DNA of 63,941 nt, the filler included, from Klebsormidium nitens (Eukaryota > Plantae > Klebsormidiophyceae), in NCBI GenBank assembly GCA_000708835.1. It is 10 parts of 10 records of this genome, joined end to end, with 100 filler letters (N's around TTAATTAATTAA, not from the genome) between each part and the next. Parts side by side here need not be neighbours in the genome. Positions count along the whole stretch, not along the records: positions 1 to 20,117 come from DF237923.1; 9 more parts are not named here. The stretch is one strand, 5' to 3'. Positions 1 through 63,941 of this stretch are shown in pieces. Both the position numbers and the translations under genes were made by a program. Position 1 is the first letter of the stretch. Each line of letters begins with the position of its first letter. The notes beneath the pieces are model-generated. The model was given only the letters and a program-made list of their open reading frames with translations. It did no database searches and was not told the DNA's origin.

Positions 1-315
1 GATGTGTGCGCCCATAACTTGAACTTCGGACTTGAAGTTCTGAGGACGGCCGGCATCCCGGCCGTATATGTAACTATTGGGTGGTGGTTTAAAAACATGT
101 ATGTGGGAAACTTCTACAGTAGGTCCATCTTGATGTTGACAACACAAGCTGAGATTTGCAAAGCATTCTCCTAAGCTTTTGTCAAAAAAGTTGAGCCATT
201 CTTCTCTATAATAGCTTTGGTGGTGAACCACCCTTTTTCTTGAATTTCGTGGGAAGATGGTCAATTGACACTTCGGTTCCATCATGTCGCAGGTGGGTCG
301 AAGGTGGGGGCACAT
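1..315 (-). CDS. Partial ORF (105 codons, runs off window start), possible HUH endonuclease/Rep N-terminus
   Basis: Manual translation: MCPHLRPTCDMMEPKCQLTIFPRN...LSLCCQHQDGPTVEVSHIHVFKPPP...GAHI, with no stop down to position 1. LTIFP and HIHV resemble RCR motifs I and II. Not in the supplied ORF track. Confidence 0.3.
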   Translation of the reverse strand, partial: MCPHLRPTCDMMEPKCQLTIFPRNSRKRVVHHQSYYREEWLNFFDKSLGECFANLSLCCQHQDGPTVEVSHIHVFKPPPNSYIYGRDAGRPQNFKSEVQVMGAHI

Positions 316-479
316 TCCACTAGGCCGGAAGGGGGGTCCCAACATAGGAATTTAAGAACAGAGCCTGTACGTACGGGAGTACGTACCTTACAAGATCCGT
401 CCCGCCGAGGACCTTCCTCAAGACACTTTAGTACCCATACTGACGGGCCGCCCGGTGAATCAACGGTCCCCAGATTTCA

Positions 480-760
480 ATTAGGTAGGTATATGATAGG
501 TATATGAACTAGGTACCTACTGCCTAGTACTATTAGGTAGGTACGGTACTGCCTGTGGCCCGCGTCAAAATGGTACCTAGAAGCGAGGTACCTAGTAGCG
601 AGGTACCCACTGGCAAGTGCCAAGGATCGAGATGCCGCATACCGTAGGTACCCTAGTACCTACTATGGCAGCTACGGTAGGTACCGTAGCTGCCTAGGCT
701 AGCGCAAAGGTACGTACGGTACTACCATAGGTACTGTAGGTCCGTAGCCTACTGGGCAGT
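480..760. repeat. Low-complexity array rich in GGTAC/GTACC/TACCTA words
   Basis: Repeated ggtacc, aggtacctag and gtacgtac words; no coherent ORF. Confidence 0.6.
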
Positions 761-1271
761 GAAATTTTGTCAATTTGGCCTGAACACTCGTCGAAGTTCG
801 CAGTGTTTGTCGCCCGTCAGTAACACTACGGGCATTCTCGCCTGCATGTTACGAAGCTGAAAGCAGGAGGTTGTCGGTACGAAACTACTTCCTAAGAGAT
901 TGCAATCGCCGGAACCGGCGCGGTTTCGGCCGAATTTTGCCCCATTTCCCCGGCAATTCTGCGCGCCGGATCAAAAGTTCGCGCGCAGTACTGGCGAGAG
1001 CACGGCGCACCGGCAAGTAATTATTCGTGCGATATTTGCACGTTTGCGCGCGGAACCTGCCGCGATTTCCCCCCGGGCTGAAAAGCACCATAACTGCCCC
1101 GTGCACCGGCGAAAACAAATTTGCAGACTATGGTTGATGTTGAAGCAACTTCCACTTACCAATCTTTAATACCGATCAGGCGTCATGGATTAACTCTCAC
1201 CATCAAAGATGCTTCTGCTCGATCCTACAAAACCGGGTCAAGTGATGGGTGAGAAGACATTTCAATGTTAT

Positions 1272-2084
1272 CGGCCCAGGTCCAGGCCCATATTGGCATA
1301 TGGTCTACGAGGGTTTTTGGGCCGTGGCATAAAGCAAACCCAGAATTTTGCGAAAAGGCATTTGGCATACTGCTCCAAGAATATGCCAATATGCCAAGAA
1401 TAGCAGCTAATATATGTTTGAGTATAGGAGTCTATGTTTGTCACGGCTTTCGAAACGGCTATCGGTGACCCGTATTAGTTCCAAAATCTCCGACCCTATG
1501 AAGGTTCATATAAGCTGTATAAGCACTCAGGCGGACCAGATTTTAGCAGCTTTTAATCGGGTCAGGATATAATCTACGAATTGTTTCGCGGGGCTAAGGT
1601 GCATAGCCTGACAGACCCGCAAGATTTTGCTCGGCTATCAAATCTGCACGCTCGAAAGCGTACCTGTTGTTAGGGTCGACGGACGGGCGGCTCGCCAATT
1701 TGGCCAGCGGCTACCTTTATGGGATGCCCATAAGATAGCCGCGAAAGAAGAATCCCAGGCCGCTATAGCAAAGGCTATAAAAGATCATCAATGTACTATT
1801 ATTTTTCCAAATGCATATTTCAAAGCTTTCAGAGTTGCACAAAGCACAAGAAAGTAACGCGGCGCACGATTCTTCGGGTTTGCCAGATATCTTTTAGTTT
1901 ACAACGTTTCGGTGCCGTGACGTCGCCAAAAAGCAAACCTTTATAGGGTTATTGTTCTTTACACAAAATATGCCAGCGGCATATTGGCATATTGCTTCAA
2001 AACTTTGCTAGCATATGGCATATCGCCTAAATATTGGCTTGGCGTATGGCATATTCAAATCGGGATATGCCTGGTCCTGGGCCG
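1272..2084. mobile_element. Non-autonomous TIR element (MITE), hAT-like TSD length
   Basis: The left end cggcccaggtccaggc and the reverse complement of the right end cggcccaggaccaggc differ at one base. Flanks are aatgttat (1264-1271) and aatgttaa (2085-2092). TGGCATAT/ATATGCCA words cluster near both ends. Confidence 0.6.
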
Positions 2085-2689
2085 AATGTTAAAAGCCCGC
2101 ATAAAAAGCTGTTTGGGTTCGGTTACTTGTGAAGGTGAGACGACGGACTGCAAACGATCCTTTGAATTGGCATATAGAGCGGTCTTCAGCGGCCCCATTC
2201 CGGCTAGATAATTCGTGCCAGTTGTGAACACTGAAAGACAAACTTTACTCAACAAGAAACTTGCCTCTATGCTTCTAGTCCAATCGACTCCTTTTGCAAA
2301 CAACCGTTAATCAGTCGCCAGAATTGACTGTGTCATCATCGGACTTCACGCACCCCGACAACGATGATGGCTCACAACAAAAGCTTGTAAGAGGGGTAAA
2401 TGCAGTCTGAATAGCGATGGCATTTCTGAAGTTCTGATCGCATGCAACAAGCACCACCGATGCAGATCTGAAGAAGCTCAATTGAAGAAGCTACGACGTC
2501 GTGTGGCGAGGACACGTTGCCAAACTGATTGAAAACTTGTTTCAAAGACACACGCAAGACTTTGAACACCCATATCAGAAAAGCTACGTGTAAGGAGCTT
2601 CCATGAGAGTTGTATGGGAATCATGAGGTCGGAATAATATGATGCAATGAGGATGCTGAACCTACGTCACTTCACCTCTACCGCCGTGC

Positions 2690-2753
2690 TAATCTTGACC
2701 ACAGGGGAGATTTTAAGTTTTCCGCTCCCTCCCACTGGGTTTCCGTTCTGCGA
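2690..2753 (+). repeat. Left terminal inverted repeat
   Basis: taatcttgaccacaggggagattttaagttttccg, followed after a short insert by tttccgttctgcga (2740-2753). Confidence 0.85.
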
Positions 2754-2778
2754 TCTGAAGCAATGGTCTGCAACCAGA

Positions 2779-3200
2779 CCGACCGACCGCCGGACCGCAC
2801 CATTTGGCAGCCTCCGAGCAGCCGGATCAGGCGGACCGACCGAACGCCGGACCGCACCGTTTGCCAGCCTCCGAGCAGCCGGACCAGGTGGACCGACCGA
2901 CCGCCGGACCGCACCCCTGGCTTCTCATGACAGTCGGACCAGGCGGACCGACCGACCGCCGGACCGCACCGTTTGGCAGCCTCCGAGCAGCCGGACCAGG
3001 CGGACCGACCTACTGCCGGACCGCACCCCTTACTTCTGAAGGGCAGCCGGACCAGGCGGACCGACCGACCGCCGGACCGCACCCCTGGCTCTTCCTGACA
3101 GCCGGACCAGGCGGACCGACCGACAGCCAGACCGCACCGTTGCTTCCTATGGGCAGCCGGACCAGGCTGGCGGACCGACCGACCGCCGGACCGCACCCCT
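2779..3200 (+). repeat. GC-rich minisatellite, 55-57 bp unit, about 7.5 copies
   Basis: Unit core gaccgaccgaccgccggaccgcacc...cggaccaggcg with a variable middle; it explains the repetitive ORFs at 2647-3211. Confidence 0.95.
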
Positions 3201-3548
3201 GATGGCAGCAAAACTATATACGGCAGTAAACTAAGGGCGGCTATAGAAGGGAACTAGGCAAACGGGACGGAACGATCCCGACAGACGTTTTTGAATATAG
3301 TCTCCAATCCGCTTTAAAGATAATGAGACGCCGACAGCCGCCGAAAGCTGATCGCAGTATCGTTGTAGCATGCGGTTCACCGTGATGTTTCGGAGCACAA
3401 CAGGACATGCACGACAATAACGTACGGCAAATTCTGATTATTGACGCTCATCTTTACCCCAGCTAGCCATGGAGTACGGCCTCTTGCAATCAGATCGGGA
3501 CGATTCCGTAAGTTGTGGGTAAGGTACGTACTACTAACCAAATAAACT

Positions 3549-4637
3549 GACACTGTCTTGATCAGAATCCATACAATCAATCATGCCCGCGTCGCCATCG
3601 TTCACTTTAAGTGCCCACTGGCGCAAAAGCATCAAAGCATTCTCCTTTTTTTAGTGTCTCGGCCCCGCCAAATAGGTGTAAAGCACACTCAAACACCTGA
3701 AGTCATCGGAGGCATGACTCTGACAGTGGTTATGGGCTGTGGTTAGGACAGTGACAGTGACGCTGACAAGTGACACTGACATTGACATTGACAGTGACTG
3801 GGGCTCTCACTGGGATATTAGGGTTATGTTGCAAACCTGTAACGGGTCCTGGCAATCGACCAGCGTTTTGTTAGGGCTACGTCATTTCCCAGTGACATTA
3901 GGGTTACTCACTGACAGTGACAACCGGGCAGAGTACTTTTGGTTTAGTGTATGTAGCCACTTCCTCTAACCCGGTCCCCCCGGAGGCCGTACCGCAAATT
4001 GTACGGTAAATCTGACAACTCTGACGGAGTTTTGATCAAAGGACCTAATCTGACACTTTAATCCATGCGTACACCTTGAAAGCCAATGATCCCGCGTGTG
4101 AAATATTTTCACACTTTTTGAAGTCTGAGATACTAATAGAAGGAGAATGCTTCGTCGTACTTGCCCCACTGGCTGCATGTCTCCTTAAACCGACCTGCCT
4201 ATGGAAGTCACGGATGCGCCAACCATGTTGCTCGAATTCACGTGGTGTATATTGTATTAGCGTACGGCACACCTATAGTCGTTCTGCACTCTAAGTATAG
4301 TAACGGTCCCGCAACACTCATTCTTGAGCTAACCAATAAAGCGTGGATTGCACTTCTACAAAGCTGCTCAGCACGTTCTCAAAATACACTAGCTGACTGC
4401 GCATGCCACATCCCAGTCTATCTAATTTCGCTCCTAGATCGACATGTATGCTTTCACCCAACCGATGCACTTAACACTTGACAAATAGGCCTGTTGCAAA
4501 GTCTACTTCATGACTTCCCTAGATGCATCTGCCTCGTCCGACGCTGACAATGCTATCCAAGTCGAAGCCACTGCAGCTCCCATCCACATTTTGACCATAG
4601 CAAGAAGAGTCACCGTCACGAACCTACACTACCACCA
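3549..4637 (+). repeat. Copy 1 of a ~550-bp duplicated unit, interrupted by a MITE
   Basis: 3549-3622 matches 4881-4955, and 4166-4637 matches 4947-5427. Confidence 0.9.
3623..4164. mobile_element. Mutator-like MITE (542 bp) with a 9-bp TSD
   Basis: ~38-bp imperfect TIRs (gcaa...aagcattctcctt...ttagt.tctc) and G...C termini. TSD cccactggc at 3614-3622 and 4165-4173. The paralogous copy has an empty site (gccactggc at ~4946). Confidence 0.85.
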
Positions 4638-4880
4638 TGTGACGTTTGGGCTATGGTTAAGTCTAACCGCTCAAACCCACAGAGTTAAGTAACGCTCGCC
4701 CGTGCGACGCGTGATGATCTAAGTCCACTGTCCAGTAGTGACACGTGGCAATAGTCGAAGTAATGTTCGATAATTATTATCATTGGACATGTCGACAGTA
4801 GTATAAGTAGAGCTACTAGAGAAGCATGTACTCTCGCATGAACCAGGATTGCTTGGCANNNNNNNNNNNNNNNNNNNNTT

Positions 4881-5427
4881 GACACCGTCTTGATCAGAAT
4901 CTATACAATCAATCCTGCCCGCGTCACCACCGTTCACTTTAAGTGGCCACTGGCTGCATGGTTCCTTAGTTCCTTAAATCGACCTGCCTATGGAAGTCAC
5001 GGATGCGCCAACCATGTTGCTCAGATTCACGTTGTGTGTATTATAGTAGCGTACGACACACCTTTAGTCGTTCTGCCTTCCAAGTGTATTGACGGTCCCG
5101 CAATACTCATTCTTGAGCTAACCATAAAGCGTGGATTGCACTTCTGCAAACCTGCTCAGCACGTTCTCAAAATACACTAGCTGAATGCGCACGCCACATC
5201 CCAGTCTACCTAATCTCGCTCTAAAATCGACATGTATGCTTTCACCCAACCGATGCACTTAACACTTGACAAATAGGCCTGTTGCAAAGTCTACTTCATG
5301 AGTTCCCTAGATGCATCTGCCACGTCCGACGCCGACAACGCTCTATCCAAGTCGAAGCCGCTGTTGCTCCCATGCACTTTTTGACCATAGCAAGAAGAGT
5401 CACCGTCACGAACTTACACTACCACCA
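4881..5427 (+). repeat. Copy 2 of the duplicated unit (empty site)
   Basis: Continuous match to copy 1 without the MITE; begins just after a 20-N gap. Confidence 0.9.
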
Positions 5428-5469
5428 GACACATTTTGATTGATTGCTCAATCACAGACCGTACTCTAG

Positions 5470-8400
5470 TCATTTGCCACCCTTCGATCTCTTGGCCGGT
5501 GGCTCGGTACCCTCTTCCTGTACGGACTGCTGGTTCCGCTTCGTCGACCGCTGACTCTTCCGTAGGCCCGGGTCCTGGTGGCCGTTGGCAGTCTGAGGCG
5601 ACCGACCGTTGCCCGTGTCTGCAGCCGGTCCTGCCCCCGGTTCCTGGTTCTCGTTGCTCGGGCCCCGGTCCTGTGCCTCGCTCATCTCTTCGACATTTCC
5701 GGCGACATCATCGTTCCTGCGCAACAAGGCCAAAGTGGTTCCCCATCTCCGGCCAGCTTTGCAACACTGAGTAGCACTTGGGCTGCTCACCAAGAGCCCA
5801 ACGTCCCTGCCAACGACGCCAATCGATATCTAGAAACCGAAGACAGGCAAACAGACTACGATTCACGTCGACGTTCCCTCCTTGAGCTGGAAGCATGCAG
5901 AAAACCCTCGAAAATGATCGGCCAGGAAACAAACCCTGTTTCGTCTTCCCATCGTACATTCGAGGATATTGCCTGTTGTAAAAGTGTTCAGCGCTTCAAA
6001 CAAGTACGCGCAGCCGTCCCGTTTGAAGCCCCCACCTGTGAGCGCCCGGGCCTGAAGGAGGAGGCCGGCGGACACCACCAGGCCAGAACTCCTCGATGCC
6101 CAGATTGTTGCCAAAGCAGCGCTCAAGCGCCCCAATCAGCTTCTCCCTGTCCTCAGCGGACTCCGGGACCTTCTTGCAGAACACTGGTCCTCGTTCACGC
6201 ATCTGCTTGCTCGGTGGCGCGCCCGGATAGTCTGCATTGGCGGCCAGGTAGATTCTTCAAACTGATCGCGATTGTGCTGCTCTTCGAACGAGCAACCTCA
6301 AACCTCTTCTGATTTCGAACGAGCGATTCCAGACCTCTTATGGAGTCCAAAGGTATGATCACTTTGTTGCACTTTGAGGCAGGGCGTCTGAAGGTGGGTT
6401 CATGAGCGAAAAGAAACTGGTTAGACAGATAGGATCTTTCAGACCAAAAAGAGAGACAAATAGTGCAACGTAACGAACCCCGCCACTGATTTCAATGCAG
6501 TGAAAACGGAACAAGTAATGTCGGTTATTCCACCAGACTGCTCAAACTCACTTGGCACGACCTCGTGATCCTCGATGACGCGCCCGAAGACGCCCTCTTC
6601 GATGTTGACGACGTACTCCACGACTCGCCGCGTGTACTCGATTGGGGACAGGTCGCGGCCCAGATCAGCGCCGAGGTCCTTCCGCGCCTGGAGCTCCTCG
6701 CCGGATGCGAATGGGGTAGCCTTGTTGATCGTCGTGATGGGCAGCTTCTCAGCGGCAGCAAACTTCTTGAGCATCTTCACGGCGGATTTCGCCAGCGGTG
6801 GCTGCAAGAGGAACGACAACTGCAACGTGAGACAGATTGCTTGTTCGCAAAAGATTATTCCCACTCCGCTTATCTTTCAACGTGCCTTTGCGGTCTCCAT
6901 GCTCATTTCCTGGGCTCCTGCTTTTCATAGCGCCAATCTGCACGAGCATTGTCAACATCAGTGACAGCAACGTTAGGGCCGTTCCGAGTCCTTGAACGGC
7001 TTGGCCGTCCTTGCCGAGGCTGGTTGGGAGCTGATTCTTGAGTTTCTTACGCGCTAAGCCTTCCAAAAGCTATCGCTTCCGAGCGACGACATGGCACCAG
7101 GAACTGAAATCAGCCCGTGAAATTCCTGGACTACGATTCCATATACAATCACACCCACCAGCAGCCACGGCCATGCATGGTTCGCCCCGGGCTCGTTCAC
7201 TTCTTCCACGGCGCGGCCCTAATAGACGTCCAACAGCTCCTGCTCCCCCACGAACGTCATCTTTTGACGGTCGAACATGTCCATGACTCGCAGCGCCATC
7301 TCCACGCTCTTCTTCTGGATCACTGGATGGATGCGGACGGCGCCAGGATCGAGTCCAAGAGCGAGCGCCGTCTCCGAACTCGGCAAGGCCGTGGATGAGG
7401 GCCGAGAACATCATCAGCTTCCCGACGCCCTTCCCCAAGAGACCTGCAAGAGTGTCGGGGTGCACTTGTGAGGCCGTTTTCTGGCCCCTACCCTGTCACC
7501 TCATTTTATCACCGATTCCATCTTCCAAAAGAAGATCGTGTGCAAGCTCTGGCTACACAACGAGCTGTCCGGGTGAGCAGAATGGAGATGTCAACGACGG
7601 GTCTCACGAACTTTTGCAGGAACTCAAACCTTTTCGTCCGGCATGAATCAACAACCACGTAAAAATCACCAGAAGGCTTTGCACGTTGCTACAAACGCAA
7701 CCAGGACACTTAGCCAACGCCAGCGGACACCACTCTCCCAAGCATAGAACCTGTACGTGTGCACAGGGGCGCCTACAATGAGAGACCAACCGCTTTCAAT
7801 CTCAGTCGCTGTCGACCACAAGTCATGGATGCCAGTGATTGATCACTCAAACTGTTGCTCAACCCCATCTTCTCGCACAGCGTAGAAGCAGTGTTGAAGC
7901 GCCGGAACTGCTGGTCCAGCAGCACGAACGCGTCGTCACTCAGGGTGTAGAACGCCGTGATCGCCTGGCCCAGCGCTTCACTCCCTAGAATCTCCATCCT
8001 GTGGTGGCAGCTATAGATGTTGGACAGCACCTGCAAATAAGAGCACAACAAACGAGGTCAGATCGCTGCTTTCTGGGGTTGGGCGAATGATGTACATGCG
8101 AAAGAGGTAACAAATTAAGGTCTTAGTGCTTCACAGCAGACCTGCGGCGCCACACTGCTTTTTGCATGGTTGCTTTCATGCTCGAGAGCTCCATTCCAAT
8201 CCAAGAGCAGGTTATGCTCTGCTCAGAAGCACCTCACCAATACAAATTACAAAACTATGTTTTCACGAGGCACCGTCTTTTCATAAGAAAGATGCTGACA
8301 ATATTATTGGCCACAACGTCTCCAAGATCGAACACAGGTGACACTTTCCCATCACCGCACATGCCATCCGCAAAGACAACGGACACATGAACAACATTTT

Positions 8401-9996
8401 GAGAACGATTCCAAAGGAATCCTGAGAACAAACCACCTGTGATGCTTTGGGTTGAAACACCAAGGTGCTACATAAGAATTAATGATCAGCCTTGGGAGGG
8501 AGATGGCCATGCAGATCCCGACTAAACAAACACAAACCATTCACCACCACAACAGCCTCACATCAATCAGGTACTCCTTGGCTGCAAAGCGCACAGGCTC
8601 CTCTTCCTCGCCACCTTCGTCGCCCGCTGGCTGGGAGTCGCTCTCCGGTAGCCCTTGCCGCGCTTGCACCCATGCCAACTTCTCGGCCTCAGACCACTGA
8701 CCTGGCGCTCTTTCCGAGCTGCCATTCTCCGCTGATGACGACGGCCCTGTCGCTTCCGCATTTTGTGCCCGCATGCCACGCAACTGGGTGCCCGAGAAGA
8801 CAAGCTGCTCATCACTGACTGGCCTAGCAGGGACTTCGGGGCCGCGGTTTACAGCTTTCCGTCTTGGCAGCGTCTCAGTGCGCAGCTCAGAAAGACTCTC
8901 GACCTGCAGCCTGCGCGGCGCCGTCATCTCAAACCGTCCAGACAGTCCCATCGCTACGTTTGCTCATTTGTGAGGAAACTGAGCGCGATATCTGGCTGGA
9001 TGCCTCCGCAGAGTGCCACGGCTGTGCGCTTCAGGACGTGCTGCGGCTCCATTTCATTGCTGCCTCTGACACCGTTCGGCCATCCCCCACCATCCTTCAT
9101 GTCGAGAAGAAGCGTGTGCTCCTGCTTGGACCCCGCCTTGGTGTGCAGATCTAAGTTTTCAATCTAAGCCCAATATCTGGCGCACAAAGAAACTTCTCGG
9201 GGTTCACACTCCGCGTCAGGTCGTCGTACAAGTGGTTCAAGGTCTTCTGCAGGGGCAGGACACACCATCGTCAGGATGCAAGAACAACCAACTCTTCAAT
9301 CACACAGCATGCCGAGCTGCATATAAGCAAGGCCAGCGCCAGCAGACATGAGTACCTACAGTCAGAGAGACCAAAACCACTGAACAAGACCTCCCAAATT
9401 TTTGCATTCTTATGATGTCATAGCTGCATCTACTTGCAAAAGAATCAAATCAGTGAAAGATTCTAAGATGACGACAACAGTTACCAGAATGTTGCCCCAA
9501 ACATTTCGAGCTCGCAGAAAGAATAGGATTCAAAACCTCCACAGGTCAGTAAGCTGGTTGACACTGCATCTGAGCACACTGAACGGCGTCGGGAGTTGTA
9601 AAAACTTGCGCTCGACCAAAAGAAGTTCAACTTCACGGCGTGCATCGTCTTTCCCTCAGCCCGCTCCTCGACCCCCTCCATGATCTCATTCAAAGCCTTG
9701 ATCAGCGGGCTCTTGTTTGTGCCACTTGGGGAAACAAGAATGTGCCAATGTCTCAAGACCTGCGTCCAATCGATCATCCGGTCGGCCAACGTCACTTCTG
9801 ACTTGTATCCAAAGCAGTGTGAGACCGCAGTCAGGAACATTCCAATCAGAGCAATGCCTGTTGAGCCCTTTGATCTGGCTACTGCTTCTACACACTCTCC
9901 AACCTTGGCAGGCAGCATCGATCTGACATCATCTGGGAGAAGGTCCCTGGCAGCCTCGAGGCGCTTCCCCAGTTCCTTTCCTTTGCGGATCGCCAT
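5470..9996 (-). pseudogene. Multi-exon DUF3987 (YfjI-like) P-loop ATPase gene, disrupted
   Basis: Exons encode LLPDDV..VEAVARSKG..IALIGMFLTAVSHCFG..WHILVSPSGTNKSP (Walker A-like), LLLDMKDGGG..AVALCGGIQP, FYTLSDDAFVLL, LGKGVGKLMMFSALIHGL and IQKKSVEMALRVMDMF. There is an in-frame TAG at 7219-7221 and a frameshift near 7370. The 3' exon boundaries are uncertain. Confidence 0.7.
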
Positions 9997-10478
9997 GCTC
10001 CTTGTATATGTGTAGCTTGGGTTACCAAAAGATCCTGAAAGCGTCTAAAGAGGAAACTTTTAAAAAACCCCCCCTCAACAAAAGCAAGTTGTACGACTGA
10101 GAAATGGCTCCCCAGCGCCTGCAAAAGCAACACTGGCAGCAGCAAGTCAATTGAGTTGCATCACATGACTTCTCAGATGTGTTGTCCCATTTCACGAGGC
10201 AAATGGGAAATTGGAGGTCAACAATCGCCCCGGTTGGCCGGCAGAATGAGGGGTTTTCCTAGGCCACCAAAGCCCGGTTGGCCTCAACAAAAGTACCGGT
10301 ACCAGCAAGGCAAGCGGTACCGGCCAAACGCGTATGGTGCAGGCTGCGATACCGGGCAAGCGCGGATGGTGCGGCGGCTGCGGTACGTGCAAGCACGGAT
10401 CGTGCCGGGTACAGGCTGTGGTACCGGCTCTGACCGGTACAGTGCCTGGAGGCCACCCCACGTTCAGTTCGATCAAGA

Positions 10479-10665
10479 ATAATTCTCAAGAAAGAAAATA
10501 GTAAGCCAAGATAATAGTAAGCTCCGACTAACACTAAAAACCCTAACCTTAGAAGAAACACTCGCTCCGCACCCGTACCCACCCTAACCACCATACTAAC
10601 CCTACCCGTCACAGTGCGGTTACCTTACTATTATCTGGGCTTACTATTATTTTCCTTGAGTTTCA
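10479..10665. mobile_element. Small foldback/MITE-like element with a 10-bp direct-repeat flank
   Basis: ~43-bp imperfect inverted arms (ctcaag..aatagtaagcc.agataatagtaag). tcgatcaaga flanks it at 10469-10478 and 10666-10675. Confidence 0.7.
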
Positions 10666-10999
10666 TCGATCAAGATATACCCTACGACCAGCCAAAGGAT
10701 ACCAACATATGTTCCATGCGCGTCTGCCTCAACCAGCCCAGGCCACATGCCGGTTATCTGAGGAAAAAATGGCTAGGCCGTTATACAAAACAGTCTCGTG
10801 AGTCGGGATAAGTTTCAATATAATCCAAGAAAAGGGTGTTTTAAACCGGATGTAAGACCCTCAAACCCTAAGCAAGCGTTTCGATTGAACCCTAAAACAT
10901 TCAATGATACTCACAAACCATGACGAACCACAAAAGCTTGCAAACCCCAAGTACAAGTTGGCAGCTAACTCCCAGTCATGGTTACAGCTAACATCTATT

Positions 11000-11299
11000 G
11001 CCTGACCCACACTGAAACCCTAAGGGCAAAAAGCAACATGCTCCGCACCCCAACCCACCCTAACCCCCATTCCAACCCCACCCGTCCCAGTAACAAGTCG
11101 GTTGCAACTGGCATATGGCCTGACCCACACTGAAACCCTAAAGGTACAAAGCAACATGCTCCGCACCCCAACCCACCCTAACCCCCCATACCAACCCCAC
11201 CCGTCCCAGTAACGGGTCGGTTGCAGCTGCATATATGGCCTGCATGATTGACACTGAAACCCTAAAGGCACAGATTAACATGCTTCGCACCCCAACCCA
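11000..11299 (+). repeat. Tandem repeat, ~120-bp unit, 2.5-3 copies, C-rich strand
   Basis: The unit gcctgacccacactgaaaccctaa...ctccgcaccccaacccaccctaacccc...ccgtcccagtaac is repeated. Confidence 0.9.
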
Positions 11300-11771
11300 A
11301 GGACGGGGCGGTTGCGTTTGCGTACCCAAGTCATGCAGCATATGCTTATACACACTAATATGAATAATGAACGTGAAGGCGGCAAGCAACAAGCTCCGCA
11401 CATGTGCACCAATCATTTAACCAACCCATATTTCCATCCATCCATCATCCTTTGCCGAAGTCATTCTTTCAAAATGATTGCAAAGTCACTTTGCATGCTA
11501 TGTATTCTATTTCCAGTCATATTATGATAGGTTTGTATGCAAGTTTGTTACATTCAACGGCACCGTTTTTAAGGGGAACTGCACAGTCTAGCGCAGTATT
11601 AGCTGGGATCGTCTAGAGGATTCCGCCAGAATCAAAGACCTGTTCAACACGATACAAGGGCCGGACGCACAATATCACCTCAACCTACAAGCAGGCCTCT
11701 ACTACTACCGGTGGGCCACAACGCACTAGTCACACTATATTTGCTCCAGGTGCTACAAATATTAGCACAAC

Positions 11772-14700
11772 TCACAAAGCTATCCGCGTGACTGCGCGCC
11801 CATAACGAGCCGTGCTCGCTACAATCGTGGGACCTTCGAATTGCCCGCGTTCAGTATGCTGCACTTCTGCTTCTGACTTGGGAGCGGCACCACCACCGGC
11901 GGTTGGCAACAGGCCGTCCGACTGGACGTCCTCTCCGCTGCAGTAAAAAATGAATTTCATCGAGCCGATCATCAGACACCGTAACTTCCAGATTATGCAT
12001 GCTCGGGTCCAACAAGAGTGCGGAATACTGAACTGGACTTATTGGCAAACGTACAATCTTACAAGCCAGTAGAAAAGGAAAGTTCGACGAGTTGTAAAGA
12101 CAGAAAAGCAGATCGTGCTCGGCACCTGTTGATGTATTGGCCCACAATCAATTGCGAAACGACACAAGCGCAAGCGGATTACTAAACATACGCACCACGT
12201 CTCATCGTCGGTGTGCAGCTCCTCCTGCGTCCCCTCCTCCACAATCTGCTCGTTCACCGCCCCTATCCCTAGGTCACGCACCCCGAGCTCGCAGATCCGC
12301 CTGTACACCGCCTTGATGTCCCGGCTCCGGACATGACCCTCGCTGATCCACCGCGCAACTGCAACACACACGTCCACAAGGAGACGATTCAAACGAGTGT
12401 CGAACTCACAATATGGACAGCGCACGGAGGGGTTCGAAACATCGAACTACTCCCAACCCTCGTTCATTCCTAGACCTGTTGACAGGGCGACTCAAATCAA
12501 GTTCAGCGCCAGACTTCCATATATGGCGTCCCTTCAAAAGCTACGCCACACACTAGAATGCCAAATCACCTAGTATAACCTACCTGAGCCCCACTCCCCG
12601 ACCACGGACGGATCCTTCGCATACTGTTTCAAACACCCCGGTACCACGCCCTCCTCCTCCGTCCAACGTGAGTGCTGCATCGCCCGCAGTCTATACCCAA
12701 GCTGCAGTAGGTCGGAGAGACCGACACGCGCGGGGAACACACCCTTCATCACCAGCATGTAGTCGCAGCGCACCGCCAGACCACCTACACAAGGTGAGAG
12801 TCGAATCTCAAGAGCATCCCTTGAAATTGACGTACTGCGTGCTTTGATGTTTCATAACGAGCAACTGCCCCCGATTTCCGTAAAAAGTTCCTGGGTGTGC
12901 CGATCCTGGGATGCATACATTTGCAACCCATTAGACCATCTCCAAGAAACGTACGCATGCAAGTATCCCACCTTGTGAGGCCCTCTTCAACAGCTCCCGC
13001 GTGGCTTGGCGAAGACTGGTCGCGAGGGCCACCAGCGCACGGTCCCCGTGGGAGTACTTCGTCCCCCAATGCCCGACCAACTGCGCCAGGATGCCGCTGT
13101 TCACCGCTATGGCCACCGTGTCTAGTCGCGCCTGCGCAAGGTGTATGAAACTTTGTTTCAGAAACTACCACCACGCTGCCGACCTTCCCATCCCAGCGTT
13201 GCAGTCATCCTGAGACTTTGAAACAAGAACCCCTGACATCAACGTAAGCATTGACAGGACTGGAAGAAGCATGCGCCGTACCTGTGCAAGCTCGAAGGAT
13301 TTCCAGCCCTTCCCAGCATCCTTGGAATTGATCACCGAGTGGAGCGACTCGTTTGCGATTGTATCGCGAAAGAATCTGAACAATTTCTGATTCGCCAACA
13401 AGGCGTTGAGGACCAGCGGTTCGGCGAAGTTTTTGAATGCGTGATCGATCTCCCTGCAAAAGGAATCGTTCCAACAAGGATCAAATCCTCCTTCACAAAT
13501 CCACACTGCTAGAACAACACGCACTTTGTAAACTCGAGCCAACAAGAGGGAGGCAGGGGACGAGGACGCAACACTTCTCGCACACGGAGAAACTGTCCGC
13601 AGTCTGCTCTATACAGATTTCTCTGAGTAACGATCTTACATGCGGTCGCAGATGCCCCGTGCTGCGTTGGCCATTGCCTCGGCAGCCCCCATCACACGGC
13701 GCGAGGAGGAAGCCGAAAGCGGCGGCTCCGGCCGAAGCTGCTCCCCACTGTAGAGAACCCCGAGCCGCGCCGCGACGCTCTGGAAGGCAGTCGATGAAGA
13801 AGCGCGGGCCTGCACAGGGAACGAGACAAGCTCGATAGAAATAGGGAGAAATCCGGGCTTGCAGTCCGGGCAGGGTCTCGAGAAAGGAACTGGCGTGCGT
13901 GACTTTTACACAGCTGTACAAGCCGTCATTTTGTACTTACCTTAGAGTAGAAGGCGAGCACCGCCGCCACGTTGTAAACGAGGTCGGCCTGGCAGCTGTA
14001 GCCAACGACGGGGTAGTACGCATCCACGTCGCTTGGCTTGAGACGCAACTTCACGCACAAGCGGCGGAGGGTTGCGAGAGCGCAGCGCTGCACGGTGCTA
14101 GGAGAGAAGCGGCTCCGCAGCTGGACACCGTCCGGGAGGACATGATCTTGTAGGCAAAGCCGCTGTCCACATTCAACAGGAGTGACCAATCGATGCCTTT
14201 CCAACATCGAAACACAGGGGGCTTGCAGCAATGAAAGACGCACTAAACCCCAAAATCAACTTACAACAAGGCCCTCACCCCTACCGACAGAGGTGTGCGA
14301 ACAGCGCTCACGTGCATGAACAGTTGCCCAACAAAGACTCACCCATGCGGTGCTGACCTCCATACGTCCGCTGTGGATGAGGGCCGTCGAGAACCGTAAC
14401 TGAAAGCAAGAAGAGAAAGGTTGGTGAATCAGGTTTCGCAGGCAAACCCAAAAAAAGGCCACTCTGATCAGGTCGGCCTCGCACCAACAATTAGCGACAA
14501 CGAGGTTTCGAACAGGTCTGAGTAATTGTTTCCTTCAAAGAGCGCCTTCAAAGAGCGCTGAAGAACAGACACGTGTCGCTCCTACCTCGGAAGTGTGCAG
14601 GCTCTCGCCCTGGAAGGCCCGCTCCAGTACGGCCGCAATTTCAACAGGGCTCCGGCACGTCGAGGGAGCCTCGACCACAACGTTCTCGGGGGAGAGAGGC

Positions 14701-17700
14701 CGAAGGTCGGAGTCCCCCAGGGTTGGGCGGGGGCTGGCGGACGTGGGGTCCGGCCGGGAGAGACGACCGCTGAAGCACAGCTCCAAGTCGTACTTTACAG
14801 CCGAGTAGTCCCCATGGCCCTTCTCAAGCTTCCGCGAGAACGCCCACTCGCGATGCTTGATAATCTGCAGGGAGTGCTGGTCAGGCAACCCTTTAGAAAC
14901 GGATTTTGCTGGACAGCTTGGCCACGTGTACAACGGCAAAGTTGCGGGCCCGTGCCAAAGTTTAACCAGGCTTCCGAAATATATCGAGCTAGGCATCCAC
15001 ATCAAAGCAGATCCGAGACTAGAAAACGGTTCAACACAACCAATTGCGAATAGAGCTACTCAGTCAAGTACTTTGAACGGGGAAGCGCAGGGCTGAGCAG
15101 AACGAGACCGTTGAAAATCGAAATTCGAGCAAGAAACGGTTAGCCGATGCGACCACGCACCTCGGCGACAACAAAGTCCGCCTCGGAGATAGTGGGGAAA
15201 ATCTCCTTAAGCAACCGGCGGATGAAAACGTGGTCCCGCTTGATGGAGTCAGTGACCAGCAGGGGCGGTGGTGCGCTAGGTCCCTGCGTCTCCGCGCGGT
15301 ACCGCAGGACCTTGGTAATCTGCAGATGCACTCATAGCTTAAATCGAGTTTTCTTTTAAAGGTTCACGTGCAGCATGCGTACTTGCAGACATCAACACTC
15401 GTCTGGGTGACCGAAACGTTTTGGGAATGCTCTGGAAAACCGACTCAAGGCTCTGGATATAAGACCATAGCTCACCACGCTCTCAAGCGCCTGATGGCTC
15501 CCGTGAGGCACCAGAATGGGCGACTCGAGCGCCAGCCCAGCAGCGCCTGCAATGACCCGAAAGTGACAGTGAAAAACCATAATAAAACACCTTTGGGACT
15601 TGTAAGATGTTGCAGGGCTTGCAGCCAACGTACCAGACGCCTCACATGAGACGCAATTGTAGGTAAGAAAACCAAATGTCACAATCATTGGCCGGAGAGC
15701 GAACGCACGTACCTGTGACGGTAACGAACGCAGCGGGAACCGAGCTGACTGCGCCATGGTTGCACACGATCGCCCCTTCCGCAGTCGTCTCCTCCACAAC
15801 GGCCCCGTCCAGCTTGATCATGACCCCATTAGCTGCCGTATAAGAAACATCCCACGCCACCTTTTGTGTGCAAAGCAGTCAAGGAAGAGACGGTTTGGAA
15901 GCGGATGCAACCAAGACCACAAGAGCGCAGTGAAGAGATATATGCAGGCAAAGGGGAGTGTGCCGTTGGAGGATATCCGTCATAGGAGACAATCTCCTTG
16001 TAGTAGTTGGCCAGGTTGGGGCGGACGAGCTTCTCGTGCCAGAGAAGAAACATGTTGGTCACTGTCTCAGTTGATGGCAGCATACGATTGAGCGCGTCCA
16101 GCAGGCGGTCATCGTTGGGGGCAAATGAGGTCAATGCCTCCCTCATGATAACCTGGAAGCCAATGAACGCTGCAATGAGCTGCAAGACAAGACATTCGCA
16201 GCAATCTCGGACCGGCACAGACCAGATGTGGAGAGCACGAAGGGGCTTGCAGAGGTGCGTGCACGACAGATGCAGAAAAGGGCCAGAAAAGGGCCAGCCA
16301 CAACAACGTCAGGTTGTCACCTCTTGTAGAGCCTAAAGCTGGTTCACGGACCAGAGCTGAAATAGGTTCCTGATAGCCTGGGATCAAAGATGACAAAACA
16401 AAGCTTCAGCGCGCGGGCTCACAATACCATGGACCACAAGCTTTCCTGTATTTAACATTGGGAATTGCCATCTAACACATTGGACGTCACTCACACACCT
16501 TGATTCAATCGCACAAGCACAGTCAGTCCTCTAGATACCTGCCGCCACTGAACTTGCATCAACACCGCACTGGTCATTGAAGTCCTGGGCACAGGGGCCT
16601 GAGGACTCACGGCTTGCACATTCTAGTTGTCGCAAATATGTTGTCGCAGCAGCATGGCGGCAGCTTCACTGAAGTACACATCGCCCACGGGAAGAAGGTT
16701 CGGGCGGTAAGTTGTGCCAGGGGGACGGTCGGTGCGTGCCAGAGCTGGATGGTCACACGTGAATCGGGACGCCTTGCCTGCATGCAAGATACCAGGCAAC
16801 TCAAAATCACACTGCAAACGTGAGGACCAGTACACTTTGCACAATCTGACAGCAGTAGCAAGTTAGCATGACAATATGGACCCTCAAGCAGAAGCAACGC
16901 AATACCAAGACAATTCGAGACTGAGGACAGTTCTGTTACCAGTTGCATAGCAGCTGTACTCATCGACCTTCAACCTCTTGGGACGGTCGACATCGATCGG
17001 ATAGCGCTCTAAACAGCGTACGCCGGAACTGGACAGCGCAAGCAACACCAGGGTGCTCCTCAAAGCGAGGGCAGCGCGCTGGTATATAGCGCTGCCCATC
17101 CACTCCAACCAGCTGCAAGTGCACGACAGGAAGCAGCATGGGGGATGCAGCTCGCTGTAGGGGCATGAGCTCTGTCCCGGCAGATGGCGTGTGCTGCGCC
17201 ATGCTTTCGACGAGTTCATCAACAAGGGACCGCGCCTGCAAAATGAAGGTGACACTTAAGATTTCGCAGATATGTGTTTTGCAGGTGGTGAGAAGTTGTG
17301 AAGAAGAAAGATCAGCATTTCACAGCCGCAACACGCAACCAGAAACGAGCCAAAACAGTCGATTGATCGATATTCACACAAGAGAGAAACTCCAGGCCAA
17401 CGAATCTGGCAAGCACGCAAGCATATAATACATCGGACGGCATTCAAGAGCAGAGTTCCCAATGCAGCACCTTCGCTGCAGCGGTATCCCGCATGTCGCC
17501 CTCCCGCTCCAGAGCCGCCAGCTCGTCTTCAGAGCGCAGGCGGTAGACGCCGCCAGACAGCTCAAAGAGTTGACCCCATTCGTCGATGCACGACAGTGGC
17601 TGGATGTCGATGGCTTCAGAAGACAGCTCCCACAACGCCGGCAAGGGTGCGTCCGCCCGAAGGCCCCTGTCATAGAAGCGGCGGTCATTGATAGGCACCA

Positions 17701-19495
17701 AGTCATGGACCTTGAGAGCAGGCTCGTCGGTCTCGCGCTCTTGAGCCTCTTGGAGAGATGCAGGGCCGCAGCAGAGCGCGTTGAAGGGGGGGCCGTCAGC
17801 AGCGAGCATCCAAACGAAGTAGCCAGAGGGAGGGATCGTGGCAGCAGCGACAGATTCCTCGAAACGCCGGTAGAAGTTGGGAACATGCCGGAAGTTGCTG
17901 CAAGCAGCAACACGCATGTTTATCAACCAGTGAATCAATGAAAGCTACGCCCATAACAGACAGGTAGACGAACAGCAGAGCAGATCAAAGAGGAAACCGC
18001 AGTTGTTCAGCGCTTGTTGAGCTGCAGTCGCTACAAGCGAACAGGGGAACAATGCAGCTTTGCGTGTCTCACCATTGAACAGAGCGCATCGCCGCGCAAC
18101 CGGGATCTGGCGACCAAGCTTGGCGCGCGCGCGCAGAAGCGAAGCAGGGTCCAAAGCTGCAGGAACCTGTCAAAAGACTTTGAAATCAGCAGCAGCAGTT
18201 GGTTTTGAAACCTTTTGCCAATCCTCACTCGCAACAGTCATCCCTGCTTCTGACAAGAATGTAGAACTCGTTCACATACGAGAGGGACTGCAATCCTCAT
18301 GAACCATTGTGAACATTGTTTGCTAGGGACCAGGCCTTGAAACTGCTTACAGGCGCCGGCGCATTAGGCTCTTCTTGTGAAAGTTTGTTGTACTATAGCT
18401 GTTTTGCTGATGCCACACCCGGTGCTAACGTCTTAGTGTTGTGGTTGTCATCCCTCTTGGTAAGAGCTTTGAAAGTCTCTTGAACATGGGCCTCTGCAGA
18501 AACAAGAGCACAAATGACAAATCGCTTTTGTCCAAAGAACCCCAACACACACAACAATCAGAGCCAGTTGAAGGCAAATCCCAACCCTTGCATAAGCTAG
18601 CACCCCTTTAATCAGCAGAAACTCCTGTTTTCAAACATGAGAGCCCCAATTATCCTGACGAATTAGAACATTCCAGATCGCGCGCTTACCTGCGCGCTGT
18701 GCTTCCTGTTTGTGCGAGTTAAGATGACCAGACAGTTTATCTTTCTTTGCGACGCCAAATCCACAGCGAGAAGCGGTGCAGTGCCAGTGCTTTTTTATAG
18801 TAGTGCCGTCCGTCTTAGCAAACTTGCAGCCAGCATAGCTGCAGCTTCCCTCTTTGCGAGTGAGAATGTACCCGTCTGCAGAAATAACTTTCAACAAAAC
18901 TCAGAACCCGAGCACAGCAATCTGATGCATATGTTAACCGACCGACAGCGTATCTGATACATCTGAAGCTAGCAAATGCAGGATTTGACTTCAGAAAGAG
19001 AACGCGAGGATATAAGGACGTAAGCTCACCGATAAAGTCCTTTTCACACACTGCCCCATGTGACTTTGCATTAGAGATCCTTTCAGATTGATGCTGATTG
19101 CAGACTAAGCAATGAAAGTGACGCTTGCTGGAGATGTATGACCCCAGTATGCAGAATTTGCAGCCCCCAACTGTGCATGGCTGCCCCGCTTCTACAACAC
19201 GCCAATTTTCTTTGAAGATCTTGTCCCTCGCAGCTAGAGCTTTGCTGACCACATTGGCTGCTGATCAAGGGGACGATGCCTTATGTTTAGTCACGTCCGT
19301 GTCAAATGCCGCATTGCCATCAGCAGAGATATGCTTACTCAGATTGACCGGCATCACAGGGTCAACATTCTCCTTCCCAGCGGTTTCTACAGGGACCTTT
19401 TTGCGAGAGGGCATGTCTATGTTAAAACAGTGGCCACCATCCTGCTCGAGTCCCTCAGAAGCACGCTTCTTTCCTAGGCTACTGGCCGCAGCCAT
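11772..19495 (-). pseudogene. Intron-rich DDE-type transposase (Dada/DUF6729-like) with N-terminal Castor-type zinc fingers, frameshifted
   Basis: Exons: C..GGCKF...HFHCLVC...H and C.YAGCKF...HWHCTASRCGF...HLNSH (ZnF), RCP...SSGV...IDVD (DUF6729-like), IVSYDG (D1, ~15980), RYRAETQGPSAPPPLLVTDS (D2, ~15249), IIKHREW..L.K.H.DY (~14860) and RDTIANESLHSVIN (E, ~13349). GT-AG introns flank these blocks; frameshift near 17040. Confidence 0.65.
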
Positions 19496-19885
19496 TTCAT
19501 TTAGGCTTCTACGAGATTGTGCTTCCCTTAAAGGCAGATTCTGAAGATGAGACGCGTCTGCTTTATCATCATCTCAAAAGGCCTCTCACAAGGTTCCCAA
19601 CTTTTCCACCACTAGGTCTAGTAGCTCACTTGGAGACAAGTTGCAGCTGACAACGGATGCAGCTCAAGAAGCCAGCAGAAAAGCATGACCAATGCAACCA
19701 ATGCAGTGCAATGCAGCTGGTAAATGCAACGTTCTATCCATGTAGAGAACAACTGGTTGAGCGTTCTGCTGCTTCTGCATCCGTTTCCAAGTTCTGCCGC
19801 ATGCACTCGAGCTGCAGTCTGCAGCGTTCAGTCTGGCTGGCGCGGTTCCGCACGATTACACGCGACCGAAGGCCGGAATCCGCGT

Positions 19886-19927
19886 TCGCAGACCGGAAAC
19901 TTAAAATTTCCTCTGTGGTCAAGATTA
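19886..19927 (-). repeat. Right terminal inverted repeat
   Basis: The reverse complement is taatcttgaccacagaggaaattttaagtttccggtctgcga: 15 bp identical to the left end, then 2 mismatches and 1 indel. Confidence 0.85.
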
Positions 19928-20117
19928 CCGGGCCCCTACATTGGCGGCTGAGCGGAGAGACTCCGAGGAAGGCGGGCGCAACGCAAGCGAGCCGGAGAAA
20001 GGAGAAGAGAGCGGAAAAAGCGGGCAATTGGAGGAGGAGGAGGCGGACGGCGAGGAAGGATTGGAAGACTACGATTCCGAAAATAACGCCGGGTCGGTGG
20101 ATGTGACTGTTAGAAGT

Positions 20118-20217
20118 NNNNNNNNNNNNNNNNNNNNNNNNNNNNNNNNNNNNNNNNNNNNTTAATTAATTAANNNNNNNNNNNNNNNNNNNNNNNNNNN
20201 NNNNNNNNNNNNNNNNN
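20118..20217. other. Assembly gap with TTAATTAATTAA linker (also 26295, 32396, 38236, 45554, 49166, 53689, 58534, 62835)
   Basis: 100-nt N blocks each containing the same 12-mer that puts stops in all six frames; plain N gaps also at 4859-4878 and 26981-27099. Confidence 0.97.
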
Positions 20218-20338
20218 TCTGCGATGAAAGCTTTCTTGTACTTCAGGACTTTCTTTCCGGCTCTTGACACATCAGACGAAATAACGACCTTGACAAGACT
20301 AGACAGAATATGATGTTCGACACTCTACTAGCGTGCAG

Positions 20339-21193
20339 ATGGAACCATCGAGGGTCTGCTCAACCTTCTGACGACAAACCCGAATCGAACTTTATGCATC
20401 TACGACGAGTTTCGTACTTTCCTCAACGCCATGGGTCTTTATAAAGGCGGGGGCCAGGGAGCTGCGTACGACGTCGCAACCTGGATGAAGCTATATAATG
20501 GCTCTAGTACAAAGAAGCATAACGTTGGCAAGGTTCTCCGGATACCAAAAACTTCGATGTCCATAGTTGGCTTCACGCAGATCTGGAATGCGTTTAAGTT
20601 TCTAGCACGAGATGACCACGAGGGTATGGGCTTCAAGGAGCGGTTTATGGTCGTCTTCCCGACTCCAATACTTCTTCCTTTCAAGGTATGTCGGACTTTC
20701 CAGAGTTCGCTCCTAGTCGCCGGCCGTGCTCGTGAACAGATCTCGCGCAATAGTCAACTTGAGCAACAGCTTTTCCGATCAAATAGATTTATTGTCTGCG
20801 GGAAATAGGAATCGAAAGGTTTGGCACCTGAGAAGCGGTCGTTGGCGCCAGCATTTGCATATGGTAGCTGGGCCGGAAAGGACTGTAAATATTGACTTCT
20901 AATGCATCCTTTTTGCACGCAGGACATTGGCAAGGTTCCGCAACTACCACGTGGACTGCGTATTTCCCAGCCTGCAAACGAAAACGAGGAGTTCGACTAT
21001 GATAACAATCCGCTTCGAGGATCATTGCTTCATCAGCTTCTCGAGACCTTTTTGCGTATTGGCGAAGATCACGGCAACAAAAGCCGCGTGTGGCTGTTTA
21101 CGGAGGAGGCCACGGAGGAGGCAGGGAAAGCTCACGATGCTGCTAACGACGTCATATGGGACCATTGGAAGGAAGGGGACGAACCGGGAGGGG
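20339..21193 (+). CDS. Second DUF3987-family gene, internal exons (5' end in gap)
   Basis: Exon 20339-20685 (cag|...|gtatgt) encodes GTIEGLL..LCIYDEF..WMKLYNG..SMSIVGFTQ..GFKERFMVVFP. Exon 20923-~21193 encodes ..WLFTEEATEE.. Further probable exons lie downstream. Confidence 0.75.
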
Positions 21194-24100
21194 GTAAGTG
21201 TTTACCTTGGCAGCTCATAGTGGGTCGACATGAAGCCAAATCACCTGACAATTGAGTCCGATGGGGGGGTCACCTTCTTTAATTTCAAGTGCTTTTCACC
21301 GCCGCCGTTTCAATTATGACAGCTCTTACGCTTTGACAGAGGCAAGGGCTCCACCAGCTATGATAAGACCAATTTGCGCGGCTCAGACTCCTGCGGGGTT
21401 TACATGTTCAGATTACCAGAGTAGTCCAATTAAGGAAAAAGCGTCGCAAAAACTCCCAAACTTAGTGACACCCCTCAAACTTACAAAGATGTAAGCCTCC
21501 GAGTCTTGCTTCCTAGCACCTATAGTATCCTACTTTCTGAGTTTTCAAGTCGTGTCAACTGAAACCAGTAGCCGGCGCCGCTTGCAGCGACAACTTCAAA
21601 AGAACGACCGCAGACCCACCGGGTTGCGCTTGCTTTTGCTGTGGTGGAGCATGCACTAGACCAGCTTTTGCAAGAAGACGAGTCGACCAGGCCTTACGGT
21701 GTTGTCGGGCTGGATTGCTATCGGGGCGCTGAAGCTTTGTGCGCTTACATCAAGCAAACCAAAGAGGTAAGTCCGGACGTCGAGTCGTCTCCGGTCGTAA
21801 TTCAGGACCATGAACCCGGGCCCATGTCCGCTCCATGTCCGAAGGTTACTCGTGAAACCGGGCGCTCTGATATCAAGTCGGAGCACGGCCGCGTGGCAAC
21901 CCGGCAATGGGGCAGGCCTATAGATTTTCGGACTCGGACTCGGCCCCAGGCCGCCGAAACTGAGCTTCTATAGATGTGCAATTGACTTTCGAGGCGCTAT
22001 AGCTCAATGGATCAGTGTTGACTTTCGGATGTGCAGATCCTTCTGGCAGATCCTGTCGAGCAGGATCTGCCCCTGACCGGAGAGGACGCGCTAAACGGAG
22101 AGCCAAAGGCAGGATCGACCTTTTCGGCGCTGGACGTCAACGCTTTGAACAAGGCTGCAAAAGTGAAAAGGTTGAAGACTTGCCAGTACTGGCCTTGCCC
22201 TCTTGTCTTCCAGCTGCCATTCCGATATAAGATTTCGAAATATTCAAGTTATGCTTTCAGTTTTGGGACGGACTTTGAAGAAAGCATCAGGAACTGGTGC
22301 GCCTGCAGTGGGCCGGTTGCACGTCGGGTCTTCGTGATAACGGCGCAAGTTGATCAGTGTAAATAGCTAGCTGGCGGAGTATAAGTTCAAGGTCTAGACT
22401 CCTGGTTTAATCTGGTTCACGAAGCAGATGTTTTGCACTGCACTTGCAGTGAAGTTCCCATTCTGTACGACGCTGAGCATTGAAGATGCTGCAAACGCAT
22501 CATACACAATTCAGTGAGTACCGGTCAGTGCCCTTTCTCTGGAGTGTGCTTGAGCCTGTTTAGTCGTCATAATGCGCAGGTCACTTCTTCTACAACCAGG
22601 CAACACGATAACGAAGCCGGACATGCTACGAAGGAAGGATTTCATCACATATGTAACGGAACTTGCTGTCGAAGGCCTTTGTTCGGCCTACCGCCTGCTT
22701 CCAGCGCAAAAGTGAGTTTGCCATAGATTCGATTCTGAGAAATCAGCTTCTCGTACTAACAAAGCTACATCTTTCACTTGACTCTTTGTCTTTATGATTG
22801 ATGGCCGCTACAATTGATCCACATCTCAAGCTTAGAGTTGGGTCGTATCCCAATACTTACCATTGAATCAGTGCTAACTTCACCGGATGCAGATCACCTT
22901 CAATCAATTTTGTCATCTCTCTCTAACAATAAAAGAGGTCACGCCCGGCAGTTGTCGTGACCGTTCTTAAATCAGCTAAGAAACGGTGAAATCTATCAAG
23001 ACCCATTTGCAATATAATTTACTTTGATTTGATTTTTTTGACCTGACAGGGGCGGGTGGGGCCAGCCACTAGCAGACAAAACGAGCCCCATCAACATGCC
23101 GGACGACGATACAGTCCAGGTACGCTGGAGTGCTCGTTGGGCAGCACTGGCAGCATCATCATCAGCTTTGTGCCTTTGTATCTTGAGCTTGGGCACCGTT
23201 GAAAATTAAACACACTTTCCATCACTTCGGCTCTGATTTTTGCATCGGACCGCCGTCCTTCCTTGCAGCTGATTGATCGGCTAGGAAAGTACAAGGTCGG
23301 GTACACGGAGTACTGCAGCGCCTTTAAGCAGGTGAGTAAGAAATGTTGTTCTATTATACGAGCTGATCTTGTAACTACAGCAGATTCAAATGCAAATCAG
23401 TGGACTTCTTACAAGGAGAGTCGTATCAAAAGTCCGTTCGCACTTCTTCCCATCCTCTTCAAACGCGCTTCAAGTCAAACACTAGCACTGTAAAGAAGAA
23501 GGACAGCAAATCAGGAATTGAGCTGGTCGTCTTAGGTTCTCCTGCATATTGTAAATCGTCACGTACGTTGCATATTAGAACGTTCCAGACGAAACTCTAG
23601 GCTTTCATTAATATCGACATAAACCCACAATGTTTACGGTTTGTGGGTATGCAGACGGCCGTCGCAAGCGTTGATGGGGGTGCACCAAGCTTCGACCTGG
23701 GAATTGAGCAGACGCATCCAGAAACTCAGGTTCGCAGCTCGACTTCTCTATTCTTTTGGCTTTCCTGACCGTATCAAACATCGACGTAGCTTTAAGTTGG
23801 GGACTGTATAATCTGACTCTAGCACAATGATTTCGTGTACTCATGGCGGGCACCAAACGTATCCGACCTTAAGATGATCGGAAGTCCGTGTAGTATCGGG
23901 CAGCCCAGACGCTTACCTTGACCCGGAACTACTTGATGTTTTCTATCTGTTGAAGCGACCTCCCCCCGCATGACATCCTCGCATAACCTATGCTTCTTGG
24001 AGCATACCGGAGACTTCTGGATCTAAATCGGGCTGACTATGGCAACCCATCTGTAACTTGAAGCTCCGTTGACAAATTTAGAATGTTGGACATGAGAAAG

Positions 24101-24704
24101 TGAGTCGACACTAAGGAGCGTGAATAAAACTCAATCGATTGAAGTTGTTTTCAAGAAATAACGCATTGAATCTTACATGTAGAACATACAACGAACGACT
24201 CCCCCGGCCGCAACTTTACAGCAGCTGGTGCTGCAAAGGTCGAAAGGCGCCGATCCTAGCTCAAGTGAGCCAGCCAATCTTGAGACGGGTGTGGAAACGG
24301 ATGTTGGCCTGGATCCGCTAGGTGGCGCTAACCTAGCCCTTCGGACGCCGGGGACGAAGACAGGAAGCCCGGCCGCGAACGCAACCAAGCAAGCCGAGGC
24401 TCATGGTGAGTATGCATGGGCATGCCATCAATACTACTTTCAAACTGGCACGTTCGAGGGTTGGAGTCACCTGCTGCGGTGCGGCACGTAGTCTTGAATT
24501 GATAAGTCTGATAAAACGAAATTTTTCTATGCCAGCTTGACTGAGTCTAGTCGCCCGGATAGGACGGAAGCACCTGACGCAGCTGCCATCCGCCGTCAAT
24601 CCCGAGGCTTCGCAAAGTGCACTGGGAGTCCGCTTTGAAGAAGTTAAAACCCAGGTCCTGAAATCCAATCAAGGAACTTTCAATCTCATTCGTCCTAGGA
24701 TCCA

Positions 24705-25598
24705 TTGAGTGATCTAGCACTCCTGAAATATGTGCGTACTCCTGCAGGTATTGCATCTCCACAGGGATTGGCCTTGATCAAGCAGGCAACCAATGCTGCA
24801 TCTTCGGGACTGACTGAGGCCGAAGACGGAGACGGTCTACGACCTGCTCTAGAGAATGCGCTGAAGCTCACTGCCGGTGTTGAGAAGGCCGCTAAGGCGG
24901 CCGCATATATGAGGTCTATCAATAGTCCTGGGGCGGACTCGGCAACTGCGACGGCCAACCTTGCCTCGACTCTTGCCCAAAAGTCTTTGATGGGCGTGGT
25001 TGAGGTGGTAAGGTCAAGAGGCTCTACGGCAACAGAGAATGCTATCAACGCGGCCGAAGATGCTCAACTCGCGGCTTCTGCTCTACTAGCAGCGGGACAA
25101 GTCCGACCACCGCCTCCTTCCAAGCAAGCTGCTAGGCCGGAAGCTGTGGATGCGATCGAGGCGTTAACCCGGTTTGCTCAAGGCCTTGGAGCGGATCCCC
25201 AATCACTTCTTATCGCTTTGCAAGGAGCTTTACCCCAAACCGGCGGGTCCGTTCTCCTGGCACCACCGTCAGGAACCGTCAACCACCCCCTCCCGCCATC
25301 CCAGCCAACGGCGAATTTCATTGTTGATGCAGAAACACATCAAGATAGGCTAGGAACTGCACAAGACGCCAAGGATAGCCAGAAGCGTTTGATGGACAGC
25401 CTTGCAGGGGCCGCTATCACGGGGAAGGCCGCACTCGAGGAAGCTACTGAGAGCCCCGCAAAAGGGAAGAAAAGGCTCAGGAAGGCGGAAGGTACGGGCC
25501 AAGCCGAAACTAGGGCTACGAAAGCCGCAACCGCGGATGCTAATAAGCCCAAGACAAGAGCCAGAGGCGTTCGACAGTCTAGCAAGCCGCAGATTTGA
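24705..25598 (+). CDS. Ala/Pro/Lys-rich ORF, probably the terminal exon of a multi-exon gene
   Basis: 297-codon open frame with a basic C-terminus. Short upstream exons with gtgagt donors lie at ~23330 and ~24405. Confidence 0.5.
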   Translation: MSDLALLKYVRTPAGIASPQGLALIKQATNAASSGLTEAEDGDGLRPALENALKLTAGVEKAAKAAAYMRSINSPGADSATATANLASTLAQKSLMGVVEVVRSRGSTATENAINAAEDAQLAASALLAAGQVRPPPPSKQAARPEAVDAIEALTRFAQGLGADPQSLLIALQGALPQTGGSVLLAPPSGTVNHPLPPSQPTANFIVDAETHQDRLGTAQDAKDSQKRLMDSLAGAAITGKAALEEATESPAKGKKRLRKAEGTGQAETRATKAATADANKPKTRARGVRQSSKPQI

Positions 25599-26095
25599 GC
25601 TTGTCCACATACTTCTGTTCTACAATTGCTTAAAACATAGAACTTTTCGCATATGATTTTATGAACTCTTAGGTTGAGGCTCTTTATGAGCCGTATCTTG
25701 TAGCTACGACTTTAGCTGGATTTCTCGGAGCTGATTGGTTTTGTTTCTAATTCAATAGTATAAGGATTGATTCTATAATTTGACATAGCTTTCATCCGTT
25801 GTGTAATTTGAGCACTAAAGGAGCCGCTTGGGAAATAGGAGACGTACCACTTGTAGGCTCGACAGAATTTGATGACCGTTTGACGTTCGCTGTAGCAACA
25901 CGTTTCACGCCGCCCACCTTCAACGAATTCTCCATCTCGACTGAGTCAGTGTTCTGCCCACTGCTCATTTCAATGGTACTATGATACTATCGCTACTTAT
26001 CATGATGGATTTAATCGAGCCAACTTTTGGGCTTATGAATCGGCGCTCTTTCATCCCCGGTCTCTGAGTCTAAGGCCTATCCTGGACGGGCGAAG

Positions 26096-26293
26096 GTCGC
26101 AGAGTTGCGGTGAAAGTCGCGGACGAACGTCGCAAAAAGTCGCGGAAAGTCGCCATGTAACGTCGCGAAGCATTCAAGCACCATGGCTAGTCACTTATTA
26201 TAGCTAGAAGTCATGCACACTTCTCGAAAACTTCTACGTACGTTTTGCTTTCCATAATGGTTAAAATGAACGTACCGGTCGCCAACACTAGTG
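26096..26293 (-). mobile_element. CACTA (CMC/EnSpm)-type terminus with subterminal GTCGC repeats
   Basis: Ends ...gtcgccaacactagtg (TAGTG at 26289-26293). GTCGC occurs at 26096, 26116, 26129, 26139, 26149, 26162 and 26278. Confidence 0.55.
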
Positions 26294-26394
26294 GNNNNNN
26301 NNNNNNNNNNNNNNNNNNNNNNNNNNNNNNNNNNNNNNTTAATTAATTAANNNNNNNNNNNNNNNNNNNNNNNNNNNNNNNNNNNNNNNNNNNN

Positions 26395-26774
26395 GTCACG
26401 TGCTGGACAAGGAGGTGGAATGCAAGCACCTCGCCTTCCTGAAGCCGGAGGACATCAACCCAACCAAGTGGCGCGAGATCCACGCCAGGGTGGCGAAGAG
26501 ATTCCCCACCAGCGATCCCGTCGAGATACTGGAGTCGGCACTGCTTCAGTGCAGCCGGTGCAAGAGCAGGCGCTGCACCTTCTACCAGCTGCAAACGAGG
26601 AGCGCCGACGAACCGTTGAGTACTGCGATTCTCCTTTGATCGAGAGCTTGTCGTGAAGTCATGTGTATCCTCGATTCATCACGAAACGTCCACGTCCGAC
26701 CCTCCTATCTACTCTCTCGCAGGATGACGTGTTTTTGTACGTGCCATTCTTGCGGACGCCGGTGGAAGACGTGA
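26395..26774 (+). CDS. TFIIS-like transcription elongation factor, C-terminal part, copy 1 (intron 26615-26722)
   Basis: [14 protein letters not shown]...[22 protein letters not shown]|[16 protein letters not shown] after splicing gttgag...cgcag. Confidence 0.88.
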
Positions 26775-26836
26775 TGTGAGGTGGGTCCCGCGTCTCTAGG
26801 TCGGTCCTATTTTCTGTCTCAGCTGTAGCTCACCCG

Positions 26837-26980
26837 ATGGAGGCCGGTCCTGCCTTCGTTCCCGAAGCCGTGGAGGTAGACCCAGTTCAACCGTATCAGC
26901 AGATGATCTACGCACCGCTGACCGTCAACACTACCGATCTCAAAACGCCCTGGAGATTTGCACAAGACTTTCCCACCGGC
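26837..26980 (+). CDS. N-terminus of the RING protein, duplicate copy truncated by gap
   Basis: Matches the start of 27532-28155. Confidence 0.7.
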
Positions 26981-27099
26981 NNNNNNNNNNNNNNNNNNNN
27001 NNNNNNNNNNNNNNNNNNNNNNNNNNNNNNNNNNNNNNNNNNNNNNNNNNNNNNNNNNNNNNNNNNNNNNNNNNNNNNNNNNNNNNNNNNNNNNNNNNN

Positions 27100-27469
27100 A
27101 TCACGTGCTGGACAAGGAGGTGGAATGCAAGCACCTCGCCTTCCTGAAGCCGGAGGACATCAACCCGACCAAGTGGCGCGAGATCCATGCCAGGGTGGCG
27201 AAGAGATTCCCCACCAGCGATCCCGTCGAGATACCGGAGTCGGCACTGCTTCAGTGCAGCCGGTGCAAGAGCAGGCGCTGCACCTTCTACCAGCTGCAAA
27301 CGAGGAGCGCCGACGAACCGTTGAGTACTGCGACTCCCTTAATCGAGAGTCTGTAGCCTCTTCTCGTGATCCATCACGAAGCGTCCACGTCTGACCCTCC
27401 TATCTACTCTCTCGCAGGATGACGTGTTTTTGTACGTGCCATTCTTGCGGACGTCGGTGGAAGACGTGA
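27100..27469 (+). CDS. TFIIS-like factor, C-terminal part, copy 2 (intron 27320-27417)
   Basis: Near-identical to copy 1; the intron is 98 bp versus 108 bp. Confidence 0.88.
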
Positions 27470-27531
27470 TGTGAGGTGGGTCCCGCGTCTCTAGGTCGGT
27501 CCTATTTTCTGTCTCAGCTGTAGCTCACCCG

Positions 27532-28155
27532 ATGGAGGCCGGTCCTGCCTTCGTTCCCGAAGCCGTGGAGGTAGACCCAGTCCAACCGTATCAGCAGATG
27601 ATCTACGCACCGCTGACCGTCAACACCACCGATCTCAAAACGCCCTGGAGATTTGCACAAGACTTTCCCACCGGCGAAAAGTTGAAGGACGCGATCGACG
27701 AGATAACATCCCAGATAAGTTCTCTGTTCGAAGTCCACGAAGAGATCGCGCACAAGCTCGAGCTCGAAACCAAGCGCTTCGAAGACTTCCGGAGGGCGAT
27801 ACACGTCATCAAGAGCGCGGTGTCCGACCTGAGTCCTGGAGAGGAGGATTGGTCTGTCGAGCTGGAGGCGATCGAATCTGCGCTGGCGGTGGCTTTCGTA
27901 GAACGTATCAAGAGCGATGAGGAGGAGAGAGCAAAGATCAGCGAAAAACTGAACGCGTTCGATAGGTTGAGCTCCGGAATCAGAAAAGCTTGCGGATCGC
28001 ATTCCTTCGAGTGTGCCGTCTGTCTTCACGAGCCCGTCAAGATCGTGTATAATTGCGGGCACTGCATCTGTCCGAGCTGCGACATGCGGAAGAGGTCTCA
28101 TCTGTGTCACATCTGCGGGCAGCTCGTACAGAAGAAGATCGATCTCTTCCTATGA
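27532..28155 (+). CDS. Coiled-coil plus C-terminal C3HC4 RING-finger protein (putative E3 ligase)
   Basis: CAVC..CGHCICPSC..CHIC; intronless; 207 aa. Confidence 0.88.
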   Translation: MEAGPAFVPEAVEVDPVQPYQQMIYAPLTVNTTDLKTPWRFAQDFPTGEKLKDAIDEITSQISSLFEVHEEIAHKLELETKRFEDFRRAIHVIKSAVSDLSPGEEDWSVELEAIESALAVAFVERIKSDEEERAKISEKLNAFDRLSSGIRKACGSHSFECAVCLHEPVKIVYNCGHCICPSCDMRKRSHLCHICGQLVQKKIDLFL

Positions 28156-28617
28156 CGTCGCCCTCGTCCCGAAGATGTGGTTTGCGCAAGGACTGGCGAA
28201 CAAGGCCAACCAGATGAGCACGTTGCCGCTGACGTATCCAAAGGCGAAGTAGATGTTGGGTATGCCAGCTAGATACGAGGGCGTACCGGTCGAGATCCAA
28301 GTGGCCGCTGAGATCATAGGTACTAGAGTCGCGACCGTCAGCTTTTCGGATCGCCGGTCCGTGAGTCTCTGCAGCCCCAGAGCGCTATCCAGCCGACCGA
28401 AACGGAGAGCGACCACGTTGGCCAGGGAAACGACCGCGCCACAGTGCGCTGCGATCAGAGAAAAGGGTATGACATGATACTGCACCCAATCCAAATGGTT
28501 GGTCATTATAGAGACGTCGCTCCAAGCCACTATGTACAGAAGGGTCGCAAAGGTGACCTCCGCACATCTGAAAACCCCATGCGAATCCATTGACATCGTC
28601 GTAGCAAATACTTGCAA
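28150..28617 (-). CDS. Small multi-pass membrane protein
   Basis: 155 aa with about four hydrophobic segments; overlaps the RING stop convergently. Confidence 0.6.
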   Translation of the reverse strand: MQVFATTMSMDSHGVFRCAEVTFATLLYIVAWSDVSIMTNHLDWVQYHVIPFSLIAAHCGAVVSLANVVALRFGRLDSALGLQRLTDRRSEKLTVATLVPMISAATWISTGTPSYLAGIPNIYFAFGYVSGNVLIWLALFASPCANHIFGTRATS

Positions 28618-28633
28618 AGGTACGCGCCGCAGA

Positions 28634-28987
28634 TCAGCTCTGGCCGAGCACGTCCCTGATGAACAGACCTCCTAAGGAAAAGAACAGGGAGTTTACGAAA
28701 AGATTTCCCAAGGGTTTCTTGATCATTCGAAGCACTACGGAAACGAAAGAGAACACGAGCGTGAAGGTGAAGAGGCGATCATAATGTATGACGTGTGCCG
28801 TATTGTAGTACTTTGCGATGTGTATGATGATGACGTAAACTAGGATTGCGACCAGAGTGTCGGCGCATCCTTTGAAGACTTGCGTCGTAAAGTCATCTCC
28901 TATCTTGACCCCCTTCTTCTTCTTCTCGGCGGGGCTCTCCCAGACCGTCTGATCGACGCTCTCTCCTTGCAACATGCTCCTTTGCAA
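28634..28987 (-). CDS. Small membrane protein (about 3 TM)
   Basis: 117 aa with hydrophobic helices; tightly packed with its neighbours. Confidence 0.65.
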   Translation of the reverse strand: MQRSMLQGESVDQTVWESPAEKKKKGVKIGDDFTTQVFKGCADTLVAILVYVIIIHIAKYYNTAHVIHYDRLFTFTLVFSFVSVVLRMIKKPLGNLFVNSLFFSLGGLFIRDVLGQS

Positions 28988-29090
28988 GTAAGCTCACATA
29001 ATTCTCGCTCGTTCAAAGCACGTGGGCTCTCCGAGCCCAGGTTCTGTGAATCCTCGCGCTATCCCCTACACTACATGTCGATCATGGTGC

Positions 29091-29651
29091 CTAATACCAG
29101 CGCAGGCAACGCCTACCCCTCTTGATGCATTGCCGCTTTCCCTTCACGGTCCTATACTTTCGGCAGACGCCGCGGTACTTCTTGCACCTCTTCTTGCTGC
29201 TCTTCCTCTTGGTCTTTCTCTTGCTCTTGCTCTTGGACGTTCTCTTTCCAGAAGTCTTCCTCCTTCCAGCGGTCTTTTTCTTTCCCTTCTTTGTTCCCTT
29301 CCTCGGCTTCCTCTGAGCCTTCTTCTCCTTCGACGCCTGCACCTTCTTGATGACCTTCAGCGCACTCTTATCGAGCTTCCTCTCCTTCTTCACGATCTTC
29401 CCGAATGCCTTGATCTGCTTGGCCTTGGCGGCCTTTCCGGTCGCGGACTTGATGGCCCTCTGAGCCGCTGCGCCCTTCTTGTGGACCGCCTTTAGTTTCT
29501 TGGTCAGGTTCCTGGCTTGCTTCTTCAGGGCCTTGGGTGCACCCTTAGCCTTGGCCGCACCACGGATGCCGGCGGTGATCTTGCAGCTCTTCTTGTGCGC
29601 TTTCTTCAGCTTGGCTACCTTTGCCAAGGGTGTAGTAGAACTCCACGTCAT
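29091..29651 (-). CDS. Highly basic Lys/Ala-rich histone-H1-like DNA-binding protein
   Basis: 186 aa dominated by K, A and R, almost no acidic residues; Cys/Arg-rich tail. Confidence 0.8.
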   Translation of the reverse strand: MTWSSTTPLAKVAKLKKAHKKSCKITAGIRGAAKAKGAPKALKKQARNLTKKLKAVHKKGAAAQRAIKSATGKAAKAKQIKAFGKIVKKERKLDKSALKVIKKVQASKEKKAQRKPRKGTKKGKKKTAGRRKTSGKRTSKSKSKRKTKRKSSKKRCKKYRGVCRKYRTVKGKRQCIKRGRRCLRWY

Positions 29652-29713
29652 TGCGATCGACGGAGGATGAGGTTATAGCATAGAAGTAGAAAAAAAATTA
29701 CGTTAGCCCCCGA

Positions 29714-31931
29714 TCAGATGGTCGTGTACTCGGTGAGTTCCTCGTAAGCTTCGACGGTCGTCTCGGCCGCCTCCGAAGCACTCAATAGGAAGGTAATCCT
29801 AGGATATAACTGCCCGTACTTTACGTAGGAGTTCTTCGCTTTCTGTAACCTCAGACGGATCGCGTCCGTGAGGGACCGGGGTCGGATGAACGCAAAGTTT
29901 CCGTGCTTCCATGCCCAATCGGGCAACAATCGCAGCGCTTGAGAGGGTGGAACGACGTAATAGGCCCCGTTCACCTTTCGGAAACGATCTTTGGCGATGT
30001 TCGTGATGACGAAGACGACGAATTCTTGTTCGACTATGTACTCGAGCACGGCTTCCACCAACTCTTCGTCGGTATCTCCGCTAGCCTGCAGGATACAACC
30101 AGAGTCCCTACCCGGACCCGAAACGATCATGTTCTTACGATCCGCCGGGCCTGGCCGCTTAGAGAGACCCCACGGCCCCGCCGCCCCACCACCTCCGCGG
30201 CCTCCGTCAATTCCTACGTCGTAGTGGTCTTCTTCCACTTCTATCTCCCCGTTCTCCTCCGATCTCGTCGCGGCTTCCTCTCCGAGTCCCACCACAGGTA
30301 CAGCAGGCCTGATCGGATCGGGTCGCGTGCCAGGATCGTCTGGAGTCAACCATCGAGCCAAGGAGGGAGGGTCATGGGCAGGGTCAGGAACCGCCGTCTG
30401 CGTGGGGAGGGGGTCAGGAACCGCCGTCTGCGGGGTGAAGCGGGTTAGGGAGTGGTGATTGCCGGGGGATCGGGTCGGGAACCGCCGACTGCTGGTTGAG
30501 GGGATTGGGAACCGCAGTCTGCGGGTTAAGCGGGTTCGGGAGTGGAGATTGCTGGGGGAGCGGGTCGGGAACCGCCGTCTGCTGGGGGAGGGGACCAGGA
30601 ACTGCCGTCTGCGGGGTAAGCGGGTTCGTGAGTGGAGAGTGTTGGGGGAGCGGGTCGGGAACCGCCGACTGCTCGTGGGGAGGGGTGAGGGGTCGCGAGC
30701 CGGGATTCGCATCTTCATCGAAGGAGGGAGGATGCAACTCGTTCGCTACCCGTTCGCTTCTTCCATCGAATGTGCCAATCGGGCGTCCTAGATTCTCAAG
30801 AGAGCCGTGACGTTGATCATTCGTCGCCACTGATTGCGGTTCCCTAACGTTATTCTCGACATTAGAAGAATGTATAGAGGACACTCCATTGTCAGTCATG
30901 CCTTCCAAGATTTTCATCACAACGTCCACTCTCTTGTCACCCGGGCGAAGACCAAGGCAATAATGATTCTCTCCAATGATTACGATTTCGGCAGTGTTGT
31001 CGATCCTTATCTCTATCTCGTGATCCGTGGGATAGAAGATGTCGACCGGGTCAAGCCTTCCTCCGGGCGCGTGCTTCCACAGAAGAGTGTAGAAGTCATG
31101 GTCCTCACAGAAAAAAGTGATTGTGTCTTTTTCATCAACACCCCGTCGATATTGCCGAGAGTGGTAGCTGGACATGTAAGGCAGTTCATCACCATCCCCA
31201 TCGAGAACTCCCGTTGATGCGAACATTCGAGCTCTATGGAGGACGTTTAAGAGACCATTTTTCGGGTCTGTCCCATCTGGATTGCATATCCACATGACGG
31301 AATCAACACCTTTACTATTCTGCACGCCTCTCTCCTCGCGTATCCGCTGGATGACGGCGTTCTGCTTTCGAAGCAGATCTCTTCCCGCGTCTGACGACAT
31401 GCCTTCGATCCTTCCTGAGGGCACGTCGTCCCAACTCAGACCTCGTGATGCCGTCGTCTCTCGTGGGGGCGCCTGCTCCTTGATGTCTTCCCAAGAGACG
31501 CCTTTCGTCTCGGAGACCTCCGTGAAGAACGGTTTCGACCCGGCCGCTGGGACCATCGAGAACAGATCGAGCGGGACGTTGCTGCGCTTCACGGCGGAGT
31601 CCAATTCGAGCAGCACCCTCCAGAGGGAAGCATGTACCCTAGCGAGCGTCTGAGGATCTTGGGTACGAGAAGCGTGGTTCGCCGCCGCTTGCAGGTCCCT
31701 GTCCAGGCCCCTACGCAAGAGCCTCGGATTTTGACGAGCGATGACCTTGAACAAGTTGTATACTGCGGCGGTCATGTACATCACCCGCTCTCGTTTCACG
31801 GAGATAGGCACACGTGCGCTCCGAAGGGTCTCGCTCAATGCCAGCCGTTGGTTTCTGACCCAACTCTGGAAAGGATCTCCCTTCCCGATGCGACGTACGA
31901 TCGCAGAATAACTGATGTTCGAAGCAGCCAT
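29714..31931 (-). pseudogene. ~738-aa viral-like ORFan split by a +1 frameshift in a Pro-rich repeat
   Basis: The ORFs 30414-31931 and 29714-30718 join if one C is removed from cttcaccccgcag (~30432), where other repeat units read cttaacccgcag. The C-terminal domain is paralogous to 31940-32395. Confidence 0.7.
30385..30700 (-). repeat. Coding minisatellite (QTAVPDPLPQQSPLPNPL units)
   Basis: Repeated ggaaccgccgtctgc / gggtcgggaacc words. Confidence 0.85.
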
Positions 31932-31939
31932 GCCTTCCT

Positions 31940-32395
31940 TTACCTAAAGAAAGGAAAAGTGTCTGCGTTATATCCCACGTTCGTGGTCGAGCCATCGCCT
32001 AGGACGGCGGCTCTCAGGGGCTCCGATTGTTCTTCGGTCATCGCCAAAGCTTCCTGACCGCTCAGCATGATCGTCACCTTGGGATAGCGGTTCGTGTCCA
32101 ACCTGGAGGCACTCTTACGCAAGCGCTCTCGTACGGCTGGGGTGAGCCCTCTCTTCCCCAGGAAGAGGAAGTTGCCGTGATCCCAGGCCCAGGTGGGTAA
32201 GTTCTTCCACTCACCCGGCCCGACCAGCTCGAAGATGGCCTTTGGTGTCGCCTTGAACTTGGTCTTCGGAAGGTCGGTGAAGACGTAGACTATGCCCTCT
32301 TGCCCCAGGATGTATTCGAAAGCGGCATCTACCATGTCGCGGACGGTGGTATTCGTGGATGTGTTTACCGTCAGGATCTCGCCCCTGTCGTAACC
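31940..32395 (-). CDS. Partial ORFan with a LPxWAWxHGNF domain (5' end in gap)
   Basis: Frame is open to the gap (GYDRGEILTVN...MVDAAFEY...LPTWAWDHGNFLF...YPKVT). Confidence 0.7.
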   Translation of the reverse strand, partial: GYDRGEILTVNTSTNTTVRDMVDAAFEYILGQEGIVYVFTDLPKTKFKATPKAIFELVGPGEWKNLPTWAWDHGNFLFLGKRGLTPAVRERLRKSASRLDTNRYPKVTIMLSGQEALAMTEEQSEPLRAAVLGDGSTTNVGYNADTFPFFR

Positions 32396-32495
32396 NNNNN
32401 NNNNNNNNNNNNNNNNNNNNNNNNNNNNNNNNNNNNNNNTTAATTAATTAANNNNNNNNNNNNNNNNNNNNNNNNNNNNNNNNNNNNNNNNNNNN

Positions 32496-34933
32496 GCGAT
32501 GAAATTTCTAGCTTCTTCCAAAGTAATGTCTTTCTGATCGACTGTCCTGCTGAGGCATCGTTTGTATTCCGGCCATCTAGTATCGCCCATGCTTATAGTG
32601 ACAAAAAAAGTGAAAGTTCCAAGCTGGCGAACCATCGCGAACGCATTCTTCTTGCCTTCTTCATCGTACTCCGGCGATCCTCTTATCTGTTTAAGATCAC
32701 GGAACCCTATGTTGGCTTTCATTAACCCAGCACGTTGCACAGGATCTCGAAGCTGTCCGGCGCGCAAGGCTGGTTTATCTTTCAGCTTGCTTTTTCGGAT
32801 TCGAGTCCGTTGCAACCTCCGAATATCAATCAACTGTAGTTTTTGGTACTTGAAGAAAATACTGCTTATACGAGTTGCAGCACGCCTGTCCACGTTTCGT
32901 AACTCGATTCTACAAAGCTGGTTATATGACAAATTAGATTCGAACCGCGCTTTCCCGCCGAAGATGTCCGGAAAAGCCATCTCCTCACAGTTCGCGTCAT
33001 AAAACAGATTCAAAGGAGTTTGTCCTTCTCCAGGAGCAACATTCAAATAAAAATTCCGCAACTCTGCCGCAGTGACGTCATCATCAATGAGCGTCTCTTC
33101 GTCTGCAGCATGCGCTTCGTGCCCAACAGGTTCAGGCAGATCTCCGACCTCATCTCCAGAGTTAGATTCGACATCGCACTCCGATTCATTCTCAGATTCC
33201 GACAGCAGACTATCCCCGCCTTGCTCTGACGTGGACGCTTCTGCTACTAAATCTTGCCAATCAGATCTCAAAGACACATTAGCTTCTCTCCACAAAGTGT
33301 CATTCGTTACAAGATAAGTCAAAGCTCGGATGAATTTATGCGGTCGGACGTTATTAGATTCATAGTACCCTTGGTAACGTAACCGCCTTTTCAGATTGAC
33401 CAGGATCGTATCGTTGGCAGAAAAGGACCGCGGAAGCTCGGTCTGAATGTGCGCGAGATCCGTAGGCACGTTAACTACCATGCCAGACAAGCACAATTGT
33501 CCAAAAGGATTAGAAACTTTGCTTTTTGACATGTTCCTTGCCGTACATCCTAACCCTCTAATCTTCATAAAAGGAAGCCGTAAAGCAATGAGATCAGACT
33601 CCAAAGAACTCAGATGTTGCAATTCCACAGGCAAATCTGTAAAACCTGAATATTTCAAACGCGAGCACGGAGGCAATTTTCCGACCAGCAAATACCGATA
33701 GCAAGTCCGGCACAACCAATCAGAGATATCACCGAGCACGCCTTGAAATCGGCCAGAACGGCACTTGCTTTCCACTGCGGCAGACACGTGGATTACGCTA
33801 CGTTTGAACCAAAGCTGGTAGCAAGAACAGCAAACATATTCGGGCCCTTCCGACGTGACACTAATAAACTCAGCTTTCGCACGCTCGTAAGCCGTCAACT
33901 ATCCTTCATCTCGGATAGGAGAAGCAAAGACGTGCGTTGCCAGCCAATCTTTTATGTCTTTGTGACCAGCAAACTCTTTTCCCGGGTAGTTGAGGTCAGA
34001 ATGAAGACCTAGCTTGACGCGTACATAATCGTATACCTGACAAGCCGATTTTTCTTCCGGATAAGGTCCCAGTATTAGACGCTCGCCAGTTGGGAGCACA
34101 ATACGAACACGAAAATGGCCAGCAGACCCCGACACGCCATGCTTCGGACAATCCAGGTCCTCGAAGATGCTGGCCAGCCAATCGTTCACTTTGATTTTCT
34201 CGCGGCCCGATTGTAATAAGAATTGATCACTGTTATGTTCTTTCGCTCCTTCTCCATAAACAAATTCGAGCCTTGTCACAGCATAATCATACACCATTGC
34301 ACAGAGGACCTCATCATCGAAACCTTCTAGAAAAAATTCGTGCCCACGTACGTACAGATGCACTCGATATCGCGGCAAGCCGTCAGAATCGATAGAATCC
34401 ACACCGAGGAAAGACGACTCATGCCAATCACGTTCAGAGGGAGCAGAAGATCGCTCGAACTGGTAGCGCATCCAGACATCGACCGCCTGCATATCCTAGC
34501 CAGGCTGTAGGTGATACTGTGTAGTATTCACTCTACGTGCCCTTTGCCCATAGGTATCATGCAGCTTACAAACAATATAATCATACACCAAAGCTGCAAG
34601 AGAATCATCCCGGAAAAGCCCATATTGAAACCGCACCATGAACCGCACCTGAAAAGCGGGACGCTTCTCATGAATGAAACCCACTACACCAATGAAGATA
34701 CTCACCGGCTTCTCCACTCTCACACGCTTTCGTGCATGCGCCTCGCTTGCTTCGCCTGCAGACTTCCGCTCCCCGTCAGAACCGCTTCCCCCATCAGCAA
34801 CAGCAGCGGCCTTCTCCGCCTCATCTCTTTCCAACACTGCTCGACAGTCATCCCAGCGCCACCCGCCATAGCGACTACAAAGGTCCTCACGAGGGCCGTC
34901 CTCCAGAAGAATCAAGCAGCCAAATGAATACAC
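32496..34933 (-). pseudogene. Helitron2/Helentron RepHel N-terminal half with three AP2-like domains
   Basis: One frame broken only by TAG at 34496-8 and 33899-901. AP2-like: GLFRDDSLAALVYDY, GFDDEVLCAMVYDY, LGPYPEEKSACQVYDY..LNYP. DUF6570-like: CCSC..LCRTC..LRLPFMKI..GMVVNVP..LKRRL. Helitron-N/Rep: FPDIFGG, IRGSPEY..AMVRQLGTFTFFVTIS..RWPE. Confidence 0.85.
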
Positions 34934-35693
34934 AGCCAGTCACTCACTCAGACAGTCTACTACGAAACTCATTCAATCTTCATGCACTGTAAAAGATCCA
35001 TCTAATCTCGGACACTCAGCGGCAATGACACTAAAAGCACCAATTTGTCATCAAGAATGTCAACAAACCTTGACCCGAGGCCATGCACAGGCAAACCCTC
35101 GTCTTCGTCCCCAACCCAGAAGCACGTCATCATAGACTGACGTTCCTTATATTACCGCAAAACGGGGAGCCAAGCCGCAAAATGCGGAGTCTCTTACATC
35201 GAATTTTCGACAACGACAAGCGGTGCCGCGATTGTCAGTAAACCCAACAGCCATGAAACACAACACAGCAAACATAGAACCGGAAATATTCGACGACCCA
35301 CCAGCTACGCCGCGGCCAGACGGCAGAAAAACGTGGCGCACTGTTTGTCCATTTAGACACGTGATTTCTAGGTTTTCGAAATCGAACCGGCCACTCAAGC
35401 ACCTCCAATGCCGGAAGCGCAGAGGGCCGCGTACGACGAAATCTCGAATTTCATTTCCCGAATCCTAGGGATTTTCTTCTAAAGAAGGCAAGCCAATATC
35501 AGCGTCAGTCCGACCGCGCCCGCGCTTTCATGCGGATGTTCCGGATGCAGCTCCAATGGCTCCTTTTTTTTTTTTTCTTTTTTACCGTCTTGCCTAAGCA
35601 GCTCTCTGATGGAGGTTGCTGACTAGCCACGCGTAATCGCGATTTTGACATCTGGTGGAGAAGGGCCAGTGGGCTGTGACCCAGTGCGCCGGG

Positions 35694-37232
35694 TTAAGCT
35701 TCATCGAGGAATTTTCTCTTTTTCTTTGTTTTAATAGATGCGCAGCTGTATTTAGCAACCGTTCTTGGGCGGCGTGCCGCTCCCCAGGTTTGCATTGGCG
35801 CAGCTGTTCTGTTTGATGTCATCATCTTTTTTGGGTCGGCAGGGGGGCTTGGGACAGTGGGACTTTCTGGGCAGCTTCTCTTTAGTCGTTTGCTTCTTCG
35901 AAGCACCTGGAGGGATGTGTTTGAAGTATCTTGGTGACTCAGACTGGCGGTTTCAGGTGGTGTGGCCTGAGGGTCGATTACAGAGGCGACAGTTTCTATT
36001 GGGAGCTGCTTGTATGTCGGTGGAGATGCCTCCTGAGGAGTCTGTGTTGTTGGGTAAGTGGTATTCTTAAAAGTGCTCTTTCTTTCCAGTAAAGGCTTGG
36101 GAGGTTGTTCGGGGATTTTGGAGTTGGCTTTCGGCCCAATGGTTTTTGAGTCTGCCATTTCTCGTACAGCTGATATCGGAGCTTTGTCCTGAGCCTGTCG
36201 TTGCTTGATGATGAAGTCAGGCAGGATTCTTCCTGTCGCTTTGAGTTTCGTTGTTAAACGGTTGGTGTTTTTCAGCAAGGTCGTCTCTTTCCGTGGGAGT
36301 TTGGGTGGATGAAGATCCACAGGGTCAACGCGGGGTGCGGTATCTCTTGGCTTTGTGCTTTCTCGTGCTGCTTTTTCTCTAGGCGTTTGCCGCTTTGTAA
36401 TGAAGTCGGGCAGGACTCGTCCTTTTGCAATCGTGGGTTTTGTTGTGGGTTGGTCATGTGGGGTCGTCGTTGGACGGCGGGAAGCGTGTGAGGTTGCTTT
36501 TTGTTTGATTTCGTTGTTTATGGGGTGGCTGGGGGCGTCTATTGTGGATTTCTGTTCCGTTGGAATGTCTGTTGGATTTTTTGGGGGTATGTTAATGTTC
36601 GAATGGGTGTCCTTTAGGCATTCTGAAGTTGGAGGTGTGGCTGCAGGGGGTGCCGTTCCGACTGTTCTGGCTAATTCTTGTGTCTTCTGAATGTTGGCAC
36701 CTGGGTCTGCCGGAATCAGGGCGTCAAAATGGATGCGCGAGTGTAGGATGTGGATGGCTCCTGTGTCCATGGTTTCGGCTGTGTAATTCATGAGTAGGTT
36801 GTGGTGGCTTGTTTGATGTGTCCAGATCAGAATGGGTCGTTGTAGGATGATAGCGGCGATACGAGCTTCTAGAGTAGATGCCCAGGTGTTTGCTCCTGTC
36901 ATGTAAGCGGTGTATTCATTTGCTGAGGGGAACGGTTGAGCAGAGTTGCGGCTTGGCAAAGGGAGTTGGGGTGCGTACTGGTGCATGATATTTGCTTCGA
37001 GGGCATATGAGTTCCAGTTGTTTCTGATGTGCTCTGCACATAGCTTGCGTAGGTCACGGTGGGTGGTTTCTGGTTGTCCAGTTGCGGCGAGTATGGCTCT
37101 GAATAGACAGTTTCCATCTCCTTTGACTCTACGGGTGTGGAGGAAGTTTTGAAAGAGTGGTTCTCGAATTTGGTGTGTTTGAGTTTGGGGGCATTTGAGT
37201 CTTTTCCCCGTTGGTGCTTTGATCGCTTCCAT
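35694..37232 (-). CDS. OTU-like cysteine protease with a Pro/Lys/Thr-rich tail
   Basis: VKGDGNCLFRA...WAST.E..IAAIILQRPI.IW...IHILHSRIHFDAL. Confidence 0.88.
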   Translation of the reverse strand: MEAIKAPTGKRLKCPQTQTHQIREPLFQNFLHTRRVKGDGNCLFRAILAATGQPETTHRDLRKLCAEHIRNNWNSYALEANIMHQYAPQLPLPSRNSAQPFPSANEYTAYMTGANTWASTLEARIAAIILQRPILIWTHQTSHHNLLMNYTAETMDTGAIHILHSRIHFDALIPADPGANIQKTQELARTVGTAPPAATPPTSECLKDTHSNINIPPKNPTDIPTEQKSTIDAPSHPINNEIKQKATSHASRRPTTTPHDQPTTKPTIAKGRVLPDFITKRQTPREKAARESTKPRDTAPRVDPVDLHPPKLPRKETTLLKNTNRLTTKLKATGRILPDFIIKQRQAQDKAPISAVREMADSKTIGPKANSKIPEQPPKPLLERKSTFKNTTYPTTQTPQEASPPTYKQLPIETVASVIDPQATPPETASLSHQDTSNTSLQVLRRSKRLKRSCPESPTVPSPPADPKKMMTSNRTAAPMQTWGAARRPRTVAKYSCASIKTKKKRKFLDEA

Positions 37233-37267
37233 AGTGACTGAGTCCGTTTTTTCCTCTGCGGCCGGGG

Positions 37268-38235
37268 CTAATTTGCGTTTACGTGACGAGCTGCAGTGGG
37301 GGTCGGTTGTGAGATTTTGGTTCTTTTATTCCTATTTGTGGCAGAGTTTCTGTTCGATTGATGTTCATTACTTTGTGGGCGTTTCCTGCTGTAGGTTTGT
37401 GCCGGTTTCGAGGTGGGACGCTGGTCGGGCCCGCGGGGGGGGGCATCATTTTCCGTCTCCCCGGAGATTTTGCATGTTTTGTCTGATTCTGGTGGTTTGT
37501 TGACTTGTTCTTGGAGAGACATTACATGACGTTCTAGGTTTTCCGCATAGGCTATGAAGTCATCGTCTGTCATTTCTTGGAAGGGTTTTTGAGTTGGAAA
37601 CATCCGCAGTCTGTCTTTGAATAGGAGATGTCGGGACTTCACTTCGTCGCAACGGAGATGCCATATGTCTCTGAAGCGTGAGATGATGAGCCGGTGAATC
37701 TTGCTCGCTAAGCGTTCGATGTTCTTTTCGTCTTTGATGTATCCGCTGAGCCAGTGTTTAATGCTTGTAGGAATTTGGCCTGCGGAGCGGGATCGCTCTG
37801 ACATTTTTCCCGGGGCTGGTTGCAGGATTTCGGAATTGAGAAGGGTGAGTATTTCTTGCTGGGCTGTTGTTTTGGGGAGATGGCGTTGGCAGAGTTCCAA
37901 ACAGTCGTTAAGCAGGTCGTCTCTGCTGCCCGAGAAGAAGGGGCATTGATATAGAAGGTGTTCGATGCTTTCTGTTTCGCGATCTTGACAGAGGATGCAC
38001 GTTTTATCGGGGTATAGCTTCTCTCGAGTATCATTAAGGCGTCGGAACGTTGGTAAGGTGCGACCTAGAATCTGCACCATAAACTTTTTCAGAGAGAAGT
38101 CGGACTTGCCGTGTAACACAGAAAAGGATGGTTCTTGCCAGATGTCTTCTGTTAGCATGTACCGTGGCCATTTCGCTTTTGATTTGAAGCGGTAGTTTTG
38201 TTTGCTTTCAATGTAAGTTTTTTCGTATAGCTTAA
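37268..38235 (-). CDS. LINE ORF2 C-terminus with a zf-RVT (CCHC) domain
   Basis: LPTFRRL..YPDKTCILCQ..ESIEHLLYQCP; frame open to the gap; overlaps the OTU frame at 37268-37325. Confidence 0.85.
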
Positions 38236-38335
38236 NNNNNNNNNNNNNNNNNNNNNNNNNNNNNNNNNNNNNNNNNNNNTTAATTAATTAANNNNNNNNN
38301 NNNNNNNNNNNNNNNNNNNNNNNNNNNNNNNNNNN

Positions 38336-38493
38336 CACTAACGGCCGCTCTCAACCGCCTAACCTCCAAACCGCCTAACGGTTTAACCGTCCAACCGCCG
38401 TACACGCACGTCGGCGTTCACTAGTTCAAACCCTAAGTCGGGCCGAACCCTAATCACAGTAATTCGGCTGACTATCATCACCGAATCTTAACA
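38336..38493. repeat. Partial LTR of Copia family A
   Basis: Matches ~44869-45031; ends in aaca. Confidence 0.85.
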
Positions 38494-38498
38494 TGGAG

Positions 38499-39941
38499 TG
38501 TTCGGAGTCTAGCGGCGCTACCCTAGAGTCACACTACCTAGAGTCACACTCCTAGTCTAGGTCTACACTGATAGCCTAGTAGGCTCAGTTGTCCGCGGAT
38601 AAGCAAGTCCGGAAATCTCGCGCAAATCTGAATATCTACGGCTGATATCGAACCTACTCATTACGGCGGTTACTCAATAAGTCATTCGGGTGTAACGCTG
38701 TAACCCGCGCGCATTTAACCGCCAACCCCTAATTTAACCGCCAACCGCTAACTACCGGTTATCGTCGAACTCCCGTCGACGTCACCCAAGAGATCGCGCA
38801 CACTAAATGCCCGAGTCTCAACACTCCCCCACACACTAATGACTTATGCAATTCCTATCTCGCTCTTGCACCTCTTGAACTTCCCCAGTGCCAGCGCCTT
38901 GGTCATGATGTCCGCCTTCATGTCCTCCGTCCCGCAGTACGCGAACGCGACCACCTTGCGTGCCACACGCTCTCGTACAAAGTGATGAATCACGTCAATG
39001 TGCTTCGACCGCTGTGAAGCGATCGGGTGCTTGAGGAGCTGTATTGCCCCTTGGTTGTCGCAGTAGATCAGGACCGTCCCTAGGTCCAACTCAAGATCTC
39101 CCCCGAGCTTGCGGAACCACAGCCGCCTCCTTCACCGCTTGCGCTGCGCTCATATACTCCGCCTCTACTGTCGAGGCCGCCACAGTTGGCTGCAGCCTAC
39201 TCGACCAGCTCACCGGCCCCCTGTACATCAGGAAGACGTACCCGGTTGTGGACCGCTTTGTGTCCTTGACAGTCGCATAATCCGCGTCGCAATAAGCGAT
39301 GAGAGTCTCTCCGCTCCCCCCAAAGGTTACCCCGTCCTCTGCCGTACCCGCTAGGTAGCGCACAACTCCAAGCGCCGCCCGCCAGTGCTCCTCCGTCGGC
39401 CCCGCCATATAGCGCGCAAGCGCGCCAACTGCCTGTGCAATGTTGGGCCGATGCACACACTCAAGTACAACACGCTCGCCACGCACTCACTGTAGGGAAA
39501 CCGTTTTGTGTCGAGGGGTTCACCTTTTTTGGTTAATTTGTCCCCATTTCCGAGAGGGACCGAGCGTGCCCGGGCGCTCGCTAGTTCGTACAGTCCGACA
39601 AGCTCCCCCGTCAGCTTCTTCTGGGTTAGCTTCAGGGTGCGCGCCTCCCTATCGCGCGTCAGCTCCATGCTGAGGAAGTATTTCGCCTCCTCCAAGTCGC
39701 GCACGTCGAACTTCATTGTTGCCATTGGTCTATTTTACACATATCTGAATATCTACGGCTATTATCGCACCTACTCATTACGGCGGTTACTCAATAAGTC
39801 ATTCGGGTGTAACGCTGGAACCTGCGTGCATTTTACCCCCCAACCGCTGATTTAACCGCCAACCGCTAAGTACCGGTTATCGTCGAACTCCCGTCGACGT
39901 CACCCAAGAGATCGCGCACACTAAATGCCCGAATCTCAACA
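38499..39941 (-). mobile_element. Internally deleted Ty1/Copia element B
   Basis: 3' LTR 38499-38823 (tgtt...aaca), PPT ctccccc 38824-38830, RNase H (IYCDNQGA..RSKHIDV..ADIMTKAL), frameshifted RT C-terminus to ~39725, truncated second LTR 39746-39941. Confidence 0.92.
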
Positions 39942-42089
39942 CGGACCTTCGCGCTGCTTCTTTTGTGCGTGATTTCAGCGTACGAGACGGACTCTGCGCC
40001 GTTCTCGGTTTAAGCAACGTCGAGTCCAGCTGGCCAGGGACCGTCGTTCCCCCGGAAAAACATAGGCTGATGACGCAATACATCAGCAGGGCGGAGGAAA
40101 TGGCGACACGGAGTGGACGCCGGCATGGCGGCTGGCTCTCTAGATTAAAGAAAGTATGGGACACAGCATCAGGACTATGTTTGTTTAAGAAAGCAGGGTT
40201 TGAAACAGTTAGTAAGGTTGTTGAGCGGAGAGCAAAGATATTGCAGCAAGCGGCAAGATGTCGCACTGCTCCGGAATGCACTGAAAATCGAAATTTCACG
40301 TCGATTGACGGTTCTCAATGTTGCCCGGTTGAAAGTCTCACAAGCTCACGGTACACTGAAGCAAGCCGGAAATGATACTTCTGCAATATATTCTTGTCAT
40401 ATGTTATAGAATGCCAATTAGTTGAAATCTCATTTGGAGCCGCAAAGGACGATCTCCAAATAAGTTTCATCGCTGCGAGACGTGAGTTGCCTTATAATGT
40501 CAGCATCGGACACATAGGCATGGATCACGACTAACACTATAATCTTAGGTATGGCCTGCTCGGCTTCAAGTCCATCATGGATTTTGATGGCTCAGCTCTC
40601 CAATCAACGAGAACTTGAAGGGCTTCGCTCCCCGTCTTGATAGTCCTATACAATAGATAAACGCAAGCTGACACTCACGGTTGTTACGATCTTGCAAGAA
40701 TTTTTGAAGTAGATGCTTCCGTCAAGTTTTATGCACGCTGCCATCTCTACAAAAGCTCAACAACATTGAGAAAAGCGGACTCTAAGACGACTTTGGTCTC
40801 AAGTAAAGGGCTTGCCAATGATACATTGACAATTTCAAGTGTAAGCAAGAAAAGCTGCAAGATACACATATCATCTGCACGCTCGCAAGTGTTCTATGGT
40901 TCTAAGCAGCTGAACATCATACTCAGTGTATCAAGATGCTGTGTGAAATTGCTCATCTCGACAGGCGAAACCGTTTGCTGAAATACAGCTCGCTTGCATG
41001 TCCGCTTTGGTACAAGTCTCCCAGTTCTTCATAACTAGGATCCCTACTTCGGTCAGAGAGAGCCCCTCAAGAGTCTTTCGAGTCTCTTCCTCATTCACGA
41101 AGCCCAAGCTATCCGGCTCATAACTCATGAGATCCGCTTCTTTGAAGTGGTCGTCAGTGACCGGATCGACGAGTTACCTCGTCATCTGCAAGAGCGCCGC
41201 TAATGATTGTCAGCTTCGGCAATTTGTTGTCGCAAAGTCTGCATGCTGTAGAAAGGCACGAAGCGATCATGCCTCTGAGCACGCTTGCTTGAAGGATCAC
41301 GATCCGAGAGCTCAACAAAGCATCAATCAGAGAGAGCTCACGCACTGATTGGTGAAGAAATTTTCTCCACGATCTCGGAACACATGATCCGATCCGAGGG
41401 ACAACAGATTGTGATCAAAACGATACGACCAGCACAATCAAAGGGTAACAGCCGAACCAAAAAGTCTAAATCAGTGAATATACTCACCTTGTGAGCTTCT
41501 CCCAAGTGCTCAGATGAATGGAGCCCGCAACGACTCTGCATGGATGGAGACACGGGGTAAGCACAACAAGCTCAAATGGCGCACAGGCGTCGTTTATAAA
41601 TGGCTCGTCGACCTCATGATGCCTGGCGGTAAGGATCTGCGGATAGGGCTGGGAACGATTGCTGCAAGTTAACGTTCGTGTGTTGTCGTATTTGAAACTC
41701 GGTTCATGAGATCTAGAAGCATCTGAAAGCGGGTCGACAATGTACGCAAAGTCCAAAGCCTACTTTATGCTGACATGCGTTCAATAAAGCAGATTCGGCA
41801 CTTTCCAAGGTGAAAGTAGAAGGGAAATATGTCAAAATTGAAAGGATAAATATGTAGAATAGACTATTGCATGTGGCATGGATGACGGTGAACTTATCCG
41901 TGAGCTTCGGCGCTCAATTTTCCGGCATGTGCCTGATGCCTGGTCGCGTTACCGGAAAAGTTCAACTCGCTTCGAGTCTTACCTTGGCCGTCACATAGAT
42001 TCTTGATTAAGTTAAAGTACGGCTCTCTCCTCCAGTGAAGCCGGGTTGCGCTTCGCTATCTGCCACGATCGCCCGCAAATGGTGTGCTT

Positions 42090-43670
42090 GTGCGGAAGCA
42101 TAGACTTCCTTGGACTCTATTTACGCTTTTGCAAGTACCCTTCACCACAAGTTGCGACTTAGACCGCTCCACGATCTCAAGCGCGTTCCGCCTGAACTTG
42201 TAGATTACTTTTTGAAAACCTTGAACCCAGCTTCACCCTTCCCCGTTTGTCGACAAGGTCCCATCCCATTCCCCAACAAGGACAACATTCCCCTTTCATG
42301 AACATTTGCCAAAGCTTGCTGTGCATTCCTCCTGGGGCTTCTGAAATGATTGCGACTTCGGATGCTTCCCCTTGTCTCCTTGGAATGCTCCCCGTTTTTG
42401 TTGCTAAGTTGCCCCCAGTTCCAATCCCCGAGCGCCCGCCTTTTGCGTGCGGGGTGGATTTTTGCTTCTCTCGAACGCCGCCTTCTGAACGGATTCCTCG
42501 TTTGGCCTCTACGTACGAGTAGCCCCTACACCGACTTGATTGTTAGCCTCTCCCGTAGGGTCAGTCTGTTCATGCACCCGTCCGAATCATGGGACTCAAA
42601 AGACAGGTCGGACTGCGAGCACTACCTTCTCCTTCTCCGTGTCAGTGCCAACCTAAACAATCACGGAGGGCCCACGCTCATACACAATGACGCGAAAAAC
42701 CAACACCCTTCCATCCCGCTCGTAAGCGGTGAAACAATTTGGAGTCGAGCTCATATCCCAAGGACACCCTACTCTCGCTCATCAACACCATCTTCACTAG
42801 GTTCCCTTGGGCACGTGGATGTACGCCCGCCTCAAACACGTGCAAGTGGCTACGGTCTGGCTTCTTTCATAAATCACCGCCCCGCCGTCTTGTAGCACAT
42901 GTTCGAGGGTACACGATTCCGGTTGTAGTTGGTTGTCGCCATCGAATCTGCTCACAATTCAGCTCGAACCCGGCATTTTTAGCGAAGCCCAACACCTTTC
43001 TTCAGCGTCCAGTTCAGTCGCTTCGCTAAACCCCTTTGTTCGTCAAAGCGCCTCAATGTGGTTCGAACACCGTTTCCCCGTTCCCAAGGAGGGCCGTTCA
43101 ATCCCGCATTGACGTGCTGAGCCCCGCCCCAGCACCGCCTTGACCCTTTTCCGGATTGTGATTTCAAGCGCACGTGCAAAGCCGCTTCCCGTAACTGCCA
43201 TGACGTTCTTCCGCTTCATCGAGTGCACCACCAAAAGCTTTCTACAGACGTTTGAAAAATGGCCAAGTCCTTGCTCCCCCTCTTTGATGAGCCGCACATG
43301 TCCATGTACAAGAGCTTAAGAGGTACTTTGTTCTCTTCGGGGTCGAACTCCTTGAAGCAGGGGTCATGTGTTTGTTTTCAATGCTGCAAGGCTTGCACAC
43401 CGAGCTTCGTTTGTCCAGAGGCATCCCAGCTCTTATGCCAAAGCCCCTCGGTAATGTTGGCTAGGCTTTCGTACATGGCGTACCTCAACCTTCCGTGTCA
43501 CAACACCCGGCTCTCGACGTTTCTCATGAGCAAAACGTTGTTCTTCCTCGGTCGTTTTGAATGGCAAACCACAAACTCTCCGTTCATGGAAAAATTGCAC
43601 ACGTCGGCTTTTGTTCGGGTGATTAGGCTTCATGGAATAAAGGTTCGTGTTAAGTTCTCATGCACTGCCC
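42090..43670 (-). pseudogene. Degenerate Copia pol (GAG-pre-integrase, integrase, start of RT)
   Basis: CKPC..KH, PLKLLYMDMCG, EQRGLAKRLNWTL, TTNYNRNR and a WDLVD...ARLVxKG-like RT start; many stops and frameshifts. Confidence 0.8.
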
Positions 43671-43679
43671 CTCGGGTTA

Positions 43680-44046
43680 CACTGGCGCCAGTTTAGCCCG
43701 AATGGCAGCGCGTGAAAACTTAACAAAATGTGGGAACCGGGTTGACGTCGGCGTGACGTTACCGGGCCGCGGCCGAGTGGGCCGGGTGATCTGAGTTCGA
43801 ATCCCAGGAGAGGCAATTTTTCAGCTGAGAGCGCGAAAAGGTTGCCAGTGGGCGAAAAACGGCCTGAGGGCAAGAGAGGGCGCCAGTCACTGAACGGTCG
43901 CAATGTGGCGAGCCCAAAGGGGATGTTGAGAACCGGAGAATCCGGTTCCCACATTTGTTGAGTTTAAATGCCCTGCCACTCGGCCCGTACACTGACGCTA
44001 CACTAGCGTCAATGTAGCCCGAGTGGCAGCGCGTTAAAACTCAACA
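43680..44046. mobile_element. CACTA-like MITE plus an extra left-type end
   Basis: ~60-bp TIRs at 43680-43740 (starts CACTG) and 43942-44000. A second end starting CACTA follows at 44001-44046. Confidence 0.7.
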
Positions 44047-44560
44047 CAAAGTCTCGGTTGTAGTCCCCAAAACAGAAGAGCGAGCTGGCCAAGGTTATTG
44101 AGCACGTGATCAACCGGTTGGAATTGCAATTGGGGAAGAAAGCTCAAATTGGTGCGGACGGATCGGGGCAGGGAGTACTTCAACGCTTGAAAACGTTTTC
44201 GGGGGTACACGAGAAAACCGCCCCCTATAGCGCCAAGCAGAATGGGTCGGCGGAACGGGTTCAGCGGGATTCGAAGGAGAAGACCCGGGCAGTGCTTGAG
44301 GATTCGGGGTTGGCTAAAGAATTGTGAAGGTTGAAAACCGTGGTGACGGCGAACGACACCCGGAACCGGACGCCCGTGAGCGTCCATGGGAGGACTCTCT
44401 GGGAAGATTTCTTCGGTAAAAAGCCGAATGTCGGGCATATGAGGGTTTTTGGGGCCCAAGCGTTCCGCCACGTCCCCAAGCGGCGGCCCGTGGCGTAAGC
44501 TAGATCCAGTGAGCGAGCGAGCGATGTGTGTTTGTTGAGATTGGGCTAGATTTTTGTAGG
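44047..44560 (+). pseudogene. Copia integrase core fragment (opposite strand to the neighbouring Copia)
   Basis: HEKTAPYSAKQNGSAER..LEDSGL..TRNRTP..GKKPNVGHMRVFG..HVPK..LDPVSE. Confidence 0.88.
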
Positions 44561-44699
44561 TTTCACTCGTCATCGGGTCTTTTCGTGTTGTTCGGCACTC
44601 ATGTTCAGCACTCATTGATGGCAGCCATGCATCCTGAGAGGAATACACGACGCGCCTCACAAGCGGCTTCCTTCTACCCACAAACTTCTCTTAGAATGA

Positions 44700-45553
44700 T
44701 GTATCACAGTAATTTTTCTCACCACGTACTATTGTCTCACTGGTCCCCCATTCCACTAGGCTCACTAGCCTACTAGGCTCACTAGCCTAGGTCACAGTCT
44801 ACTAAGCTCACTAGCCTAGCTCACAGTCACACTCAATCTTAGCCTTCGATATCCTCGTTTAAGGCTAACACTGACGGCCGCTCTCAACCGCCTAACCTCC
44901 ATCTACCGCCTCACGGTTTTACCGTCCAACCGCCGTACACGCACGTCGGCGTTCACTAGTTCGAACCCTAATTCGGTCGAACCAAGTAATCACATAGTAA
45001 TTCGGCTGACCTTAATCATCGAATTCTAACACTCCCACTCAAACGGCTTACTCTAGCTCCTATAAGGTCCGTCTTCTTGTTCCCCTTGCGTGCCGCTTTC
45101 TTCTTCTTTGGCCACGTCACCCATGCGCCTCCACTTCTGCAACCCTCGCTCTCTTGTTAGCGCACTGTGCTGCCCATCTCCGGCAACGTCTTCTCCATTC
45201 CGTGCACTCCGGCTCCTTGGCTCCCACGGCTTCCATTGTTGCTCTCATGAGTGCCCGGTACCACTGTACGGGCTCACGTCTCACTCTGGCGGGGTATCTC
45301 GCCACTTCCGGCGACTCCACAGGCTTCTTAGCCTCTTGGCGCTTCACTTCCGAAAGTCCACTTCCGGAACACACTATCGGATCGCTTGCGCTGAACTCCA
45401 CAACGCTCCCGCGCCCAACTTCCCATAGGTGCCCGTGCACGCCATTCATCGAATTACGGTGCACGTCAACACCTTCCCAGGTCTTATGTGGCTCCCCGGT
45501 GCTCTCAATCTCCTCTTCTGCCTCATCAAGAGTGTGACGGTTGGACAGGGTTT
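44700..45553 (-). mobile_element. Copia family A: 3' LTR, PPT and deleted internal region
   Basis: LTR ~44700-45031 (tgt...aaca), PPT ctccca 45032-45037, post-integrase linker RYPARVRREP..EP; runs into gap. Confidence 0.75.
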
Positions 45554-47641
45554 NNNNNNNNNNNNNNNNNNNNNNNNNNNNNNNNNNNNNNNNNNNNTTA
45601 ATTAATTAANNNNNNNNNNNNNNNNNNNNNNNNNNNNNNNNNNNNNNNNNNNNAGTCTGAGTCTGCAGTGCGAAGTGTCAGCCTAGAAGCTTCGGTGCTC
45701 GGCCTAGAAGCTTCGGTGCTCAGCCGGCCATAAGCTTAGTCTCGAAAGCTTATCGGACGGTTCCCTCGCACGCGGTGCACGTGGGTCTTATCGGACGGTC
45801 ACGCGGTGAAGCAGTAACCCAGACACGTGTCGCGTAGTGATTCGATATATTAAATAAGTCGATAGCGTATGATAACGGACGATGCGCGGCCGCGAGTTTG
45901 GCGCGCAGCCAGAAGTCGGTGCGCAGTCGTGCCGTTACATTTTGCATGCTTAGATATATCAATGCTGCAGATAACGTAGGAGTCTGTAATGTTTGTTTGA
46001 ATTAGTTTAAAAATAACTGACTGCATTCGATAGAAGCATTCTGAGTCTTAGAATTAGCTTTCGAACTTTATAGAGTGATTCCCGGACCTATAAATTGGGC
46101 GGGATCCGAACATTCTTCTCATAACTTGGATCGCCAGTTATCAAGAAAGGCCAGGACGGCCTTGGCAGAAAATTCCTGTGTGGTTGTGGCAACGTATTGT
46201 AGAGCGGGTGCGCTCTTGGTTGGTATCAGGGGTGAGTTCTAGCTTTCTAGCCTAGAACGAGGTCCAAGCCTGGGGTTAATTACTTAGATGGGAGCACTAT
46301 GACAAAATTGAGTGAAGCTTGGTTCGGGACTAGCACCTCGGGGTTGTCAGTGGGGCGCACTCAATAGGTCAAAGGCAAGACAGGCGTGCCGCAAGTCCTG
46401 TCCTTGCTGGCCGCTGCACGGAATTTGGTATAGTGTTTAGAAGCAAGGTTGCTGTTCTCGTTTGCTATTAGGTTGTGATGTCACAAGAGAAGACTCTGGC
46501 GGCTTCTCAGTAAGACGCGTTTGAAAGGAGACAAGTGTGCCGTAAGTTCTGTCCTTGCAGGCCACTGCGGGTGATATTTGAAGGATCGTAGAAGCCGGGC
46601 TTCTGTGCTCGTGTGCTGAAGGTACGTCAAAGGGATCGAAGTAGAAGTACGCAAAGGATTTCTGCCCTGGTGTGCAGGCCGGTGGGCGGAGGCAACTACA
46701 AAACAGGACTGAAAGGATTTAACAAGGTTTTGGAGAAGGGCTTTTCAAAAAGTAGAAAAAGCAATCTGAAAAAAATAAGAAACTAAGCGGTAGAAGTGAA
46801 GCTTGGTTGGCTTCTAGCTGGGTTCTAGCACATTGGAACCCTGCAGAAAGACAGGTGTAAATAGTTGATTGATTGGTTTCCACGAAGCACTGAAGCACTC
46901 GGATGGTAGTCTGATACACGGGTAGTGTGAGCAGTGAGCAGTCGAGCAGTGAGTCAGTGCGCACTGCGAAGGTTGGCGACCGAGTCGCGACGGTCGGTCG
47001 GAATACTCCAATCATTTGAGTACGGTTTTCGGGGTTATTTTTGGCAGTCGGATGTACAAAATTCCGAAGTCAGTAGCATGAGTGGGTCGTTTTCGTGTCA
47101 GAATACGGATTACGGGTCCGAAAGTGTACCAATCGGGTGTCAGAAAGCAGCTCAGCGAAATTCTGGGGAAGTTTTAAGTGTGCATGTCGACGGCCGGTCG
47201 ACGGAACTCCTCCGAGCAAGCGGGCGGCCGCCGAGTTCGCCGCGAGGCTGGCAATATCAGACAGGCAAGGATCGACTCGAGGCTCGTAGTACTCTGGCAG
47301 TATCAGACAGGCGAGACTCGACAGCCTGAGCTGGCAACGATAAGACGAGAAGCGACAAAGCGACAAGCGGTAGCAGCATTGTGATCAGGAATTGCAGAGC
47401 TGAGTCCAAGGAGATATTGCATAAGTGGTTAAAGTACTTAAACTTGAAGTGTGGATTGTGGGGTGAAGGGTCAGAAGGGGTGAAGGGTCAGAAGGGAGCT
47501 CTGTTTGCCAAAGTAGACTTGGCATTGATCAAGAATTTTGAAGAAAAAAATAACAGAGCTACAAAGGCGCTTTCGCAACTTGGCAGAGGATTGTAAGGCT
47601 GCCTAGAGTCGAAGGCAGGGACGTAGGAATCAACAACCTCA

Positions 47642-48079
47642 GTGAAGGTTGAGAGAAGCGACCAAATGTGGCAAGGTTTATTTGTAGAGCCGGAAACTGG
47701 CGGTGTTGTGGAAATCAGCAACAGCGTTTCCAGCAGCTCGGAACCAGCTGTTTGGAATGCATCAAAGTTAGGCTCGGGTAAAACCATGACTAAAGAGAAG
47801 CTCGCAACATCTTACAAAAGGGAGGATGACTTGGTGGCAGAATTGCGCCGGAGTTACGATGAAAACCAAGACATTCAAAGCACGCTCCAAGAGACGGCAG
47901 AAAAGCTGGAAGAAACAGAGGCAGAGCTGGACGAAGAGCAGCGTCAGAACGAGTATCATAAAAGGAAGTGTGTAGAGCTAGAAAGAGCTTTGAAGCGAAG
48001 TAAGGAAGAAGCAAGCTTGTTGAAGTTTGGATTAGAATACAAGGGACTTCAGTCACACACTGCCCAGAAAAAGATTTGA
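47642..48079 (+). CDS. Coiled-coil ORF within the Gypsy-like element
   Basis: Heptad-like E/K/L-rich run (LQETAEKLEETEAELDEEQRQ). Confidence 0.5.
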   Translation: MKVERSDQMWQGLFVEPETGGVVEISNSVSSSSEPAVWNASKLGSGKTMTKEKLATSYKREDDLVAELRRSYDENQDIQSTLQETAEKLEETEAELDEEQRQNEYHKRKCVELERALKRSKEEASLLKFGLEYKGLQSHTAQKKI

Positions 48080-48134
48080 AACAAAAAAAGAGAAGAGGGG
48101 TTTAAATAACAGAAGGGTTAAGATCGACGCAAGT

Positions 48135-48656
48135 ATGAGTTCGAATACAGTTCAGAGGGGAGTCCGGGGTGGCTGGATGGTACCTTACACGGGGCATAGT
48201 GATCCAGCGGCATGGTTACGCACTGTTCGTGCTGTGGCAGAGGCAAATGGGTGGTCGGATGCAAAGTGCAAAAGTATGGCATGTGCATTTATACAAGGGG
48301 ATGCAGATGAGTGGTTAGAGTCAAACAAGGACTTCGAAGGATGGTCCTTCGAAGAGTTTGGAAAGGCACTTGTGAGAAAGTTTTCTTTGGTGCAGACGCA
48401 TCGTGTACATAGGAAGAGGGGATCAGCACGGGCTAGATTGTGCTACGCATGTCGGAAAAGAGGTCATCTGGCAAAAGACTGTCCAGATCGTGCAAATGAT
48501 GATGGTATAGGCAAGCTTTGTTCGGCAGCAAGTGGTTTAGATATTGCAGAAAAGGCCGAAACCAGAGGGCCACAAAAAGATGAAGGGGAGGTGGTCAAAG
48601 GTTCTGAATTTTCCTTTAGGCAGGCACTGAAAGGATGGTCTACTCCAAATAGGTAA
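48135..48656 (+). CDS. gag: Retrotransposon gag with CCHC zinc knuckle
   Basis: YTGHSDPAAWL..ANGWSD..IQGDADEW..F..ALVRKF; CYACRKRGHLAKDC. Confidence 0.88.
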   Translation: MSSNTVQRGVRGGWMVPYTGHSDPAAWLRTVRAVAEANGWSDAKCKSMACAFIQGDADEWLESNKDFEGWSFEEFGKALVRKFSLVQTHRVHRKRGSARARLCYACRKRGHLAKDCPDRANDDGIGKLCSAASGLDIAEKAETRGPQKDEGEVVKGSEFSFRQALKGWSTPNR

Positions 48657-49639
48657 ACACATCCATGAGGTGGGCTCCCACCCACCCTCCCAAGTCAGGA
48701 TAAGGCTTCCGCTGCCATAGGGGATAGGTCGACGGGGACGTCTCCAAAATAAGAGGGGAGGGGTCGAGGTGAAGCTCTGAGGCTTGACTCGATTTAAGGA
48801 AGTTCGCTTTAGGGACTTGTGGTTTTAACGGTTAGAGGGTTGACTGGATACCCGAATGGGCATGTATCTAGACTCAGTCAAAGGGAAAGGACCAGCTTAA
48901 TGATCGGTGGCACTGGATGTGAAAACAAACATATGGGGCATATTGGAGTGGCTGTCAGGTCGTTGGGCAGATGGGCAGAAATCAGATTATGGCCGCGCAA
49001 CTTTTTAGTAAGGTGGCTGCCAGGAACCATACAGCAGCCGGTGAGGAGAGGATCTGAGCCATGAATTCTACGAATTGGGCTCAAATCAAATCGAAGCTGG
49101 GGTGAAAGGCCTTTAAGCTTGTAAATATTGGAGGACCAATAGTCTAAGGGGGGAAGATTCACAGCNNNNNNNNNNNNNNNNNNNNNNNNNNNNNNNNNNN
49201 NNNNNNNNNTTAATTAATTAANNNNNNNNNNNNNNNNNNNNNNNNNNNNNNNNNNNNNNNNNNNNTCACCGTCGTACACACCCTATGCAAGCCCCATTAA
49301 CACAGTCTCCGGGCGCAATCCCGATTGCTGCAACTACTCTATCCGACACGCGATCCTCACCACCCCCACTCTTGACCCCATCACTCCCACCACAACCATC
49401 TTCTGAGAGCGATGGGCGCCCAGTGCAATCTCCCTTGCCTCCAATGCATCCTCAACTTGTTACCCCAAGACGCTCCTTCCGTATCCGATCCCGAACCGAG
49501 TTGCATTGGGGTACAACTGGCCATCGAACCAAACGTCGCCGCATCGATACACTGACCGTACCTGATTTGTGTTTGTAGGTGGGTTTTTCCCACCGTTTGT
49601 CTGCCCTAGAGGCGTACGCTAGTCTGCGAGTTCCAGCTG

Positions 49640-50545
49640 ATGAGCCGCACGTGCAAGACGGTATTTACCCAAAAAAAAAAATCAAAAACAAAGTTGAGTG
49701 AGGCAGAAGAGAGGTGCTGCATGATGCAGGCACTCAAGCAATCCTCTTGTTTGGGTTCTGGTATGGCTATCGGTGTGACTTCAGGGCAGAGGCATCAGGC
49801 ACCTTCGATGTTGTTCGGTGCTGTTCGACGTCCATCTTCGCAGGCAAGCAAGACATACATGACGGCGAGTGAGATCAAGAGTTCTTCAAAAGTGGTGCAT
49901 GTGCTAGACCCAGACTCCGGCAGAAGGACAAGAGTCAAGCTGCGCAACCAGGCATCCCTCTCCGATTTTCTGAGAAATTCTGGCATTGGTTTTCTGAGAG
50001 ATGCAGAGTCGGACGAGGCACTCTACACAGATGATTTCGATGACTTTGTGGATGGCAAAACCTATCTTTGTGGCCCCCAAAAACTCACAGAAACTGTCAA
50101 CATCATGCACCGCGAACGAAGCAATGTAATCAAGGGGGATGAAGATGAGCTAGCAGAAGCTCTACTTGGACTCTTCAGGCAGAGGGGAATAGCACTCGAA
50201 AGCAGACCAGAACTAAGGGCTCTGTCACGTAGAGAGGTTGATACAGTGCTGATTGGCAAGAGCTCTGTTGTGATTGGCTTTTACTGCACAAAGTTGGATG
50301 AAGGAGAATTGCAAGATGCTTCTGATAAGGTAGCTGGTATGCTGAGGGATGCTGCTCTTGGTGAGGAGGACCTGGCGTATCTGCTGAACAAAAACATATA
50401 TGTGGCTCAGATGGCCACTTGGATACCTCCAAAAGACCTGGTCAAGCTTCAAGACTCCGCAAAAAAGAAGAAGATCATCCTCCTGAAGAAGAATGGCAGC
50501 AACTTCACAATAAGGAGCAGCACTCCTGTCCAGATATTCAGCTGA
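49640..50545 (+). CDS. Intronless hypothetical protein, possible degenerate PD-(D/E)XK-like fold
   Basis: 301-codon ORF; REVDTVLIGKSSVVIGFYCTKL resembles the E-D-(E)xK core without the second acidic residue. True start uncertain. Confidence 0.5.
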   Translation: MSRTCKTVFTQKKKSKTKLSEAEERCCMMQALKQSSCLGSGMAIGVTSGQRHQAPSMLFGAVRRPSSQASKTYMTASEIKSSSKVVHVLDPDSGRRTRVKLRNQASLSDFLRNSGIGFLRDAESDEALYTDDFDDFVDGKTYLCGPQKLTETVNIMHRERSNVIKGDEDELAEALLGLFRQRGIALESRPELRALSRREVDTVLIGKSSVVIGFYCTKLDEGELQDASDKVAGMLRDAALGEEDLAYLLNKNIYVAQMATWIPPKDLVKLQDSAKKKKIILLKKNGSNFTIRSSTPVQIFS

Positions 50546-50633
50546 CCAGATTTCAACGTGTAGTATCGGTGAGCTTTTTCCCTCTTTCTGACCAGGTTAT
50601 TTGCTGAGAGGTCGGAATCAACACATTGTTAGC

Positions 50634-50641
50634 ACTTAAAG
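50634..50641 (+). promoter_or_regulatory. ACTTAAAG upstream motif (38 nt before ATG 50672)
   Basis: The same motif recurs at 53034 and 53441 at similar spacing. Confidence 0.55.
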
Positions 50642-50671
50642 AGAACACAACTAAACATCTCAAAGCACACA

Positions 50672-51532
50672 ATGCCAGATTATCAGCTTTCCGAAATCTA
50701 CAAGATTGAGGTTCCAAATCAGGGACTGTATATTGGAAACACATCTCAGCGAAAGTTAAGTTCACGTAGAGCTGGTCATGTTAGAGACTCTGTTCGCATT
50801 CCCGACTCCATCCCTCTTTACTCAGCAATCAACTCTCGTCCTGAAAAGTGGGAAGGCATAAAGATTATCCTGTTGGAAAGCTTTCCGTGCACCAATCATG
50901 ATGAACTGGAAGCTAGGTATCAGGACTGGGTTTGTCGCCTGAAGCCAAATCTGAATCCAGACACAGTCTCTGCAGAGGAGAAAGCTGAGTCAAAAAGAGA
51001 ATTATTGACTGCTGACTACAGCAGATGGGGTAAAATTTACAAGATTGTGATTGGTGAGGAGATGTACATAGGGAGCACAGGGAGAAGGCTTTTGACTCCA
51101 AGAAAGAATCGCCATATGCAAGATTCAAGGCTTCCAGAGCGTGCTCATTATCCTCTGTACAAGCTTGTCAACTCACTTCCAGAAAAGTGGAATGAAATCG
51201 ATCTCGAGCTCCTTGAGGACTTCCCCTGTTCTTCTGCTGCCGAGTTGCATAAGCGTGAAGGGTACTGGATTAAGCTCCTGAAACCATCATTGAATCAAGT
51301 TGTAGCTGGTCGTGATGCAAAGGAGTATCGCACAGACCATGACGAAAAGTGCAAGGAATATAGTAGGCAAAGATACTTAGCCAACAAGGAACTCTTTGCA
51401 AGGCAACATCAGATTCGAGCAAAGATTCGGAAAGCGTGTCCCATTTGTAAGACTGAAATCAGTCAATATCATCTTCGACGCCACGTTCAAACCGTTCACA
51501 AAGGACTTACAACTCAGCCAGCTCATGACTAA
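50672..51532 (+). CDS. Tandem GIY-YIG endonuclease with a C-terminal C2H2-like finger
   Basis: IYKI..LYIGNT..R..H..FPC..EL..LN occurs twice; tail CPIC..HLRRH. Confidence 0.92.
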   Translation: MPDYQLSEIYKIEVPNQGLYIGNTSQRKLSSRRAGHVRDSVRIPDSIPLYSAINSRPEKWEGIKIILLESFPCTNHDELEARYQDWVCRLKPNLNPDTVSAEEKAESKRELLTADYSRWGKIYKIVIGEEMYIGSTGRRLLTPRKNRHMQDSRLPERAHYPLYKLVNSLPEKWNEIDLELLEDFPCSSAAELHKREGYWIKLLKPSLNQVVAGRDAKEYRTDHDEKCKEYSRQRYLANKELFARQHQIRAKIRKACPICKTEISQYHLRRHVQTVHKGLTTQPAHD

Positions 51533-52692
51533 GCTGGCTTATCTTTTTTATATTGGAGTCGATCTGTTCTCGAAGTTTTTTTATCTCAGCTAACTTCGCG
51601 TCCTTTTCTGCAGCTCGGATAGCTCGGGTTTCATCTGTATCGGGCTGATTATAATAAGCTTGCAGTCCAACACTCGAAGCCATCTGCCATGCCAATTCCT
51701 CCCGTTCGCGCACCGAAGGATTCTGAGCCAATGCATTTGTTATTTTCAGGTGCCTGAGATTGTTCTGCCCTACAGAAACGCCCAACACCTTCTTGAAGGT
51801 ATCCGTGACGTACTTGGAGAACGTACCACTAGTATACGGGTCACGATTAGTATTCTCAAACACAAAACGCCGTTTGTGCTCAGCTAGGTTGGTTTTAATC
51901 ACTTCATACAAGACTCCCGTAAGCTTTGCATCGTAGGTTCCATAGGCCTTAGCGGTTTTGTAATCTGAGATACTCATATGAGCACACTTGTTTCGAGTAT
52001 CCAGCCACATCTTGTTAGGTTGTTTAGACTTATCGAAATCGGACTTATTTTTGAACACCTCCATCTTGGCATAATCGGATAAGCGCCTTGGTGGAATTAG
52101 TACATTGAGAGCCACCAATAGATGTGCATTGGATGCAAATTGTTCTTTTCGCAATCGCTTCTCGAGTTCTACAATGTCTTTCCGTGTGATTCGTCTGCAT
52201 CATAAAGTCGAAGTATTTCTGTTGCACACCATCTGTTACTTGTAATGTTGTATGCTTGATGATTGAAACGCATGCAGTGCTATAAGCTCTACGTGAATTC
52301 AGATTCGTATACCTATCTCGAATGTACCCAATCACTTTGTCTGGTTTCTTAATCATTTTCTGCAGATCTGTTTCCCGCAATGACTTAGCGATGAACTCCA
52401 ACTTTCTAACGTAGTCTTGTTTTGTATCTGGTGCAAGGTTCTGGTTTCTCTCAATCTGTTCACTTGTCTGTTCAACCGTAACGACCTTTTCTTTACCCGT
52501 ACCTTTAGCAGCACGTCTGGTTGGCTTTGGCTTTGCAGCAGGTGGGGGTGGAGCAGGTGCAGGGGCTGGTTCAGGGGCTGCAGGTTTGCTTCTCGTGCTT
52601 CTGGTTGCCGCCGCCGCAACAGACTGTGCAGCTGGCTCGGTATCTATGTCTATTGTCTTGCCTGCATTCTTGCTCCCTCTAGTTCGTGGCAT
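51507..52692 (-). pseudogene. Tyrosine recombinase/integrase (virophage/PLV OLV11-like), frameshifted
   Basis: PPRRLSDY, DYKTAKAYG, NNLRH, QMASS..QAYY. The N- and C-terminal ORFs are out of frame near 52185. Confidence 0.85.
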
Positions 52693-52762
52693 GGTTTCGT
52701 TCTTTACTACAAGGAGGATATATAAATTCGGGTTGTATATTCCGCATTATTTTCTCAATAGA

Positions 52763-53013
52763 ATGAAAATGGAGATTAGCGTCCCAACGAATCCCACAGA
52801 ATTGAAAAAGTTGCATTCATTCTGTCAAAGGCTATGGTATCACAGTCTTCCACCGAGAAAAAGAAGGTGCTGCTTGATAAGCAGCGTATAAAAGCTAGGG
52901 AAAAGTATCATAATGATCCTGAGCATGCTGAAAAGGTAAGAGTTTATCAAAAGGAACGCTATCATCGTAACAAAGCCGCGGCAACTGCCTCGAATGCAAA
53001 TCAAGAAATTTAG
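52763..53013 (+). pseudogene. Small basic ORF with a 1-nt frameshift
   Basis: MKMEISVPTN..YHSLP then EKKKVLLDKQRIKAREKYHNDPEHAEKVR..*; the span is 251 nt. Confidence 0.6.
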
Positions 53014-53033
53014 TTTTGCACAAAAGTAAAACT

Positions 53034-53041
53034 ACTTAAAG
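53034..53041 (+). promoter_or_regulatory. ACTTAAAG upstream motif (35 nt before ATG 53069)
   Basis: Recurrent motif. Confidence 0.55.
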
Positions 53042-53068
53042 GAATATTACCTTATATTATTAGTAAGA

Positions 53069-53407
53069 ATGGATATCGAAGCATTGACTGCGACCATCAA
53101 GGCGTTTGCTTTGACACAGATTGCGGAACACATCAAAATGGCTGTCGAAAATGCACCAGAACCCTCGGTGAAACTTTCAACTCGGTACAAAGAAGATACT
53201 GAATATGCAGACAAAGTTCGTACAGCTGCTCGCGAGCGGTTTCATAAGCTGAGCAAAGAGGAACGTGACCAGATCAATCAACGAAGCAACGAAAGGTATA
53301 AAATTGACCCAGAATATCGGGAGAAGAAGCGACTAAGAGCTAAGGAAAGATCAGCAAGACTCCGAGAAGAACGTCGGGCGGCTAGAGCGGCTGCCAAAAA
53401 AGTATGA
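53069..53407 (+). CDS. Small basic helical protein with RYxxDxEY repeats
   Basis: RYKEDTEYADK and RYKIDPEYREK; similar to the preceding ORF. Confidence 0.75.
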   Translation: MDIEALTATIKAFALTQIAEHIKMAVENAPEPSVKLSTRYKEDTEYADKVRTAARERFHKLSKEERDQINQRSNERYKIDPEYREKKRLRAKERSARLREERRAARAAAKKV

Positions 53408-53440
53408 TTATGTTTTCTTTTTTGTACTAAAATGAAAAGC

Positions 53441-53448
53441 ACTTAAAG
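53441..53448 (+). promoter_or_regulatory. ACTTAAAG upstream motif (32 nt before ATG 53473)
   Basis: The 13-mer gcacttaaagaga is identical to 50632-50644. Confidence 0.55.
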
Positions 53449-53472
53449 AGATAGCCTTTCGTTGCAGTATAA

Positions 53473-53688
53473 ATGAACCAACCGGTTACAACCCCTGGGC
53501 AAGAATATGCACGGATTCTGAAGGATAAGCTTTTCGGGCAGACTGGTGCCAAGTCTTTTCGCTACTTTTATTACGCAGGAGGAAATAAGCAATCTCGTTT
53601 TAACTACTTCATGCAACGGTTTGGTGACGTGTCGCTTCAGCCCGACTTTGTAGAAGAGTGTGAATGTAACGATTACGACTGGTTAAGT
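53473..53688 (+). CDS. Partial hypothetical ORF (truncated by gap)
   Basis: ATG in AT-rich context after the motif; open to the gap. Confidence 0.55.
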
Positions 53689-56474
53689 NNNNNNNNNNNN
53701 NNNNNNNNNNNNNNNNNNNNNNNNNNNNNNNNTTAATTAATTAANNNNNNNNNNNNNNNNNNNNNNNNNNNNNNNNNNNNNNNNNNNNCATGGCTGCCAT
53801 CAACGTGTGATGAGCATGAGCAACCGGGCAACTACGATAAGACCCGATGACGAGTGAAACTACACAATTCTAGTCCCCTACAAGGTGAATCTCAACAAGA
53901 GCAGATCGGAAGCAGATTGGTTGTAAATTAAGTTCTAACAGCCATTCTTATTTCTAATTTTAGTATCCTTGCTGAGCTTTAAGTGTTTGCATTAAGAGAG
54001 AGCAGAAGACACAAGAAAACGACGTAAGGAAACTCCTTCTGTCAACTGCAGGGCAAAATCACCTTTTCGCGGCAACTACTAGGGTGAACACACTTTCCAG
54101 CGCGCAACGGCGCAGAAAGCAAAACTTCTTTTCTCAGCATTCAACACAGCATCACTCCTATCCTGATGCATGCTTAAAACTCACACCCTATTCAATCAAA
54201 GCTACCCACGTCTTGCTTGATAGACTTCAAAACACTTCACTATGAAAACACTTCACTATGACTCTATCAAATTTTGGCCCGGTTCTGATCAAATTTGGTC
54301 AGAAGACATGCTACTTTTTGTCGCAAGTTTTACATGATGGGTCCACTGGCAGGGCACCCTTCATCCATCAGACCCAAATGAAGTCTCAGCCTTGAGGAAA
54401 AACTTCAACTAGTCAGTCTGACTCAATTCTTGACGCTAGAATGTGCTAACGGGGACAACTTCAAAACAGTTAGCTTTAACCAGCCCTAGTTAGCCTAACC
54501 AGACCTGATTTTCTGCGCCCCGCTGACAGCCATGGAAGGGCAGCAGCGGGGACACCCTACACCAAGTTATCAGCCATGAATCATAATAAGACATATGCAA
54601 TTCAACTTGTTAGCATAGCAAGTAGAGGCCAAAATCCAAAAAGCCTCTAGCTTTCCCCCGAACCGCGCGCACCGAACATTTAAGAAAGGTAAGCATGGAT
54701 CTGAAAAAGGGGAAAGGGGGACCTCTGCAAATTTTTATCTTCTGTTGATGTGGCCCCTCTGCTGACCAACTTTGCATTAACAGCAAAACATAGGCTCACA
54801 AGTGAAATGAGCATATAACAAGCTTTTCAAGGGTTCAACTTTTAACCCCCCGGGAGTTGTGACATAATGCTTTCTTTCAGCAATCTTTCTCAGCCCTTAG
54901 CATGAGGATGTCTTTAGACCCCTGTAGATCAGATCTACCTGCTCAAATCGCTTTCCCTGCTGATTTGAACACTTTCAACCTCCGCTGTTTTCAAAAGCCC
55001 TCTGATTGCCTAGGCCACTTTTCCAAGCAGAAGGCACAGCGCAAAACAGGTCCAGAGCTGGAAATTTTAAGATAGGGGCTGCTCATTAAGGTTATACCAG
55101 GTCTTCAAAGAGTTGCATCTGAGAGAAACTCACAGATGAGGTCAAAGTGAGCTCATGTTTACATGCACCCCCCAATATTCCAGTTTTTCAGAATTTTATC
55201 GGCACATGCGCGCACTCGGCGCAAGGTTTGGGCAGGGCAGAGAGTTCAACAGCCTTCCCTTCAGTCACAAAGGTTACTGAGAGCACATCCATTCTGAAAT
55301 AACCTTCTGCAGTGGCTCAAATTGGCTGTAAGAAACTAATTTCAAAAGGGGGCACATTTCGGTGCCATTTTGGGCATTTTGCCACGAGCGATCTTTTGAA
55401 ATGAAGCCATTTAGTAAGAACTAGCAGAGAAAGTCTTTCAACAGCATTAGAATGGACATGACTTACACAGCCTGCTCTTCTTGCAATTGTTCTTTCACCT
55501 CCCGTGATACGCCACGTGCCTTTCGCCTCCAAGAAGCCCCCCGGCACTTTCCACGCGGCTAAACTTGCAAATTCTCAGAGGATAGGCTCGTCAAGGCAAA
55601 TGGGGTGCTCAATCCTGTCTTGAGAGGCGCCTTTTGACTGCTCAAAATCTTCAAAGAAAGTTATGCTCCTCGAAAGTGGCGTTCGGAGTTGTAATGCAGG
55701 CCTCCACTGTGACTAGTGACTCCAGCAATTATGCGGGTATCACTGGGTACTTGGTTCACACTTGGTGCACCAGTCTGCACTGCAAATGGTTACCATTTTT
55801 GTATTTTCGTACTCGGCCGCAAATCCGTCGGCCAACGGCCGACTTCCGGCAACTAATGCCGGCAAATAGTTAGTCTGACGCAGCCCGTCGGCACTTGATT
55901 TAGTTTATGAATTAAATCGTTGATAAATTAGTGACGGCGATTCGCGGAATTGGCGAATTGGTCGTTACCGGGGCTCAGTCTTTAGTGGTTTCAAGCTGTA
56001 AAACCACTCGGAATATGCGTGTATTACCCAGCACAGTAACCTTGCCCTTTGGGTAATGTCTGCACTTAGACTTGAGATTTTGTAGCCCAAGTAGTTCTGT
56101 AAGTGCCCGGGATCGGGACAAGAGTCAGTTCAAATCCTTCAGTCAAATAGATTCACAAACCGTGTGCTTATGAAAATAAATTGACTCAGTCAGAGAATAG
56201 TAACTTACCTCAAGGGATAATTCTCGGAATTATCCGCCAGCAGATGTAGTAAAGTGTAGTCCAGAACAGCTCGTATTCGATCGCAGGTTCTCAGGTCCGG
56301 TACTTGAAATTCCCCAAGGCTCCCAAGCGGTTATGCAAAAATTCAAGATTTCTGCGCACCACCGAGCTCTTTTCACGTGTTAAATTCCGGGGAGGCGGCG
56401 AGCGAATGCATATCGAAAGCTTATACTCGGAATGACTGTGAAATCGATGGAATTTGCAGTGGTCGTGGAGGCTT

Positions 56475-56550
56475 GAATAAGCGAATGGGAGATGCTGAAA
56501 TCACTATGGAAGGAATAAGCGAATGGGAGATGCTCAAATCACTATGGAAG
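56475..56550 (+). repeat. 38-bp tandem duplication
   Basis: gaataagcgaatgggagatgct(g/c)aaatcactatggaag occurs twice. Confidence 0.95.
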
Positions 56551-58643
56551 ATGTACGTGACTTGTATCGCTTTTTGCTTACACGTGAAAAGAGGACGATT
56601 CTAACTTCTGGCATCAATTTATAGTCTACCAAATCTAGGTCGACCAGTCTTGAAGTGGACTTCCTCCGTCAGACTCGTGTCTCGAACCATGTGTTGCACG
56701 TGGTAGTGTCGACAGTCACGGAATTGCTCATGGGGTGCCATGTGGCGCTATGAGACTGTCGCGCGTTTGCAGCCTTGACACTAAAGGTTGAACGCTAGTC
56801 GCAATCCGAGTCTTGCTCGCAATTGGTGCGAAAGATCGCAAGATCTTTTGCCGCGTGGCAATTGGCTATTCGTTCCCTCTGCCCGCCTTGCAAGATAACA
56901 CCTTACCTAGGTGACGTCGATATATTATCCTAGTGCGTACACCGCCGAAATGACTGCATCGTACGATGGTCGAGTCGCGACAGGCTGCGCAAGCCGTCGA
57001 TTCCGTATCGCATGCTCATCGAGTCGCAACCCTATCATTTGTGTCAGCGCAATAGTCGGGATTGAGTCCCGTTCGCCAATACGACCGTCGACGTCTAAAT
57101 CGGAACTCGCGATTGTGCGCGCGTTGAACGGGCGCCAATGTTCGAAGTGCGCGTTGCTCCTTGTCGCGTTTAGAGCGCAGGCTTGGCCGCGGCCGCCCAG
57201 GGCGCGCGCCATACTTAGCCTCGCTGTTATCAGGACTCTAGCGAGGAGCAATTACACCGAGCTTACATCACATGACACGAGACATGACTCGCTGCGCATG
57301 AAAATGTGCTTTTCGGTCTGGCATAAAGCACGTCGAGAAGTGGAACATTCAGCTCGCATGGAGCAAAACAGGCAATATTGGTGCGCATGTTGTCAACAGG
57401 ATTGTCCGGCTGGCAAAGAGCCAGCACAGAGGTCCCGGTAATGTAACTACCGTGTAAGCGTTCACTCTGAAGACGGGCGGTAGTGTCACTCTTGCGGCCA
57501 CGCAACCTAGCTCCACTACTTCCCAGAAGTCCCTATGTCGGGCTTTGGATACAAAGCCTCGCGCAGGGTAGGCCCACTGCATGAGCCACACGCCTTCTGT
57601 AGTCTTGAATGTGGGGCGGAACCCAAGTGCATCCCATTTCGAGGTTTCGCGGGGCACGTCAGGGGGCATAGGCTTAGCCTGCGTTCAAAGAGCCCGTGGA
57701 TTAGAATCGCGGAAGAGGAGCTTGCGTTCATGCGTCCGCGCAAGCATGCTCGACGGCCAACCCGACCAAGGATGACGCGAAGCGGTCACAGAGCAAGATA
57801 TGCAACGATACCTGGTCAAGATAATTTGCGTGCACGAACGAGGCCGAGCAGGCAGGAGTCTCTTATATGGGCTCCTCTCGACCACGTGTTTGTCGCAGGC
57901 AAATTCGCAAGCATCTCAAGCGGTGGTGCCTCGTTTGCTATCAATCACCGGCTGACCTTGTTCCATAGAATTGGGGGACTTCCTGCGAAAGCATCAGGAG
58001 AACAAGCGCCCTCCTTGCTTTCCGCGGGCTAGCATGCGTTGTGTAAGCTTGATAGGTTGAAGTACCTCATTACAAGCAAAAGCGGTCGATGATGGTGCGA
58101 CCGCTTCACACGCTTGGCTTGCGGGGGACTGCTTGCCGCTTGTGGTGGATGCTCCCGCCCCTCTCCCTCCGCTGCTCCAATTCCGGCCCCACTCGACGTC
58201 GCCGCCCTCATTTCACTTTGTTGAACAGCTCCCGCAGTTGCGGCGCCTAATCTTTCAGTAAGATTTCCATTAATTCCGCTTCTTTGCGTTGCTGCTGTCG
58301 CAACATCAGTACCCCCCGCCCGCATACGAACATTGCCGGGCCCCAAGGGCAGTGTTAGCGCGACCGAAGCACGCAGGGCCCTTGTCACCGTTGCCACGAC
58401 ACCATTTCCCCCCACGTTCGCAACGCTCGAGGTCGCCACTCCCTACTTCAATAGCTCCGATGCACACCGCTGCAGTCCATACCATTCTCGGATCGACGGC
58501 CCTCCTTGCCGGCGCCTCTGCGATATCGCACCCNNNNNNNNNNNNNNNNNNNNNNNNNNNNNNNNNNNNNNNNNNNNTTAATTAATTAANNNNNNNNNNN
58601 NNNNNNNNNNNNNNNNNNNNNNNNNNNNNNNNNTCATTTACGG

Positions 58644-58875
58644 GGTGTGGTCCAGAGCTAAAAGTGCCCACCATTTGCTTAATTAATGGCAGACATGGCC
58701 GGCCGGCCTGCCCCACAAACTGACCGGCCCACACCTTGCATACGGCTCTTCCTTGCAAAACAGGAGGCTTCGTAAAGAATCATTGACTGGGTGTGGTCCA
58801 GTGCCGAGAGTGCTTACTTGATAGGAAGGATGGCAGGTCCAACTTTACCGACGGCGTAACTGACCGGACCACACC
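58644..58875. repeat. Cluster of GGTGTGGTCCA/GGACCACACC motifs in alternating orientation
   Basis: At 58644, 58726 (variant), 58790 and 58866. Confidence 0.75.
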
Positions 58876-61550
58876 TCGCGGATGGCCCGGACTCCAGCAG
58901 GAAAACGGCGCTCACCTGACCCATGGTCGCTCGCCGCGGACGCGGCACGTCCTCCCCAAAGTCAGATTCGTCGAAGCAGCCATCGTCTTCAGGCTCTGGC
59001 GGGTCGTTGCAACTGGCCGCACTGTCACCAGGCACGGGCTCATTGCCCCTACTCTGCTGCACCTCCTCGTCCAACCCAGTAGTGTCGCTCTGCCTTGCCC
59101 AGACGTCGCCGTTCTCACCCGAGGACTCCGATGATGAGAGCAGCACTTGGCGGCGGCGCCTGGTTTGTGAAGAGCGGGCTGACCGATCGAAAACCCGCCG
59201 CTTGCGCAGAGCCGGAAGCTCGTCTGACCCAGAATCCGTTTCCATTGCGGCGGGCACCAGCTGCCGATCCGCCTGGGTCCCCGCCCAACGCCCGTTGCTT
59301 GCAGTACACCCAGACACAGCAGAAGACTCCGACCGTGAGGGCCGGGAACGGGCTTGGATCGCTTTCGTCGCCTGCCCCCGCGCTCGCGGCTTGAAGCGCC
59401 GACCCAGAAGCTGAGAAACGTCCGATTCGGAGTCGGATTCCAGGGCGGCGCGAATTCTGCCTTGGGCCATCACCGAGACCTCCTCGTCTTGGCTTTTGTC
59501 GTCGATCATCTCGCGATCTTGGGATGTCTCTTCGTCCGGAGTTTCGTCCACGCTCTCGAACTCCGCCCCCTCAATGTCCTCGCCCTCTTCTTCCGATCCC
59601 GACCGCTCGAAACCGGACTAACTGGCCGCACTTGTCGCCAACCGAAGGTTGCCGCCGCTTTCCTGGACAAAAGATGGGAATTTCGTCAGCGATTGACCAA
59701 GAGACGTCCTTATGCAAATCAGGGCCGAGTGCATTCTGTGGAAGCAAGACCGGCCGTCGGACGAACTGCTGATGCGGTCCAGAGTTATAGTCGAAAATCT
59801 CAGATTCTCCTTGTAGCGGGTGGCATCCGACCATCTGGAGCCAACCCGATTTTGAAGATGTCGCGCTATCAAGAGAGACATGCGAGAAACAGTAGACGAG
59901 TTCAACGATCTCCTTTCCAGTCACTGCCTGACAAGCATCACAGCCGCCCAAAATCTAAGCACAATAGCATTGCCGAATTGCAATTCTTGCCCAAGAAGCG
60001 AAGTTCAAATAGAGCGCTTTCAAGAACGTGGCAAGGGATGTGTGTGGCCTTCCCCAATGTTGAGATGCGTGCAACTTATACAGCTTGACCGAGCTCCAGT
60101 CACTTCTCACCTCTGTTGTGGTGCCGCAAACCACGTTCTCGACTGCGGCGCCTGTTATCCCTCGCACCGATCGCCGGTCCTCTGCATCCGCTCCATGGTC
60201 TTCCACCTGAAAAGAAAACAATGACATTCGGTAAGAACTATGTTGAGCTCGCCACCACAATACCATCTCCAACGTTATCCCAACCAGGACGGGCAGAGAG
60301 ACGTTGCAGCACTTCATTGTTTGTCTAAAAGAGCATCGTCGCCTGATCTGATCCGTGCATCTGATCAGATGCGCAGCAGATCTTGTCAAAACGAAAGGTT
60401 GGCCTTTGCTTCTCGATGTGATCATGATGAAGAAGTATAGGCTATTTTAGCACGGTTCTTTGCCCTTCGGCCCTTCTCCAACCCTTTCAAAAGACACGAA
60501 GTACTTGGCTCTGTAAGTCAAGAGAAATGCATCTGTGACACTCCCTGACAAGGTGCTAGAGCAATGAAATGAGGATTCGAAACTTACCAGGGCAGTCAGA
60601 AGACCCTCTTCTATCCTGTCCTGATAGCTGAGCTCTCTCTGAAGCGAATCCTTCGCCGCACACGGCATCCCTTCCGTGAACCCCGGCCTTTCAATCGCCC
60701 TGGGGACCACGCGGTCAGATGCTCGTGAGGCGATGTCTCCCTCCGGATCCGCACGTCTGGCGTCCACGTGAAATGTGGAGAGATCAACAGGTTAACTAAA
60801 ATGCCTAAGCTGAACGGGGTGCTGTGCGCAGCTTTCTTGGCGGCGGAGTATTAGCGGATTCGCTGTCCTTCTCGATTGACCTGCAAAAAGTCTTCGAAAG
60901 TCATACTCATGCTCATTGGAGAGCTATGAGTGGCCAACGACGAGCGCTGAAAAACGTGTTCGATCACCGTGTCATGCCTATGCGCCTTGACTGTGCCAGC
61001 CGCTCACCTGCTTGCAGAGCTCCGCATGCTTTTGCCACTTCTCAAACGCCTCAATATCACACTGAACAACGTGCTGAGCAGGTGCCGGCCGCCAGCTCCG
61101 TGCGACATCCTGCACAACAGCCTCTCGCCCTGAGTACCACTAGGTTTCGGCTCGAGTATACGAGTTCAAATGACGCCCTCTTTCCAAAATCAGCATAATC
61201 TCTGATAGTCTCTAGCAACGCTTTGAAGCACAGCATTGCGCTTGTGAGTCGTGTGCTATCACAGAACCGTGCTGCGAGTTGTTGTGTCGGGATGGGCTCG
61301 TCCTCACCTCTCGAGAGGGCAAAATCACAAGCTGACGACGAGGGCGGACATCAGGGACATGTGCGTCCTTATTCTCGTTCCACTGTGACAGGGACGCTGG
61401 CCACCCGGGATTGCTTTCGACGCCCCCAATCAGCAGAAGCTTTGCTGCAAGAGGATTGCGAATGATGGTCAGGCAAGCCGAACCGGCCATCCGGGGCATA
61501 AAGAAGCAAGTGGCATGCACGCATTTGTTCAAAGGACCACATCCTGTCAA
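58814..61550 (-). CDS. Probable multi-exon gene of unknown function ending in an acidic/Arg-Ser-rich exon
   Basis: Terminal ORF 58814-59551. Upstream exon-like blocks with cag|..|gtgag (for example ~60110-60210 and 61299-61444). Confidence 0.4.
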
Positions 61551-61850
61551 AGATTGTAAGGAACCCCGCTCTCAGCACTGTAAGGTCACGTGCAAGGTAT
61601 GGGTCAGCAGGTCAGACCGGCCATCCGGTCATGGACCACACCTTGTCAATGATCATAAGGAAAACCACTTTTTGCACTCAAAAGCCATCTGCAAGGTGTG
61701 GTCCAGCAAGCCAGACCGATCATTCAGGTCGTGAAGAGCGGAAAGCGTACCCACTGTTGCGACTGGACCACACCTTGTCAAAAGTAATAAGGAATCCCAC
61801 TCTCAGCTGCTCGATGCCATTTGCAAGGTGTGGTCCAGCAAGTTTGACCG
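61533..61850. repeat. Tandem array (about 100-130 bp units), each with an internal inverted repeat
   Basis: tggaccacaccttg at 61632 and 61764 pairs with caaggtgtggtcca at 61692 and 61824; a degenerate first unit lies at 61534/61591. Confidence 0.85.
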
Positions 61851-62934
61851 TCATCTGGGTACTGCCCAAGCTTTGTCACTTTCCCTCATGTACACAAACG
61901 TCAAAAGACGGGCAGCTACAAGCAGAAGATCGAAACTCTTTCAAGCCATGACTCACCAATGAGATTCCTGCTCTTGGGGGTCGCGTCCCAGCAAAAACTA
62001 TTACGCTGATATACGTCGCATGCTGTGAAAGAAGGGCAAAATGAGTCTCGTTGGCACGTGAGCCTGCGGGCAAGCTTTGCAGCGACCTTTCGATGTGGGC
62101 ATCGGAGCTCAACGGGTTTCAAGCTTTCAGAATAAGGACAGAACAAAGCCTAAATCAAGCGAAGCCCATCAAGGTCAAATCGTGCACGGTTCTTGCCCTT
62201 TGCCTGTAGAATCTCACCATGTTCCCTCCTCAGCTCTGCGTCCTCGTCAAGCGCCTGCGCCAGCTCTCTCTTCACCTTGCGCACTTCGCAAACACGTGCC
62301 CACTCTGTGAAAAGGCACGAAGCACATGCCTTTGCAACGAGTGCTCAGATGCAAACAATCGCAGTCTTGTGGACAACAGCCAGTATGCATACAGACTCTC
62401 GAGATCTGCATCTCAAATTCGCATGGTTGCAGCTGGCACAGTGATTCGAGGGCCAAGTAGCTTGATGCAGAGGCAGCGCTATGGCGGGTGCATAGGGCTC
62501 ACCTGCCCGGGTCTTCTCCAACTCGAAGCCGCCAGGATTGCCAGGATTCTTTCGCTCAAAATGCTTCTTGCAGAAGCATTCAAAACCGCCCCCTCCCTTG
62601 CCCCCTCGCCGGGCAAAGATCGCTGGGGAGCTGCAGTCTTTGCAGAGGAGGCCGTATGGAACTGCAAAAAAAGCACGGAGAGCTGCAGTCGGGATCGGAC
62701 CCAAGTGAAACACTGGCAACCCACGTGGGTGTAGAGGCTCACCTTCTCCTATCCCAGGACATGCCTTGCTGCAAGAGCTTTTGATTCAAGTGCAATCGCA
62801 AAAGCTCAAGAGCCCTGAATCTGACTTCTGCAAANNNNNNNNNNNNNNNNNNNNNNNNNNNNNNNNNNNNNNNNNNNNTTAATTAATTAANNNNNNNNNN
62901 NNNNNNNNNNNNNNNNNNNNNNNNNNNNNNNNNN

Positions 62935-63620
62935 GCACGAACAGGAGGCAAACCAACCGGCAGAGGATCCTGAAACACTTTAGAAAACTCAGACAGCAAA
63001 TCGGAAACCCACTTCTTCTCACTTGAGACGGGGTCGATCGGTTGGACAGGTTGGACGGGTTGTTCAGGGGACGCAGTTGTAGGAGACCCAACAGAGCCAG
63101 CTACGGATGAAGCGTCGACGGAATGGGGCGGGACGTAATCGCCCATTGGCTTCAATAAGGCCAAGTACACTGGTACGCCCTTCCGCATCAACCGCTTCAT
63201 CTGCGAATAAGACAACACACTGGGATTAGCTTTCTTTTCTTCAACAACTCGGAAGCGAGGAAGAGCAAGGCTTTTCACAGTAAAATGTCTTTTCCCCTTC
63301 TGGATCATGACGCAATTCATACCGTAATGCAGAATGCAATTATACTTGTCCATAAACTCATCGCCAAGTATAAGATCCACCTCATACAACAAATTCATGA
63401 CATAGCATTTCACGGGCTTGTGAAACGCCCCTAACTGGACGTACACTGTAGCTTCACCAAGAATATCCTCAACACCAACATCGTTCGCCAAACGAACAGT
63501 CTGAGCAGAAGGGCTTACGGTTATGCCTGTCTGCTTAGCAAATTTGGAAGACACGAAATTAACTGACGCTCCAGAATCAAACAAGATATTGGCCTTGGCC
63601 GCAGCTGCGTTACCGGAAAA
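62935..63620 (-). CDS. pol: Ty3/Gypsy pol fragment: aspartic protease and linker to RT
   Basis: ILFDSGASVNFVS..VRLAND..DLILGDEFM..FSKVFQDPLPVGLPPVR; truncated by gap. Confidence 0.9.
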
Positions 63621-63941
63621 CATCATTCGTGGCGTCTTACGTACTTGGCTTCGAGCCCTTTCGAGCGGCTGACAGAATACTTTCTGTGAGCAAACCTGCT
63701 TCAGCAGACACTTTGTCAGCAACAAAAGCAAGGTACAATACTCGTAGCTTCTCAGGACTTCGAACAACCTGCCACGTGTCATCTGGCTGCAGTTGACGAA
63801 CCAAACCGCCCTTAGGAACAGTCAGTATAACAGAGAAATCATTTAACATAGGCAAAGGTACAGGCATGCTATCACGAATCAAAACACATGCTGACGTGGC
63901 AGTAGGATTATCATCAAATGCAGAGTGAAAGTGCCGAACAA

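Follow-up and report, generated by a model that had tools for sequence, protein, structure and literature searches.

The window (the whole 63,941-nt stretch of DNA that was analysed) opens with scaffold DF237923.1 of the charophyte alga Klebsormidium nitens, nearly the whole of which is filled by what appears to be one cut-and-paste transposon of 16-17 kb. Two genes were found to lie in the same orientation between inward-facing inverted repeats, both on the minus strand and both containing spliceosomal introns: a gene for a DDE transposase (gene 1) and a gene for a DUF3987-like P-loop protein (gene 2). These two spliced eukaryotic genes and a number of repeats fully cover the interior of the element. 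The features identified are listed below, with the strand given where one applies.

2684-2689: candidate left target-site duplication CCGTGC, as read from the sequence, matching 19928-19933 at five of six positions
2690-2720 (plus strand): left inverted repeat TAATCTTGACCACAGGGGAGATTTTAAGTTT, extending with one gap to ~2725 and weakly to ~2765
2777-3197: subterminal minisatellite with a period of 57 bp, 7.4 copies, core GGACCGACCGACCGCCGGACCGCACC
3547-4878: problem block of 1,332 bp, consisting of a duplicate of 4880-5427, a MITE-like insert, a high-copy repeat and an N gap
5470-9996 (minus strand): gene 2, DUF3987-like P-loop protein gene, split in the annotation into KFL_009740030 (9237-9996) and a 476-aa model (5470-8951)
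9709-9732 (minus strand): Walker A-like loop SPSGTNKS, non-canonical, with Asn replacing the Gly before Lys
10996-11299: tandem repeat of 118 bp in the 1.7-kb spacer between gene 1 and gene 2
11772-19495 (minus strand): gene 1, DDE transposase gene of at least 22 exons, split in the annotation into KFL_009740040 (11772-16053) and KFL_009740050 (16109-18364), with further, unannotated exons in 18634-19495
13348-13350 (minus strand): predicted catalytic E (RDTIANESLHSVIN), motif RGTxxNE[SAT]xHSVxN
14853-14864 (minus strand): C/DxxH signature site, which reads IIKH in the window and DISH in the relative L004
15248-15250 (minus strand): predicted catalytic D2 (PPPLLVTDSIK), conserved in L004
15849-15851 (minus strand): predicted catalytic D1 (KVAWDVSY), Asn in the decayed L004 copy
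18634-19264 (minus strand): two Cys/His-rich, zinc-finger-like N-terminal exons of gene 1, with a weak OrsD C2H2-type match (E 0.004)
19897-19927 (minus strand): right inverted repeat, followed ~400 bp downstream by the start codon of the transposase
19928-19933: candidate right target-site duplication CCGGGC, as read from the sequence

The arms of the inverted repeat are 31 nt in length, match at 29 of 31 positions (94%) and lie 17,176 nt apart. Their 15-bp perfect core, TAATCTTGACCACAG, occurs at exactly two sites in the window, one per strand, even when two mismatches are allowed. The pair is far beyond chance, as 0.05 matches were expected and two matches occurred in none of 100 shuffles. 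The original prediction had placed this core within an imperfect match of ~35-48 bp; the core was confirmed, with the match reaching ~36 nt when one 1-nt gap is allowed and continuing more weakly to ~76 nt. A second common motif, TTCCGKTCTGCGA, was identified at 2741 (plus strand) and 19886 (minus strand). The picture of an inward-facing pair that encloses two co-oriented, intron-rich genes and a minisatellite was likewise borne out by the arms, the splicing of both genes and the 57-bp repeat.

Copies of the ends were also found among contigs of a DNA run (X1). The contig of the left flank stops at 2717, as would be expected of contigs built with k=31 if sequence common to other copies started at ~2688-2690, while several further contigs have only the repeat in common and then diverge, with joints at 2712, 2718 and 2724. 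In the contigs of this one DNA sample, the left end is seen in several versions and gene 2 in two.

No stops are present within ~22 conserved coding blocks of the window copy of gene 1, and the D, D and E of the triad fall in conserved blocks. All six members known of the transposase family carry the E motif RGTxxNE[SAT]xHSVxN without change, and the position of the DxxH signature, which lies ~35 aa after D2 in the metagenome contig L004, reads QIIKH in the window (His kept, Asp replaced by Ile) and QDISH in L004. The Cys/His-rich N-terminal region is conserved in L004, with 49% identity over 43 aa, and the exons concerned (18634-19264) are probably DNA-binding; four Cys are also conserved with L004 in the blocks 17169-17026 and 16778-16626. 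The gene product is best explained as a large protein encoded by many exons, which has an RNase H-type DDE centre and is placed within the C/DxxH group (MuDR, hAT, P, Kolobok and Dada).

Pfam, run on ~60 ORF pieces from both strands and on the annotated proteins P0001, P0008 and P0010, returned nothing for the transposase, with no DUF6729, MULE, hAT or other domain on any of its pieces, and NCBIfam and PHROGs searches yielded nothing useful, while a PDB sequence search gave noise only. An exhaustive phmmer search with the E-motif exon returned seven matches, one of them spurious and of low complexity, among 1.84 billion representative proteins, and word-indexed protein searches with the element proteins returned only the K. 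nitens proteins themselves and P0009, a relative of gene 2 from another sample. No relatives were found in the metagenome-contig and viral-contig collections, the former apparently not including L004. The transposase family is thus very rare and almost absent from databases; with hardly any member known among billions of proteins, it adds a branch to the MuDR/hAT/P/Kolobok/Dada group. The AlphaFold2 model of P0001, made from a shallow alignment, was too poor for use (pLDDT 44, pTM 0.29). ESM-structure and protein-language-model neighbours of the transposase, aligned over 250-296 residues, comprised DUF6729-bearing eukaryotic proteins as well as MULE, Mutator/IS256, IS66 and ISL3 transposases.

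The relative on L004 allowed a comparison at the level of the whole gene. About 22 coding blocks of gene 1 are collinear with this contig, which comes from metagenome 3300060284, with 48% amino acid identity over ~950 aa. The L004 transposase copy is decayed, with several stops, a frameshift and the replacement of D1 noted above. A homologous terminus, TAATCCGCTCCACAGGGGAAA, was identified at position 1583 of L004, ~460 bp upstream of the transposase ORF, and the pattern TAATC....CCACAGGGGAAA occurs once in the contig, with the orientation and distance upstream of the transposase seen in the window. The L004 terminus is placed like the right arm of the window, and therefore terminus and transposase travel together. 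No second repeat arm was found within the contig, and no DUF3987-like gene in the 2.8 kb downstream of its transposase.

The transposase had originally been described as Dada-like. The Dada superfamily, which includes Dada-1_CV of the green alga Chlorella variabilis, consists of elements that have no terminal inverted repeats, only subterminal ones of 7-9 bp, and that insert in tRNA, snRNA or 5S genes with a duplication of 6-7 bp (Kojima and Jurka 2013, PMC3706591). Like Dada elements, the Klebsormidium element is several kb or more in size and carries an intron-rich transposase gene of more than 1,000 aa with a Cys-rich N-terminal region, a DDE triad and a signature at the DxxH position ~30-35 aa past the second D. 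Dada transposases are characterised by a CCCC zinc finger at the N-terminus and a CCHC one at the C-terminus. The Dada motifs xxxDxS/TY/F, PPxLLYVD, LDxxH and RGTSxVESxHS compare with AWDVSYTA, PPPLLVTD, QDISH (L004) and RGTLxNESxHSV here. Further likenesses are a candidate duplication of 6 bp, within the range of 6-7 bp, a conserved flank that suggests sequence-specific insertion, and eukaryotic DUF6729 proteins as the nearest language-model and ESM-structure neighbours. Unlike Dada, the element has inverted repeats of 31-36 bp that lie at its ends or no more than 8 nt inside them; even if the true ends lay 5-8 nt further out, these repeats would be subterminal but far longer than 7-9 bp. The spacing from D2 to E is ~280 aa compared with 176 aa in Dada, no C-terminal CCHC finger was recognised in gene 1 (a CxxC at ~12410 lies in an ORF outside the annotated exon), no tRNA, snRNA or 5S gene was found at the reconstructed site or in the flanks, and a second gene is present, which no Dada element has been described to carry.

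Comparison of the family E-exon alignment with hhalign gave P 0.0022 against Dada-tY_PMar (19 columns) and P 0.16 against Dada-U6_DR, in the expected register, while in an ungapped motif test against Dada only the E motif fell in the expected place. No significant HMM- or BLAST-level similarity of the transposase to Dada was found, 0.002 being the best hhalign P. Motif resemblance, this one hhalign result and the predicted neighbours therefore suggest, if weakly, a Dada affinity; of the earlier assignment, the DDE triad and the likeness of motifs stood, whereas HMM support and a small-RNA target were not found and the repeats are long. In the Klebsormidium element, Dada-like catalytic motifs are found together with long inverted repeats.

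Similar to MuDR/MULE elements and the bacterial IS256, the transposase would have a DDE centre of the C/DxxH group with a (T)xxxES-type E motif. MULEs also share with this element terminal inverted repeats and zinc-finger DNA-binding regions, and often capture extra genes; MULE and Mutator/IS256 transposases are among the language-model and ESM-structure neighbours. On the other hand, Pfam MULE, Transposase_mut, DBD_Tnp_Mut and SWIM were absent from every exon and from P0001 and P0010, the repeats of 31-36 bp are much shorter than those of a typical MULE, and no duplication of 9-10 bp was found, the best 9-mer of the flanks matching at six of nine positions, so that a 9-bp duplication was rejected. 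The E motif of MULEs is ESxN, with Asn where the Klebsormidium transposase has His. Membership in the hAT, P or Kolobok superfamilies was not supported either, as no hAT dimerisation or THAP Pfam domain and no 8-bp or TTAA duplication at the element ends was found.

A TA target duplication had been proposed in the original prediction, and this was not upheld. Both arms begin with TA, which likewise belongs to the L004 terminus and is therefore uninformative as a duplication. The best candidate is the imperfect 6-bp pair CCGTGC/CCGGGC that adjoins the repeats, which would fit the transposase class better than TA; alternative 7-mers, CCTCTAC (2675-2681) and CCCCTAC (19933-19939), match at six of seven positions and lie 8 and 5 nt beyond the repeats. 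Both candidates come from a single copy and both lie within the Dada range of 6-7 bp. The flank 19928-19947 is conserved with that of L004, with 12 of the 14 bases adjoining the repeat identical. No tRNA or Rfam family was identified with Rfam and ARAGORN in the window flanks, the reconstructed empty site or the L004 flank, and a sequence-specific target other than a small-RNA gene is possible, given this flank conservation. Were it to reflect real target specificity, the element would add a second type of eukaryotic DNA transposon with a sequence-defined target.

As in class II elements, inverted repeats surround a transposase gene, terminus and transposase are associated in L004, and variant copies are present in X1; gene order, splicing and transcription of the two genes were likewise observed directly. 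We consider it likely that 2690-19927 is a single low-copy, probably autonomous cut-and-paste DNA transposon of K. nitens, whose nearest, though distant, affinity is to Dada; its present-day mobility, duplication length and target preference are what we infer from this reading. The claim of an undescribed large DNA transposon with a DDE transposase is supported by the repeats, the DDE blocks and the L004 terminus. The two-gene element has not been described previously, and a literature search returned no mention of DUF6729, of a eukaryotic DUF3987 transposon or of a Klebsormidium element at 2690-19927. Neither a second full copy with both ends nor an empty site was retrieved. As Klebsormidium serves as a key model of how land plants arose from algae, a low-copy DNA transposon that is intact and transcribed in this genus would be a candidate tagging tool.

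In the mechanism proposed for this transposon, the zinc-finger N-terminal exons of the transposase would bind the inverted repeats of ~31-36 bp as well as the TTCCGKTCTGCGA motif and the 57-bp minisatellite, which are the subterminal repeats, after which the DDE centre would excise the element and reinsert it via a short staggered cut, most likely of 6 bp (CCGKGC). Insertion would probably be sequence-selective, because the flank adjoining the repeat is conserved in the distant relative L004. Gene 2 is taken as cargo or an accessory and not as a proven ATPase/helicase partner.

The role of gene 2 is where the main alternative arises. Five GT..AG introns of this gene (8031-8561, 7444-7790 with the alternative 7444-7846, 6802-7158, 6232-6551 and 5717-6035) were found to be spliced in RNA contigs, with no such splicing in DNA contigs, and its 3' UTR extends to ~3392. 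A second version in X1, differing at ~7-10% of aligned positions, is present both as DNA and as spliced RNA; at least two spliced and transcribed copies of gene 2 exist, and transcripts of both element genes were found in many independent RNA studies. The first exon, including the P-loop, resembles DUF3987 (PF13148; E. coli YfjI-type, the helicase-like part of phage and plasmid primase-helicases), matching profile positions 8-74 of 364 (E 9e-5 to 7e-4) with scores of 19.3-22.2 bits, below the Pfam gathering cut-off of 27. Protein-language-model features gave a DUF3987 score of 0.93, with 189-193 shared features and 79 of the 100 nearest clusters in the DUF3987 set, the nearest being bacterial or phage. 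Distant DUF3987 homology of the first exon is therefore likely. Unlike in DUF3987 proteins, the other 290 profile positions are undetectable and the gene is eukaryotic, with at least five spliceosomal introns; its later exons match nothing in Pfam or PHROGs, and no primase, PriCT or Toprim partner domain was found with it. The gene had been predicted to encode a DUF3987 ATPase, of which the resemblance of the first exon remains, while the partial match below cut-off and the Asn for Gly in the Walker A-like loop speak against the rest.

It is conceivable, if unlikely, that the element is, much as originally proposed, a true two-component transposon, in which the DUF3987-like protein is a required partner, either a target-selecting or regulatory NTPase like MuB, TnsC or IstB or a replicative helicase. 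The layout of a DDE gene followed by a P-loop-type gene on the same strand within inverted repeats resembles that of Mu (MuA/MuB), Tn7 (TnsB/TnsC) and IS21 (IstA/IstB); the likeness is one of layout only, by analogy, as no homology to MuB, TnsC or IstB was detected and the P-loop is degenerate. The strong presence of gene 2 in RNA contigs and the constraint on its N-terminal exon, which is 76% identical to P0009 with an identical Walker A-like loop, are also consistent with a partner role. Against it, the RNA-supported exon 7159-7443 contains three in-frame stops and the gene could not be threaded as a single open frame, with two frame breaks at A-runs (~9165 and ~8966); in addition, the gene is missing downstream of the L004 transposase and has no relative in the viral or metagenome scans. 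Gene 2 encodes a eukaryotised, intron-bearing protein with a DUF3987-like start and a degenerate Walker A, and is best regarded as putative cargo or accessory. AcademH and other helicase-carrying eukaryotic cut-and-paste elements are likewise large DNA transposons with an added gene that resembles nucleic-acid enzymes, although their transposase belongs to another family and their helicase is of a distinct, SF2 type, without a known counterpart here. Were the P-loop gene to work as a partner of the transposase, bacterial transposase-plus-NTPase systems would have their first eukaryotic counterpart. A more specific version, in which a rare Dada-related transposase and an intron-bearing partner descended from a prokaryotic or phage DUF3987 protein, by analogy with MuB/TnsC/IstB, would select or license the target CCGGKC then CCYTACAT, the whole forming a new superfamily-level lineage confined to streptophyte algae, is speculative and rather improbable.

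It is also doubtful that the locus is a domesticated or immobile relic, with genes that now serve the host and leftover inverted repeats. The K. nitens proteome has a single annotated copy of each element protein, the window copy has Ile for the DxxH aspartate and the family is extremely sparse in databases, all of which would fit such a relic, as would high, steady transcription across at least six RNA studies (runs from six studies contain 51-64% of words of 11700-19650). However, the arms are still 94% identical, X1 contains the several versions described above, DF237923.1 is a 20-kb orphan scaffold that ends in repeats, as a repeated element would be expected to yield, and the decay of the L004 copy is typical of transposons rather than of host genes.

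A further alternative is an assembly artefact, in which arms and genes would not form one unit. Within the problem block, 3548-4637 duplicates 4880-5427 at 90-94% (parts 3548-3622 and 4166-4637) and is split by the MITE-like insert of 543 bp with inverted arms at 3615-3660 and 4127-4172; the high-copy repeat comes next, at 4638-4858, and then the N gap, at 4859-4878. Contig depth rises from ~14 to 190-1750 inside 3547-4878. This foreign-looking stretch of 3547-4858 and its gap, together with the finding that no X1 contig follows the assembled path beyond 3546, would be expected if different loci had been joined. Such an artefact is very improbable: a 2,853-nt DNA contig of X1 joins 3169-3546 directly to 4879-5009 with no mismatches, an RNA contig likewise joins 3546 straight to 4879, and therefore both sides of the gap belong to one element. 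The remainder, 4879-20117, is a gap-free stretch with both genes and the right arm, and DNA runs contain 100% of sampled words of 11700-19650. The concern that the gap at 4859 might hide a misjoin of unrelated DNA was thus set aside. The 1,332 bp of the block probably stem from mis-assembly of part of a paralogous copy, or else from duplication at the locus, so that the element is ~15.9 kb in length and not 17.2 kb.

An integrated virus-like or Polinton-like element with a primase-helicase-type gene, which the occurrence of DUF3987 in phage and plasmid primase-helicase modules and the bacterial or phage language-model clusters might suggest, is barely credible, as no capsid, polymerase, integrase, primase or packaging domain was found in any scanned ORF, the viral contig scan was empty and the two spliced eukaryotic genes and repeats explain the interior.

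The subterminal minisatellite was found to vary among the contigs of X1, some of which skip it wholly or partly, with joints from 2712 or 2718 to 2775 and from 2724 to 3171. These contigs represent either length variants or contig collapse.

The element at 2690-19927 of Klebsormidium nitens scaffold DF237923.1 (NIES-2285, GCA_000708835.1) represents a real, undescribed DNA transposon family of low copy number, with a DDE transposase that is rare and distantly Dada-like. Positions 1-20,117 of the window are the entire scaffold, to which the annotated protein KFL_009740040 maps exon by exon. Four models are annotated on it, all on the minus strand, namely KFL_009740050 (229 aa) and KFL_009740040 (658 aa), which are pieces of the transposase gene, KFL_009740030 (123 aa), which is a piece of the second gene, and a further model of 476 aa. 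The features of the element are as follows:

2690-2720, left arm of the inverted repeat
2777-3197, minisatellite with a 57-bp unit, 7.4 copies
9996-5470, minus strand, DUF3987-like gene (gene 2)
19495-11772, minus strand, DDE transposase gene (gene 1)
19897-19927, right arm of the inverted repeat

The two arms were found to match at 29 of 31 positions, with other inverted repeats of that length in a scan of the scaffold reaching at most 76%. With one gap the match extends to approximately 36 nt, with a weaker continuation to approximately 76 nt. The 15-bp core occurs only at the two arm sites on the scaffold (chance expectation 0.05 matches), and each end carries one copy of the motif TTCCGKTCTGCGA, the two copies being inverted relative to one another. 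The inward-facing inverted repeat and subterminal minisatellite of the original prediction are thus borne out.

When the exon at 13168-13608 of gene 1 was compared exhaustively by phmmer with 1.84 billion representative proteins, the only hits were KFL_009740040, five short metagenome or Logan-assembly fragments, and a repeat protein that is spurious. One of these fragments lies on a JGI metagenome contig of 12,990 bp (L004). Comparison using tblastx (window 19147 to 12585, L004 2591 to 10179) showed approximately 22 collinear coding blocks covering approximately 950 aa at a mean identity of 48%, with the introns between the blocks unconserved. No stop codon was found inside these blocks in the window copy. 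In L004, four or more of the conserved blocks contain in-frame stops, the exon bearing the second catalytic Asp is frameshifted, and Asn occupies the first catalytic position, indicating that L004 is a decayed copy.

The sequence TAATCCGCTCCACAGGGGAAA occurs once in L004, where its strand and its position, approximately 460 bp ahead of the first ORF, correspond to those of the right arm in the window. As the chance expectation for such a pattern is approximately 0.006 in 13 kb by our own arithmetic, the same terminal sequence has been kept by two genes of no more than 48% identity. The terminus therefore belongs to the transposase, as would be expected of a transposase and its binding site. 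The 14 bases outside the repeat (ATGTAGGGGCCCGG in the window, ATGTAAGGGACCGG in L004) are identical at 12 positions, implying either that the true end lies slightly further out or that insertion is sequence-selective. A second arm was absent within 11.4 kb of L004, and so the L004 element is also large.

CCGTGC adjoins the left arm and CCGGGC the right arm (5/6 match), with a second duplication candidate, CCTCTAC and CCCCTAC (6/7 match), lying 8 and 5 nt further out; L004 has CCGGT and CCCTTAC at the corresponding offsets. The target duplication is probably of 6 bp, possibly with a preferred target sequence. The TA duplication originally proposed is not retained, since TA forms part of both arms and of the L004 terminus and is uninformative in this respect. 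A flank contig of the K. nitens DNA run X1 stops at 2717, from which, for contigs of 31-mers, we infer that sequence shared with other copies starts at about 2688-2690. No tRNA or Rfam family was found in the window flanks, the reconstructed empty sites or the L004 flank.

The catalytic residues of gene 1 lie within KVAWDVSY, PPPLLVTDS and RDTIANESLHSVIN, and the motif of the catalytic E, RGTxxNE[SAT]xHSVxN, shows no variation among the six family members. Dada elements are described as having Cys-rich fingers, 6-7 bp duplications and insertion in small RNA genes, without terminal inverted repeats (PMC3706591), whereas the window element has long ones. At the first D, Dada has MDSTKKV or CDHTFATA compared to AWDVSYTA in the gene 1 family; at the second, PPQLLYVD compared to PPPLLVTD; at DxxH, RLDxxH compared to QDISH (L004) and QIIKH (window); and at E, RGTSKVESLHS compared to RGTLTNESSHS (Dada motifs from PMC3706591). 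Motif order and rough spacing agree with Dada. The statistics are weak, hhalign with the E-exon alignment giving P 0.0022 for Dada-tY_PMar and P 0.16 for Dada-U6_DR, both in the right register. Neither the ORF pieces nor the annotated models of gene 1 matched a Pfam family. In an ungapped motif test, the E motif alone fell at the expected place. The protein is accordingly placed in the C/DxxH group of DDE transposases, with Dada its nearest candidate superfamily, membership of Dada being unproven. Neighbours of the ESM Atlas model of KFL_009740040 by feature and structure (250-296 residues aligned) were DUF6729-bearing eukaryotic proteins, MULE/Mutator proteins and bacterial IS256, IS66 and ISL3 transposases; our AlphaFold2 run was too poor for use (pLDDT 44). 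A distant transposase fragment was also seen on another contig from the same metagenome as L004 (L006, noted at 3-1019), with an Integrase_H2C2 domain (E 5e-18; LTR-retrotransposon integrase zinc-binding domain) 7.7 kb upstream that is probably an unrelated neighbouring element.

The short gap at 4859 had been flagged as possibly hiding a misjoin, and it was investigated using contigs of X1, the likely source sample, and of RNA runs X5 and X9. A DNA contig of 2,853 nt matched 3169-3546 and 4879-5009 without mismatch and directly joined, and an RNA contig carries the same joint, which is not an intron given its presence in DNA. Repeat analysis showed 92% identity between 3548-3622 and 4880-4954, and 90-94% between 4166-4637 and 4947-5427; a 543-bp insert with inverted arms of 46 nt separates the duplicate pieces, which are followed by a very high-copy repeat reaching the Ns. 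Contig depth rises from approximately 14 to 190-1750 in the block. The gap therefore conceals no misjoin between unrelated sequences. Most likely, the 1,332 bp at 3547-4878 represent either part of a paralogous copy that was included wrongly or a duplication of local origin, and their removal gives an element of approximately 15.9 kb.

The insert (3615-4172, approximately 550 bp) is MITE-like with arms 76% complementary, and its contig depth of 190-380 in the DNA run indicates a repeated family in the K. nitens genome. The repeat at 4638-4858 adjoins the gap, with numerous contig breaks at 4637/4638, and has a summed depth of approximately 1,500-1,750 in X1 and 4,200-6,800 in X21, an unrelated DNA run with the same species label.

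Gene 2 carries introns and is an old offshoot of the DUF3987-type P-loop proteins, with distant homology likely for its first exon. This exon (9996-9631) matched positions 8-74 of 364 of Pfam DUF3987 under the gathering score (E 7e-4 to 9e-5), with which language-model features strongly agree (score 0.93; DUF3987 set in 79 of the 100 nearest clusters, all bacterial or phage). The exons downstream of it gave no match in profile searches. A relative from a Logan assembly is 76% identical to this exon, and both have the P-loop SPSGTNKS, with Asn for Gly before Lys conserved as such. A role of the product as an ATPase, helicase or transposition partner is conjecture. In Logan run SRR23617210, a relative of the E exon of the transposase (40% identical) and the relative of the DUF3987-like exon (76%) lie on separate contigs, a co-occurrence in one run on contigs too short to demonstrate linkage.

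Five GT..AG introns of gene 2 are backed by RNA contigs, and a single frame is open across the RNA-supported exons except 7159-7443. This exon (285 nt, a multiple of 3) is RNA-supported and has three in-frame stops between neighbours open in the same frame; one long ORF would be restored if it were skipped or trimmed. RNA contigs also showed an alternative donor (7846 versus 7790) and intron retention, both kinds of form being abundant. The upstream ORFs 9163-8957 and 8963-8562 do not share a frame, and their overlap falls at an A-run. Apparent 1-nt frame breaks at 8966-8970 and approximately 9165-9170, both at short A-runs, may be homopolymer errors of assembly rather than mutations.

In the spacer between the genes, 10996-11299 and 10572-10634 contain a 118-bp tandem repeat (2.5 copies) rich in CCCTAA-like units (ACCCTAACCCC) of a telomere-repeat-like flavour. 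In the left flank of 2.7 kb, where a search detected no protein family, the stretches 640-721 and 1271-2085 contain a near-palindrome of 40 nt (TACCGTAGGTACC...) together with short inverted repeats.

For 6018-6392, X1 contains an identical version and, at similar depth, a diverged one that differs by 25 substitutions plus 11 gap letters and is also represented by an RNA contig spliced at the same intron. The left arm is common to several X1 contigs that diverge afterwards (joints 2712, 2718 and 2724). Of the words of 2300-6800, 31-44% were present in the RNA runs of six studies, and of those of 11700-19650, 51-64%.
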